NCBI GenBank assembly: GCA_001244265.2
Contig: CDLV01000006.1
Location: 2,666,001-2,730,000, forward strand
DNA from: Microbotryum violaceum
Lineage: Eukaryota
Reading direction: 5' to 3'
DNA length: 64,000 nt
Shown here: one piece after another, positions 1 through 64,000 of the stretch
How positions within the stretch are numbered: position 1 is the stretch's first letter
Layout of the letters: each line of letters begins with the position of its first letter
Made by a program: the position numbers and the translations under genes
Notes under the pieces: generated by a model
Databases searched by the model: none
What the model saw: the letters and a program-made list of their open reading frames with translations, nothing else
What the model was told of the DNA's origin: nothing

Positions 1-486
1 CGCACTGATCCTTGTAGGAGACGGAAAGGATACGTACAGGGCGAAGTATCAATTCCGGAAATACCATAACGGAAAGCGAGGCGGAGCGTATCCTCTGGAA
101 TTGAAGATTCGAGAGTAGAGGACGTGTTGTAGTCGTAGCTAGGTGGAAGGAGCAATCGGGGTTCAGTGAGCACGAGCGCTCGAGATTTCCCGTTTGCGAA
201 GAGGTGACTTGGCTTGCATGGCTGACTGGGGGCATGCGAAACATAGACAAGAAAAGCTAGTGATATTGGCTCACCCGAATACGCCACCACCGACGAGGAC
301 ATCGGTCAGCTCCAGCAATCCATCGCCAATCGACTTCTACGTGGGCGCCCTCGCCGGCGGAATAAGAAATCAGCACTCTGCGATCCCCGGAGCTTGAGAC
401 TGGTCTAGGGAGCTTACAGAGGTATCGATGGGGGCAAAGACTCGGCCACCAACGGGTTGAAGCTTATCTGCGCTAGTGGAAGACAT
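1..486 (-). CDS. Aldo-keto reductase (D-arabinose dehydrogenase Ara2-like), 5' exons only; gene continues off the left edge
   Basis: Hand-spliced from ATG 486: MSSTSADKLQPVGGRVFAPIDTS / KSIGDGLLELTDVLVGGGVFG / YDYNTSSTLESSIPEDTLRLAFRYGISGIDTSP. The G-G-x-x-F-G and G-I-x-x-I-D-T-S-P motifs are typical of the AKR N-terminus. Introns are GT-AG. Confidence 0.75.
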
Positions 487-923
487 TTTAGAGGGGTGGG
501 AAGGCTTCGAAGATGAAGGGGAGAAAGCGAAGCAGCGGGGTACCATGGCTTCACGCTCACGGCGGAACCACGCGCATCGGTTATAGCCGCCGATCGCCCA
601 TCATGTATTTCCGTCCGCCGGAAAAAACATGCTCTCATTCGCCAACGATTTAAAGCCTACTAGTCTTCAACAGATTTACTAAGGCTGTCCTCATGTAATA
701 TAATTCTGAGATCATAAGACGCCGCGGGCCATGTAGCCCTCTAGGACGACAGCAGGGGCCCAGGGGTCATTTTCGTGTTCTGCCGCAGCCGGAGAGCATG
801 CCGGTGCGCGCCTCACGATGTCACTCGCGAGTCTCAAAGCGCGCACACCTCATCTCTGAAAGCAACTCATCATCTTGCAAGCATGAAGAAATACCTCAAA
901 AATAATCTTTGCAACCAACCCCA

Positions 924-3900
924 TTAAGCAGTCCTCTGCCTTTTCCTCTCCTGCGCCTGCTTCTTGTTCTCCTGCATCTTGAAATGCTCCTGCTTTTTCT
1001 CCTTCTCCTTCTCCGCTCTCCCCGCATCGATCTTGGCCAACTTCTTCTGCCGCTTTTCTTTCGTTTCGGCTTTCTTCTCCTTGCGTTTGGCGAGCTTGTC
1101 TCGGGAAATGGCTTGAATTTGTTGCAGTAGGGAGAGGGCTTGTTTCTCGTCCGGTTCCATGACGACCGCACGTTTTTGCATGTCTATGTGATAACGAGAG
1201 TTTTACATCAGCTATGCATAGCGGAAGGGGTAAAGACTGGTTCAGAATGAGACTCACAGGTCTTGTTCTTTTGCGGCGTTTGTAATTTGGGTTTGCTCGC
1301 GTAGGGAAGGGCCGCTTGAAGCTTGCGAGGTACTTTGAGCGTGTTGAATCGACGAGTTTCGCGAACGATCGGCTGGAGCAATACAAGATGAGAAACTTTC
1401 AGCACGCTTACTGCACGCTCGGATCCTGAAGGACCACGAAGACTGACCTTGTACAACGAGTTGATATCCGACGGCGTTTTGACCCCTTGATCCCTCCTCA
1501 CTTCACCCGTCAACCTCATCCCTTGCCAACTCGCCTTATCCCTCAACCACAACGACGCAACAGGGTTATAAAACTGCCTCGGTTTGATCTGATACCAAGC
1601 CCTCAAGAACACGATATCACTCATCAAAACCTTATCCTCGAAAGCTGCGCGATAACATCCTTCCGGTTTGGAAAGGGCTTTCTTGACTTGACCTCGGATC
1701 CCGGAAACGGTACGAATGTGGGCGCCTTCGAATTTAGCGACTTCGAGAGAGGAGGTGAACATATCTTTGACGAAGGCGGTGTTTTTGAAAACCTTGTACG
1801 GCGTTCCGGTCAGTTTGAGCTTTTTGACGATCGAAGTTGCTCCGTTGATATCGAGGACGACACCGTTCGCTGAAACGCGGAAAGAAGGGGTGTCGTTACC
1901 TAGGCGATTGAAGGCGCAGAAGCCCGTGTTGGGAGCCGAGATGGGTCCGTAGAACGTCGCGAGACAATGCATGTGCTCCGGCGTGTACTTGAGCATACGG
2001 TTCCTTGTCCCGTCGTCGAGCGAGTAGATGGGCACGGTTTGGAAACGACGCCAACCGAGGGAGAAGATGAGCGGGTCGTTCGTTTTGAGGATCTTGGGGA
2101 ACCAGCGATGCTTCTTGATCCTGACTTGAACGTAGCCGAAACTCTCTTCGTGTGCGAGCAGACAACCAACGATGATGGGGATACGAGGGTTGAAGTTCTC
2201 GACCATTTGATAAGGTACACCGGTGATTTCGAGACGAACGTACGTCCCCGGACGATGACCTTCGACCAATGCTCGCGTCTCGGCATCATCCTCTGCGAAT
2301 TCGGCCCGCGTCGCGCGCAACTTGCGTTCCATCTCGTCCTTTTGTTCGGTGTAAAAATCCATCTTGTCCTCGTCGTCGGAATCATGATCGTACTCAGCAT
2401 CAAACTTGCGTTTCAGATCCGCCTTCTTTGCCGCCAATCGATCAGCCTTGGTCTTGCTATCCTCCTGAACCGAATCCGCGGCAGGCTTGCTCGACCCCTC
2501 CTCATTCTCCAAATCCTCGAAGTCTCCCCCTTCTTCCTCATACGCATTCGCCCCCGTAGCAACTGACGAATCCGCCGCTCCACCCGTGATGAAGAGATGT
2601 CTGATCGAATCGAGAAAGTCTTCATCTTGCCACACTTCCAACTCGGCATTCGAAACGGGGCGACGGAATCGATCTTCAGGAGCGCTTTCGTCCTCTTCTT
2701 CACCATTCTCGGCAAGATGAGCTTTGCGAGAAATTTTGAACAGATCGTCATCATCGTCTTGAATGTTCTCTTCTTCTTCTTCGTCGTCGTTGTTCGGTTT
2801 GTCCGTTCGGCCCGAAGCGATTTCCTCGGCGGAAAAAGTCGAGTTGTAAATCAACTTCATCAAATTCGGTTTCCTCCTTTGACCCAAATTCGCCGCCGCC
2901 AACGAAGCGAGGTTCTTCTTCCATTCCGGTCCCTCCTCCTCCTCCTCGTCGGAATCTTCATCCTCCTCCAAATTCAATTGACGCTCTTCCTCCTCCCCGA
3001 AGCCAAGATCCGAATCCGAATCTGCATAAGCGATCTTCTCACCTCGTTCACCAACGCTAGTCGGTCCACCCGCAACTCGTCGTCCTGTACGAACCTCGGA
3101 AGAACCGACTTTCTCGAACTTCATCCCTTCATCCTCCTCCTCCTCCTCTTCCTCTTCCTCTTCGGAATCGGTATCGAAATCATCTTCATCAACTTCAACT
3201 TCCTCTTCTTCATCATCCTCATAATCCGCACCATCATGTTCACCCACCGCATCATCGAACGCTGCTCTTCGAGTACGTTTCAACGAAGAAGAAGAAGAAG
3301 AAGAAGAAGGGTCATGAGGATTGATTCGAGGAGGAGGTACTTGGAGGGGTTGTTTCGATGAACCAAATAGACGAATTTGTGAAGCGGCAACTCCGTCCCC
3401 CAAAGTTTCAGGAACGTCTTGAAGTTCCATCATCATCTTGATTCCATCTCCACCAACTTGATCTGCCCCCCCCCCCGCCCCGAACGTCGAATAACGTAAC
3501 GAGTTAGTTCCAAAAACAAAACAAAACAAATCTTCGCATCCCCCCCAAAAAATTGGACTAACCTGTATCATCCTCCGGATCATATTCCTCATCCCCTTCC
3601 CTCCTCTTTGAAAACGTACCACTCGTATTAATCCAAACCTTATCACCATCCCACATCACTCCCGTCGCACTACCCCCCGACATGGGAGCATAAGCAACTT
3701 TATTCTTATCCCCCATCTTTCTTCGTTTCTCACTATCCTTAGTAGGTAAAGGACAAGGATCGACTAGTTCCAATAAACGAGAAACTTGGAAAGCGTCAAC
3801 TCCCGCACCGGGAATATGAACGCGTAGGGAATGGGTAGGACCGGGAGGTCGAAGTGGTACACCACGAAGATAACCGAAGAGGGCTAGCGTACGATCGGTT

Positions 3901-5184
3901 TTAGGGTTTTGACGAATCGTTTCGCGAGAGGTTAGATCGTCGAAACGGTCGGCGAGGAAGTAGGAATGTTGATTACGGAAAACGAGTGGTCGGAATTTGG
4001 CGACCGAGATGAAACTGGTTAAAAAAGTGGGGGAGGTGAGAAAAAGGTGTTGGGAATTCGACTCCGACGCCTCGAGGTCCGAGAGGAAGAAGGAACTTAC
4101 CGACTGAGGTTCAGAATCTCTCGATCGGGATATCGACCATTCATGACCCCACTGAGGTAGAACATTTTGGCACCATCGTAAACCTCTGTCCAGAAACGGT
4201 TCTTGAGGCGCTTCTTCTGCGCCTTGAGAGCGGCGGGTGTCTTGACGAGATCGAGATGGGTGAGCACGGCGATGATTTTTGGCATTCCGTGAGATGAGAG
4301 CGCTGAGAGCGCCTCGAAGGTTTCCTGAGGAGCGAGGGGGGAAAGGCGTGATGCAGCGTTAAAAGTTGAGCAGTACAAGGTAAGGCATGTTCTGCAACTG
4401 ACCATCTCGAACCCAAAAGACCCATCAATCATGAGCAAAACCAAGTCGGCCACCTTGGCGACGTCGATCATGGATCCGAGGTCGTTGGGACATTCGATGA
4501 TGGTCAACCGACGATTCTTGCCTGCAGGATGACGAAAATGTGGGTCAGTGGGTTCAAAAGACAACTTTGAGCGACTGTAGGGTTGTAGCGCACCTGTGAC
4601 GACAGTGACGGGTCCCTTGATGTCGGCCAAGGTATTCTTGGTGTAGCGTCGGACCATACTCCTAACCAATGTCGACTTGCCGACCTGCTCGCCACATCGA
4701 AACGCGGGTCCTGAATCAGCTCAGCGACCCAACATCCCCACCAGCGTACAATCGCCACTCACGCCCTGAGGTCCAATGACCGCCACAATCACAGGAGGGA
4801 CTTCCCCCTCGACATCCTTTCCACCTTGGCCGGAAGTTCCACCGAATGTTCGATCGACGGCGGGCACGTGTAGTCGGGTTTGATCCTTTTCGACATTGCG
4901 GCGACCTTGTTTCTCGGCGCGACGGAAGGAAGAGGGAACAAAAGCCTGGTGTAGAAGCACATCAGAGATTGGTTACTCAAGCTAGGGAGTGAGCAGTGGA
5001 CGCTGTGGATCGAGTGAGCGAATTGCTCCGCTGCCCGAGGCTCAAGCTGCGAAGCGACGACGATCGACGACTCTGTGCAGCGCCCAAGTTGCTAGCTCAC
5101 TTTGGGGTTCTGGCCTTTCGCCGGTCCCGCCTTGGGAGCCTTGGATGGCCTATGCGCACGATTGGTTTGTTTGGATCCGTCCAT
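924..5184 (-). CDS. BMS1: Ribosome biogenesis GTPase Bms1 (multi-exon)
   Basis: ATG 5184 ([15 protein letters not shown]). P-loop GPQGVGKST is split by an intron. Also [53 protein letters not shown] and [15 protein letters not shown]. Last exon ends at stop 924. Confidence 0.97.
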
Positions 5185-5697
5185 CGTGGGTGTTCGTGGG
5201 TGTTTTGGACGAGACCCTTTTTGAGGCTACGTCCGGGAACGAGCGTGGGGGGAAAGCAGCGACGAGTGGAAGTGAGTTGAATTTCGGCGATACACGCGCG
5301 TGGAGAGAGAAGCTGCGAAGTGGGACCGAGTCACTACTGATTACGCCGGGCAGCTGAGCTGAACACAGCCGAGCGCAGATCATGATCTCATGGTTTTCAG
5401 TTACTTTGAATGACTACTCTAGTCTTTCAAGATGGTAAGATAACTGGTCACTCTCCCAAGATCTGTCAGGGGGCTGTTCCTGCTCTCTCTCTAGAGTGGG
5501 GCACGATTGATGGTATTGGCACAATAGAAAAACAAAGTGAAACTACTTGGGATCCGGTACGACGTTCTCACACGGTCCAAAGCCAACATGAGGGAGAGGA
5601 TCATAAAAGAGTCAGTTCACACTGAATCAATGAAACGTGCACGGGTGAGGACCAATCGGGATGTAAGAAGGAAGAGAAAAAAAAAAAAAAAAAAAAA

Positions 5698-5815
5698 AGC
5701 GTCGGCCTCGAAAGATGGTTAATGTGTTTTACAGACATTTACGGTCGGCGCCGACTAAAGCACCATTAGTGACCGCTGATCTCAATTTGGGTATATTTGT
5801 TCATCATCATTCGCG
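5698..5815 (-). ncRNA. Box C/D snoRNA with two 25S rRNA antisense elements
   Basis: Box C ATGATGA at 5810-5804. Guide TATACCCAAATT (5795-5784) is complementary to LSU AAUUUGGGUAUA. Guide ACCATCTTTCG (5719-5709) is complementary to LSU CGAAAGAUGGU. Variant box D CCGA at 5705-5702, with terminal GCG/CGC stem. Lies in a GTGAGC(5896)...TTCAG(~5622) intron. Confidence 0.75.
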
Positions 5816-6336
5816 TTTTTTTTTTTTTTTTTTTTCCTCTTTGGGGAGGTCGTTGGGTCTGGTCTGGTGGAGGGGGAGGGGAAAGGAGGTGCTCACCTTG
5901 CGAGGGCGGGCTCGAGTCCCCGTTAGCAGGCATAGTCAGAACAGTCGGGGGAAAACGAATTGGAAGGTGAAACAAGTCGAGTCAGAGCGGGAAGGGGTAA
6001 GTGATGCTGGTCGATGCCGAATGGAACTCCAGCGAGGCGATGTGGGTCAACGGAGGAAAAGAGGCGAAAGGGCGCCCGCCACCCAGCCTCTCGCCTTGCA
6101 GTTCACCCCCGCCTGGTCAAAATCGTCATTAGCGGGCCAAAATGGCGACTGACTCGATTTTGTCCGAGGCGCGTGGTCGATCGCACGCCAGTCGTTCGCG
6201 CGGAGTTCCGTCCTTTCCTCTTCGTCAAGCCAACCACCACTAACCCACCACCCTCTCTCATCAGTCAGTGGGTCGTGTTCGTGGTGTTTAGCCTCGTTGT
6301 GTTCTACTACTGACCTCTGCACTATCCGTTGCAGAC

Positions 6337-8320
6337 ATGGTATGTCTCCGCCGCCTGCATTCCACCTCGACCTGCGACTTTTCTCTTCCACTACGCTCTT
6401 CCCTCGAGGATGCCTAGACACCTCGACCTCCTCTCGACTCGATCACTCCATCTGAGGGTGTCCAGCTCGATGTTTAGGATGGTCTGCGTGTGCTGGACAG
6501 TGATGTATGGGTGTGGACGTGGGTGATCGCGTACGGGCGAGCTGGCGGGCTGGCGGGCTGGCGGGCTGGCGGGCTGGCGGGCTGGCGGTAGGCGTGGCTG
6601 TGGTCTCGCAAGCGCAGGGCTTTTTTCGCCTTGCGCACGAATCCGACCCCAGCCCGACTCACCCACTCCCGTACGCCCTGACTCGCACATCACGCCTACT
6701 CGCTCGCCTCCTCACCCCGCGCGACTCTAGTGTCTTTCAACCCCTCTATCCCACACATCAAAACCCCTTCAAGAGTCATCGCCTTCGTTCGACCCAGATG
6801 GAACCACCAGAAATGTCCGTCAGACCCCTCGGCGAGACAAGGTCCTCTCCCTTCGCATCGCGCAGCGTCTCTGGGCGGTCTGAACTACTCGCTTCTCCAC
6901 GGTTCAGGCCCTAGAGACCTCGCCGCTTCTTTGCAAGGCGGCCTAGTCGTGCGTGTGTGGCGGACATGGTTCTGTCGACAGTGTCGTTCGTTCATCGGCA
7001 GATTCCAAATAGGCAACTATCGAAGCGATATCGCTCCCTTCCTCCTCGAGGTTGGCGCTTTTCCTTCACTTTTTTTTTTTAGGATTTCCGAAGGCGATCG
7101 ATTTCTTTCAACCTTTTGATTTGGGACCGGCGTTCGGAGCGGGGCATGGCGGTGGGGAGCTGAGGGAACGGTGGCCGGGCAAAGGAAACGCGAAGCGATC
7201 ATCACATCGTCGTCGTTCCCCCCCCTCCCCCGTTCCTTCTCCTTCTCTCGGTCGTTGCTCCGTTCCTTATTCCTCTCTTGTCCAATCATCTTGTTTGCTT
7301 GACTTCATCCCGGATCCGATGACCAATGCCTCTCTCCTCTCCCCTTTCTCTCTGCTGTGTATTCTTCGCTCGATCAGCCCAAGGCCACCAAGTCCGGAAA
7401 GAAGCCCGCCCCCGCTCCCTACCCCGGAGCCAAGGCCGCCGTTTCCAAGAAGAACCCCCTCTTTGAGCGCAAGCCCAAGAACTTTGGTATCGGTTCGTCG
7501 CTCCTGGTCCTTTTTTCTCTTGTTCTTTTGGCTGGGCCTCACCCTCCACTTCCCCCTTCTCAGGCCAATCCGTCAAGCACACCACCGACTTGACCCGCTT
7601 CGTCAAGTGGCCCGAGTACGTTCGCCTGCAACGCCAAAAGGTCATCCTCAACCAGCGCCTCAAGTGCCCCCCCGCCATTGCCCAGTTCCAAAACGTCCTC
7701 GACAAGAACACGGCCACCCAGCTCTTCCGCCTCTTGAACAAGTACAAGGGCGAGACCAAGCAGGAGAAGAAGGTCCGTCTGGAGCAAAAGGCCGCCGACC
7801 TTGCCGATGGCAAAAAGTCGGACGAGTCCAAGAAGCCCTTCTTTGTCAAGTCGGGATTGAACGTGAGTGGTATTGTGCAGTCGTCTTGGTCGGATCGGAC
7901 CGCGTAACTCATCTCTGCGTCTATGGGGTTCCTCAGCACGTTGTCGGTCTCGTCGAGGCCAAGAAGGCGTCGCTCGTCATCATCGCCGACGACGTCGACC
8001 CGATCGAGCTCGTCGTCTTCCTCCCCGCTCTGTGCCGCAAGATGGGCATCCCCTACGTCATCGTCAAGGGCAAGGCTCGCTTGGGTGCGGTCGTCGGTCG
8101 CAAGACCTCGGCCGTGCTCGCGTTCGGCGAGGTCAAGTCCGAGGACAAGGCCGAGCTCGCCAAGCTCGTGTCGGCGATCAAGGCCAACTACACGGACAAG
8201 CACGAGAAGACCAAGCACCAATGGGGCGGCGGAATCCGAGGGACCAAGTCGTACGCCAAGTTGCAAGGTCGGGCCAAGGCTTTGGGCCAGGACCCCAGCA
8301 AGGTTTCCAAGACCGTCTAA
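6337..8320 (+). CDS. RPL8: 60S ribosomal protein eL8 (L7a/L8)
   Basis: ATG 6337-6339 is followed by a GTATGT donor. Further exons 7378-7492 ([15 protein letters not shown]...[13 protein letters not shown]), 7564-7862 ([16 protein letters not shown]) and 7938-8320 ([33 protein letters not shown]7Ae domain). Confidence 0.96.
6540..6588 (+). repeat. (GCTGGCGG)n octamer tandem repeat, about 6 copies, in RPL8 intron
   Basis: Directly visible tandem repeat. Confidence 0.9.
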
Positions 8321-8736
8321 GTCTTTACTTTACGGTTTGCGTAGATCTGAAAAAAAGGCTTGTCGATCTTTTGTACTCTCCCTTTCGACGGTCCTCACCA
8401 GGGCGGTCATGGCCTCACCCCTTATTTTTTCGTTTGCTTGCAACGCTGTCCTGAGCCCTCGCACTCTATATTTGTATGACGACCTATCCTCAGTGCTCTT
8501 GTTGCAGTCCGAGAACGTCCTCTGAGAGATCTAGATCGAGAGAGGTCAGAATTTTGTACATGCCTAAAGCTGGGAGTCATTGCGCTGGCTCTGCCACTCG
8601 CGCGCCCGGTTGCGCTCACTCCCCCCCCACCACCCACCACCTGACCCACTAGTGCGTCACGCGTCATCACAGATCGAGCTCGACCACCTCGCGCACCCGT
8701 GCGACCGACCAGGGTCCCAACACCCCAGAGCCCAGG

Positions 8737-11700
8737 ATGATTCCCCCTCTTCTACCCCTCCAGGCACTCACTTTCCTCTCGCTCCTCGTACCCACAACCT
8801 ACGCCTTCGAACAACATGACCCAGCTAATCCCCAGCGGTCGTCAAGATCGTCGATGACGGTCATCTCGACCCTGGTGAAGAGGGAACCCGGACGATGTGC
8901 GATGAGATCCTCGTGTGGGAAGAAGGGCGTTTTCGGAGGTGGTTTACCTTGTCCTTTTGATGGGGAAGCGCAAGAGGTGTGTTCTAATCGTAACGCATAC
9001 GTGTTCCCCTTTCAAGAGGAGGGAAGACCATCATTGCTCATTTTTGGGGGATCTTCTTTCATAGGATTCGGACCCGACTTACCTCGCTGTTTTGGCCCAA
9101 GTGTGTGGTGAAGCGTTTCCGAAAAAGACTTGTTGCGATTTAGAGCAGTTGCAGACGTTGCAGAGTAGTTTGGCACAGGCTGAACCGTTGTTGGCGACTT
9201 GTGAGTTTTTTGCGCTTTGGAGTTCGATCGATCCTGGTTGGCGATGTATGAGGGGGGGGGGGGGGGTTGAGAAAGAGGATAGAAGCTGATGGGTTGTGGG
9301 TGGATGTTTATGTTTTGGCAGGTCCGGCATGTAGAAACAATTTTCGGCATTTTTATTGCAGCTTCACCTGCTCGGTTAGTTCGGTTCCCTTTCGACCCCT
9401 CCCCAAAGAATGACGTTAACCCTTCCACTCACTCCTTCATCGCACCCCTCTCCTCGGTAATAGCCGGACCAATCTGTCTTCGTCAAAGTGACCGAAACGC
9501 AAAAACTCAAGTCTCCCGATGGGGAAGAAAAGGACGCGGTCAAGAGTGTCGATTTTGATGTTGCGGAACGATTTGGCAAAGGGTTTTACGATAGTTGCAA
9601 GGACGTCAAATTTGGCGCGACGAATGGGTATGCCATGCAGTTCTTGGGAGGTCAGTAAGAGTGTTTGATTTGGTGATTGGTTTTGGAAAGGGACGCTGAA
9701 CGAGTTCGGGTGCATCGTTACAGGTGGGGCGAAGGATTATCTAGCTTTCTTGAGATACATGGGCCAGGAACGAGCACTCGGTTCGCCCTTTCAAATCAAC
9801 TTTCCCAATCATTCCTCGAGCCCTTCGCTTCTCCTTGACAATTCGCCCATTCAATCGCTCGATAACTCGACTGCTGTCCCATTCGATGATTCACCCTTGT
9901 CGTGCTCGTCATCGGACATCAACGCTCGATGCGCATGCCCTGACTGCCCTTCGACATGCGCCATTCTTCCACCCCTCCAATCGCCCGCCGAACGATACGC
10001 TCACCGGTGTCGCGTAGGCAAAATGTCATGCTTCGCCTTCTCTCTGACCATCCTCTACGCCGTTGGACTGGTCTCCTTCTTCGTTCTTGTCGCATTGAAG
10101 GATGTCCTTTGGTCGAGGCAGTCTTACCTCAAATCCATCACCACGAACGACGACGACGGACTTAACCAAGGCGCTTGGACGAGATTGAGGAATAGGTTTT
10201 CTTTCACCGAATGGACTTCAAGACCAGATACGAACGACTATGATCGAGTTCCGATGGAGGATCCTTTGACGGGCGATTATGAAGAGTCCCCTCGAGTACT
10301 TGGTGGGGTTAGTCCCTTGCCCGGTTCAACTTCTTCGACCGGTCAATCGTCGTCGGGCAATAACTCGCTTGTGGGGGCAACGTCGACACAAAATGCTGCG
10401 GAGAGGGAGACGGGAAGGGGTCGACCCCCTTCAGGTGGAACGATATCTTCAAACCTTTCTACCTCGTCATCCTACCCTCGGAATCGATCAAGTGTCGGAG
10501 CGTCACTCCTCGATCCCAATTCGGATTCGACGAACCCATTCCTCCAACCACGAACGTACAAACTCAACACCATCCTCTCACAGCGCTTTTATCGACTCGG
10601 CCTCTTTTGCGCTAAATCACCTTACCTCACTTTATCGATCGGTTTGATCTTGTGTGGTTTGATCAATATAGGTTGGGACAAGTTCGAAGTCGAGAAGGAT
10701 CCGGTGAGGTTATGGGTCCCTCATGGGAGTACGACCGAACGACAGAAGGAGTTGTTTGAATACGACTTTGGACCTTTCTATAGGACCGAACAGATCTTCA
10801 TTTCTAGGGCACCGACGAACCTTGCGGTGGAAGAGGTGCAGCTGATGAAGTGGAGGGCGGTTGATGAACCGGTGTTGAATTGGGAAGTGTTGCAATGGTG
10901 GGCTGGGGTGGAGAAGGAGATTCGAGGCTTGCAGAGTGAGAGGGATAATGCGACCTTGGCGGACGTGTGTTTCTCACCCGCGACCGAACCGGAACGACCC
11001 GTCGACGCTTCACTTTGCGTCACCCAGAGCTTCATGGGTTATCTTGCTGATTCACTGCAGGGGGTGAGCGAGGAAACTTGGGCGAATACGCTCAATCAAT
11101 GCGCGACCACTCCCGCGGCGTGTTTGCCGGCAAGTGGACAACCGATCAACCCCAAACTTGTGTATGGCAAAATTCCCGATGGCGAGGCAGGTGCAATCGT
11201 TCGTGCGGATCAAGCGAGGGCCTTGGTCGTCACCTATGTCGTTCGCAATTCGCTCGATAAGGAAATCATCGCCAAAGCTCAATCTTGGGAGGCCAAACTT
11301 TTGACTTACCTTCATGATTTGGCGCGACATGATGGCGAAGCGGCGAGATTGGGCCTCGAATTGGCTTTTTCGACGGAGAGCAGTCTGGAGGAGGAACTGA
11401 ACGCTTCGACCAATACGGACGTGCCTATCGTCGTACTATCTTATGTGTTCATGTTCCTCTACGTTGCGATTAACCTTGGTTCGTCGGGAGCGGGCATCCT
11501 CAAGGTCGTGGGGAGGACTTTACTCTTCCTCGTCGCTTCGTTCGTACAAGTCTTTCGTCGGGCCGTGTCGAGTGACAGGAGGAGGACCGAGGCGCTCGAA
11601 CTGTCCGTTTCTGGATCGACATTGGGCTTGGGCGACTATATCCGTCGGCAGGTGCTCGTCGATAGCAAGTTCTTGCTCGGTCTGTGGGGCATCATCATCG

Positions 11701-14109
11701 TGCTTGTCAGTGTGTCGACCTCGGTCGCGCTATGCTCTGCTCTAGGCGTCAAGGTCACTCTCGTCATTGCCGAGGTTATTCCCTTCCTCGTCCTCGCTAT
11801 CGGAGTCGATAACGTCTTTATCCTCTCCCACGAGCTCGATCAACAGAACCAACGCGCGTACGCTGCAGCTTCACGACATGGACCCCTCTTCGGAGGCGAC
11901 AGTCTCGGCCGTGGGGAGAATGACGACCTGGGCATTGACGATGATCCCGAGGGTCTTCCATCGGCGGAAGAACGAGTCGCTCGAGCAGTTGGTAGGATGG
12001 GCCCTTCGATCCTCCTAAGTGCTTCGTGCGAGACCGTCGCTTTCGCCTTGGGTGCGTTGGTAGGCATGCCCGCCGTTCGCAACTTTGCTATTTATTCCGC
12101 AGTTGCCGTACTCGTCAACGCCGTATTACAAATGACCGTATTCGTTAGCGCCATGGCGATCGACCTTCGGCGCGTCGAGTCGAACCGAATCGATTGTTTC
12201 CCTTGCGTCAAGTTGGCACCGGCTTCCTCGTTCGATTTAGGGTCGACGGTTAGTGAGGGATTTTTGGCGCGTTTCATTCGTACGGTGTATGCACCGATTT
12301 TGTTGTTCAAGCCGGTCAAGTATTTCGTTGTTTCACTCTTTGGGGGCTTGTTCGTCCTCTCTTGGATCGGTGCAAGGCATGTCACACTGGGTTTGGACCA
12401 ACGCCTCGCTTTACCCGGTTCGTCCTACCTCGTGGACTACTTCAACGCCGTCGACTCGTTCCTTGACGTCGGACCCCCCGTCTATTTCGTCGCCCAAAAC
12501 CTCAACTTTTCCTCCCTCGATACCGTCAAATCCATCTGCGGCCGTTTCTCGACCTGCCAAGAACTCTCCTTCGCCAACATTCTCGAAGCCGAACGTAAAC
12601 GCCCCGACTCGTCCTTTGTTGCTGAACCTCCGGCGGTGTGGATCGATGATTTCTTTCAGTGGTTGAATCCGTTACTGGAGGACTGTTGTAGGGTCAAGAT
12701 TTCAGATCCGAACGTGTTTTGTGGCCCGAATGACTCGGAGTTTCAGTGTAGGCCTTGCTTCGAGGATAGGGAACCGGGGTGGAACATCACGCGTGAGTCG
12801 GGCGAATCCCCCCCACTTACGTTTTAGGAGTCTCGGGAAACGTAGTGGACTGACGACTTTGGTCTTTACAGTTGATGGCTTACCTGAAGGTGACGAGTTT
12901 ATGCGCCTGCTCGAGCACTGGCTCGAGTCGCCAACGGACGAATCGTGTCCATTGGGAGGTAAAGCTGCCTACTCGTCGGCACTCAAGATCCAAGATCACT
13001 CCGTCAAGACTTCGCATTTCAGGACGTACCATACGCCGCTTAAAACGCAGGACGATTTCATCAATGCGTATGCTTCGGCGCAGAGGATCTCGGCTGAACT
13101 GTCTAAGAAGACGGGTGCGGAGGTGTTCCCGTATTCGGTGTTTTATGTCTTCTTTGCTTCCTGTGAGTCGATGAGCTGCGCGCTTCTTGGGCGTCGGATC
13201 GCAACCCTGACCCCCCCGATCCCCGATATGATGGACTTGTAGATGCCCACCTCTGGTCAACGGCTCGAGTTGTGCTGTCCATCTCACTCCTTGCCATCTT
13301 CCTCGTCACGGCGCTCCTCCTAGGCTCTTTACGAACGGCTTCCGTCGTCCTCCTGACCGTCTTCCTTTCCTGCGTCAACGTGCTCGGCCTCATGGGCGCT
13401 TGGCATATCTCGCTCAACCCCATCTCCCTCGTGAACCTCGTTATTTCCCTCGGCATCGCCGTCGAATTTTGTTCCCACATCGCCCGAGCCTTCATGGGCG
13501 CCAACGGTGGCGGATTACCTTACCACCACGTTCAAGGTGAAAAAGATCGTAACGATCGATCTATAACCGCCTTAATCGACGTTGGAACTTCAGTAATCGA
13601 AGGAATCACTCTCACCAAATTAATTGGTATCTCCGTCCTCGCTTCAACTAAAAGTCAATTGTTGGAAACTTATTTCGCAAAGATGTGGTTCGGTTTGATT
13701 TTGGTCGGAGCGGTTAATGGTTTGGTTTTTTTACCGGTTGCTTTGAGCTTTTGGGGTGGTCAAGGTCAGTTTTGCTCTCTCTTGTTTGAGCATTCGGATT
13801 TCATGGGGGGGGGGGGGGGGGTAACTACAATACTGATGCGGGGGGGTGTGTCTTTCTTTTTTCTCTTTTGTTTTTTTTTGGGGGGCGATTTAGGTTACGC
13901 ATTAACGACCGAGGACGGTGATGGGAGTTGGATCACTTCGACCGTTGGTTCGCGTTACGAACATGATAGTCATCGACCATATGCCGAAGGTCAGTAACCC
14001 CCCCCTTTCTTTTTAAATCATGAATCGTGTTCTATTGCTAATCCTTTCGGGGGAACGCATTTTTAATGAAATAGATGACGATGACTCGATCGATTCGGAT
14101 CATTATTAA
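8737..14109 (+). CDS. NCR1: Niemann-Pick C1-like sterol transporter (multi-exon)
   Basis: Signal peptide and Cys-rich NTD (GRCAMRSSCG..LPCP, CCD, CPACRNNF). Sterol-sensing domain AEVIPFLVLAIGVDNVFIL and MPAVRNF. Also GPPVYFV, SHFRTYHTPL and LGIAVEFCSHIARAF. Final exon DDDDSIDSDHY* ends at 14109. Confidence 0.96.
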
Positions 14110-14370
14110 GAAGGGACCTCCCTGTGCTCGCTGCCCCTCAAAATGCAATCAGAATACTTTTGTTCATGTGGGAGATATTATCCGTTCTGTTTGGCAACAT
14201 GGGGGAGGAAGAAAAGGAACCACGGAGAGCGTAACTGCAAAGAGAGAGAGAGAGTGTACAAAAAAAAAAAAAAAAAAGAGAGGACAAGGGGGGAAATACA
14301 CATACACACACACAATGTATAGTAGTAGAGAAAGAACAAAACAAAAAACCCTTCTCATCCTTTTTTTCGC

Positions 14371-17300
14371 TTACGAAATGACACCTTCTTCCTCTGTTCC
14401 TGCTCCTGCTCCTTCAGGTTCAGTTAATGTTGATGATGAAGTTGATGAAACGAAGGGAAGTGGGTTGGGTAGTAAAGCTTCGGGGGAGACGTTGGTTGAA
14501 TCTGGGATGGGAGGGAGAGGAGGAAGTGCTGTATAGGTTGAGGGGGTGGAGGAGAGGGTTGGGTTGGGAATGATATCCGATGATGGATATTGGGGGATTT
14601 GGGCTTGACGAGGTTGGAGGGAAGTGGTGACGGATTGCTGGGTGGGTTAAGAAATTAAGAAAATGAGGTTAAGGGACTGGAAATTGTTTGGAATACGGTA
14701 GGAATGGACTTACCCATGCCCAGTAGAGCGACGGGGCGAGGTGGGCGTTGGCGCGTTCGGATCGTTTGGTCGATCGTGATAAAGCGTCGACTGAGAGAGA
14801 ATTGAACATTAAAAAAAACATTGATCAGCATCTCTTCGCTTACCACGCACGCTCTCTCTATCCCGCTAGACTGACTCTGCAATGACCTGGCGACATGTTC
14901 ACTGGAGATGAACTCGTGCGCATAACTGAGACAATCATCGAACGTCGTAACTTGGAACGCACAACCGGCGGGCACGACGACGAATTGACCAACTCCTTGC
15001 CAAATCGTGTAAGGGCGAATACCGGTCGATTTGAATAACTCGGCTCGGAGTGAAGCGTCGAGAAAGACGTTCTCCGTAAAGAGGGGACTGGAAAGAAGAA
15101 GAAAAAAACTCGACTCGTACATCAGCAACTACAAAGCTCAACGAGTCGTGCAGAAAGTATTTTCGTCCCAACTCACTCGTCCTGAGCGTCCCGATAATGC
15201 GCCTTCGTCGTGCCCGCTTTGGCCATCTTTTTAGCCACCAGCTCGAGGATGAAGGCGCGTACGACGTCCGAGTCTTCGTAGCGAAAGATGTCCCAGCGTG
15301 CACTACCGGGCACGTCCGAGGCTGTGGCGGAGGTGTAGGTCATCAGGTTGATATGATCTGTTGCTTTCACTGAGGAGGTGCCAAATAAACTGGGTGTCAG
15401 GCGGCGGCTGTGAGGACTTGATGGAAGAGCAGGTACGTACTGTGCAGCAAGGTCGACCCTCGACCGGCCCATGTGAAAGCACATCGCGGTCCGACCTCGG
15501 GTTCTAAAGCGTTGAGAGGCACGTGCGACAACGGGTTGAGCACCCCATCAGGTCTCAGTAATTCGGGCAGTGGCACCGTAGCCAAATACTATCAAGTCAA
15601 ATCTTAAATCAGTTTCAGTCGTTAAGACACCCCATCTCACACCACGACGCCAGCCACTCACCGCATTCGACAACTCGGGCAAGGCCTCCCTCAACCCTTT
15701 TGCTGGGAAATTCCTGACCTTCCAACTCCTCGTATCCCTCTTGGTCTGACCATACATCCCAAAGAAGTAACTCGCAAGAGTCGGCGTCCTTTCCCCACTC
15801 TTGTGATTCTCCAACGTCAAAGAGACGTCACCGAATTTTTGGACGAATGTCTCGGGTGTCCACTTATCCAAACCACCTTCTTGGATCGGGGCCCCATCCA
15901 AAAGGACAGGTTCGTTGCGAGCCCATACTTGATGCCAAAGGTCTTTGGTGAGTGATGAAACGGCGAGTACGATTCCGGGTCTTTCGGAAGCTAGGATCGG
16001 GTTATCCGAGTATAAAGAGGCAATCTGGTCAGGTGGGATCGCTTCGTTGTGCGAGAGGACGGGGTGTTCAGCCTTCCATCGCATTACGTCCGCGAGGAGG
16101 GACTGCATTTCGATTCGGTTGATGCGCGTCAAGGGAGTGAATTGCGTGTGAGAGTGAGCGCTGACGCGTTTCTTGCCGTGGGAGAGACAACGCCTTCGTC
16201 GGTGTTGATCCGAAGTTAGACCGTTGATATCTAGCGTTCCATCTTGTATCGCTTCGTCAAGTTTGACCAAGGCCTCATAACACCTCGAGCATGCTGCCCG
16301 ACCACAAATTTCGCAAATCCAATCGCCGGCAAGAGGGGCGATCAAGCAGGTCGTACACAACACCGTCGTACTCAATTGTCGAGGAACTCGCACCGCGCGA
16401 GTCGAAGACGCATGACGCAATTCCCTTTCGAGCAATGGCCCCAAAGAAGGTGCGATCGCGGTCCTCAATTCGTCCGCCTGTTCCTTCTTCGGACTCTGAC
16501 CAAATTGTGGTTGCTCTTCCAACTGCGTTGCGATATCTTGATCCAAACTCAAGATCGTCGGACAAGCGATGATCGATCCCGTCGCATCAACGCCGAACGA
16601 TCGAACCCCTCTAAACGCACATACCGCGTCAACGAATTCTTCTGTCGGAGTCGACTTGATAGCGAGACAGAGGTGACATTTCGGATGACCTTCGATCGAC
16701 TTTGAAAGGCAAGTCGTTGATTGAAGTTGCCAAGTGGCAGGTTCTTCTCCCGTAGGTTCGAAAGGCGGTGGCGTAGGACTGGACAAACGACCGTTCGTAC
16801 CGCCTTTGGTTCTCTTCTTCGATGAACCGCGCGAAGAACCACCGTCGGATGTGCGAGATCGCTTGAGCGCGGAAGCAGAACACATTACGGTGTGACCGTT
16901 CGCTAAAGCATCGGCTGTCAAGGCGGTCGGCATGGGCGTCGAGGGTGGTGGCAAGAGGGCCGAGAGTGCAGGATCAGAGTAGTTCATCGATGCGCTTCGC
17001 CATGTATTGCTTCGATTGGCGAAAGATAGGTCGGGAAATTGTGTGGTGATCGAAGAGGGAGGTGCTGACATTGGACCCGGATTCCGCAAGACGCCGTAAT
17101 CACGTAGGCCAGGGACAAGACCGTTCGAGATGTCCATTAAGGACTGAGAAGCAAGGTACTCGGGTGGTAGGTCGAGCAAGTCTCGGTATTCGGGAAGGTG
17201 CGAAAGTGAGATCGTCTCGGACGTATTGTCGTCGAGCCAATGTGTCGTCAGCACGATATGATTGAACCGTGTTTCGGGTGCGAGGTCGTGGGGTGGTCGA

Positions 17301-18960
17301 GCGGGCAAGATGGTCGGGTCCTTGATGCTCGGTGTCTGCTGCTGCATCTTGGCCGCATGCACGGCCATAGCGAGCGTCGAAGCGGCCGAGGACGTTCTCC
17401 TACCTCGAACCAAATTCCCTCCCGGACCTCGCATCCTCGCCGCATCGCTACCGTTCCAACCCGACATGCCCAAATTCGACCCCGAATAAGGTGACTGCAT
17501 ACCCAAGTTCGACTCGTCATCCCCTTTACCGTTGCCCGCATTCGCGGCGGCCATACGTTGTCTCATCCTCTGTTGGTACTGCAACAAGCGTGCGGCCTTT
17601 GCCGCATCGTGTTGTCGGAACGCTTCTTCGTTCACTTGGGCCGAGGTGAAGGTCGAGCTAAAATCGGCGGCGGCGGAGCGATGCTTTTCACTTTCTAAAT
17701 CACCTGTCGGTGCATCGTTGAGACTTCGGAAATGGTCCGGATCGTCTAGCATCGGTGTTCGTTCAAAGGAGGATTCCATCGAAGGCGTAGCAAAGTTGAT
17801 ATAGTGGAACGGCATGGGGGAAATCGTCAAGGAAGCGACGGTAGGTTGACCATCCGGGCCTAAAGGTGGAATCGCGTTGAGGTTCGAAGTTGAAGCGATC
17901 GGAGGTTCGTCCAAGGGTGCGGTGGGGTTGAAGAGCGACGAATTCTCCGGATTGAGCATCATTGAGGCGTTGACCGAAAAGGCAGGTCGAGTCTGGTTTG
18001 AGGATAACACGGGTGAGGATTCAATCTCGACAATGTTGGGCGTCGACTCGATCGAGCCTTGGCCGTAACCGTGTTGACCATTCGCCAGGGTGAATTGACC
18101 AATCAAAGGCGGCGACCGCATCAAACTGGGATCTCCATCCAGTCCCCGATCGTCGAATCGACTCGCAGCAGCGAGGGTGAAGGCGGAGGTGTTGGAACTC
18201 GGACCAGCGGCGGGGGCGGTGGAGATTCTTCTCCGACGGGAAAAGGCGAACGCAAAGGAGGGGGGACGAGCACTCGGTTTGAGCTCGTCTTCGGCGTTGT
18301 ACTGGATCGGATTCAGTTCGGGAGAAGGCGGGTTCGTGTAGGCATGACCATCGATGCCGTCGTTGGCTTCCGGTGGGGCCAGACTGTTTGAATCCTCAAA
18401 GGCGGAGGAGGCGGTCATACCCGACTCGGCTAGACATAAAATAGAAATGGGGGAACGCTTTCGTGAGCGCATGTAAACACAGAGAGCCGCAATACGGTCG
18501 GGTGGAGCTCACCGGTGTCCAATCCGGCTGCGATTGAAGATGCGACGAGTGCCTCGAGGTCGAACTGGGGTGTGGTCTGTTGATGAGGTTCGAGCAAAGG
18601 GGTTTGGGCAGCGAGACCGAGCAGTGCGGTGACATCAAGATCGGCCAGCGAGGCAAGCTTGTCCGTGAGGATGTCGTTGAGGGCTTGCGAATGAGTGTTT
18701 TCTGCTGCTGTGGTGGTGATCGTCGTCGTGGCTGCATGTGATTTGCGGAGAGGTGAGGTCGAGGTCGAGTTGGAGGTCGAGTTGGAGGTCGAGGTGGAGG
18801 TTGATGGCGGCTGGGAGGACGTCGCAGGACCGCGCGGCGATGACCGGATCGCTGTTACACCTACACCCGTAGCCTCATTCGAGTCGGCTGCGGCATGTTG
18901 CAAACAAAAGCGCTCAGCTTCGGTTTCGTCTTCGTCTACGCTGAAGCCTGACTGACCCAT
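14371..18960 (-). CDS. KDM3/JHDM2-family JmjC and zinc-finger protein, predicted catalytically inactive
   Basis: Zinc finger CTTC..WICEICGRAACSRC. JmjC segments W..NEPV, DGVLNPLSH, ARWDIFR, LHD..FLD..LRAELF and IWQGVGQFVVVPAGC. The 3' end is approximate. Confidence 0.85.
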
Positions 18961-19118
18961 GGTGCGACCTAGAGAGCGAGCTGCGACGCTGTCGGATTCG
19001 AGGATGTGCCCAAACTATCTTGTAGAGGCAACGCCCAGTCTACACTCCGCCCGTGACGGGGTGTAACGTCGCGCGGTAAGCTCGAAATAAATAGGTTTCA
19101 GCTGTGAAGCTACAGCCT

Positions 19119-19166
19119 AACTGGAACTGGAACTGGAACTGGAACTGGAACTGGAACTGGAACTGG
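19119..19166 (+). repeat. (AACTGG)n hexamer microsatellite, about 8 copies, upstream of the JmjC gene
   Basis: Directly visible. Confidence 0.9.
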
Positions 19167-19792
19167 CGTGGCGTGGCGCACTCGCAGGGAGGTTTGGACT
19201 TGGAAACTGTCACCTCACCGCGGGGGAGAGCGCAGGCGAAACGCATACAAATACAGCGCATACAAATACATGTGGCGCATTCCCGTCCGCGCCTGTCTCT
19301 CTTTCGTCCTTGTCGTGCCCCTTCCGCCTGCCGCCGCACTCGGCCCATCCCATCGCCCAATCACCGCCGCCATCCGCCACCGTCATAAAGGAAAGGCTCT
19401 GCCATGGCTCATGCACCCTACAGCGATCACACGCTAGAAAAAACACATCATTTTCATCCCACCCAGTACTCGCTCTGGCCCGCGTTCCTTTTGCCGCTCC
19501 AGGTAAACCAGTCTCTCTCCCTTCAACCCCAGACCATTGTATGTTTCCTCTTTTTAGTGTGGTGTGAGGAATTGCAAAGAAAGACAACCCGAAAAAACAG
19601 ACGAAAAAAAGCCAGTGAGCCTCGTCCGTCCGCCCCCGTCTTGCTTCCCGGACGATACCCCCAAAAATTGCAAGCACCTCATCGAGTCCCCCACCCCTGG
19701 TGTTCATTTTTGTACCGTCCTAAAACTACGACTTTGATCCTGATCGATCGAACTCTCCCATCATCTCGGTTCGTGCGTAGAGAACGAAACGC

Positions 19793-20642
19793 TTACTTGC
19801 GGCCCAAAAGGATACCGTCAAACTGTTTGGGAGAGATCGTCATCAGCATATGACATGACACTCGTCAAGATTAGAAAACAAAACAGAACGTACGCGTTGC
19901 TTGAACCAGTTTTGAGATTGCTCCTTGGTAACACGGTGGGGGGCACCGACGCGCGAGGTGCAGCGCTTACGCCTGGCGACACGTCCACCCGGTCGACCCA
20001 TGATGACGTAAAAGTCCATACCAAAGATACCAATTCCGGGGTCGTACTTCATACCGAGGTCGATGTGCTCATCAACGCCGAAGCCAAAGTTGCCCGTCTC
20101 GGAGAAATTCCTCTTCCTAAGTTCGTACTCCTTCACCTTCAACCCGCGTTCGAGGATCTCCTCCGCCTTCGGTCCACGAATCGTGACGTGCACGGCGATC
20201 TTCTCGTTACGACGAATACCAAAGTGACGAACCGTGTAGCGCGCCTTGGAAGTGACCGGGGTTTGACCGGTCAATTGTTCGAGAACCTTGGACGCTCGCG
20301 TCAATCGATCACCGGATTCACCGACCGAGATGTCTGTTGCACGAGTGCGTATTGGGATGCAATCAGTCACCTGTCTCTCCTTCACTCTGCTAGTATTCCC
20401 CGTTCATTCAACTATCGTATCATCCGCAAGCGCCGTCGTCTACGCTCCCCTGCGCTCCCCCCTCCCGCCCCTCGCGCCTCGCCACGCCCGCCGACGCGCG
20501 AAAGTCGCAATTCGCTGCCGTGGCCCGCTCCCACTCCAAGCCACAGAATGGGACGACGACCCCAATTCGTAAACTTACTGATGACGAGCTTCTCAATTCG
20601 GAGTTCCCGCATGGGGTTGGCGGCTTTAGTCGTTTCGGCCAT
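19793..20642 (-). CDS. RPL11: 60S ribosomal protein uL5 (L11)
   Basis: [21 protein letters not shown] / [26 protein letters not shown]...[22 protein letters not shown] / FDGILLGRK*. Confidence 0.97.
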
Positions 20643-21413
20643 CGCTGTAAAAGTTTTCCACTGTTCACCACACCACCGTACAAGGACCGCGGGGGGTTGG
20701 TATTAGAACGAGACGAGGGACGCAGCGGCCAGTCGGGGCGGGGCAGGGCAGGGCAGGGTAGGGCAAGGGCAGGGTAGAGCAAGGGCAAGGCGGCAAAGGG
20801 CGCGCGCTCGCGAAGGGGGCGGCGCGGTGGGTTGTTCGTAGGTCGTTTTCGAGGGCGCAATGGGGCGCACAGAGGTTGATTAGGTGGGTGGGTGAAGGGT
20901 GAAGGGTGGAATGGAAGAGAGAGGTCAAAGGAAAAGAACAAGGTCAGTACAGCGGTCCTAGGATAGGTCAGAGGTCTTGTAGAGGGTTGGCTCACGGAAA
21001 GTCTGACGAGGGCGGAGACGAGAAAAGAGCACGGCCGCGGCGCACTCGTCTTTCGCGCGCGCCGCCGCCAGCGACCAGCAACTCTTTGGCGGCCACCCAG
21101 CGCCGGCGTACAGTGCGTCTCAGGGGGTCCGAGCGCGCCGTGGCAACTTGCCAAACTTGGTCAAGTTTCGCAAACTCGGTTCGGTGACCACGTCTGCCCT
21201 ACACATAAAGGAGGAAAATTGAAATTCAAGAAAATAAATAGAATGTCACCGCCGCGGGGCTTGGTCACCTGTCGTCCAAGTCGACCGATCCGATAACCGA
21301 AAATCATCGGGCTAGTATGTCTGGCCTGGTATTCCGCGCCGGGCTCCACCTTCTCCCCTCCCCCCCATACCCCTCATCCCGGATCCTCGCAAAGATCCGC
21401 TCTCAACCTAGTC

Positions 21414-22550
21414 ATGACGTAAGTACCCAACCAAACGACGCCTCTTCTTTCAGTCGTGAAATGACGAGTTTTCCGTCTGCCCCAATTCCTACAGATCACT
21501 CAACCCATCCCACTTCCCAATCTCGTCCTTATCCTCCTCTTCGTCATCGTCATCGAACGACGACGCTCGTTTCCACGGTCAAGCCGTACATCAATCCGTC
21601 TCCTTCGAACCTGAAAGCTCGTCATCACACCATCATCACTATCAGCAAAAGAAGGACTCATTCGAACCCACCGCCACCGCCACCGCTTCTTCTTCCTTTG
21701 CTGAACCTTCATGGAAAGGTGCATGGGCACGTCGACAAGCTCACAAGAAAGCTCAACGACTTGAACGAGAACGAAATTTTCAAAACGATGGGGATAGGGA
21801 TGATGATCAGCAAACGAAAGAAAGTTTCAATCGATCTTCTTTATTGGAAAAGGTTGGTTTTTCGAATAAGGAGAAGATCAGGAAGAAGGTTAAGGATCAT
21901 GATCATCAGAGGATATCGGTTCCTCCTATTCCGGATTTGAGGTACGAACAAGGGATCCTTATGTCCATAAGACCTTTCTTACATCGTGTTCAACCTACTA
22001 CTACTACATCAACTACGGTCATTCCTTTGGATACTGAAACCATTCTCGTCGACGAGGATATCAATCGTCTTCGATCGGATCAAGAACGAAATGAAGAACG
22101 TAAAGAGGTGCAGGAAAAGACGACGATGGTTTCGAGTGCTTTAACGTGTGAAGCTGCAAAGGAAGGGTTGAAGAAAGGTGAACAGACCGATTTATTCGCC
22201 GGTCCTTTGAGGTTCGAATGGGGGAAGATAATGTATGTGATTTTTAGGGATCAAGTAAGTTTTTGCGGGGGAGCGGAGCGGAAAATCTTTTGGGCCCGCG
22301 ATCAGTTGGGAGGATCGTCGCGTTGACTAATGTTATTTACATTTGTTTTTGATTGTAGTTCATCTACCCTTTACTTCAAGGTTTGGTCTGGGGCGTAGGC
22401 GGGCTATGGATCGCGTCGTTGTGGGACTGGAACAAGAGTCGATCGGACGCGAATGCGGGTGCGGCGAGCGCGACGAGAGGGACGGTGAAGAAGGGTGTGT
22501 CACCTGTTTCGAACTGGTTGGCCAAATTTGGTCTCAAGGCGAAGTCGTGA
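21414..22550 (+). CDS. DUF1770-like protein with C-terminal transmembrane segment (3 exons)
   Basis: ATG 21414 with GTAAGT donor. Contains PPIPDLRYEQGILMSI and WGKIMYVIFRDQ/FIYPLLQGLVWG, matching my recollection of the DUF1770 pattern (P.PDLRFEQ...RDQ..PL.QG..W). Stop at 22550. Confidence 0.7.
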
Positions 22551-22950
22551 TCAGGATTGGGTGATGCTGAGTGGGCAGGGGAGGGTTAGCAGAGTAGCTC
22601 TAGGGGATGAATACGTTGCTCGGAAACGTTGAGAACCGCCGAGCTGCTGTGCTTCGGTCGAGAGGTCGGGTATTGCATAGTCAGGGTGATTGGATATAAA
22701 AAAATGTGAGAATGTTGTAATTCCTACTGTTTGACGTATAAGTACGGGAGATGCTGTAGCCAGTTGAAAAGTGGGTTTTTCCTGAACTGGCTGCCTTCCT
22801 AATAGTTCCTAATGGCCGTTTTTTCGATCGCGTCCTCTTCTGGTCGCGCTCTCTTCTGGGGACTCTTTTTCCTCGTCTGTCCACCCTTGCACACGCAAAA
22901 CACGCCCCAACCTGTGTGCAAAAACCAAGCGAGGAACTTGCATTCAAATC

Positions 22951-23482
22951 ATGGCCACAGCACTACTACTACGTACTACTACCCGCACGACGACGACGAC
23001 CTCATCGCACCTCCTCTCCCTCCTCCCACTCCCACTCCCACGACTAACCCTCCTCTCACCCTCAACATCCTCCCCATCCTACGTGCCCATCTCAACAACA
23101 ACAACAACAACGAGCTCACCTTGGAATCGAATAGGGAACGTAGTCGAAAGTTTGAGGGGATGGTTAACATTACCACCTATTATTTGGGCCGTTCCCAAGA
23201 GTAAGGTTTCACATAGTAAGAAATCGATGAGGAGTTCGGGTAAAGGTTTGAAACAACGTACAAGTGAGTTAAGAGTATGCGAACAGGGTTTGGGTAGGTG
23301 GGTGGGGTGATATGGGCGTAGACTCTGATGGTCCTTGACTTGTGTCCTTCCGCCTGGGTTTAGATTTGGTTGGTTGTCCTTCTTGTGGTTTACCTAAACC
23401 TTCGCATACGATATGTCACGAATGTCATGTCGCTTTTAGGAAGGAGGTTCATGCGGAGGTTAAGATGCTGAGAAAGGTATGA
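22951..23482 (+). CDS. MRPL32: Mitochondrial ribosomal protein bL32m precursor
   Basis: Ser/Thr/Arg-rich presequence, then WAVPKSKVSHSKKSMR, and after an intron LVGCPSCGLPKPSHTICHEC (CxxC..CxxC zinc ribbon). Stop at 23482. Confidence 0.9.
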
Positions 23483-23901
23483 GGAAGCGAGTAGGGAGGA
23501 GGGGAGAGAGGGATAAAGGAGTCGTTTGGGGGATGATATGTAACAAGGGTTCTGGGTTCCAACTTTGATTGTCGCTGTAGGAGCCTTGCGAGATGGCGGG
23601 GTGTGTCATGAGGTCATCGATCGCGTAGAGTCATCGACGAGCTCGGAAATGGACAAATACAAAAAAAAAAAAATCCTTCGCAAAATAAAGTTAAAGACGC
23701 AAAAGAATACTTTGAGCTACTCCAACAATCCCGAACCACTCGCCCAATCTCCAAAAGTAATGGCACCATCAGAGGGAGGTCCAAGCTCAGAAATCCGGTT
23801 CGTCTTCGCAGCACGCGAGAGCACGCGTCGGCTGACCCCCGCAAGTCGACCGGATTCAAACCCCCTCCGCAGATCTCTCTCTCCCTTCCCCACGCTATTA
23901 A

Positions 23902-25260
23902 ATGTCTTACCACGTCCATCCGGATCGACAAGCTGGGCCTTCGAATGGGAGTTCGAGGGGAGGAAGTAATGAAGCGAGTACTTCTTCTACACGAGGTGGG
24001 AAAGCTGGAAGAGGTCGTCGGGTCGGCGGTAATCGAGTAGGAGTAGGAGGACAAGCAGTGATAGAGGGACCTTTGTCTTCGATCCCTTCTGGTGCGTTTC
24101 AGCGAGGATATATACTGAAGGTGTGCAGAGTGCTGATTGGATGTGCGTTGGGTTTGTCTGTTCGAGGGAGGGAATAGGTTCAGTATCCAAATTGAAAGCT
24201 CAGTTGAGGCAGACGAAGCGATTGTTGGCTCGTGTGAGCCACTCTGCACCTTACACGAACCAAACAGTAAACTCAACACTGACAACACCGTCCAAATCTT
24301 TTCTTTACAGCAAGATTTGACCCCCGATGTAAGAACGACGACCGAACGTCGTCTCGCCACACTCGAATCGGAATTAATCATGGCGCAAGATTCAACTTTG
24401 GAGAAAAAGATGGTCGTCAGGTATAAAGGTGTCAGATTCTTTGGTAAGTCTTCTCAAGCTTTTCAAGTGTCGATTTTCCCTTGCGCACAAAAAGTTGACC
24501 CCCCACCCCCCCCCCCCGATCCCCAAACAGAACGTCAGAAATGCTTACGCAAAATTCGTCAAGCTCTCAAAACGGAGCCACCGACGGCTCTCTCCATTCG
24601 AACGCTCTTTGAAGCTCGTTCGGACCTCTATTACGTACTCCATTTCCCCATCAAGGAGAGATATATTGCCCTCTTTCCCGAGGGACAGTATGTGCCGTTT
24701 GTTAAAGAGGGAGAGGAGTTGAAGGGGAGTGAGAGGAAGAGGTGGCAAGTTAGGAAGGGGTTTAGAGATTTGTTGGAGAGGGGGAAGTGGAGGAGGAGGT
24801 GGAGAAGGGGCTGTTGGGCATACAGGGGGAGCAGGATCATAAGGAAGAGGGAGACGTCAACGAGAATGGCAAGAGGGCGAGGGAAGGAGAGGAGGAGGAA
24901 GAGGAAGAGGAGGAGGAGGAGGAAGAAAAGAAGGTTGGGAAAAAGGAGAGCCGGAAGATCCTGGCGGAGGCACCGAACGAAGTCAAGAAGAAGAAACCAT
25001 CCCCAACGAATTCGAACGAGAAAGAAACTACTGCACCACCTGCATTGACTTCTGCTCCAAAGCCCGTATCCGCATTGACCAAGCCAACAACCACCCCAAC
25101 CGCAGCCGACGCGACTCAACTCATATCCAAGAAGGATCGCAAAGCCGAAAAGGACGCGAAACGAAAAGCCGCCAAGGAGAGGACTTTAACGACCAAGGCC
25201 TCGACAAAGGAGGAGCTTGAACCGAAAGGGTGGGCAGGGGATGATGACTTCTTTGCTTGA
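23902..25260 (+). CDS. EFG1: rRNA-processing protein Efg1; apparent 1-nt frameshift in a G run near 24780
   Basis: GVSKLKAQLRQTKRLL, EKKMVVRYKGVRFF/ERQK, DLYYVLHFP..ERYIALFP and C-terminal DDDFFA*. Confidence 0.88.
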
Positions 25261-25396
25261 TTCGCTTAGGGGTTGTTGCATGTTACTTCGTTTCTCAGTG
25301 GAGTGTGAAGAGCAGTGTGGCTATGTAACAATTACATCTACCGCAACGGAGAGATGTTAGAGAGCTGGGCGCAGTGTGGATGGATTAATCATGTGC

Positions 25397-27269
25397 TCAG
25401 AGCACCTTCTTGGCTTGGCTGCTCGACTTCTTTTCCCCCGTTTCGAGAGCGTTGTCGAGGGCGTCCAGGCGCTCAATCCTAGAGGAGGCAGGTCCTTAGT
25501 ACGATCGAGGCTGACAAGTCATTGCGAGCGATGGGCCTAGCTTACAAGGTTGGGTGATTGTTGTTGTAAGCCGAGTAAACGGGATCGACGCCATAAACGG
25601 CCTAAAGGAATGCCAAGCAGACGCAGATCAGCTTCCACCGCCGTATCCCCTATAACACGCTCACTTTTCTTAAACTGACCAAATTCTTTTCATGAATCCC
25701 GACCAAAGCCCCCTTCAGGTTCTTCGCATACTCGGGTCCCAAAACATGCGCGAACCGATCAGCCTGATACTCCAACGCCCTCGTCACGGTGTTAGTCGTG
25801 AACTGTAAGACCGCCGAAAGAGGGCTAAACAAAGCCGAGGCGAGGAAGAGGGCAATGATGGTGGGACCTCCGGTGCCGTTCGAGCCGGAGAAAGGGGTTG
25901 AAGAGGTAAAACCGAAGGAGGAGAGGAGGACGGGGTTCGAGAGGAAGAGGGAGAAGATGAGGAGAGAGAAACCGGTTTGTATCAGAGACGTCAGGAGAAG
26001 GACGAGGACGTGCTTCCCTGCCCAGTGGCCTGTAGAGGATTCGGATTGGATGCGTTCAGCGGGGGCTTCTGTGGGGTCAACCGATTTTGAGAGACTGACC
26101 TAACTCATGCGCGAGGATGGCCTCGACCTCTTCAGGCGTCGATTTCTCCAACAAGGTATCGTAAATAACGATATGTTTGGTGAGGTAAGGCAGACCGAAA
26201 AAGTAGGCATTTGAATGACTCGAGCGCTTCGAGCCGTCCATGACCCAAACGCGACCGAGGGGGAAATTGAGTCTCGTGGCCAACGCCTTGACTTTGGGAA
26301 ACACGGCGTGGTTCTCGTCCAAAGGGGTGTACTTGTTGAACAAGGGGGCGATAACGTAAGGGTACAGAGGGATCATGATGATTTGGATCGAGAAGATAAA
26401 GGCCATGATCCACGCAACGATGCGCAGCACTCCGTCGGTGCCAACCCAGTGGATGATCCAGATGACTCCCGCGAGAAGAGGCAATTCGAGTACGAGCGAC
26501 AGGATGAAGCCCTTGGCAGCGTCGGAGAAGAAGGTGGCTCGGGTCATCTTGTTGAAACCGTGCTCCTCTTCGAGGACGAAATTCTTGTAGTAGCTTTGCG
26601 GCAACGAGAGCAAAGTACCGACGACGGTCAAGATGGCGACAAAGACGAGACTGGTAGAGATCTCGCCTTTGGCGCCGGGCAACTTGGCCGCCAGATCCCA
26701 AGCACCTCTGAGTAGGGTCCAATCGTTGTGACCCCGACCGAACCAAGGCGCCGAAACGGACGAAGGCGGGGATCCGGTACCAGGGAGGACCCATGCGAAC
26801 ACAGGGGCGACGACGCACGACAAGAGCAGGAACAACTGCGCGAGCTCGAGCTTGCCGACCACGGTCGAGTACTGGTGCTTGGCCAGGGCGTACGCCTGCG
26901 ACTTTTTGTACGTCTCTTGACGTGTCTCGGCGGGGAGGTAAGGCTCGAGCGACGTGGGCAAGGTGGGGTGCTCCGATTCGAGCAAGTACGGCTTTTGGCG
27001 CGAGCTGCAGAATGCCCAATACAACAGGGGTCAGTTCATCAGCTTGGGACCTTGCATCGTGCACCCCTGGATCCCCTGCCTGGGGTGGCATGCGACGTCG
27101 TTTGCCGACGGATGAGCGTCCGTCCCCGTCGTGGCCACGTCAGAGCGTCAACGTACCCAACATAGCCTTCAAACGCCGCGACCGCGAGCGAGACACCGAG
27201 GATGATGGTCTGGTAGTCGATGCGAGGGTCCTGCAGGCGCCATTGGAGCTCCTTCAGTACCGAGGTCAT
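25397..27269 (-). CDS. STE24: CAAX prenyl protease 1 (zinc metalloprotease)
   Basis: FVLEEEHGFNKMT, IAPLFNKYTPL, MDGSKRSSHSNAYFFG, HEXXH motif AHELG/HW, EYQADRFA and HPTLIERL. C-terminal KKVL* is a KKxx ER-retrieval signal. Confidence 0.97.
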
Positions 27270-27825
27270 GTTGGAACCGATCGAGTGCAGCACTGGCGGT
27301 CAGAGGAAGCCCGAGCGCGAAGACGACGAGCTGGTCGCAGCCCCCTTCAGTCACGTGATCGTCAGGGCTTGGCCGAACTGCCAACTATGCATAGTCTCCC
27401 AAGTGATGCAGGTTGTTGGCGCACAGCACTGGTACAGATTTCTGGAGTCTCAACGTCTACCGACTACCCCCACTCGGCGTCCTTAGTAAGCAACTTCTCG
27501 GAGCTTGTTCCACTTCGGCCGGTCAAAGCGGCCCGGACTGAGCTCGATGAGCACTGCAATGCCTGAGAGGCTGAGACTCGGTCCGAGTTGGAGCTCTTGA
27601 GGTCATCATGGGACAGACCTTACGTTACCGGAGGCCCGGGCGGCGGCGCGTATGGATGGGCAACGGCGCTTGAGATTGAGGGCCGTGGTGCCCGTGCCCT
27701 CAATGCAGGACAGGGGAGCGGTCTCAGAACTAAGTACTGAGGCTCGAATGAACTTGTCTCACTTGCTGCTCGGCTGAATCGAACCACCATGATAAGATAA
27801 CGACATGCGCAGCCTCTGGGCCGAC

Positions 27826-27831
27826 TATAAA
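27826..27831 (+). promoter_or_regulatory. TATA box of the small secreted peptide gene
   Basis: TATAAA about 100 nt upstream of ATG 27932. Confidence 0.6.
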
Positions 27832-28070
27832 TGCGGAGCTAGAGAGAGAATCACCTCTTTTCTTCCTTCACGTCACTTCCAAGTTGACCCCCCACAAGAA
27901 CTTCACCCGAGACTACCTACCCTCCACAACCATGAAGATCACCTTCCTTGTTCTCTTTGCAGGTCTCATCTCTGCTGTCGTTGCTATGTGAGTCTGTTAC
28001 ATCTTAGCACCCCTCTCCTCAACAATCTCCTCACTGACTGTACACGCCCGACTTCCTTGACCATCATCCT

Positions 28071-28253
28071 TATTAGAACCCAAAGCCGAGGCACAAGATA
28101 CGTTTAGTACGAGAGCCAAGGATGATAGTAAAGACAGTTGGAGAAAGAAGAGAAGCGCAGAGTAGGAGCGCGCGAGGCAACTAATATCAACAACTAGTAA
28201 CTAATCATGATCGGTAATAGAAGTGGGATGAAACAGCAATATACACTCTGACA
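28071..28253 (-). repeat. 3' LTR of Copia element 1 (183 bp)
   Basis: Direct repeat of 34673-34875 with a 20-bp deletion and a few substitutions. Confidence 0.95.
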
Positions 28254-29531
28254 CCCCCCCGTGCTGTCATACCACTGCACCTCATAAGCCCAAATTCGTC
28301 CGATGGAAGATGAATGGCTTGGGACCCAAGGCCTTGGTGAAGATGTCAGCAAACATGTTACCAGTGGCAATGTAGCGGACCTTGATCTCTTTCTCAGCAA
28401 CCCTCTCGTGGACGTAGTGTTCCGAGATGCGAACATGACGAGATCCCTGATGGTTGGTCGGGTGTTGTGCCAGAGCAAGCAAACCTTGGTTGTCACCATA
28501 GAGCATGACTGGACCGGGAACCGGAACACCAAGTTTGCTCAGGTGAATGGTGTCCCCGCTAGCATACAAAAGAGAGAGGTATTCCGCATCGGTAGTAGAC
28601 TTGGCAACCCTGTGCTCCCGTTTGGAACACCAAGCAATGGCGGCTCCGGACAAGATGAATGTGTAGCCCATGGTCAATCGTGAGCTTGTCAGGCAGGCTC
28701 CTCAGTTTGCATCCGAGTAGCCATGGAGCGGTTGGTTGGTCTTGCGGTAGGTGAGCCCCAAGTCCAGCATGCCTTTGATGTAGCAGAGGACGTGCTTGAT
28801 GGCTGTCCAATGCTCTGGGCCGGGTTGCTGCGAGAAGCGCACGAGGTAGCTGACCACAAAAGCGAGGTCCGGACGAGTGCCAACCGCGGTGTATATCAAC
28901 GAACCAATGGCCTGCAAGTAGCGAGTGCAATCCTCAGGGGTAGCAGACAAGTTCTCAAAATTGAGGACAACACCGGGTTGCATGGGGACGCCCGCCGGCT
29001 TGGCATCAGCAAATTGGAACCTGGCCAAGATATCTCGAAGGTAGCACTCTTGGGAAAGTGTGATGGACCCGTTGTGCCCGCGTTTGACTTGGATGCCGAG
29101 GATGTATTTGGCAGGCCCGAGATTTTTGGTACCATATGCAAGTTCCAATGCGTCGAGAACCCTGTCGATCTTGGCGGTAGAGGGCCCAACCAACAGCAAG
29201 TCGTCAACGTACAAGGCAATGTAATGAGAGTGCCCGTCGTGTTCGCGGCGGTAGATGCAGATGTCCAATTGGGTGGGCACGTATCCGAGGGAGCACAAAG
29301 TCGAGCCAATCTCCGCGTTCCAGATGGTGCCCGCTTGGCCAAGTCCGTAGATGGATTTGGACAGCCTGAGGATCTTGCCAGGCATGTTGATGCCTTGTGG
29401 AACGCGCATGTAGAGAGGCTTGTCAAGTTTGCCGTGGAGGTACGCCTTGTTGACGTCGGCTTGATGGACATGGTAGCCGTTGGCCACGGCAAGGGCAATG
29501 AGAGCCCAAATGGACGTGAACTTGACGACGG

Positions 29532-31530
29532 TGTAATACTCTGTAGTTACTCAAAGGCCCGATGCGCGTCTGGTCTTAGGCATTGCCGGAAAGTAGGGCC
29601 TCTCTTCCTTTCCGACCAGTTTATTCTTTGGAATACATACTCGTATCCTGTCACCTGCAAGGCCCGACGCTGGGGCCTTACAGATACGGGAGTTGGTGAC
29701 GGACACTTGACCTTTCCACTCGAGTCCCAGCGAGGAAGCGACCGCCGTCATGTGTCCAATGAGCGAGTTCACTGTGAATGTTGAGAGTGTAAAGCCGGCA
29801 GTTGAGGTGGTACGCGCATACAGTAGGTCGTTGGCGTGATGTAGCAAGTGCCGTTTGAATTGGTTGTCATTGATGAACTTTCCCCCGTCCTTGCCAATAC
29901 CCAAGGTTGCGCGCCGACTTGCTAGCTTCGCAGCGTACGTAGTGAAAGAATCCGACCCTTGTCGCGTACGGTAGAAGTCGTGCTCGGCGGTGAGCACAAA
30001 GCCCGAGTCCAGGAACCGTTCCCTCACCTCAGCCGCAAAGGCGTCCCATGTCATCAATGCCTTCAGTTCATCCCTGTGCTGATTCCACCAAATTTTCCCT
30101 TCGCCCTGCATTTTCATGCCAGCTTCCCTGATTTGTCAAACGACCGTCAACGTCTCATCGGAACGCTTGAGATCCCCGAATGCCTCGATTGCGTCCTCGC
30201 AGTCGCCTAGCCAGAGGATGACATCCTCCGCCGTAAACGGTGCCTTGAGCTCTGGCATGTGGAGTCGTGTGGGCGCTCGGTCCGACATCTTCGGCATCGA
30301 CTTTGGTACGAGATGCGGCGGAGCGTCCTTGTTCGGTGGGGGTCCCTGATCCTTGCTGTTTCTGGTTTGTGGGGCCAGATTGGAAAGCGGGGCGTCGGCG
30401 ACGGATGGGCGCGGGCGGGTGGCGGCGATTGCGTGCGAAGCAAAAAAAGAAACGAAACCGTGCGGGCGAGCGACGGAGGGGCGCGTTTGGCGAGCGACGG
30501 TGGCGGTCGCGTGCGAAGTGAAAAGAAAAAGGGCGGACGAGCGATGACGGTCGCGTAAACGGCGAACAACCTCAGCAGTTGTGTGTGACGGCGAACGACC
30601 AAGTTGTGTAAGCAATGCGGCGAACGTCTTGCGACGTATGATGTGGACGGCGAACAGAGACGGCTCTGTATGACAAACGACGCGAGTCGTGCGGGGGTGC
30701 GGCGAACGTCTTGCGACATGTAATGTGGACGGCGAACAGAGACGGCTCTGTATGACAAACGACAAGTGTCGTGCGGGGTGTGCGGCGAACGACCTGCATC
30801 GTGTGTACGTCGAGCCGGTTTGAAGCGGTGACGGAGTGTTCTTGGCGAATTCTTGTATCGGATGTCAAAAAAAAATGTAAGGCCCCAGCGTCGGGCCTTG
30901 CAGGTGACAGGATACGAGTATGTATTCCAACGAATAAAATGGTCGGAAAGGAAGAGAGGCCCTACTTTCCGGCAATGCCTAAGGCCAGACGCGCATCGGG
31001 CCTTTGAGTAACTACAGAGTATTACAGTATCACTCGCTCGCCACGGGATCTCAAATCAAACATGGCAAGGCGCACACCATTGACAGCTGAGGCCCGACAA
31101 CAGTGCATTGATGAGGGTCGTTGCTTCAACTGCCGGGAAATGGGGCATAGTATTTGCGAGTGCCCAAAGACGACAGGCGGGACAATTGGGGACCACCCGG
31201 ATCAACTCAACTTCATGGGTGACCAGGCATACCGTCAACCGTGGGGTTCCGACTCAAGTGACTCGGAATTGGACGAGGCGTTTGAGAATGAATGGCTGGG
31301 AGGATCTGAGAAAGAAGAGGAGGATGAAGAAGAGAAGAAGTAGATAAGGGAGGCAGGGTTTGGTTCAGGTGGTGGAGAGTGTAATACTCTGTAGTTACTC
31401 AAAGGCCCGATGCACGTCTGGCCTTAGGCATTGCCGGAAAGTAGGGCCTCTCTTCCTTTCCGACCAGTTTATTCTTTGGAATACATACTCGTATCCTGTC
31501 ACCTGCAAGGCCCGACGCTGGGGCCTTACA
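29532..31530. mobile_element. Nested gag-only LTR element with three 151-bp LTRs and an internal inversion
   Basis: TGTAA...TTACA LTRs at 29532-29682 (+), 30876-31026 (inverted) and 31380-31530 (+). Outer TSD GACGG at 29527-29531 and 31531-31535. Gypsy-like gag (WW...TWDAF...RERF...RQG) on the minus strand, zinc knuckle CFNCREMGHSICEC on the plus strand. No pol. Confidence 0.93.
30555..30795 (-). repeat. About 80-bp imperfect tandem repeats (GGCGAAC-rich) in the leader of the gag-only element
   Basis: GGCGAACGTCTTGCGAC...GGCGAACAGAGACGGCTCTGTATGACAAACGAC occurs at about 30619 and 30701. Confidence 0.85.
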
Positions 31531-32318
31531 GACGGGGGCATAGTTCTGCTCAAAGTTGATGCCAGGGTGTTGGGCACAACCATGGGCAACGAGACGAGCC
31601 TTGCAATCAATGATGTCCCCGTGCTGGTTGTGTTTAGTTCGGAACACCCAGCCCAACCATAAGAGGATCTCACCCGCAGGGAGCTCACAGGAGTCAATGA
31701 CTTTGAACACCTTGTATTTGTTGAGAAGTGAACTGAATTTGTCGTGTGCCGGGCCACCCCACGTGTCCTGTTGTCCCAATCGGATGACATTGCCCCAATT
31801 GGCTGGATCTTGGACAATGGATAAGTTGTGCTCCGCAAAGCCGGCTTTGGTGGACGCAAAGGCACGGAGCATGCCCTGGAAGGCGGGAGTGGGTCCATCA
31901 GGTCCGCCAACAAGGTCTTCCCGCGTGATGAGGGTGGGAACAAGTTGGCGGCGAGTCCGGGGGCCAGTGATGATGTTCCGAGCGTCAATTTCACCGTACT
32001 TCCCTGGATTGGGACCAACCTTGGCAATATCGCCGTACTCCCAAGTGGGCTTGACTTTGGCAAGTGGAGTTGGTTCCGGTGGTGCTGGTTCCGGAGGACA
32101 CTGCAGCAGGTGGATCAAAGAAGTGGCATCGTCATTGAGCGAAGGCGGCTGGGTGGGTTCAACAAGCACGGGAGGTAATGGCGTTGCCGGAGCGTCGGCA
32201 GGTGGAGGACGGGGATAGAAACCCGGAATGGAAGGCAGTGTGACGCGGGCAGGAACGGCAACAAAGGGGAACTTGGTTTTGAGGAACGGCACATTCTGGC
32301 TCAAACTCACGCGCATCA

Positions 32319-33287
<969 letters not shown>

Positions 33288-33486
33288 TTATCCGCGTTTG
33301 AAGGTGATGCGGACCCCTTTGCGGTCGAAGGCTCGGACGGAGACGAGGTTTGCAGGGCTCTCGGGAGCGTAAATCACGTCGTTGAGGGTGAACTCGGTGC
33401 CAATGTCCGAGACGAGTTTGACCGAGCCAACTCCCAAGGCCTTCACCGTCCCCCAAGACCCTGCAGTATGTGCAAGGTAGGCGCTA

Positions 33487-34514
<1,028 letters not shown>

Positions 34515-34672
34515 TTACGAGAGCGTCGTATTGCTCCTTGGTGAGCGTGATGACGGTGGCGGGGGCGACATCGAAGGGCTGGTTCGACGTTGATGACGAT
34601 GGTGGAGGAGGAGGCGTGGATGCCATGCCACCGATATCGTCGGAGTCGCCCCGAGCAGGTTGGCTCATAACC

Positions 34673-34875
34673 TATTAGAACCTAAAGCCGAGGCACGAGA
34701 TACGTTTAGTACGAGAGCCGAGGATGATAGTAAAGACAGTTGGAGAAAGAAGAGAAGCGCAGAGTAGGAACGCGCAAAGCAAGCAATAGCCGCGCGAGGC
34801 GACTAATATCAACAACTAGTAACTAATCATGATCGGTAATAGAAGTGGGATGAAACAGCAATATACACTCTGTCA
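34673..34875 (-). repeat. 5' LTR of Copia element 1 (203 bp)
   Basis: Abuts the PBS; direct repeat of 28071-28253. Confidence 0.95.
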
Positions 34876-35266
34876 ATCCTATCACGGACAGGGCCGGCGG
34901 CCAAGCCCAGTGCTTTAGACAATGCCACAACGAGGGGAACTGGGGGCAGTGAGTGCGCTCCAGCCACCTCCGCGCACATTCTTGTATCTGAGGAGCTGAC
35001 ATGTATGCTTTAATGAATTTTGTCACACGATAGGTGCGACTCTAGAAGGTGCTGCGAGGAATCGTGTTCCGGCGGCGGAAGGGCGGCCTCGGAGCAGTGA
35101 ACGCCTGGACCTCAAGATGACGGCTGCAGTGGTGGCACGGAGGCTCGGTTGGAGAAGGTTGAAGAGTTGCGCCCACCTGTGTTCAATTTAGAAATCTTGG
35201 TCCTTCCCACGTACTCCTGTGCAAGGTGATTCTTCATTGGGGTTTAGTTCCCATTCATTTCTGCGG

Positions 35267-37491
<2,225 letters not shown>

Positions 37492-37565
37492 GGTCGCGAA
37501 TGATTGGCCGAATAGGAGCGAGAGGAAGAGGGAGAGGAGAGCGATCGCGCTCAGTGGTGCGACAT

Positions 37566-40410
37566 TCAGCGCTGCATGGGTCCGAGCTCAAAATTCAGTC
37601 TAGCTTGAGCCAAAGTCCCCGGCAAAGACGGTGACCCCGGCGGCACTCCCTCGGGCCCATCCGTCTCCACAGCCGTCACGACCTGTTCCCTCACCACAAT
37701 CATAGTCCCCTCCCCACTCTCCCCATCCCCCTCCCCTTCCACCCTACTAATCTCGACAATTTCATTCTCCAAAGGTTGGATCGGGAACGCCGGCTCTTTA
37801 CTCCCTTCCCCTTCCGCCTCCCCATCGTCGGGCTTATAAATCTGTCTATAGACCCTCCTCGTGGCTGCCCCCGGTTCTCCCTTTCTCCGATCCTTGATCT
37901 GCGCTTCTTCTTCGGCTTCATGGTCGGCAACAACGAGATCGTATGCGCCAGAAGCGATCCGATCAGGTCGCGGTGGTGCCGACGACGATTTCTTCGATTG
38001 CGATCCTTCGCCTCCCTCCTCGTCGCGAGGCGAATGGTACAATCCTCCAGAAACGGCGTGAAGAACATGCTTGGCGCCATGAATCAACAACTTCCCTTCG
38101 GGTTTGGGATGATCGGCCGAGTTGGACGGTTCTCGGCGATGTGATGATGATCCTCTCCGCTTCCTCGATGATGAGGGCTTGTCCACTTCGGCGTCCGTAC
38201 TTGTCTCCGTCTTGGGTTCGACCAAAGCGCCGTACGAGAAGCCCCGACTCCCTCGCCCCAAGTGTTCCTTCTCCTTTCCCTTCTCCTTCCCTTTCCCCCT
38301 CGTTCTCCTCCTCCCCTCCCCCTCCCGACCGAACGAAACAAACCGGCCCGCCTCCAACCTCTCCTCTTCCTGCATCCTCATCTTCCTCCTCGCCTCTTCC
38401 TTCGACGCATCCAAAACAGGATACCTCCAATCCCCAAACTCCAACCCTTTCGCATCCTTATACAGCCTCTCGTCCTCATCTTCCTCTTCCTCGCCCACCT
38501 CCCCAAACCCAAGAGATTCTTCATCCCCATCCCCATCCTGAGCCTCACCATCGACCCCATCCGCACCCCTCGAAGCGAACCACCTCTTCCAATCCTCCTC
38601 ATCATAACCATGTTCCCTAACCCAAGTACCCTGATCATCATCACCCACAACCTTTCTCGCCACCTCCTCCCCAAGCGGTGCATAACCCTGACCCGCATCA
38701 AACCTTTCCTCCAGCGCCTTCCTAACCGCATGAATAGGTCTAGCAACCAAAGCAGTCTTCCCTTTCCTCCCATGAGCATCCATTTCCCTTCCCGGTAAAT
38801 CCACCCAATATTTAACCTGCCCCCCTCTAGCATACCTCAACCCAGCAGCGACTCTACGATCCCTTCCCAAACCTTGATGAATTCCTCCTGCGGCAGGTTC
38901 AAAAGTTCGATAACTGAATCCGGTTCCTTTAACGGTCGTGATCGAATCGGTGAAAATATCCTTATAACCGAACGCGTCCCTGATCGCGTACCAAATAGGT
39001 AAACGACCACTGAAAAGGTGGTTCGCGTCGATGTAATCGGTGTAGGAGAATGCGTAGAGGTGTAGAAAGGAGAAGAGTGGCATCTCGAGACAAACGAGCG
39101 TGTCCTGGATAGCGAGTGAGAGCGCTTCGGTTTCGTACCGGTCTGTAAAAAGGGAGAACGTAGGTCTGAGTACACGATCCTGAATAAGGTTCTTAGGCGA
39201 AGGTGGTGATAGGACTCACGAGACCGAAGCCAACCGAGCTTGACGAGCACACTGACGGCGAAACCTTGCCAGAACGAGAAAAAGATGATACCCTTGACGC
39301 AAAGGAACTGATGTGGGAGTACAAAAGGGATCGAAAATATTAGAATCGGTGCACTACTCCGCGGACAAAGATCGACACCCGACTCGGTTGTTGACTGACC
39401 TTGGGCATAGGGCGATACGGTTTCAGATCGGCGTTGGTCGCGATCCAGAATAGAGCGAGGCAGTAAAGCGACAGGCCGACCGAGACATTATAGATGATGG
39501 AAATGTAGGTATCTGGTTCCGATCACCGGAATGATATTAGTTTCGGAGCACGGAGGTTTTGATATCAAGAGCACCGACGCAGAAAAGAACCCCGAACTCA
39601 CATCCCGAGCTCTTGGAAAGATTGCCATCACCGTACGAGCCGAGCGCCTTCAACAGGATCGTCGCCGCGGCCAAGAAAGGCTTGATCTGCACGTATTGCA
39701 AGATGCCTCTTTTGATAGCGAGGAACGTGAACGAATCCGAAACATCCAAAGGGGGAAGGATGCTAGACAGGGGGAAAGGGTGTCGAATCGGTGGCCTTCC
39801 GTGGAGAAGTATAATGAGTGAACGTTCGCCGCCGAGGTATTCGACGAGTAGGTTGAAGAAGCAGTAAATGACGAATGCCTGGAGGGGTGATAAATTCTTC
39901 GCGGTGAGCTCTGCGGTCTGTGGCCGAACGGGATCGGTTGTCGGTCGGCTGCTGTACCTCGTAGATATCCCTGACCGCATCGAGAAAGAAGGCCAAATCG
40001 AGCGAGTAGAGCGATATCAGGGACGAGAGTGAATAGATGGGAACCCTGACATGCGTCGAATGTGAAACGGGATCAGCTTATCGACTCGTAGCCCCTGAAT
40101 CACGCCTCCGGAGCTTCCCCCCCACACACAGAGCCTCGTCGTGCTTCGCTCTCTCGTCGATCCGCAAAACTCACATGACCAAAATCCTGACGACCAAGCG
40201 CTGCAACGCAATCTTGCGATAGTTCTTGAGCTGCAACCAAATCGTGAGCAACGACAAGACCGTCGCCAGGGCGGACGAAGCGGTGGCGACGATCAAGACC
40301 GCGCGAGGCAAGTTGGTGCCACTGCCACCCGGTTCGGTGCCGGGTAATTCACCGGCGAGTCGTCCTGTCACCGTCGCGGTCACACCGGTGGCGATCAGCG
40401 TCGCCAACAT
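37566..40410 (-). CDS. HFL1: TMEM184/OSTalpha (DUF300) vacuolar membrane protein, Hfl1-like
   Basis: LQLKNYRKIALQRLVVRILVM/VPIY, DAVRDIYE/AFVIYCFF.LL.EYLGGERSL, KRGILQYVQIKP, KFLCVKGIIFFSFWQ. The tail LGF...ERLYKDAKGLEFGDW resembles the Hfl1 Atg8-binding region. Confidence 0.88.
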
Positions 40411-40653
40411 GGTCGTGGTGGTCAGGAACCGACGAAGGGCGGCGGCGGCTGTGAGGAATGCGACTGCGATACGCGACGAGTGCAGTGGACGGGCGAAGGT
40501 TGACTTCCGAGTCGACCAACCGATGACGCGTTGCCAGCGCCGGCGCCAAGCAACCGCGCGTGCCGGCGCTTTCTCTAACTTTTCGTCTGTCTGCCAGGCG
40601 TCGCAGTTCAGAGAAAATCGCGCGGCCTGGGGTGGCAGAATCATGAACAGGTA

Positions 40654-43600
40654 GCAAGTCGCGCGAGGCGACCAATACCAACAACTAGTAACTAATCATA
40701 TTCGGGGGAATCCAAGTGGGATGAAACAGTAATATACTCTCTAACACTCCCCGTGCTGTCATACCACTGCAACTCGTAAATCCAAGTTTTCCCGATAGAA
40801 TAGGAACGGCTTGGGACCCAAGGCTTTGGTGAAGATGTCGGCAAACATGTTGCCGGTGTCGATGTAGCGGACCTCGATCTCTTTCTCAACAACCCTCTCG
40901 CAAACGTAATGCTCCGAGATACGAACGTGACGAGACCCCTGATGGTCGGTTGGATGTTGTGCAAGAGCGGGTGAACCTTGATTGTCGCCGTACAGCACGA
41001 CTGGGCCGGAGACCGGGGCACCGAGTTCAGCCAGGAGTTCGCTGAGGTGGATGGCATCACCACTTGTGTACAAAAAAGAGAGGTACTCGGCGTATGTGGT
41101 CGACTTGGCCACCCTGTGTTCGCGTTTCGAGCACCAGGCGATTGCGGCTCCGGAGTAGATGAACGCGTAGCCCATGGTTGATCTCGAGGTGGTCAGACAG
41201 ACTCCCCACTTCGCATCCGAGTAGCCATGAAACTCTTTGCTGATCTTGCGGTAGGTGAGACCCAAGTCCAGAGTGCCTTTGATGTAGCAAAGGACCTGCT
41301 TGATTGCTGTCCAATGCGCGGGACCTGGCTGTTGAGAGAAGCGAGCGAGGTAGCTGACCACGAAGGCAAGATTGGGGCGATTCCCGACGGCGGCGTACAT
41401 CAACAAACAATGGCCTGCAAGTAGCGCGTACGGTCCTGAGGAGTGGCAGCCGAGTCCTGGAAGTCAAGGACGACACCCGGCTGCATTGGAATACTTGCGG
41501 GCTTGGCGTCAGCAAACTGGAACGTAGCGAGGATGTCCCGAAGGTAGCGTTCCTGCGAAAGCGTGATGGATCCGTCTTGTCCACGCTTGACTTGGATGCC
41601 TAGGATGTATTCGGCTGGGCCGAGACGTTTGATGCCATAGGCGAGTTCCAACGCGTTGAGCACCCGGTCGATCTCGGCGATTGAGGGCCCTACCAACAGC
41701 AAGTCGTCGACGTACAAGGTGATGTAATGGGATTTTCCGTTGTGTTCTCGGCGGTAGATGCAGATGTCAGACTTGGTAGGGACATAGCCGAGAGACCGCA
41801 GAGTCGAGTCGATCTCGGCGTTCCAAATTGTGCCGGCCTGGCGAAGGCCGTAGATAGATTTGGACAGCTTGAGGATCTTACCAGGCAGGTCAATGCCTTG
41901 AGGGACGCGCATGTAGAGAGGTTTGTCAAGTTTGCCGTGCAGGTACGCCTTGTTGACGTCGGCTTGATGGACGTGATATCCGTTGGCCGCGGCAAGTGCA
42001 ATGATGGCACAAATGGACGTGAATTTGACAACGGGGACGTCGTAGGTCTGTTCGAAGTCAAGGCCGGGACGTAAAGCGCATCCGTGAGCTACGAGTCTGG
42101 CTTTGTGATCGGTGATGTCCCCGTGCTGGTTGCGCTTAGTCCGAAATACCCAACCCGATCGCAAGAGGATCTCGCCTGAGGGGAGCTCGCAGGATTCAAT
42201 TATCTTGAAGACCTTGTAATTGTTGAGAAGCGGATTAAATTCGTCCTGCGCCGGAGCCCGCCAAAGCTCTTCTTGTCCCGATCGAATGACGTTGCCCCAA
42301 TTCGACGGGTCGCGAACCACTGCCAAGTCGTGATCGGCAAAGCCCTCCTTGGTGGCTGCAAAGGCGAGGAGAAGGCTTTTGAAGGAGTCGGTGGGTCCAT
42401 CGGGACCATCTTCTGGCTGTTCTTGCGTGATCAATGTGAGAGCGCGCTTGCGACGAGTCCTCGGGCCTTCGATGATGTTACTAGCGTTGACTTCGCCGTA
42501 CTTCCATGGATCTGGACCAACCTTCGCGACGTCGCCGTATTCCCAAGTCGGCTTGGCTTTGGCGAGTGGGGCGGGAGCCGGAGGTGGTTGCGTCATGTTT
42601 GCGTCCGCGACCGAGGCAGGATCGTCGTCGTCTTCCGATGTAATTGTTTGTGGTGGCGAGGGAGCTTTTCCGACGTGTTCGTTGCCGGTGGTGCGGGAAC
42701 TTCCGCGGGTGCCGGTGCCGGTGCCAATGGAGCCTCGACTGGTGTAGAGTCGACGACCGGCGGCGTAGGTTCGACGATAGACGGACTAGCGCGGCTGTAA
42801 CCCGGGATCGACGGCGGCGCGGCGCGAGCGGGCGGAGGAGAAGGGGAACTCGGTTTCGAGAAAGGACACATCTCGACTCAGGCAGACTCGCAACGAGGAG
42901 GAATTGAGCCGCGCGCCACGCAAAAACCGTTGAAGGCGGTAGAGATGTATTCACCTCCGTTGTCGGAGCGTAGAGTTTTGACTCGGCGCCCAGTGGCGTT
43001 TTCGATCTCCAAAAGCCAGTCCTTGAACGTTTGCAGAGCCTTGCTCTTGGGCCCTACGGGGTAACCTCAGCCCTTGCGCGAGTTGTTGTCGATGAACGTG
43101 ACAAGGTAGCGTTTGTTCGAGGCGGATCCCTCGGGGAACGACAAGACGTCCGAGTGCACCAATGCCAACGGTTCGGTGGCATGCGACGACGATGAAGGGC
43201 AAGGCGAGCGGTGGGCTTTGGAAGCGAGGCACGCGTTGCAAGAGAAGTCTCTACACTCGGAAACACTACAGGACCAATCCAAACCCTTCACCTGGCCAGA
43301 CGCCGCCAGCTTTTTAAGTGTCTGGACGGAAGCATGGCCGTAGCGGCGGTGAATTGTAAATCACGGGAGCCTACTGGACTTGGTGGCTGCGAGAGCGGGT
43401 AGCGCACCTTTGTGGACAGCTTCGACCGAGGCGTTAAGTTTGAACACGCGGGACGCGATGGCCGATGCGGTGGCGATGCAGCCTTGCGCAGTACAAAGCT
43501 CGACGTGACCGTGTTCGATGGTGATTCGGACGCCTTTGCGATTGAATGCCCAGACTGAGATGAGGTTGGCTGGGCTCTCCGGAGCGTAGAGTACATCCTT

Positions 43601-44775
43601 TAGCGTGAACTTTGTGCCGTTGTCCGAGACAAGTCTGATTGAGCCAATCCCCGAGGCATTCACCGTCCCTCCGAGGCCTTGCATGACGTGGGAGGCAGGT
43701 GCGATTGGTCCGTCGAAGAAAGACGAGTCGTTGACGACGTGATACGCTGACGCCGAGTCCAACAGGAGCAAGGCGGGCTGTCCGAGGTTGACAAACGTGG
43801 CAGCGGCGAAGAAAGCCAAATGGTCTTTAGAGAACTCCCCGGTGGCGACGAAGGCGGAGGCGGGAGACACCGATGCGCCCTTGAGTTTCTTCATTGCGTT
43901 CTTGAGCTCGAAGTACTTCGTGCGCTTGGCCGAGTCAGGACACTTGTCCGCCCAATGCTTCCCTTGACCGCAAGCTGGGCAGTCGCTAGGAGCAGGTCCA
44001 GATCGGTCCCATTTCCCCTTCCTGCCAGGTGCTGCGCTCTTTGTCGGAACAACCGCCTTCGCGACGAGGGCTGGGGTAGACTCGTCGTACGAGGTTCGAG
44101 CAACGGCTTCCATGGATGCGAAGATATCCTCTACCTTGGGGAGCTTGTTTTTGTCGGCCTGAAGCGCGTAGAGCGTGGTACGCAAGCCGTTGAACATGGT
44201 GAGGTCCCAGTCGACATAGTTGTTTCCTTTCAGCTTGGAGTCCTCGGGAAAGGCCGCTGGTGCGTTCGGTGGAAGGAGGTGACGGGGCCTCGGGGCCTCT
44301 TCGTCGCGGATTTGCTGGTTCCTGATCAGCTCTTCATATTGCTCTCGTGTGAGAGTGATGGAGCCGATGGCTGAGATGTCGATGTTTTGGCGTTGGGTCG
44401 ATGTCGATGACGGAGGGGGAGTTGATACCCTGTCACCGGGCCCGGTTATCGTGTTAACGTCCGCCGCTGGTAGGTCGGCTGGGCTCATAACCTTTCAGAA
44501 CCCTGAAGCCCAGGCATGAGATACGTAAGTATGAGAGCCAAAATGATAGCAAAGATAGTTGATTTGCATAGAAACTAACCTGAAGCCCAGGCCCGAGTTA
44601 CGTAAGTATGAGAGCCAAAGATGATAGTAAAAATGGTTGGAGAAAGAAGAGAAGGGCTACGGAAGCGCGCGCGAGGCAGGCTCGAGGCGCGCGCTGAGGC
44701 GACCAATACCAACAACTAGTAACTAATCGTATTCGGGAATCCAAGTGGGATGAAACAGTAATATACTCTCTGACA
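40654..44775 (-). mobile_element. Second Copia element related to element 1, internally deleted, with a truncated 3' LTR
   Basis: 5' LTR 44493-44775 with an internal duplication of about 75 bp. PBS GGTTATGAGCCC at 44492-44481. gag [28 protein letters not shown], RNase [11 protein letters not shown]. Deletions in gag (~44190) and the integrase core (~42915). Partial 3' LTR at 40654-40745. Confidence 0.95.
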
Positions 44776-46030
44776 AGGTACGTGTAATCCCCGTTGGCGG
44801 CGATGAAGTATTGTTCGCACACAGCCTGCGCTCCGTTGGCGGTGACAAACGAGTTTTTGGCAAAGTTGACGCAATATCCTTTCAGGAGCACGTCCGAATT
44901 CGTTTGACCGATGGTCTTGACTAAGTTCTGGTCAAGGGGACCATTCTGGCCGGTGCACATGGAACCGGTTCCGGGATAGTAGACGACTGTAATGAGGGAA
45001 CACAACGCCGGTCTCTGGTTAGGATCACATCTTCCAGACGCTCAGATTTCGATACGCACCTTAAGCTTGGTAATGGTTGACGTAGCACAGTGTACCGTTG
45101 CCGTTTGCCGGTGTATAAAGCTTGAAAGGTTGTTGATTGGCCAAAAAGGGCTTGGCTAGGCCATAATTCCGGTATATGGAGTAAGGATTTTCCGCGTAGC
45201 ATGTGTTGTTGTACAATGTGTAGCCGGTCAAGCAGGTCAAGGTCGTGGTGCTGTTGCAGGTCACGGCGTTCGGATCGGTGCAAGGCAGGCATTGTTTGGC
45301 TGGAAAGCACCGGAGCGGACGATACGATCGAGATTAGCCATTGAGACCATGTGACAAGATTGGGTGGTAGAAAGATGAAGCGCAATGACTCACCATCTGG
45401 GCTGAGGTAAGTCCCCGGAGTCTTGCTGCAGTCCACGGCTGCGCACCTGCTCAGTGGAGGTCATAAATAGGGGCTCAAAGTCAGCCCAATCGCTCGCAAC
45501 AGTGGCCCCAGTACCAAGGCTGAGCGCGAGCGGCATGCACCATCCACTTGCGTTTCGAGTTCGGCACACCGTACGAGCACATCAGAGGCTCTGATCGACT
45601 GTACGTTGTCGCGTTCGTGTAGAGTGAAGAACACTACACGCAGGCGTTGTCTACGGAGAACAAGAATGCCGAGATTAAAGCGATGAGCATGCAATGGCAC
45701 AGGCACTGTCCCTGATCCACACCCAGAGTTCATTTGTTCATGAAATGCGAAAAGAAGCAGCCTGAAGCTGAAATGAGGAAGATCGGGCTCAAAGCACGAG
45801 GCAGGAAGGCCACGCCCAGGGCAAGGAGCGTTCAAGGCCAGCCTGCCAGGGACGACGCGAGAATTCCGAAGAGGAGCGATCCTACTCACTGATGGCGATC
45901 TCGTTGGTGTGGCAGGCGATGCGATTTTCGAGCTCATAGGTAGCCTTGTTCAAGAAGGGGCGGCGATTGAGAGGGTCGATTAGAAGATGAGCAAGGTCGC
46001 GGCAACGAGGCTGGAGCGCGCGAAAACCAT
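44776..46030 (-). pseudogene. Secreted cysteine-repeat protein pseudogene, truncated by Copia element 2
   Basis: Signal-peptide-like start MVFARSSLVAATLLIF*STLSIAAPS* with stops at 45982-45980 and 45952-45950. Later exons CLPCTDPNAVTCNSTTTLTCLTGYTLYNNTC and CTGQNG...CVNF...CEQYFIAANGDYTYL run directly into the LTR. Confidence 0.7.
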
Positions 46031-46853
46031 TCCGACTGGACTGGATGGGATTGTGTGGGGGAGGGCCGAGAGGAGCAAGTGCGCCCGGTGTGCTAAGAAG
46101 TATTCGAACGATGGAGATGGTATAGGAAAGAAAATGAGAAGACATTCTGTCGGGACGGGAGGGCATTCACCCTCCTGCACCTCATTCCTCGCCAGGGGGT
46201 GATATTTGGAGCGTTTTGCGAGCGTCGCCGAAGTCTCTAAGGAACGGCCAGTCGGGCACGAGTCGAGGCAGTCGGGCGCGAGTTGGCACACAGTCGGATT
46301 TTTAGCCGTTCCGACTGCAGTTCGGGGATTTTTGACCTCGACTTGCCGTTTCTTGAAGTTTGATGCCTGGACAGCGCACGCAACACCAGGCGAATCGACG
46401 CGCGCGCCTTCGATCGGATGACTTTCGAGCACGTAAAACACCTTTTGATAATGTTTCGAGGCACATGTGAGAATTTGACATTTTGGAGCCAAAAGAGGGT
46501 GTAAAAGTTAGACAAAAATTCAGAAAAGGGCCTTACTTATTCCACATGGGCCACTGACATGGGCTGTCTGTCCTGACTCAGCCGACTCGGTTTAATACTG
46601 GTTTAATCCCAGGCCTTATAGGACCCCCGAAAGCCCAGCCAGAGGCGGCCCGCAAATTTGGACATTTTTGGCTCAAAATGGGTCGAGGCTCACCCCATTT
46701 ATGGACATTTTCCTCCCTCCGGTCAAACTTTGAAGCGCAGACCAGGGTAGCGGGAGGCTGGAGGCGCGGGGCATATATAGCCGGCACAGCTGCGCGCGGG
46801 TAACAGTCGCGCTGTTTGCGATTTGAGCGCGTTGGTAAGTGCTGCATTTGCGA

Positions 46854-48501
46854 TCAATCATGAGATCCTAATGGGAGGACATGTTGTACGACGTTGCTTT
46901 GCGCCAGTACTTCTCCGGGTAGAATGACGGCCACCTGGTCTTGGGCCGGTAAGTTGTAGGTTCTCGGATCTCGATTGCGCGGTACAAGTAAACGCAGCTG
47001 GTACATGTGAGACGCATCACTGTCCATGAATCCTTGTGCTGCCAAGAACAGTTTGACGCGCCTGTTGTAATGTCGTAGCATGCCGTCGAGTAGAGGAACA
47101 ATCTGCGGATCGATACGCTGAGTCCAGACGCCGTACTTCTTCATGCGGTCCGTTATATCTTTGTCGGGCTTCAATGCGTTCCGTCGGAGCCAGGAATAGA
47201 ATCTGAACAAAGGCGTCGTTTGCTGGGGCGGATGCCGATACCGTGAAATACCATTCCGCTCAGACAGAAAGATGGTGGCCCGGAGCCGCTGATGATGATG
47301 ATGCCATGGCCTTGGCTCGTGCCGAATGATGCCATAGCAAGGTTTTCATTGAATGCAAGAATGCGCTCCTGGAAGATCTTCTAACTGCTTCACGGATAGT
47401 CAGCAAGGCCGTTAGTCCGCTGTACTTAATCTAGCAGGTTGAACGAATCGACGTGTACTAATCTGGGCCATCGCCAGTCAGAAGCCCGAGCAAATCGGAC
47501 TTTGCAACGTCATTGGTCCAAGATCGTGCCGGCGAAAGGGCCTTTCTGGCAACGGTAGCAGCGCAGTTGGGACGGTCTGGCTCAATCGCTCTCTCGCGCG
47601 TTGATGTCGTGGACGCTGCTCCGCGGGTCGTCGATCGACGACAGTAGTGGCTGAAGTCACAGTTGCGTCTTTACTTGAACCCGCGTCGCGAGAGACGTGT
47701 GGAACTGCTTCAAAGCGTGGACGAACGAATCTCAAGCCTGGAGGTAAAGGATTGCGGGCCCGTCGCACTTGCCGTGCGACATTGAGACTGCCTGCTCAGC
47801 TACCGGTGCAGATCGACTTGACGATCCATTTTGCGCGACGTCGTTGCCGCTAAGCTTCGGATCTGCGAGTGTTCGAGGTTGTTGGCGGCGGCGACTGTGC
47901 GATTACTGTGCGATTAGAGCAGAAGTCGGGTTGTGCGGAGGAGGAACGCGAGCACCCTCACGGGCGGCGCGCTCAGCTCGCTCACGTTGCCGACGTCTCT
48001 GCTGCCCCTGTGCTCTCCGTGAAGATTGTCGCACAGGAGACGGGACGTGAAAGTTTGCAGACGACTTTTCGGCAGTGGCAGTGGCAGGAACAGGAAGATT
48101 GAAGGAACTACGCTATGATGTGGTAGACATGCAAAATAGGTCGTCTCAGTAGGTCTCATTGGCAGTAGGGTTCAGTCTGCTTCGGGCTTGAAGCAGAGAG
48201 TCATGTGCCAGGCTGCATTGAAAAAAAAATGGACCCTAGGCGAACGTGGGCGAACCGGCCTGTGGCTTGACCCATTCTGAAACAGCGCTAGCTAGCTGAG
48301 ACGCGCTGGACCGGGAGCTGTGGCTGTACCGAAACTATTATGACGTCACGCCACATGATTTGTCTTCCGTTCTTTGTCTGTTGGTTTGTCTGAGTACCTA
48401 GTTTGTCTCCCGTTCTCTCGCGTTCTTTGACGTTCTTTGGCTCGACAGTTGATATTAGTAGTTTGGTTGGTCTGTAGATAAATAGATTGTAGATAGATAG
48501 A
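46854..48501 (-). mobile_element. Helitron 5' portion, truncated
   Basis: A|TCTATCTATCTAC 5' terminus at 48501. Degenerate RepHel N-terminal motifs on the same strand: RHDLGPMT..PIC and L..ML..YN..V..F...DPRTYNLPAQDQVAVILPG. No Rep core, helicase or 3' CTAG hairpin seen. Confidence 0.75.
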
Positions 48502-51500
48502 TGAGACACAGTCGACCTTGCACTCCAAATTAAAGTCTGACATACCCAGACTCGGAGCTTTCTATGCATTTGAAAGGGTGGGGGCAGTGAGACTTCACCG
48601 CCACTTGCTAGCAGCCCCGGCGTCCCGAGCCGACTGCCAAATACCAGGGTTTCCTAAGCTTTTTCATTCACAAGAACCCGGGCAATCGATCTGTTGAGCT
48701 CGTTCATTTGCCTTGCACTGTCGGCAATTCACGAAGCGGTACCTACCAAACGCAGAGGAAGCTCTGTCTGGTGTGGGTCGCGGGAGGAGGCTGTCAGCAG
48801 GATGGCCGCATGAGACCGGACGGTCGTTAGAGTAGTGCTAGCGCGGTTGCGATTGCTGAGACTCGAGCGATGGTGTCCCCCGGTGCCGAACACAATTTAG
48901 GCAGGGCATGGTATAGCAAAGCGGAGGATCAAAAGGTGATATGAAAATATAGGGCATGAGAGATGAGTAAGGGCCGCTGAAAGACCTAAAGCGAGAGACG
49001 AGAGACAGGGTGAGAGCTGCGGAGCGCAGAGACAGGGCAAGAGTCGTGAATGATGGCGAGAACGAGAATGAGATGCCCAGACTGGAGACTGGAGACTGGA
49101 GAGCGATGCCGAACGAGACTTCAAACACAAAGAAAGTGATCCAGAGAAGATGCTCTATGATCGTAGACGTAGTTCTAAGACCATGAAGCAAATTCCTCCG
49201 AGACGCCTGCTGGAATAAACCGGCGTCCGTCCGCCTCATCGCTCCCTTCGCTCCCCTTCACCGCCTCCATCGGCTCACTAAGCCGCTTTCCTTCTGATCG
49301 ACTCATTGATCCGCCCATCTCTCATTTCCTTCATCCCGTCCGTCCGTTCGGCCTGTCCTTCCGCATGCACCTCCGCCCTTTTCTCGCCGTTGACCGAGAC
49401 ACCGAGGCGCAAAGAGAGAGGAGCGCGCTTATGATTTACGTGCACAAACCTCCCTCAGGCTGCCTTCGCCGCTTCTGCGCCCATCCGGCGCGGCGCCTCG
49501 CCATGCTTTCCAAACGTAGAGGTCCTTTCATGGTAGTTTTTGAGACACCGAAGCCATGCGGTGTCTATAAGTGCCCCTCGATAGGATGTTGCTGCTGCCA
49601 CCGTGCGATAACGCCGCTGCCGCCGTCCGTGTGACCTTGCCGATCGTTGCCTCGTCGATACCCTGTCTTCAAACGCTTAAGTAGGTAGGTACGGTCACCG
49701 ATGCTCCCATAACCGCTATCGATGGTTACAATCTCATGAGATGACGACAACGGCGGGATCCCGTGTAGCACAATAGCGCGTGGCAATACATGATAACCCG
49801 AAACAGCCGACACACACCCATCTAAAGACACACACACACCCCCCCTGAAACAAAGAGCGTCCCGGGATAATCTTGCATCTGACGACTCTAAGCTACCCTG
49901 AACCGCCTTGAACGGCAACCCGGAAGGCCAAGCTGACCAGGTCAGCGTACGCAATCCAACAAGTTCTCTCTCTTCTCGTCTCTCCCTATCCTTCTCTCTT
50001 CTTCCCCCATCCTGTTTTCATCAACAAGAGGACTCCCGTTTTCCAATTGTTCTGCTCGACTGCCATCATCGCCATAGTCCACGCTGCCTGGGCTTCAGCC
50101 AGCCCCTTCAGAGGAGACGATGGCCTCGTCGTGTCACCTAAGGGTGAGTTGATCGCCGTTATTGACGCTCGCGGCTGTCCAGGAGCGTTGCAGTCACCTG
50201 ACTCTTGAGGTAATTTCCATACACTGCCCCTTATTTGAACCCTTCGATCATCTTGTTTTGACCTGCATGTGAGTTCGCGTAAAACTTTGTGATGATACTA
50301 CTGCTTGCGGGAACGCTTGGATCTGACCTCTCCTCGTACATGCGTTGTCGTATAGCCGTATCACTCTCGTAGTGGTGACCCGCGACATAGTTCGCCGTGT
50401 TAAAAAAAGCAACTGCTACACTCAATGCCACAAGCCATGGTCTGACGCTTTTGGGTCAGTCTACGTTAGCAAGCCGTTTTCTTGTGCTTGATCAGGGGCC
50501 ACACCTGGCCGCAAGCTTATTGACGACTAACCGCTGGAAACATTCTGCGTCTTCTTCCTGCAGGGCAGTCGCGGCACATGAATGGTGCGCAACGAGCCTC
50601 GCATGTCCAAATGGCACATCGAGCTATCCAGAGAACGAACCAACCATTCCTTCAGCTGCGGTGTTGTATATTTGGAGAACGGAGAACGTCCTTCCCCAGA
50701 AGTTGGGAAAATCTTAAACCTCACGGTCAGTTCAAGTTGGCAACCTCAAAGTGAATTTTGTCGGCGCCCCGTCCCGGCGTTCTCCGCTCTGGGTGTCTCA
50801 TAATTCCTTCGACCCCGCTGCTTGTCCAACGATGACTCTGATCTCGTGTATTGACAATGTTGGCTTACGTCACGCCATACTTCTCAGGTACCAGATTGCC
50901 TGCCGTTTTGTATCATGGTCTGGCAAAGCTGGTTCGGCGACCCCAAGCACCATCCGTGAGTCCAAACAACTTGAACGTCTCGAGGGTAGCCTGCTTGTAA
51001 CGTTTAACCGTTGACCGTTCCGATCTGACGCCTACTGGCACTGGGTCGTTTCAGCGGCTGCACGACGCACGGCATTGACTCATTCAAGACGGCACAGCTC
51101 TTTTGCGCCAATACTTACTGCAAGAAAAAACCCTCAACGCACAAAGGACCAAAGCACCCGATACATGTGAGCTCACGTTCTGTCTTCAGCGCCTCGCCGG
51201 CCGGCATGAGCTCGGAAGATTCTGATGCAACATCTCCACACTCCGCCCCGCGACCTGAGCCGTCCTACAGCATTAGTCAGACAAGCCATCCCGGCCCATC
51301 GCATATAGCTCACGTCTTGAACATTCCGCCCTTTGTGAAGACCAAGACGAGGGGACGGTTGCCTGAGCGGCGGCGACGTCGAGGTCAACTCCAACCCCAC
51401 CGGCAGTTTTTTTTTTGGCGCCACTTGAAACTCTGCATTGTCTAAAGACTTTTTCCGTACCCATCATCTCGTTATATAGCTCCTTAGTTTGCTCATGGTA

Positions 51501-54195
51501 CATATCAAATCCCACGCCATGTAGCATCCCGCGTCTTTCCGTTCTATGATCATGTTCGTGCTTGAGCGAAGATGGGTCTGTGAATCTAGAGTCCGGTGTG
51601 CCATATAACGTCCGAGAAAAGGAAATGTTTCGTAGTAGCGGGATGCCGATGTTGTAGAGGCCGCATCGGAAAGTAGCCTGAAACGACGCGCGCCACGCGG
51701 CGTCTCGTTGAAGTGACAGCGAAGTCCCAAGGGGACGACAGCGGCTTGGGTCGTCGAAGTGATGAAAGCAAGGGTGAGGGCGAGGGCGAGGGCGAGGGCG
51801 GTTTTGAACTGAGCGTTTGAGAGGGACCAGGGTTGGCGTGGACGTGGAAGAGGAAGAAAGAGAAAGGAACTATTTGGTGGTCTATAAATCGAATCATTCA
51901 GAACCACCGGCCTCAGTTTCGATCGTTCTCAATATCTTGGCCCTCGCCCGCCGCTCGCTCCGACGACCACTGGGATCCCGCGCCGTCCTTTCTGGTCGTC
52001 TGATCGATTCGCCGAACCAAATAGGAGATCCGATTCGCATGAGATCGGCGTTGGAGATCGATAGAGGATTGTGGCGATGGCGATGGCGATGGCGATCGGA
52101 AAAGCGATAGAAGGATAAGGATCGACTGACTCTGGCTTTAACTAGCTGTCAGTTACATCTCGAGCGATCGACGCAGTCATAGCTGCCCCGGTAGCATACA
52201 ACACAATATCAGGAACGCGTGGCAATGAAGATACACGTGAGCTGAGGACCAGGTCCAGCAGCAAGGCGGATTTTACAAGTCGTTCAGAAACGCTTCGCAG
52301 GGTAGGTAATGTGACCTTACCTTAGTCCTCCGGTGTCGGGTTGAGGGTGATGAGGCTGAACTCGAGCGAGTTTGACAACTCGATGATCTCCTTCACCCTC
52401 ACGGCGGTGTCCTATCACCACACCAACGATATTCAGCAAAAAGCTGATATGCTTATGATCGAAACAAGCTTGAAAATATACCTGTAGCAGATTCCTGGTG
52501 ATCTTGCCTAGATTTATAGGCGAGTTCCTATGATGGATTTGGGACGCTATGTATCTCGCACCGAATGACACTTCAGTCAGAACCGTTGCGAGAGCGAACG
52601 GAGGAGAGACTAAGAAGTCAAGTGTCACCCAGGCTCACTAACATACTAACAGGCTAATTACTTGTAATAAGGCCAGGGCCGGATTTATGAAGCAAAAATA
52701 TCTTCTGTTTAGCATATCGGAAATAGAATCAGGAGTTCAAACCTAATCAGAATAGAAACTCTTCAAAATCTTAACCACTAATTGTGACAGTTCCTTCCTC
52801 CGTCGAGTTCGATGAGGTTGCCTTGTGTTCGACAAAGGTGCAGAAATGCAGATCGACTTGAGTGTCGAGGTCGGGGTTCGGTGGTGGAAGATTCGTTGTG
52901 GGAAGAGATAGTAATATGATGTTGTAGAGCAGGATCGGATTACTGGAAGGACTTGAAGCCGTTTGACCGCTCGAAGCAGTTTCGGTGTGCACCCACCCGC
53001 TCGAGCTCGTCGGTCGCGGTCAATATCGATCAAGAGCTGGGCTCGTTCAAGTGTAAGCTCGACGCCCCTCCCTTTGGGAGGGGCTTGTGAGTTATCGGCG
53101 CGTTTGGCCCAGTTGCCCTCCGAAATTTTGGCCCTGAAAAGTGCCCCCTTGCTGTAGCATGGCATATATTGGTGCTATCTGAAAACTGGAGGGATACGTC
53201 TTTACTTCATCTCTATTGATGAGGCTTCACCGAAGCTTGAAGTCTAGGAACGCTTGATCATCTCGCTACAGCAGCTTGAATCAAGTGATTCCGAACGAGA
53301 CGCAGGTCGGCGGACGGACCAGTCGTAGTCCAGTCCGAGGCTCGCCGATGATGAGAGCGCCAACTACACGATGCGCTCGGACCATCTGTGGCCCGATCGA
53401 CCGAAATCGCAGACTTCGGATCGCTGTAGCTCCACCCACAGCTTATGAAAGCTCTCGTCACTTGGGGTATGTCATTTTTAGAGCATAAAGAAAATAGGGT
53501 CCCTCACTTTTGCATGAATGTAAGTATTTGCCAAGTTACAGAAAACCACCCCAAAATGGCCATGAAATTTCGGAGGGCATCTGGGCCAAGCGCGCCGATA
53601 ACTCGCAAGCCCCTCCCAGAGGGAGGGCTTAGTTGAGCTTAGTTCAAGTGGGGTCTGAGATTTCGGATGGGATAGGGCCCGGCGCCTCTGGTCTGCTCTG
53701 TCCCCGACCCCCACCCAGTCTTTGTGGACTTTGTATGCCCGGCCGTGTCTCGTTCGGAACGTCGACTTGTCGAACTACGAGTCCTCTTCTTTCACTCGAT
53801 CTGGAAGCTCTGTCGCCGTCGTCGATTCTCGTCGGATCTTTTGGAACCGATCACCGAAACGGAGTTCGAGGGGCTTCGAGCCTCTATCCAGGAGTCCAAG
53901 GGTCGCCTAGTGTCTCTGTAAGACACCAAAGGGGGTTTTAGTGGGTATGTTTGATCCTGGTTCAGGGTCAATGAGTCCTACACTACTGGCTTCTGCCAGT
54001 GTGCGTAACAGCATTCCCTCCGACTTTTCCGAAGATTTCTAGGTATTAATATAATTATGCTGTTAATGAAGTCTATCAAATAAATAAAAAAGAGTCCATT
54101 TCAGTTTGACTCGCGCGACACGCCACCGACCGCGGTCGTGGCACCCAATCACTGGCACTCTATACTCTACAAAGGTGTCTACAAAGGTGTTCAAA

Positions 54196-55530
54196 ATGCC
54201 TGTGATCATTAATATCGAACCGAGCTTTGCTCTCACCTCCGAGGAATTTGCAATCTTGAGCCCTGTTGCCGACCTACGCCTCGTTGACCTACTCGCGTAC
54301 GACCTACCTGCGCCCGACGCTTCTCTCCGACTTGCTCTATCGAAAGATGACCCTCGACATTTTGACGCGCTGCCACGCCCCTTGAATCAATCTATCGGAA
54401 AGTTTTTCAATCAAAGCTTTCTATCCTTGGCTTATCTCGATGGCTATCGATCTATCGCATTCGCCGTATCGGGGTCGTCGGTCAATGCGCCTTCCTCTCA
54501 ATGCCTCGGCGTTATGGGCCCATCTCGACAAGGCAGAAAAAATTCGATATATCATCCACAACATTCAAGAACAGGTTTCTCAATTAGCTAACGCCGACGC
54601 AATTCGGGAGCATGAGCTTGCCAGTGCTCGTCATCACCTCACTCGCATACGTTGGACAGCTGTCGACCGCGTCTATCTCCGAGGTGAACGAGAGGAACCT
54701 TCGCTTCAGGGGCAAATATCCGGGAGAAGACGTTGCAAGAGCAAGCGACAACTGCGATCATCACCGAGGGACGATCTCACGTTAGTCGCTGATTCGTGAT
54801 GTATCATGACGCAAGCTGTGGCATGCCTTTTCTTGCGCTCACATTTGACTCCGACACCACAGGACAAAATGAAAGGACGACAAGAGGTCTATGGTCAGAT
54901 CATGTCGAACCACGTACTCGTCAGAGCTGTTGATGTTGATGTGTCTGCACTCCGTTCTCTCAAGGTGGACACACTGTTCGTGTATGGAATCCCAGAAGAA
55001 CCTATGGGTTTGCCTTCGGGTGAACAATGCGGGGAACGACTGGCAATCGGGATAGGTATGCCAAACTACTACTTGTGTGGGGAAACTTCACATGACTGAC
55101 TAGCACCGTGACTGCGCATTTTACTTGTCACCTTCCGTGCAGTGAGGAACATTTACAAGAAGTCAAGCACAACTTATGAAAGTGTTGAAAGTCTTGACTC
55201 TCTTGCTCTTTTCGCAAATGCCGTGATATAAGAGCTGCGTGTCATCGCTCCGGAAGTTTACTCCAACCTGTCTCATCAGGGCAACACGCGCATTCGTCAA
55301 GTCGATGGGCGCTGTATCATAAATTCGCTCAAAACGGACTTGTCAAGCATCAACTACGAGGTCAAGGATTCCACACAATCTAACTGGCGTGATGAAGGGG
55401 AAATTCACATCACCGTCAATCAAGAAAAACGGTACAGGCTTTTGCAGAACATTAAAGGAATTTGAGCAACATCCCTTGCTTGTCTTGCACCAGGAGGCCT
55501 TTCAGACGAAGACGAAGGGCGTCAACAATG
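54196..55530 (+). pseudogene. Degenerate coding remnant, possibly transposon-associated
   Basis: Protein-like fragments broken by frameshifts and stops (DGYRSI...RLPL...W; YESVESLDSLA). The resemblance to basidiomycete TE-associated genes is from memory only. Confidence 0.3.
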
Positions 55531-55945
55531 ATGAAGAATGAAGGTCAGCCTGGCTCATGCTCGTATGGCGGTAAGCTTTGTCAGAGCTTGGCCCATCAAG
55601 CGCGGCAGTGGATCGCGGCGGGGCGGGTGTGGAGCAGAGCTAGCAGAGCGCTGGCGGCGCTCTTGGTGTGCGCGCGCGCGACCTTTCCGGCCCGCGCGCG
55701 GCGGAAACGCAGTCTGCGCGCAGCGCAGAAAAATTTCTGAGCATTGTAGAGCTTGGAGAGTAGTTTTCAAAAATTATTCAGCACTAGACGGCCCTCATAT
55801 TTGGACATTTTCAGTCAAAATCTGGAAATTGTTTGGACATTTTGCCTCGAAAAAGGCCGTTTTTAGAGGGTCGCCTATGACTGGGCTTTCGGGGTCCTGG
55901 CTGCAGCGCGACAGAGCGCGACGGACTGCGATGGCGGAAGGCAAC

Positions 55946-56049
55946 CTGCATCCCCCCTTTAACCAGCCACTGCATCCCTTCCTTTAACCAGCCACTGCAT
56001 CCCTCCCTTTGACCAGCCACTGCATCCCTTCCTTTAACCAGCTACTGCA
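55946..56049 (+). repeat. About 25-bp tandem repeat x4 (CTGCATCCCTTCCTTTAACCAGCCA)
   Basis: Directly visible, immediately upstream of the kinase. Confidence 0.92.
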
Positions 56050-56099
56050 GTACATCTTCCCGCTCCCCCATCCGAGGTCTGCATCAACAGTGAGTCAGA

Positions 56100-58605
56100 A
56101 TGCCCTCCTCCTGTTCGTTCCGCGTGGTCTGGCTGTTCAGTGTTGATCCAACATTATTGACCCATGGACTGGACCCGACGGCAATTGCAGTGCCTAGTCA
56201 GGCCGTCCGGCGCTCGGACCAGTCTATCTCGGGCGAGGCGTCGTCGGGGCCCGAGAACCGAAGAAGCCCGCGACTGATGCAAATGTCCAACGTCGCGCCC
56301 CCCGCCCAAGCGCAATCAATGCGCGGCGTCGCGTCTACACTTGCGTCCCCCGCCCCCGCCGCCACCCAATCATTGCCGACACACCTGCCCAGCTCGTCGG
56401 CTTGCACCCCGCGCAAGCCAAACAACCACGACAAGACTCGACCAGGGCGAGCAGGTCGCTCACGCGAGGCCGCAGGCCTGTCAGGCATGTCGGGCCTCGT
56501 CGATGCTTTACCACGCTCGAGCCCGATGAAGTCGAGTCCTGTCGTGTCAATGACCGCCACGGCGGCAGAGAGAGAGCAACAGCTCTTCGCTCACATGGGC
56601 AAACCTCGACTCTCGAAGGCGATGGACAAGTACTTTCTTGCCACGCCTTCGAAGTACGAGGCCAAGGTACTGGAACCGACGAAGCAACTGGGGACGGAGG
56701 CTGCGATGAGAGAGATCGCCAACGCGATCAAGGATGTGGTGAGTGCCCCGGTGCTATCGCTTGGCTTCGACCGCACGAGTATGACTGACCACTGTCTCCC
56801 GATCATTGATGCACCCGGGTGTAGACTGGTGATCGACGTCTGGTCGGATGCGGCAACTCGGGTAGCTTCATCAAGCTGGCGCCCGATCGCGGGGAGCAGG
56901 AGAAGACGCCCGACGCCGTCATATTGACGCATGCGGCGGTGGCCGCTTCCCCGATCTCCCGTTCCTTTGGGCGCAGTCAGAGCACCCAAAGTCGACGGAA
57001 GGCACGCCCCCGTCGCCTCAACGCGCATACTCGCAGATTGCAGTGGCGATTGAGGTGAAAGAGAGCGACACGAAGAGCGCAGAAGCGCGTAACCAAGTGC
57101 TTAGGCGGCTACACATGATCTGCACGACCGCGCTCCGTGCCCACGCGATCGGGGTCACCCTTTGCGGGGACGTACTTCAAGTCTACCTCGTCAACGCGTG
57201 TGGGGTGTTCACGACGAGCGCCCGCAAGTGCGGTCAGGAAGCCGTGCTGCTCCGGCGCGTGCTGTCACACCTCATCGAACTCGACGACAACGGGCTCGGG
57301 ATGCTGGCCTCGACGAACGAGGTCGACGATGGTTTCGGCAATTTTGTCGTCTCGGACAAGTTTCTCCCACCCGCGCCCACGACTTCGAGTCCGAGCTCGG
57401 CGATATCTCAGATCTCGAGATCCAGGAGCTCCTCTTCCGACGTCGAAGCTGCACGGGTCGTGCAACCTCCGCTTTCCGCGTTACCGCAAGACACGCGCCT
57501 GTCGACCCCACGTCGATCAGCTTGCCTACATCTGCCACCGAGTACGCCATGACAGTCGCATGGGTCGAGCAATCCCGCCTCGACGATGCGATTGCCCTAC
57601 GTCGCAAGATGCACGCTGCGTCGGGTATCGACACCGAGGGTTTAAGCCTTAGCGCCGGCATCTACCGGGACAACTTCCGCACGCTTCCAACTTTCCTCGG
57701 TGATGATGAAAGCTTCGATGATATCGGGCCCCGGGCACTCGAGGTGGTCTTCCACCGACAGTGTTATCAGCCCCTTAACACGGCGACCACGACCAGGGAA
57801 CTCGCTCAGGCCGTACTTGGAGTCGTCAAAGGTGAGCATGGAAATCAACTGGGTGGCCTTGCGTTTGCGCTCCCTAGCTGACACGCGCGTTCCCATGACA
57901 ATGCAGGACACCGAAACCTCTACAAGCTGGGGTATATCCACCGGGACATTTCGTACGGCAACGTCGTCATCGACCGCGACGGTGTCGGCGCCCTCATCGA
58001 CTATCACCTCGCCGTCCCGCATGATCGACCTTGCAACGAGCTGCACCACAGAATACGATCCGTGCGTCCTCCCCTCTGTATGTTTCCCCGAATGAAGTTT
58101 TTGACAAGCACTAATGTTTGGACTATACGACGTCTTACAGGGCACGTGGCCCTACCTCGCCTGCTCGATCCTCGCCCAACCGAACGAGCCGCTCGGTGTC
58201 GTCCACGAACGGTGGCACGACATCGAGTCGCTCTTCTACGTCGTAATGGAATCTTCGTTCCGCGAGCCGTACCAGGGCAACAATGAAGAGCTTGTCATGA
58301 CGCCAAAGGGTGAAGCCATCTGGCGGCGCTGGAACAACCCAGAAGTGGACATAGTCTATGATAAGAAAGAAAAGCTTCGCATGGACAAAGCTTACATATC
58401 TGTACTCGAAGGCTGCGCACATCGATGGACAAACATCCGCCTACTCGTTGACATTTTGAGACGCAATTGTGGCCTCGATAGCCGGTTCCTTGGTCTCGAG
58501 GTGGCGAAGGAAGAAGCCCAACTGGGGGAGTTGTGGGGTCCATCCAAGGCAATGTCGCACGAGTCCATCATCTCGGACATTGAGCAGCTGCTTCCCTTGC
58601 TCTGA
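56100..58605 (+). pseudogene. Fungal-specific protein kinase (FunK1/Pkinase_fungal), frameshifted
   Basis: KTPDAVIL, IAVAIEVK, GRAT, YKLGYIHRDISYGNVVID..GALIDY, GTWPYLA and HERWHDIESLFYV. Frame changes at about 56865, 56950 and 57375. Confidence 0.82.
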
Positions 58606-59612
58606 AGTGACCACCTGTGCGCTGGGCTTAAATATAGTTACTCGTTGTTAGTTCCGATCATTGCAATAGATACCCAAGGTCACGTTCCGTCCGTTCCAGT
58701 ATAATTCCAGGCTGGAGATAGGATTGCGCCAGCGGTGCCTTCATTCGACTCGACTGTGCAGAGTTTCTGGCCTAAGTTGTGATCTGGGAGGGCCCTCACA
58801 TCATTCACGTTTTGCTTATAGGAGTGTTGTTTTTGGAAATGTATCAGGTTTATTGTCCTGTCCCCTGTATCAAAACGCGTGGCCTTGAACCAGCGAAATG
58901 AAATCCATAGCCCCGCACCAAAATCTTGTCTTTGATCTCACTGACCTTTCGAGATTTGCCACACAACACCCATCTCATTGCTTCATATCTTACTCGAACT
59001 CGATCCTACGGTGCACACGTTGGATCATACAGTCACGACTCGGGGTTCTCCACACCATTCGGCGTTGGACCGTGACGATCTTCTGCACTCTCAATCGATC
59101 TCGGCGATTCGCTCGACCAGCTTGATACGTACGATCAGCATCCCACATATGCGAGTTGCACGATCATACACGCGGCAGCAAGCCTGGTCATTTGGTCGTG
59201 GACTGTGCTCAGCGAAGCACGGTGTTCCATCTCCTCTTGCTTCGCTTCTTCTTGCACTCACCTCGCTTGGTGTTGACAAACTCGTTTGGCATTTACTAAG
59301 CGAGCACGTGTCCGAAAGGTCAGTGCGTGCCTTCAACCTAAGGACCTTCTCTTCCTCCATACCTTGTGTTGCAAGTATGTGCACTCTTGCTTATGTACGG
59401 CTTTTCATTTGCTCCACAGGTCTCATTGCAGATTCCGGCCTGCGCTTAGATCGACTCTTCACACATGCAAGCGCGAAACTTACGGCTGCCGTAGGGCACG
59501 ACTTGCCAAAACAGAAAAGTGTGTCTGCAAGGGCCAAAGTAATGTTGGCTCCCTTCTGATTTCAATCGGCAATGATTGAAGGGATAAAGGGGTACCCCTT
59601 GGGGTTACCTCT

Positions 59613-59703
59613 CAGGGTTAGAACGGGTTAGAACGGGTTAGAACGGGTTAGGAAAGGGTTACGACAGGTTAGAACGGGTTGGGAACGGGTAGAACGGGTT
59701 AGC
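59613..59703 (+). repeat. (GGGTTAGAAC)n decamer array, about 9 imperfect copies
   Basis: Directly visible; preceded by the perfect palindrome AAGGGGTACCCCTT at 59587-59600. Confidence 0.9.
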
Positions 59704-62566
59704 GAACAAGCAGTGACTCTGGCGTCAAACGATGACAGGACTTCCTGTTGCCCGAAGCGGTGCGGGTGATGGCGCCATCCGGCCAAGATGGTACTCAGCG
59801 CTGAGGAGTCGCTGCTATCGAAAGTTGACAGGATCCGTCGAGGAGCACCCGTCGTCGAAAGCTGTGTTTGCGTTTGGAGCGCGTTAGTGTCTGCATTTGC
59901 TGTACGGTATGCGCCTCTGATGTGCACAAAATACAATCTGTCGTTCTTGACCGCTAGGCTAAAAGCAAGTCGTAACTAGAACTTGATAGTTCTAGCCACT
60001 CAAAGGCTACTTATGGGGCTGTTCCTGTAAGGCATCCCCTTACATTTGCGATTGCAGTCGTTTATCGGTTTTTTTTTTTTTTTTATCGTCTCGCCCGGTG
60101 GCGGATATCAGGTTTGCGCGAGACCGTCTCCATCCGTATCATAGGCCACCTCTGGCGACCTTAACACCTCACGATCTTAAGTTTGGCGCTTTAGCGGTCC
60201 GTTGCGTCGTCCGGAGATACGTGAGGCTGCATGAGTAAATCACATTGAGGCAGTGCAATCGAGTTCCGAGCCGGCACAGTGGGACATTCGGAGCGGACGG
60301 GTTGAATCACGGTCACATGGCAATATCAGCCCTGGGCAATGGGGCAATGATGTGCTTTCTCGCAGGGTAGCAGATAAATGAGACATGCTAATAAAGCACT
60401 GCCACCCAGCGCGGCTAATGGTCACGAGGCGAGGGGTGCGTGCGCGCCACGGCCCCGGCCCGGCCACGCTGCCTCGCTGTCTCACGTCTCACACCGACTT
60501 GCTCCGCATAGTCGCGGCCCGATTCGATTACTCGTGGCAATATCTGAAGGCTTCTGTTCCAGCGACACTGAAGAATAATCTGGGTGTGGCGCCAAAGGAC
60601 GTCCGATGCGATGCGGTCGCGCGAAGGCAAGCACTTCCAAAAACAGGAGTGCTTCCTCTTCACCTTACCCGAAATGTCAGGGGCCGAAAGATGAATTCGA
60701 GTTAGCCATCGGTACGCGTTAAACTCGAAAACTTCGGGGACCCTTTGTCTTCCTTCGTCTACTCACCCCATCTACCAAGCCCGGAAGACCTTTAATGAGC
60801 CTCTGTAGGGGGCGACGGGTCCCTGAACCTCTGACTGGTCTTCCGGAGCTCGACAACGAAGTGCAAGTACTCAACCCCGGCGCAGCTCACCAAGTATATC
60901 TCACCAGTTATCGGTACAGATACTCAACAGCGTCTCAACAACTCGAATTAACGAAAATTGCCAAATCCGAAACAGTTTCGAACCAGTATCGCTCCACGTC
61001 ACCTCCAGTGGCACTCCCCACAAACCCGCTCCAGCACGACATATGGCACGGAATCACAAGCGGAACGGTCGTTGTGGGAGTTGATTCAACAACGAAGTTG
61101 TGGACTCAAAAAATTAGTTTTGTCAGCTCCGTCCTATAGAAGCTAGATCGAGCGAAAAGTCGTCTGCAAGCCTCGCTCGAGCACTGAGAAAAACATTTGC
61201 CCTGTTGATCGAGAGCGAGATCGTCCGAAGCGAGAGAATTCAGTACTTTGCAGAGCTCAGTGAGATGCAATTTTGCGGGTTCGCCTAGCTGACCTACAGT
61301 ACGATCATTTCCTTCCTCAGAAATTGTTTTGGGATTCCGATGTAAGGCTCGGTTGCCTTACGCTATTTAACTACCCTTCTGATTTCAATATGCATCTATT
61401 GAAATTGTCAGTCTTTTGGACTGTGTAACCTAGTCGTGAAGGGCCTGGGGTATTACATCCGAGGAGGCGGCTATGACGCGGCGGCGCTTTTCAATCGCTC
61501 TCTTCTTTGCAATCATTCGGATATGGTTCGCGAAGCCGAAAGCTTCCCCTCGCATGCGGGCCCACTCCAAGCGCGGATCGGATTCGGAGATGCCTCCTCC
61601 GGAGTTCCTGGGCATGGCAGGCAGACATCACACCAACAAAGGGTGATTCATTTCACCATCCGTCAATATTTTGTTTCCGTGTCCAAGGCAGCTGATGTTC
61701 CTGCTTTCTACACTGCAGTTCGGCGGGTCGGCTCAAGTCAGTGTATTCTGCCCTTTCGGCCATGAGATGTCCGCAGTGTTCACACGCCGTCGAAACACTT
61801 CGGTTCATTTCGCATTAATTCGGTCAGTTCAAGGTGATGTTGATCAAGCTTATGAAGCAAAACTCGCGGCGTCCCGTTTCGTCCCCGTCCGAGTGACTCA
61901 CCGGCCTTGGCGTGCTCAAGCGAAGCCCGAACGAAGAAAGAGCTCCTCTCCCATTTCGGCAAGGTGCCAATGGGGAACGGCACGCTCGGACTGGGATCCG
62001 GGAAAAAGAAGTTCCGAGATGCAAGGGGCTATGACCGAAGCCTCAATACTCTAAGGAAAGGTCCGTACCTACTTGCCGAGCACAACAGGAGCCTATTGGT
62101 AGCTTTGGAAGGTCACATGTCCTCCGTCGGCCCATGATGGTCATTCCTACGTATACCTCAGACCCGTCAACTAATAAAGAATCGGACAACGCGCATTATC
62201 GAGTCAAACAAGGAGTCGAATATCGAGTCAAAAAAAAAACAAGTTCTGCTGCTTCAATTTGTGACATCCCGTGACTCGTCGTCCCCTCCACTGGCGGTAG
62301 ATAGGGGTGCCGGCTGAACGACCCGCTTTGCGACTCCGCTCGGCTATTCAGCAATGATGTGGTTCAGTGGTTTTCATGGCAACTCAAAGCTTGCGACGAA
62401 GGTCCTCGGGCATAGTTCCATGGCTGGTCGTCTTTATGCTACATTGCTCGATCGAATCTGTCCAGCCTTCATCGGATCTGTCGGGACCCGTTGAGCTCCC
62501 TTACATACGAATACGACAAACGCACTTGATACGACAAAGCCGCGCCCACAATCCCTAGACTATCCG

Positions 62567-63552
62567 TTATGCAAATTTGACACCGTCGCCATCCTCGCCT
62601 ACGCCTCGGAATACTTGACACTTGCCCTGCCGAGCGAGGATCTCGAGCGCTTTGCGTAGGATCGTCTCGTGGAGTTGATAAAATTCTGAAGTGAATGAGC
62701 GACGGTTTGGTTGGGTTAGGTGTCAGGTGCGACCGGGACTACGGGTTAAGGGTATCGGAACCTGACCTACCGGCGGTTTCGACCTCGTTCGCCTCGGTCA
62801 ACTCCCAGAATGTCATGATCGAATTGGTCAAGCCTTTGTCCTTGACCTGTAAACAAAAATGGAATGAGTCATACTTTCCATTCGTTCTCGATCTAGATCC
62901 CTGCGACGCCATGCCTTACCCAAGTATAGATCGCCAGAGCCCATTCGTCCGAAGTCTTCCAGTACACCAAAGCCCCCGTTGGAAGTTGCCCTTTCAGAGG
63001 TTTGGTATCGTATTCCGCTGTTCCCGAGGAGGTCATGAAGTTAAAGATAGCCCGTAGCATGGAAATATTGACGCGGCCTGTTACGAGAGAAGGCAGAGGA
63101 TCCGTAGGTGGGGGTCGACGGTGCGGTAAGCGGCACCTCCCTCCACCAACGCTCGCAGGGCACGTACGCTTTATGGCTGTGTTGTTGAACAGTTCGTGCG
63201 TACATGTCGCTTCCGAGATGTCGAATCGGAATATGCGGTGATGGCGTGCGTAGGCGAGGATCAAGGTCGTCCATTGCGACCGTTGGTGCGACCATGTCGA
63301 TTCAGTAGGTTGTTGACTGCAGAAAGCGTTTGATTGAATATCAACAGAGTTTGATCGATGTGCAGGACATCTAGTTACTCACGTGAAGAAGGGAGGGAAC
63401 GAGTAAAGCGAGGGAAACACGAAGCCGGTCGAGGTCGTCATTGGCTGCAGCGACAGCTTGAGCGACTCTCCTTTCGATCCTCTAACTCCATTCGATGATT
63501 TGGTGGCCAGTGATGAGCCCCCCGTCGATGATGCGGTTGGCTGTGTCTGCAT
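62567..63552 (-). CDS. VPS25: ESCRT-II subunit Vps25 (multi-exon)
   Basis: Hand-spliced: FVFPSLYSFPPFFT/QQP...QWTTLILAYARHHRIF..ELFNNTAIKR / ALVYWKTSDEWALAIYTW / VKDKGLTNSIMTFWELTE / EFYQLHETILRKALEIL...DGVKFA*. FPPFF and GVKF are Vps25 hallmarks. Confidence 0.92.
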
Positions 63553-64000
63553 GGTGCGGTCGCTAGCTAGTATGAGGTCAAAGATGAGACGAGCTGGAAC
63601 GGAGCAGACCGACGCAGGAACGCTCGCATCGGCCGACTCTTTGCGATCGTCGCTTATTTTCGCAAAATGAAGGCGGAGGTGTGCGCCAGAAACATGTCCA
63701 GATGTTTCACAGAACTTTACAAAGAGTTATCGAAAGCTTGCAGCTGAAGGGCTGATGAAGAGGGTTGACCTATCCACGTCTTTCAGAAGCCGAAGCACAT
63801 CGCATAGTAATAGATCGGCGGCGATCTACTTCACACCATTCCACACTTGAGTCGGTCGTCTTCAACACGTGCATCTGAATCTTCTTACCCGCCGCATCGG
63901 CCGCTCTCTGATCCTGAGACTCATTTTTCGATTTCGTCAGCTGTCCATCCTGTAGTGACCGAAGTTGATGGTCCTCGGAATAGATCGAAAAGGGGGCACT

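Follow-up and report, generated by a model that had tools for sequence, protein, structure and literature searches.

Introduction

The gene for ribosomal protein eL8 (RPL8) of Microbotryum violaceum features a first coding intron of 1038 nt, whereas the other introns of the gene are 71, 71, and 74 nt long. The gene lies in a 64,000-nt stretch of contig CDLV01000006.1 (positions 2,666,001 to 2,730,000), which is referred to here as the window, and all coordinates are counted from its first letter. A preliminary description of this DNA proposed that eL8 is under splicing feedback in its first coding intron and that the feedback works through a poison exon at 6731-6948. The idea of splicing feedback is kept here as the favored reading, but the cassette exon is not kept as its means. 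The evidence points instead to an RNA element at the 3' end of the intron.

Gene and transcript structure

The gene call in the preliminary description is borne out by an open frame of 266 amino acids, formed by exons 6337-6339, 7378-7492, 7564-7862, and 7937-8320, and by the match of the last exon to the 60S L8/L7a chains of solved ribosomes. One eL8 copy was found in the 33-Mb assembly, that of the window, and its nearest named proteins are from Microbotryum, with 99% and 96% identity. Transcript structure was compared with contigs from four runs of 20 listed (X1, X5, X6, and X10), which are assembled contigs taken as RNA by guess. Run X5 comes from a close relative, with 23 differences in 878 exon bases, and its contigs have no cover over 6340-6699 or over exon 1. 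The contigs of X6 are shallow, join across no intron, and may derive from DNA.

An RNA-like X1 contig joins position 6263 to four further letters and these to 7377. This join indicates a 5'-UTR intron at 6264-6334, a 5-nt micro-exon that carries the ATG, and the 1038-nt intron at 6340-7377, and it backs the 3' end of the latter. The gene layout given previously was right about the long intron but overlooked the 5'-UTR intron and the micro-exon. The transcript features are as follows:

6237-6263, forward strand: 3' end of the non-coding first exon, from the X1 contig join
6264-6334, forward strand: 5'-UTR intron of 71 nt, from the X1 contig join; donor, CTGAC, and CAG are present
6335-6339, forward strand: 5-nt micro-exon with the start codon (6337-6339), from the X1 contig and the open frame
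6340-7377, forward strand: first coding intron (1038 nt), parts of which are kept in RNA-like contigs (sequence, frame, and contigs)
7375-7377, forward strand: productive 3' splice site, from the X1 contig join and the reading frame
7378-7492, forward strand: eL8 coding exon (frame and contigs)
7564-7862, forward strand: eL8 coding exon (frame and contigs)
7937-8320, forward strand: last eL8 coding exon with the stop codon (frame and match to ribosome chains)

Micro-exons of 2 or 3 nt are found at the same place in the orthologous loci L003, L004, and L006, and in L003 and L004 the ATG is split across an intron. Database proteins of relatives often begin at intronic ATGs in this region, which is probably a mis-annotation in which the micro-exon was overlooked. 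The window itself has an AUG, within the bulged strand of the element described below, that is in frame with the eL8 exon (7319-7377). The five letters of the micro-exon recur at 6964-6974 and are followed by GT, which resembles a second donor context. Upstream of the gene, a long A run (5676-5699) and a long T run (5817-5835) lie about 120 nt apart and could pair.

A conserved element in the eL8 introns of fungi

Orthologous loci were collected from metagenomes in a scan with one exon, and the best 80 of 333 confirmed loci were kept, many of which are near-duplicates. The ATG is joined to the exon in 9 of these loci and 4 begin too late, which leaves 67 that are informative. All 67 loci with intron sequence upstream of the exon (80 examined) feature a bulged strand of the form Y-(A/C/G)AU-GA-Y within 150 nt of the exon, with the exception of L002, where a limit of 650 nt was used and the strand lies about 570 nt away. 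In 60 of the 67 there is also an upstream UAG whose G opens a stem of at least three pairs with the bases before the bulge; in L052, L053, and L060 the pairing partner is farther upstream than the nearest UAG. The contigs of the other seven begin 7-294 nt upstream of the motif. By chance, the window is expected to give 0.18 bulged strands per 150 nt and a paired one in about 6%, and the motif was found in none of 33 next introns, which are shorter.

The letters U-A-G and A-U-G-A are invariant in 35 of 35 hand-picked distinct loci. By their nearest named proteins (Phenoliferia, Sporobolomyces, Rhodotorula, Testicularia, Acaromyces, and Ceratobasidium), and not by a protein tree, these loci span the Microbotryomycetes, Ustilaginomycotina, and Agaricomycotina together with ascomycete-like loci. 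L029, L054, and L067 have at most 75% identity to any of those named proteins, and the chains nearest to L067 are 7r81 and 7olc, which we take to be from filamentous ascomycetes.

An alignment of 27 orthologues showed that the stem and an outer helix pair in 92.5% of cells and that 17 cells are changed on both sides, for a paired structure drawn from the same 27 rows. Neither figure was reached in 500 shuffles, and slid controls pair in 35-56%. The covariation comes from the outer stem, and the 3-bp core has no double-sided change in this alignment. Folding of single orthologues placed the stem in the minimum free energy (MFE) structure in 21 of 35. Two covariance models (R1 and R2), built from the 27 compact orthologues, recovered, at E < 0.02, 13 of the 20 and 6 of the 10 eL8 loci that had been set aside for testing; both missed the window copy and the long-loop loci L002, L004, L005, and L025, and one of them also missed L013, L023, and L026. 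The element sits on the branch point or the acceptor, inside the transcript of eL8 itself; in 31 of 43 loci the first YAG is no more than 13 nt from the bulged strand, and in the window it is 56 nt away. A conserved, Kt-15-like element at the 3' end of the intron is well supported across fungi, and its presence in M. violaceum is probable.

Resemblance to the ribosomal site Kt-15

Kt-15, the kink-turn of helix 15, is described as the site bound by L8e in archaeal and eukaryotic ribosomes (PMC3553981). In the account of PMC4005666, it keeps the G1b.A1n pair while a G-U-A triple replaces the second G.A pair, and its folding is reported to require protein (PMC4382518, PMC5061560). The Rfam consensus of eukaryotic large-subunit rRNA features a hairpin, a 4-nt linker that ends in UA, and a G that opens helix 15, and on the opposite strand a C, a 3-nt bulge, and GA. 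The intron element shares the UA-G on one strand and the C-NNN-GA on the other, and in many orthologues it also shares a hairpin four bases upstream. A hairpin followed by 2 nt and then UAG is found in 18 of 43 introns, compared with 12.6% in shuffles. A canonical stem with a 3-nt bulge and G-A is present in 60 of the 67 informative orthologues and in the window. An A opposite G1b with a U before it was found in 35 of 35 loci; since partners were chosen by the UAG triplet, what this count tests is whether a pairing partner exists. A second helix is possible in 21 of 41 loci, in which an upstream GCUGG can form base pairs with the acceptor-containing CCAGC, and taken singly it reaches p < 0.05 in 3 of 41. 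There are differences as well. The third base of the bulge is U in the introns and A both in the rRNA consensus and in the rRNA of this organism, whose own linker ends in GA whereas that of the consensus ends in UA. The window copy also departs from the rRNA site in its 235-nt loop and in having no adjacent hairpin. In layout, the predicted element is similar to Kt-15, the eL8 site in large-subunit rRNA.

The invariant U at the third bulge position, unlike eukaryotic rRNA, raises the possibility that the ligand is Snu13/15.5K or another L7Ae-family protein, or that the intron encodes a snoRNA-like RNA, with no eL8 feedback. U4 and box C/D kink-turns have U at this position. A second, standard kink-turn pattern lies upstream of the element in 16 of 41 loci, compared with 49 of 820 shuffles, and a preprint describes intronic kink-loop RNAs in mammals that are bound by 15.5K and affect host splicing (10.64898/2026.08.03.742641). 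Against this reading, the base before the non-bulged A is U and not G in 35 of 35 loci, which is the Kt-15 arrangement, the element is located in the eL8 gene, and the second kink-turn pattern was not found upstream of the element in the window. An Rfam search of 5500-9500 gave seven matches, none below E 0.76 and all far below gathering scores, and the same search on 10 + 5 orthologous loci gave nothing to E 1; no curated snoRNA family (C/D or H/ACA) was matched. The reading with another ligand or a snoRNA-like RNA is considered improbable. The second kink-turn hairpin, with GA and a stem on one side and the stem and NAU GA on the other, lies about 50-100 nt upstream of the element in agaric-type introns and was seen in L014, L018, L045, L046, L048, L059, L068, and L071.

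The element in the window

The copy of the element in the window is predicted to consist of two strands that are brought together by a hairpin:

7080-7087, forward strand: predicted non-bulged strand, with U7080, A7081, and then G7082 onward pairing with 7317 downward (orthologue comparison and folds)
7312-7324, forward strand: predicted bulged strand, with stem 7312-7317, bulge 7318-7320, G7321, A7322, and C7323 (orthologue comparison)
7051-7055, forward strand: tentative, weak partner of 7323-7327 in a second helix (5 bp, p 0.10; among the differences listed, X5 changes 7053)
7121-7272, forward strand: predicted spacer hairpin that brings the two strands together (z -3.2 for 7120-7269; folds)
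7299-7303, forward strand: candidate branch point (YTRAY, with 7302 as the predicted branch base) of the productive splice, in the 3' arm of the element (motif near the bulged strand)

The window stem has six pairs. Two of them are double-sided changes from the consensus, with A-U and G-C replaced by G-C and A-U, respectively. Alignment with MAFFT placed the window UAG within one column of the UAGs of its close relatives L004 and L005, which are also long-looped, and the 235-nt loop of the window copy is filled by a strong hairpin. Counting against this copy, a chance partner in a 150-nt stretch is expected at about 1% for 6 bp and 6% for 3 bp, and a second UAG with a 4-bp match is found at 6475. 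Homology of the window copy to the conserved element is considered likely. The three core pairs are present in both the MFE and the centroid folds of 7075-7330, with a z of only -1.41. Forcing them costs 1.1 kcal/mol in 7060-7330; wider windows raise this cost to 7.8 and 12.9 kcal/mol and give the pairs a probability of about 0. The copy has 24 unpaired bases in place of the adjacent hairpin and is without a convincing second helix, and it is predicted to be only marginally stable.

This instability in wide folds fits a reading in which the conserved letters are splice signals and the stem tunes splicing without a protein ligand, and in which the pairing of the window UAG is due to chance. The UGAC resembles a branch point and the UAG an acceptor, and in 8 of 43 loci there is no further YTRAY close by. 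However, the other 35, including the window, have a separate YTRAY at most 31 nt from the bulged strand, branch points require neither the invariant A before UGA nor a distant pairing UAG, and the motif is missing from the next introns mentioned above. It is unlikely that the element acts without a ligand.

Two inverted repeats overlap this region. A perfect 10-bp repeat (6778-6787 with 7089-7098) competes with the element in the fold of the whole intron, and an X5 change at 6784 looks uncompensated among the differences listed. A 24-nt repeat (79%) pairs 7121-7144 in the intron with 7410-7433 in the next coding exon and so spans the acceptor; its pair probability is about 0.001 in the whole-intron fold.

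Proposed feedback splicing of eL8

The reading that we favor, by a small margin over even, is that eL8 binds the intron fold and blocks the acceptor, which would give retained or upstream-spliced RNA that contains stop codons. In this mechanism the 3' end of the intron would fold into a copy of Kt-15, in which 7080-7082 and the following bases pair with 7312-7317 beside the bulge and the G-A (7318-7322). Spare eL8 would bind and stabilize this fold. The bound fold would cover the branch point in the window, or the acceptor AG in most other fungi, and the 6340^7377 splice would be slowed, which would leave the intron in place or shift splicing to an acceptor farther upstream. All retained and upstream-spliced products would stop early and would be removed by NMD or nuclear decay. 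We infer the in vivo folding of the window copy, eL8 as the ligand, the repression of splicing, and the route of decay; binding, repression, and decay are argued from what is described for yeast L30e and archaeal L7Ae (PMC6298567) and for C. elegans rpl-7A (PMC4937301). For the Basidiomycota and filamentous Ascomycota as a whole, we hold the question evenly balanced whether eL8 controls its own synthesis through a copy of its rRNA site, often accompanied by the adjacent hairpin, over the branch point and 3' splice site of the first coding intron.

Parts of the long intron are present in contigs from X1, X5, and X10, in which both short introns are joined across. Among 30 mRNA-like metagenome contigs, 21 keep the 3' end of the intron, 8 are spliced, and 1 is uninformative; these counts are biased, since the contigs are at least 1 kb long, species with few introns may have contributed some of them as DNA, and short introns that are retained can be lost in assembly. 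Five alternative products (retention, use of an acceptor at 6730, 6797, or 7082, and use of a donor at 6949) all stop within 52 codons.

A related possibility is that the element acts as in eL8 feedback and that the main unproductive product is a splice to 6730, in which the next exon is extended to 6731-7492. The features concerned are the following:

6500-6760, forward strand: predicted long hairpin, including an 8-nt tandem repeat at 6529-6596 (whole-intron fold; z -2.8 to -4.3 in tiles 6480-6709)
6678-6730, forward strand: putative cryptic branch point (6678-6682) and acceptor (6728-6730), from sequence; the AG is absent in X5
6731-6948, forward strand: segment proposed as a poison exon, unsupported as a cassette (contigs, blastn, and shuffles)
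6949-6954, forward strand: putative donor-like hexamer (sequence and X5 comparison)

The CTGAC at 6678 and the TAG at 6730 are the sole canonical internal branch point and acceptor pair of the intron, and internal acceptors or nested introns lie upstream of the element in L004 and L009 and in L045, L046, L059, L064, and L071. The mRNA-like locus L016 is without a 72-nt GT..AG piece that is present in L017, and the element is kept in both. On the other hand, the genome of L016 itself may be without this piece, and L006, L029, and L061 have no internal acceptor listed. In the window, 6730 is crossed unspliced by contigs of three runs (X1, X5, and X6), the cryptic branch point and its pyrimidine tract are base-paired in the predicted hairpin at 6500-6760, and in X5 position 6729 is T with an inserted C, so that the acceptor AG is gone. 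The nested introns and the difference between L016 and L017 are hints of an upstream escape splice, a part that 6730 could play in the window as a species-specific 3' splice site that would give the same MCLSTPLSH...stop peptide. That this is the main product is unlikely. Feedback by eL8 through the element is fairly likely when it is taken together with the variant that uses 6730.

Other features of these introns were seen in the orthologues. Several agaric-type loci have a nested GT..AG intron upstream of the element, and in L045, L046, L059, L064, and L071 the first coding intron features a conserved internal donor after GGATG together with a nested short intron. The mRNA-like contig L014 begins with letters that resemble a spliced junction, of which the upstream side is only 9 nt. 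Past the element, L003 (3763/3764) and L006 (3749/3750), which are Sporobolomyces- and Rhodotorula-like, have an acceptor followed directly by a donor (CAG/GT) and a further short intron; the predicted arrangement is either two introns that abut, the exon between them having zero length, or a site of recursive splicing.

Relation to known systems

Yeast L30e (RPL30, formerly L32) regulates the splicing of its own pre-mRNA through a kink-turn that includes a splice site, as described in PMC6298567 and PMC5640933. It shares with the eL8 element an L7Ae-family ribosomal protein and a kink-turn in its own transcript. The L30e fold is in the 5' leader and also controls translation, whereas the eL8 element is of a U-containing Kt-15 type and is placed wholly within the intron, at its branch point or 3' splice site. 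The kink-turns in the 5'-UTR of archaeal L7Ae are described as unstructured without protein and as folding on binding, which hides the signal (PMC6298567). This protein is of the same family as eL8, and what it blocks is the ribosome binding site and not splicing. C. elegans rpl-7A is the same gene, and it features unproductive splicing that responds to its own product; its introns are highly conserved between species, and the passages cited from PMC4937301 and PMC8047918 name no eL8-binding element. The latter describes AS-NMD of eL8 in animals and 3'-end control in yeast, and for budding yeast it gives no such eL8 element in the text cited. The cited part of PMC8216456 makes no mention of RPL8.

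A further precedent is the rpl7-l8-s3 motif of Li and Breaker (2017, PMC5640933) from introns of L7/L8 genes, which in their description has two hairpins, with a purine-rich stretch that is paired (P2); the species listed there in the text cited are filamentous ascomycetes. The ascomycete-like loci L054 and L067 fold as that text describes, a likeness by description only, and the window copy differs in that the first hairpin is absent. It is fairly probable that the ascomycete form of the element is this motif. The words "k-turn" and "kink" are found nowhere in the text cited from that paper, and no rRNA mimicry is proposed there. In the literature searched, whose coverage leaves out most subscription papers, no paper on an eL8 intron kink-turn was found and rpl7-l8-s3 is named in no other paper. 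The reading of an rpl7-l8-s3-like element as eL8 feedback has probably not been published.

If the proposed mechanism is true, eL8 homeostasis in fungi can be traced to a short, mutable RNA element and its ligand. The orphan motif of 2017 would then have a function, and its range would extend to basidiomycetes. It would also mean that L7Ae-family feedback is reused at a 3' splice site, as a splicing-level counterpart of the archaeal L7Ae feedback.

The proposed poison exon at 6731-6948

The signals on which the poison exon had been proposed are all present: the donor at 6340, the CTGAC at 6678-6682, the TAG at 6728-6730, and the GTGCGT at 6949-6954. They form the only such set in the intron, and inclusion of the 218-nt segment reads MCLSTPLSH up to the TGA at 6881-6883 and shifts the frame (218 mod 3 = 2). 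When the intron is shuffled with its dinucleotides kept, a set of branch point, YAG, and donor arises in 139 of 1000 shuffles if the donor is defined strictly and in 366 of 1000 if it is defined more loosely, and sets of this kind are found in 22 of 128 tiles of the window. The junctions that inclusion would give, 6339^6731 and 6948^7378, were seen in none of the contigs of the four runs, a weak negative, since contigs drop rare forms and none of the runs is known to be NMD-inhibited; contigs of X5 and X6 run across 6948 without a splice. Forms that are subject to NMD would be scarce in such runs.

The comparison with relatives does not bear out conservation of the splice sites and the segment, with the acceptor AG lost in X5. 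Among the X5 differences listed, there are 25 substitutions in the 218 nt of 6731-6948 compared with 4 in 133 nt at 7006-7145, and no change in the donor-like hexamer. A blastn comparison of 6200-7500 with the best 80 of 333 loci gave nothing over 6731-6948, and a DNA search of 6700-7010 in the same genome gave no match besides itself. In these comparisons the segment is not conserved, unlike the introns of C. elegans rpl-7A; the unproductive splicing of that gene under its own control (PMC4937301) speaks for such an exon. In addition, the splice 6948^7378 needs the very acceptor that would be blocked by the conserved element. Because its signals arise in 14-37% of shuffled introns, no junction was found, and the acceptor is lost in a relative, the cassette exon is unsupported, and it is very unlikely that 6731-6948 is included as such when eL8 is in excess.

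Two hairpins were noted in this part of the intron. A hairpin at 6797-6976 was considered as an H/ACA RNA, a reading that was rejected as the ACA at 6978-6980 is altered in X5. A hairpin at 6867-6918, whose folding z is not significant, contains the stop at which the proposed exon would end translation; its X5 counterpart features four substitutions in or at the edge of the loop, and one substitution and one insertion in the stem.

Follow-up and report, generated by a model that had tools for sequence, protein, structure and literature searches.

The three LTRs at this locus of the Microbotryum violaceum genome, with a gag gene divided between opposite strands, raise the question of how an LTR retrotransposon comes to be arranged in this way and whether its history can be read from the sequence. 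Within the window, the whole 64,000-nt stretch of DNA that was analysed, sequence comparison identified three 151-bp TGTAA...TTACA LTRs that are 97–99% alike, the middle one inverted, and confirmed where the initial annotation had placed them, the outer GACGG duplication and the mutually inverted GATAC and GTATC (Table 1). With x standing for GTATC and a prime for inverted, a single GACGG duplication encloses the order LTR, x′, A′, LTR′, x, B, LTR, whereas a normal copy of the family reads LTR, A, x, B, LTR with x present once. The element measures 1999 bp against 1839–1842 bp in full copies with two leader units, which amounts to one extra LTR plus 5 bp with nothing lost. The split of gag was borne out by profile search, which matched Retrotrans_gag in the 5′ half on the minus strand (E 1e-6) and a CCHC knuckle in the 3′ half on the plus strand (E 0.009, below the cut-off on its own; E 1e-5 in an uninterrupted copy). 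Because there is no primer site after LTR1 and gag is both split and stopped (premature stop at 30136–30138 in the inverted half), the copy is unable to replicate as it stands. Its host is a Copia element with terminal repeats whose RVT_2 profile is divided by the insertion (5–58 to the right, 63–243 to the left), with rve and gag_pre-integrs at 32319–33284. Contigs from all four runs examined join 29526 to 31531 with five shared letters, as in an empty Copia site, in agreement with the outer duplication.

Table 1. Features of the three-LTR copy and its Copia host (window coordinates)
Feature	Position	Strand	Remark
Host Ty1/Copia element	28071-34875 (approximate ends)	-	Insertion interrupts its RT
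Outer target-site duplication GACGG	29527-29531 (left), 31531-31535 (right)	+	
LTR1	29532-29682	+	Abuts host DNA on the left and the inverted inner duplication on the right
TGTC, LTR positions 118-121	29649-29652 (in LTR1)	+	Sole LTR site able to pair with the 4 bases that follow the leader T-run; also in LTR2 and LTR3
Inner duplication, inverted copy GATAC	29683-29687	+	
Segment A: leader and 5′ part of gag	29683-30875	-	Opposite in orientation to LTR1, LTR3 and segment B
gag codons 1-205	29683-30297	-	Within segment A
Two 82-bp tandem leader units	30616-30778	-	
T9 run directly after LTR2, plus GACA	30863-30875	-	Occupies the place of the tRNA primer-binding site
LTR2	30876-31026	-	Inverted; normal 5′-LTR/leader junction retained
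Inner duplication, forward copy GTATC	31027-31031	+	
Segment B: 3′ part of gag and 3′ UTR	31027-31379	+	
3′ part of gag	31032-31343	+	CCHC knuckle near 31119-31169
Polypurine tract GGTGGTGGAGAG	31368-31379	+	
LTR3	31380-31530	+	Normal 3′ LTR

The locus is a rearranged, inactive member of a family of 1.84-kb LTR retrotransposons that encode gag alone, which we call family 1. The initial annotation had proposed that gag would join in frame once un-inverted and had suggested searching for two-LTR copies; in the uninterrupted copies found in the genome GTATC is single and read through at 6/6 junctions, and 4/4 full-length copies encode VTNSRITRSP in one frame. These copies have direct LTRs, TG...CA ends and target duplications (GTTCC in C2b, GCCTG in C1, one mismatch in C2a), and segment A is 98–99% identical to them. 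The copies on C1 and inside C7 carry three of the 82-bp leader units, compared with two at the three-LTR locus. Divergence within the family is about 1%, indicating a short family age. The element (1.84–1.93 kb) encodes a 308-aa ORF with Retrotrans_gag and zf-CCHC only, and gag is its sole domain, with no RT, RNase H or integrase; this is the structure of a TR-GAG element, and the gag domain sets it apart from TRIMs, which are below 2 kb with no protein domain. Its nearest gag relatives are fungal (Microbotryum, Coprinopsis), and one of them, P0011, carries a chromodomain. Family 1 has no pol and is probably mobilised by a chromodomain Ty3/Gypsy family: family 3 encodes PR-RT-RH-IN-Chromo, and the polypurine tract region is common to both families (38 bp at 89%). 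A bipartite gag-only/pol-only system, for which a literature search found no paper, was rejected, as family 3 includes, in addition to gag-deleted copies, full ones that carry a gag of their own.

The layout is that of an integrase-made self-insertion later reduced by recombination. We assign a probability of about 0.9 to the reading that x was duplicated when integrase joined family LTR ends to family gag in the opposite orientation, and that homologous recombination then gave the present form; the initial annotation had likewise read the inner duplication as a target-site duplication and named two candidate routes, and both ideas found support. GTATC matches the G/C...G/C bias of flanking 5-mers, which is seen in 17/28 flanks for family 1 and 42/76 for family 3 against a background of 0.29–0.33, although the flanks are not independent. 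Twelve of 13 family-1 sites have a repeated flank, and nesting is therefore the rule.

The most likely route, to which we give about an even chance, is an antisense nested copy that inverted and collapsed. A second full copy would have landed antisense at x, either in the chromosome or as cDNA into cDNA before integration; one element's worth of DNA would then have been lost through an inversion between inverted repeats (LTR–LTR or the 1.2-kb A–A′ pair) and a deletion between direct repeats, whichever came first. The predicted four-LTR intermediate has a counterpart on contig C7, where locus L034 holds a full copy nested antisense in the gag of another, with an ATTGG duplication at A1116–1120, 73 bp from the x site of the three-LTR copy. 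Six young solo LTRs with target duplications among the 14 other young insertions show that collapse is common. These two observations show that the antisense insertion and the collapse that the initial annotation had pictured do occur in this genome, but do not support the order that it drew from LTR variants. Antisense nests also occur in family 3 (C2:2349125, C2:1469142, C2:269407 and L097), and inverted rearrangements centred on elements of these families recur in the genome. Against the nest route, two recombination events are needed after insertion, within a short family age, and family 1 showed no instance of the halfway state, in which an intact copy would be interrupted only by an antisense solo LTR. 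In family 3 the three-LTR layout was found at 0/62 leader-bearing LTRs in a search with exact-match patterns, which miss decayed copies, and the first 100 of 174 LTR starts; the single candidate turned out on inspection to be another structure.

The LTR variants had been taken to order these events. LTR1 and LTR3 do read CAGTT/TTCTTT where LTR2 reads CATTT/TTCGTT, and from this the initial annotation placed a recombination with the 5′ LTR in about the last 50 bp. Among 23 young LTRs, G88 is present in 21 and T96 in 22, and CAGTT/TTCTTT is thus the family-wide state and not a special kinship of LTR1 with LTR3, each of which has one private change of its own (positions 43 and 35, respectively). 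The two transversions at positions 88 and 96 are private to LTR2 (T88 and G96, 1/23 each); therefore no crossover point can be deduced, and placing the crossover by LTR variants was rejected. Internal variants are mostly private CpG transitions (52/75 substitutions) and link the three-LTR copy to no other family copy; their pattern is star-like and did not reveal which copies donated A, B and LTR2. The order of events is not readable from the structure and crossover positions are not recoverable, making the assertion that the history can be reconstructed too strong.

A self-insertion within a single molecule, which we regard as possible although short of even odds, yields the sequence letter for letter just as the antisense nest does, and no marker separating the two was found among the LTR and internal variants. 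Here a cDNA would have used its own gag, on the opposite strand, as the integration target, and the resulting two-LTR circle would later have become chromosomal by recombination. Its partner would have been a solo LTR that already occupied the GACGG site, with the crossover in the circle's 3′ LTR, or else a full copy, with the crossover in B/LTR and a later collapse of that copy. The layout of the locus is exactly such a circle opened in the 3′ LTR, reached with the same junctions, no sequence lost and the fewest steps. LTR2 would stay whole, and its private changes would need no crossover. The initial annotation held that a circle fits the variants less well, but no sister haplotype with LTR2's words was found among the 23 young LTRs, so this does not follow; two private changes in the 5′ LTR of a circle would fit just as well. 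Replication errors can be confined to the 5′ LTR of a cDNA, and transversions are seen only in leader-bearing LTRs (3/7 vs 0/16; post hoc Fisher p 0.02), as errors of this kind would be. Self-insertion appears enriched, at 2 of about 15 insertions vs 0.045 expected in 15% repeat space (1/14, P about 0.04, without the three-LTR locus), but this assumes uniform targeting and the same host sites are hit repeatedly. At the family-3 locus C15:266461–270367 an inverted piece can be read as going once round a deletion-type circle and 12 bp beyond, although it is also derivable from a nested copy. Inversion circles are documented in retrotransposon particles (PMC7197481, PMC4751563, PMC2644782), yet no circle was observed here, and a yeast eccDNA study reports no read of an inverted two-LTR circle (PMC4751563). 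The nest on C7, with three leader units in the inner copy and two in the outer, shows that insertion between different molecules occurs.

The specific order first proposed, in which a sister copy with its own LTR haplotype collapsed to a solo LTR and then crossed over in the last ~50 bp, is compatible with the sequence and is one of those that the antisense nest allows; it takes a small share of the probability given to that route and is improbable in itself, as no other of the 23 LTRs has T88 or G96 and a crossover anywhere, or via the A–A′ repeats, fits equally. An assembly artefact, with repeats misjoined or a fold-back read, is very improbable: no contig from four runs (of 24 listed) spans the locus, the LTR2/GTATC junction is absent from the listed contig pieces of these runs (529 pieces fall outside the listing), the LTR1/GATAC junction is not directly displayed in their contigs and the assembly holds other large inverted duplications, but exact 5-bp duplications at both levels with no lost base are unlike chimeric reads. 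Moreover, in runs X1 and X5, from two studies, six alleles private to the three-LTR copy are present and contigs end exactly at 29683, whereas in X6 and X11, which lack the six alleles, the uninterrupted junction is read through. X1 also has a 137-bp contig identical to 31503–31639 across the LTR3/Copia border, with only 28 letters on the LTR side. This contig support is indirect, and X1 or X5 may be the source sample. Separately, we rejected a whole-arm artefact for the large palindrome on C15, which ends after about 6 kb.

The uninterrupted family raises a further question, namely how reverse transcription starts. In family 1 and two relatives, oligo-T stands in place of the tRNA primer site; the next four bases are the complement of a site in the LTR, and these anchor/LTR pairs co-vary: GACA/TGTC in family 1, GAAA/TTTC in family 2 and CACA/TGTG in family 3. 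By analogy with families 2 and 3, the TGTC of the family-1 LTR is the predicted poly(A) site. In two of the three families, A-tailed genomic pieces end at the complementary LTR site: when the predicted site followed by A8 was sought across the genome, four matches emerged (control 1), each in an LTR context; three lie at the family-3 site, one lies at the family-2 site and none belongs to family 1. One match is an A20-tailed family-3 piece in a composite bounded by one GGTTC duplication. Two others read site, A9, G and a reversed LTR end, as an unremoved primer would leave; DNA fold-back at the same stem could also account for these two, which may be one event. The A-tailed pieces and the anchor complementarity fit priming by the element's own poly(A) tail. 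We propose, at slightly less than even odds, that family 1 is part of a lineage of fungal chromoviruses whose RNA primes its own reverse transcription: the poly(A) tail at the 3′ end would anneal to the oligo-T, and the co-varying four bases would set the register.

A fourth family also ends in GGCCTTACA before a T-run, but the anchor rule is not clear there, with a complement 79–82 bp from the LTR end in 4/6 loci and elsewhere or absent in 2. The family-1 LTR may be a flipped family-3 LTR: the reverse alignment exceeds 500/500 shuffles (z 3.5, compared with z 1.1 for the forward one), and the polarity of family 5 is that of family 3. Against a flip, terminal hairpins look the same whichever strand is read, the fourth family, too, ends in GGCCTTACA, and the anchor site is gag-sense.

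As a dead element, the three-LTR copy is itself a modest curiosity, a variant explained by known processes; nesting of LTR retrotransposons and solo-LTR formation by loss between direct LTRs are both well known. Microbotryum has repeat-rich chromosomes that are studied for rearrangement. If capture of an inversion circle were true, products called suicidal in particle studies could return to chromosomes and seed inverted repeats. Of wider consequence is the primer site, for which the co-varying anchor and the A-tailed genomic pieces provide a precise, testable prediction of the RNA end and the primer. Literature searches, mostly without subscription papers, surfaced no report of a three-LTR inverted layout in a chromosome or of an oligo-T site primed by a poly(A) tail.

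The three-LTR copy shares with nested elements such as L034 a same-family insertion, a 5-bp duplication and loss between direct LTRs, but its inner duplication copies are mutually inverted, requiring an extra inversion. Inversion circles, as described for Ty1, Arabidopsis SISYPHUS and HIV-1 (PMC7197481, PMC4751563, PMC2644782), likewise have two opposed LTRs, an inverted element part, all sequence kept and both LTR ends joined at one internal site with an inverted 5-bp duplication; those circles are extrachromosomal and described as non-productive, whereas this locus is chromosomal, with a third LTR and an outer host duplication. TR-GAG elements, as defined in PMC6022998, also have LTRs and gag as the only domain, but were described from plants, whereas family 1 is fungal, has oligo-T in place of the tRNA primer site and includes the split three-LTR copy; the label is structural only and does not signify common descent with the plant families. 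Like Tf1/sushi elements (bioRxiv 10.1101/2022.12.06.519325, PMC6317226), family 1 uses no tRNA primer site and its LTR can pair with sequence adjacent to the primer site. Tf1 primes with its 5′ RNA end, whereas family 1 has T9–10 at the primer site and the LTRs inspected hold no A-run able to pair with it. A T-rich or polypyrimidine stretch after the 5′ LTR is shared with Selaginella SM-Tcn1 (PMC2864245) and Dictyostelium Skipper (PMC5006619), chromoviruses whose priming mechanism is stated to be unclear in these sources. The Skipper authors argued from a conserved C that a simple internal poly(A) stretch is an unlikely primer (PMC5006619); that C is absent in family 1 and present in families 2 and 3. 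SM-Tcn1 and Skipper are themselves chromoviruses, and the likely helper of family 1, which has no pol of its own, likewise has a chromodomain integrase.

The window holds a three-LTR element inserted into the reverse transcriptase of a Copia element, whose RVT_2 profile is broken into positions 5–58 and 63–243 flanking the insertion. The three 151-bp LTRs and the words GACGG, GATAC and GTATC are all present where the initial annotation had placed them, and the outer GACGG duplication is confirmed by insertion-free Copia copies, which join 29526 to 31531 with the five letters shared (contigs of 4/4 runs examined). A premature stop lies in the inverted gag half at 30136–30138. The three-LTR structure is real; its ingredients are known and their combination is unusual. 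A second Copia copy at window 40660–44775, 73–83% alike to the host element, is without the insertion.

Repeats and duplications of the three-LTR element (window coordinates)
Feature	Position	Strand
LTR1	29532–29682	+
LTR2	30876–31026	−
LTR3	31380–31530	+
GACGG (outer duplication)	outside the LTR1–LTR3 element	
GATAC	after LTR1	
GTATC	after LTR2	

A search of the genome (33 Mb in 20 contigs, the window lying on contig C4) returned 30 LTR1 matches, 23 young (98–100%) and 7 diverged (75–87%), the latter excluded from the variant table. Mapping assigned the young LTRs of this family (family 1) to the window element, to three free uninterrupted copies (C2a, C2b and C1), to a copy on C13 with an internal deletion, to a nest of four LTRs on C7 and to two copies placed head to head on C15; six are solo LTRs flanked by target duplications. 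The uninterrupted copies span 1.84–1.93 kb, and their sole coding capacity is a 308-aa gag whose nearest relatives are Microbotryum proteins (67–96% identity). The host is accordingly presumed to be an anther-smut fungus of the genus Microbotryum. GTATC is single in 6/6 uninterrupted junctions and gag runs in one frame through VTNSRITRSP in 4/4 full copies, so that the split point and GTATC duplication are established from natural copies. No bases were lost (1999 bp in the window element versus 1839–1842 bp in full copies with two leader units), which, together with the size of GTATC and a G/C...G/C flank bias (17/28 and 42/76 versus a background of 0.29–0.33), supports its interpretation as a putative integrase-made duplication. 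The C15 pair forms the centre of a 12-kb palindrome (C15:213673–225893, arms 99.7–100% alike), where the inverted repeat that joins the two 3′ halves, head to head, is short and imperfect. At C1:1245500–1261428 an inverted duplication of comparable build, its arms no shorter than 5 kb, surrounds a family-3 copy.

Writing A for the leader and 5′ part of gag, B for the 3′ part of gag and 3′ UTR, x for GTATC and a prime for inversion, a normal copy is L-A-x-B-R and the window element is LTR-x′-A′-L′-x-B-R. We favor, with a probability of about 0.5, a route in which a second family-1 copy would have inserted antisense at x, giving L-A-x-R′-B′-A′-L′-x-B-R, from which one inversion and one deletion, in either order and via the LTRs or via A, would yield the window layout exactly; the order proposed in the initial annotation, collapse of an antisense sister copy in gag to a solo LTR and then a crossover with the 5′ LTR, is one part of this route. 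Such a four-LTR intermediate exists on C7 (L034:2874–6636): a full copy sits antisense in the gag of another, flanked by an ATTGG duplication and 73 bp from x. This nest represents two molecules, since the leader repeats of its inner copy differ from those of the outer one. The 3′ LTR of the outer copy breaks off near position 141–144, and no outer duplication is visible. Nesting is further favored by the abundance of solo LTRs, by the location of 12/13 family-1 sites within repeats (per-site counts being inflated by overlapping loci) and by family 3, which has several nests in antisense orientation as well as two loci of different build with three LTRs, the middle one inverted. Counting against it are the two additional recombinations required, the failure to see a halfway state between nest and window layout, and the occurrence of the window layout at 0/62 leader-bearing family-3 LTRs.

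Quite possibly, instead, the window element is a captured autointegration circle, circle types being described in PMC7197481, PMC4751563 and PMC2644782. By our derivation, a single cDNA with both of its ends joined to x, on opposite strands, becomes the circle L-A-x-R′-B′-x′, which, when opened in R with R duplicated, also produces the window layout exactly, and in fewer steps. Self-insertion appears enriched (2 of ~15 versus 0.045 expected; 1/14, P ~0.04, without the ascertained window locus), although non-uniform targeting weakens this estimate and cDNA-into-cDNA nesting is equally compatible with it. One family-3 locus contains an inverted piece readable as one complete turn of a deletion-type circle. 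No circle was observed.

The LTR variants were previously taken as a record of the crossover, placed within the last ~50 bp, and as disfavoring the circle. LTR1 and LTR3 do differ from LTR2 as described, but they merely carry the common state, G at position 88 in 21/23 young LTRs (one other 5′ LTR reads C) and T at position 96 in 22/23, while LTR2 has two private changes (T and G, respectively); LTR1 and LTR3 have one private transition apiece. No donor lineage is visible among the 23 young LTRs. CpG transitions make up 52/75 internal substitutions, nearly all private, and the window copy shares a minor state at two internal sites only, of which one falls in the tandem repeat and the other is a CpG. 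PMC5381629 describes a RIP-like TpCpG process in the genus Microbotryum. Because the LTR2 changes are private and the internal sites uninformative, the crossover is not placeable and the circle is not disfavored. Transversions in 3/7 leader-bearing versus 0/16 other LTRs (post hoc p 0.02) hint weakly in favor of the circle. The history of the element is beyond reconstruction from this genome alone.

Other routes share what probability remains. Contigs of 4 runs (of 24 listed) back the assembled structure indirectly: none spans the locus, but those of X1 and X5, from two studies, hold six alleles private to the window copy and end at 29683, whereas those of X6 and X11 are without these alleles and read through the uninterrupted junction. 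Misassembly is very improbable. The LTR2/GTATC junction is absent among the contig pieces listed, which graph simplification could have caused; contigs would also break there on account of a variant lying 31 bases away.

Family 3 is a high-copy chromodomain Gypsy (PR-RT-RH-IN-Chromo; 174 LTR starts in the genome) and, judging from a 38-bp PPT region 89% alike and a T-run leader common to both, is the likely helper of family 1. Copies of 4.36 kb without ~730–750 bp of gag, pol being kept, occur alongside 5.1-kb full copies (L102, L103, L104). Its three-LTR loci (L109, C1:1444828–1448631; L105/L120, C15:264867–270559) are assembled from inverted patches with microhomology at the junctions; the C15 patch is a 996-4668-LTR unit in permuted order, overlapping by 12 bp. 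Relative to PPT and leader, family-1 LTR termini are reversed versus families 3 and 5 (window 29532–29682 versus L102:2210–2432), and the family-1 and family-3 LTRs align in reverse (z 3.5, terminal hairpins accounting for part). The flank TTTGGATCGC was hit by families 1 and 3 (L031, L102) and GGATACAT twice by family 3 (L109, L112), apparently in separate insertions; this repeated use of identical host-repeat positions suggests strong site preference. Elsewhere in the window are a 117-bp solo LTR (61341–61457, minus strand; TCGGA duplication) of a tiny ~470-bp family with at least 42 genome matches and, far from the contig end, an array of 10-bp GGTTAGAACG-type units (59606–59702), which we take to resemble telomere repeats.

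In place of a tRNA site, LTR2 is followed by T9-GACA (30863–30875); family-2 and family-3 leaders read C-T9-11-GAAA and C-T9-CACA. The four bases after the T-run have a single complement in the family-1 LTR (ending at 121), a single one in family 3 (175) and three in family 2 (108, 140, 188); one per family stands in the context TCCT(G/T)T(C/G). A genome-wide search for this context plus A8 gave 4 matches, all adjoining LTR sequence, while its reversed control gave 1. The 4 are a family-3 3′ end that breaks off at 175–176 and carries A20, within a composite enclosed by a single GGTTC duplication (C2:2729907), the family-2 site plus A13 (C16:746938), and two sites followed by A9, G and a reversed LTR end (C1:1323666 and C1:2380369), which fit an unremoved primer or fold-back. 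Among fetched loci, an A-run follows the 3′-truncated LTR in 2/18 distinct family-3 alignments, both at 176, and in 0/3 for each of families 1 and 2; neither search found a family-1 A-tailed piece. The four-base anchor beside the oligo-T (window 30863–30875; L155–L159) corresponds to the LTR position at which A-tailed pieces of families 2 and 3 terminate. Two family-2 leaders are unusual: at L065:1349–2090 the leader has grown by tandem repetition of an 88-bp unit that includes the T-run and the LTR end in inverted copy, and a family-3 solo LTR is also present; at L058:1769–1803 a T-run comes first, then 26 bases of the LTR in reverse, from the stretch preceding the predicted poly(A) site, and then the usual leader. 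The L058 element also carries an LTR that is inverted and fused to its 3′ LTR close to the end. Anchor and A-tailed pieces fit a mechanism in which the poly(A) tail of the element primes its own reverse transcription. Priming is described as unclear for SM-Tcn1 (PMC2864245) and Skipper (PMC5006619). A U5-leader stem as in Tf1 explains the anchor/LTR pairing without poly(A)-tail priming, the LTR-leader pairing of families 1–3 being like the stem described for Tf1 in bioRxiv 10.1101/2022.12.06.519325 and PMC6317226.
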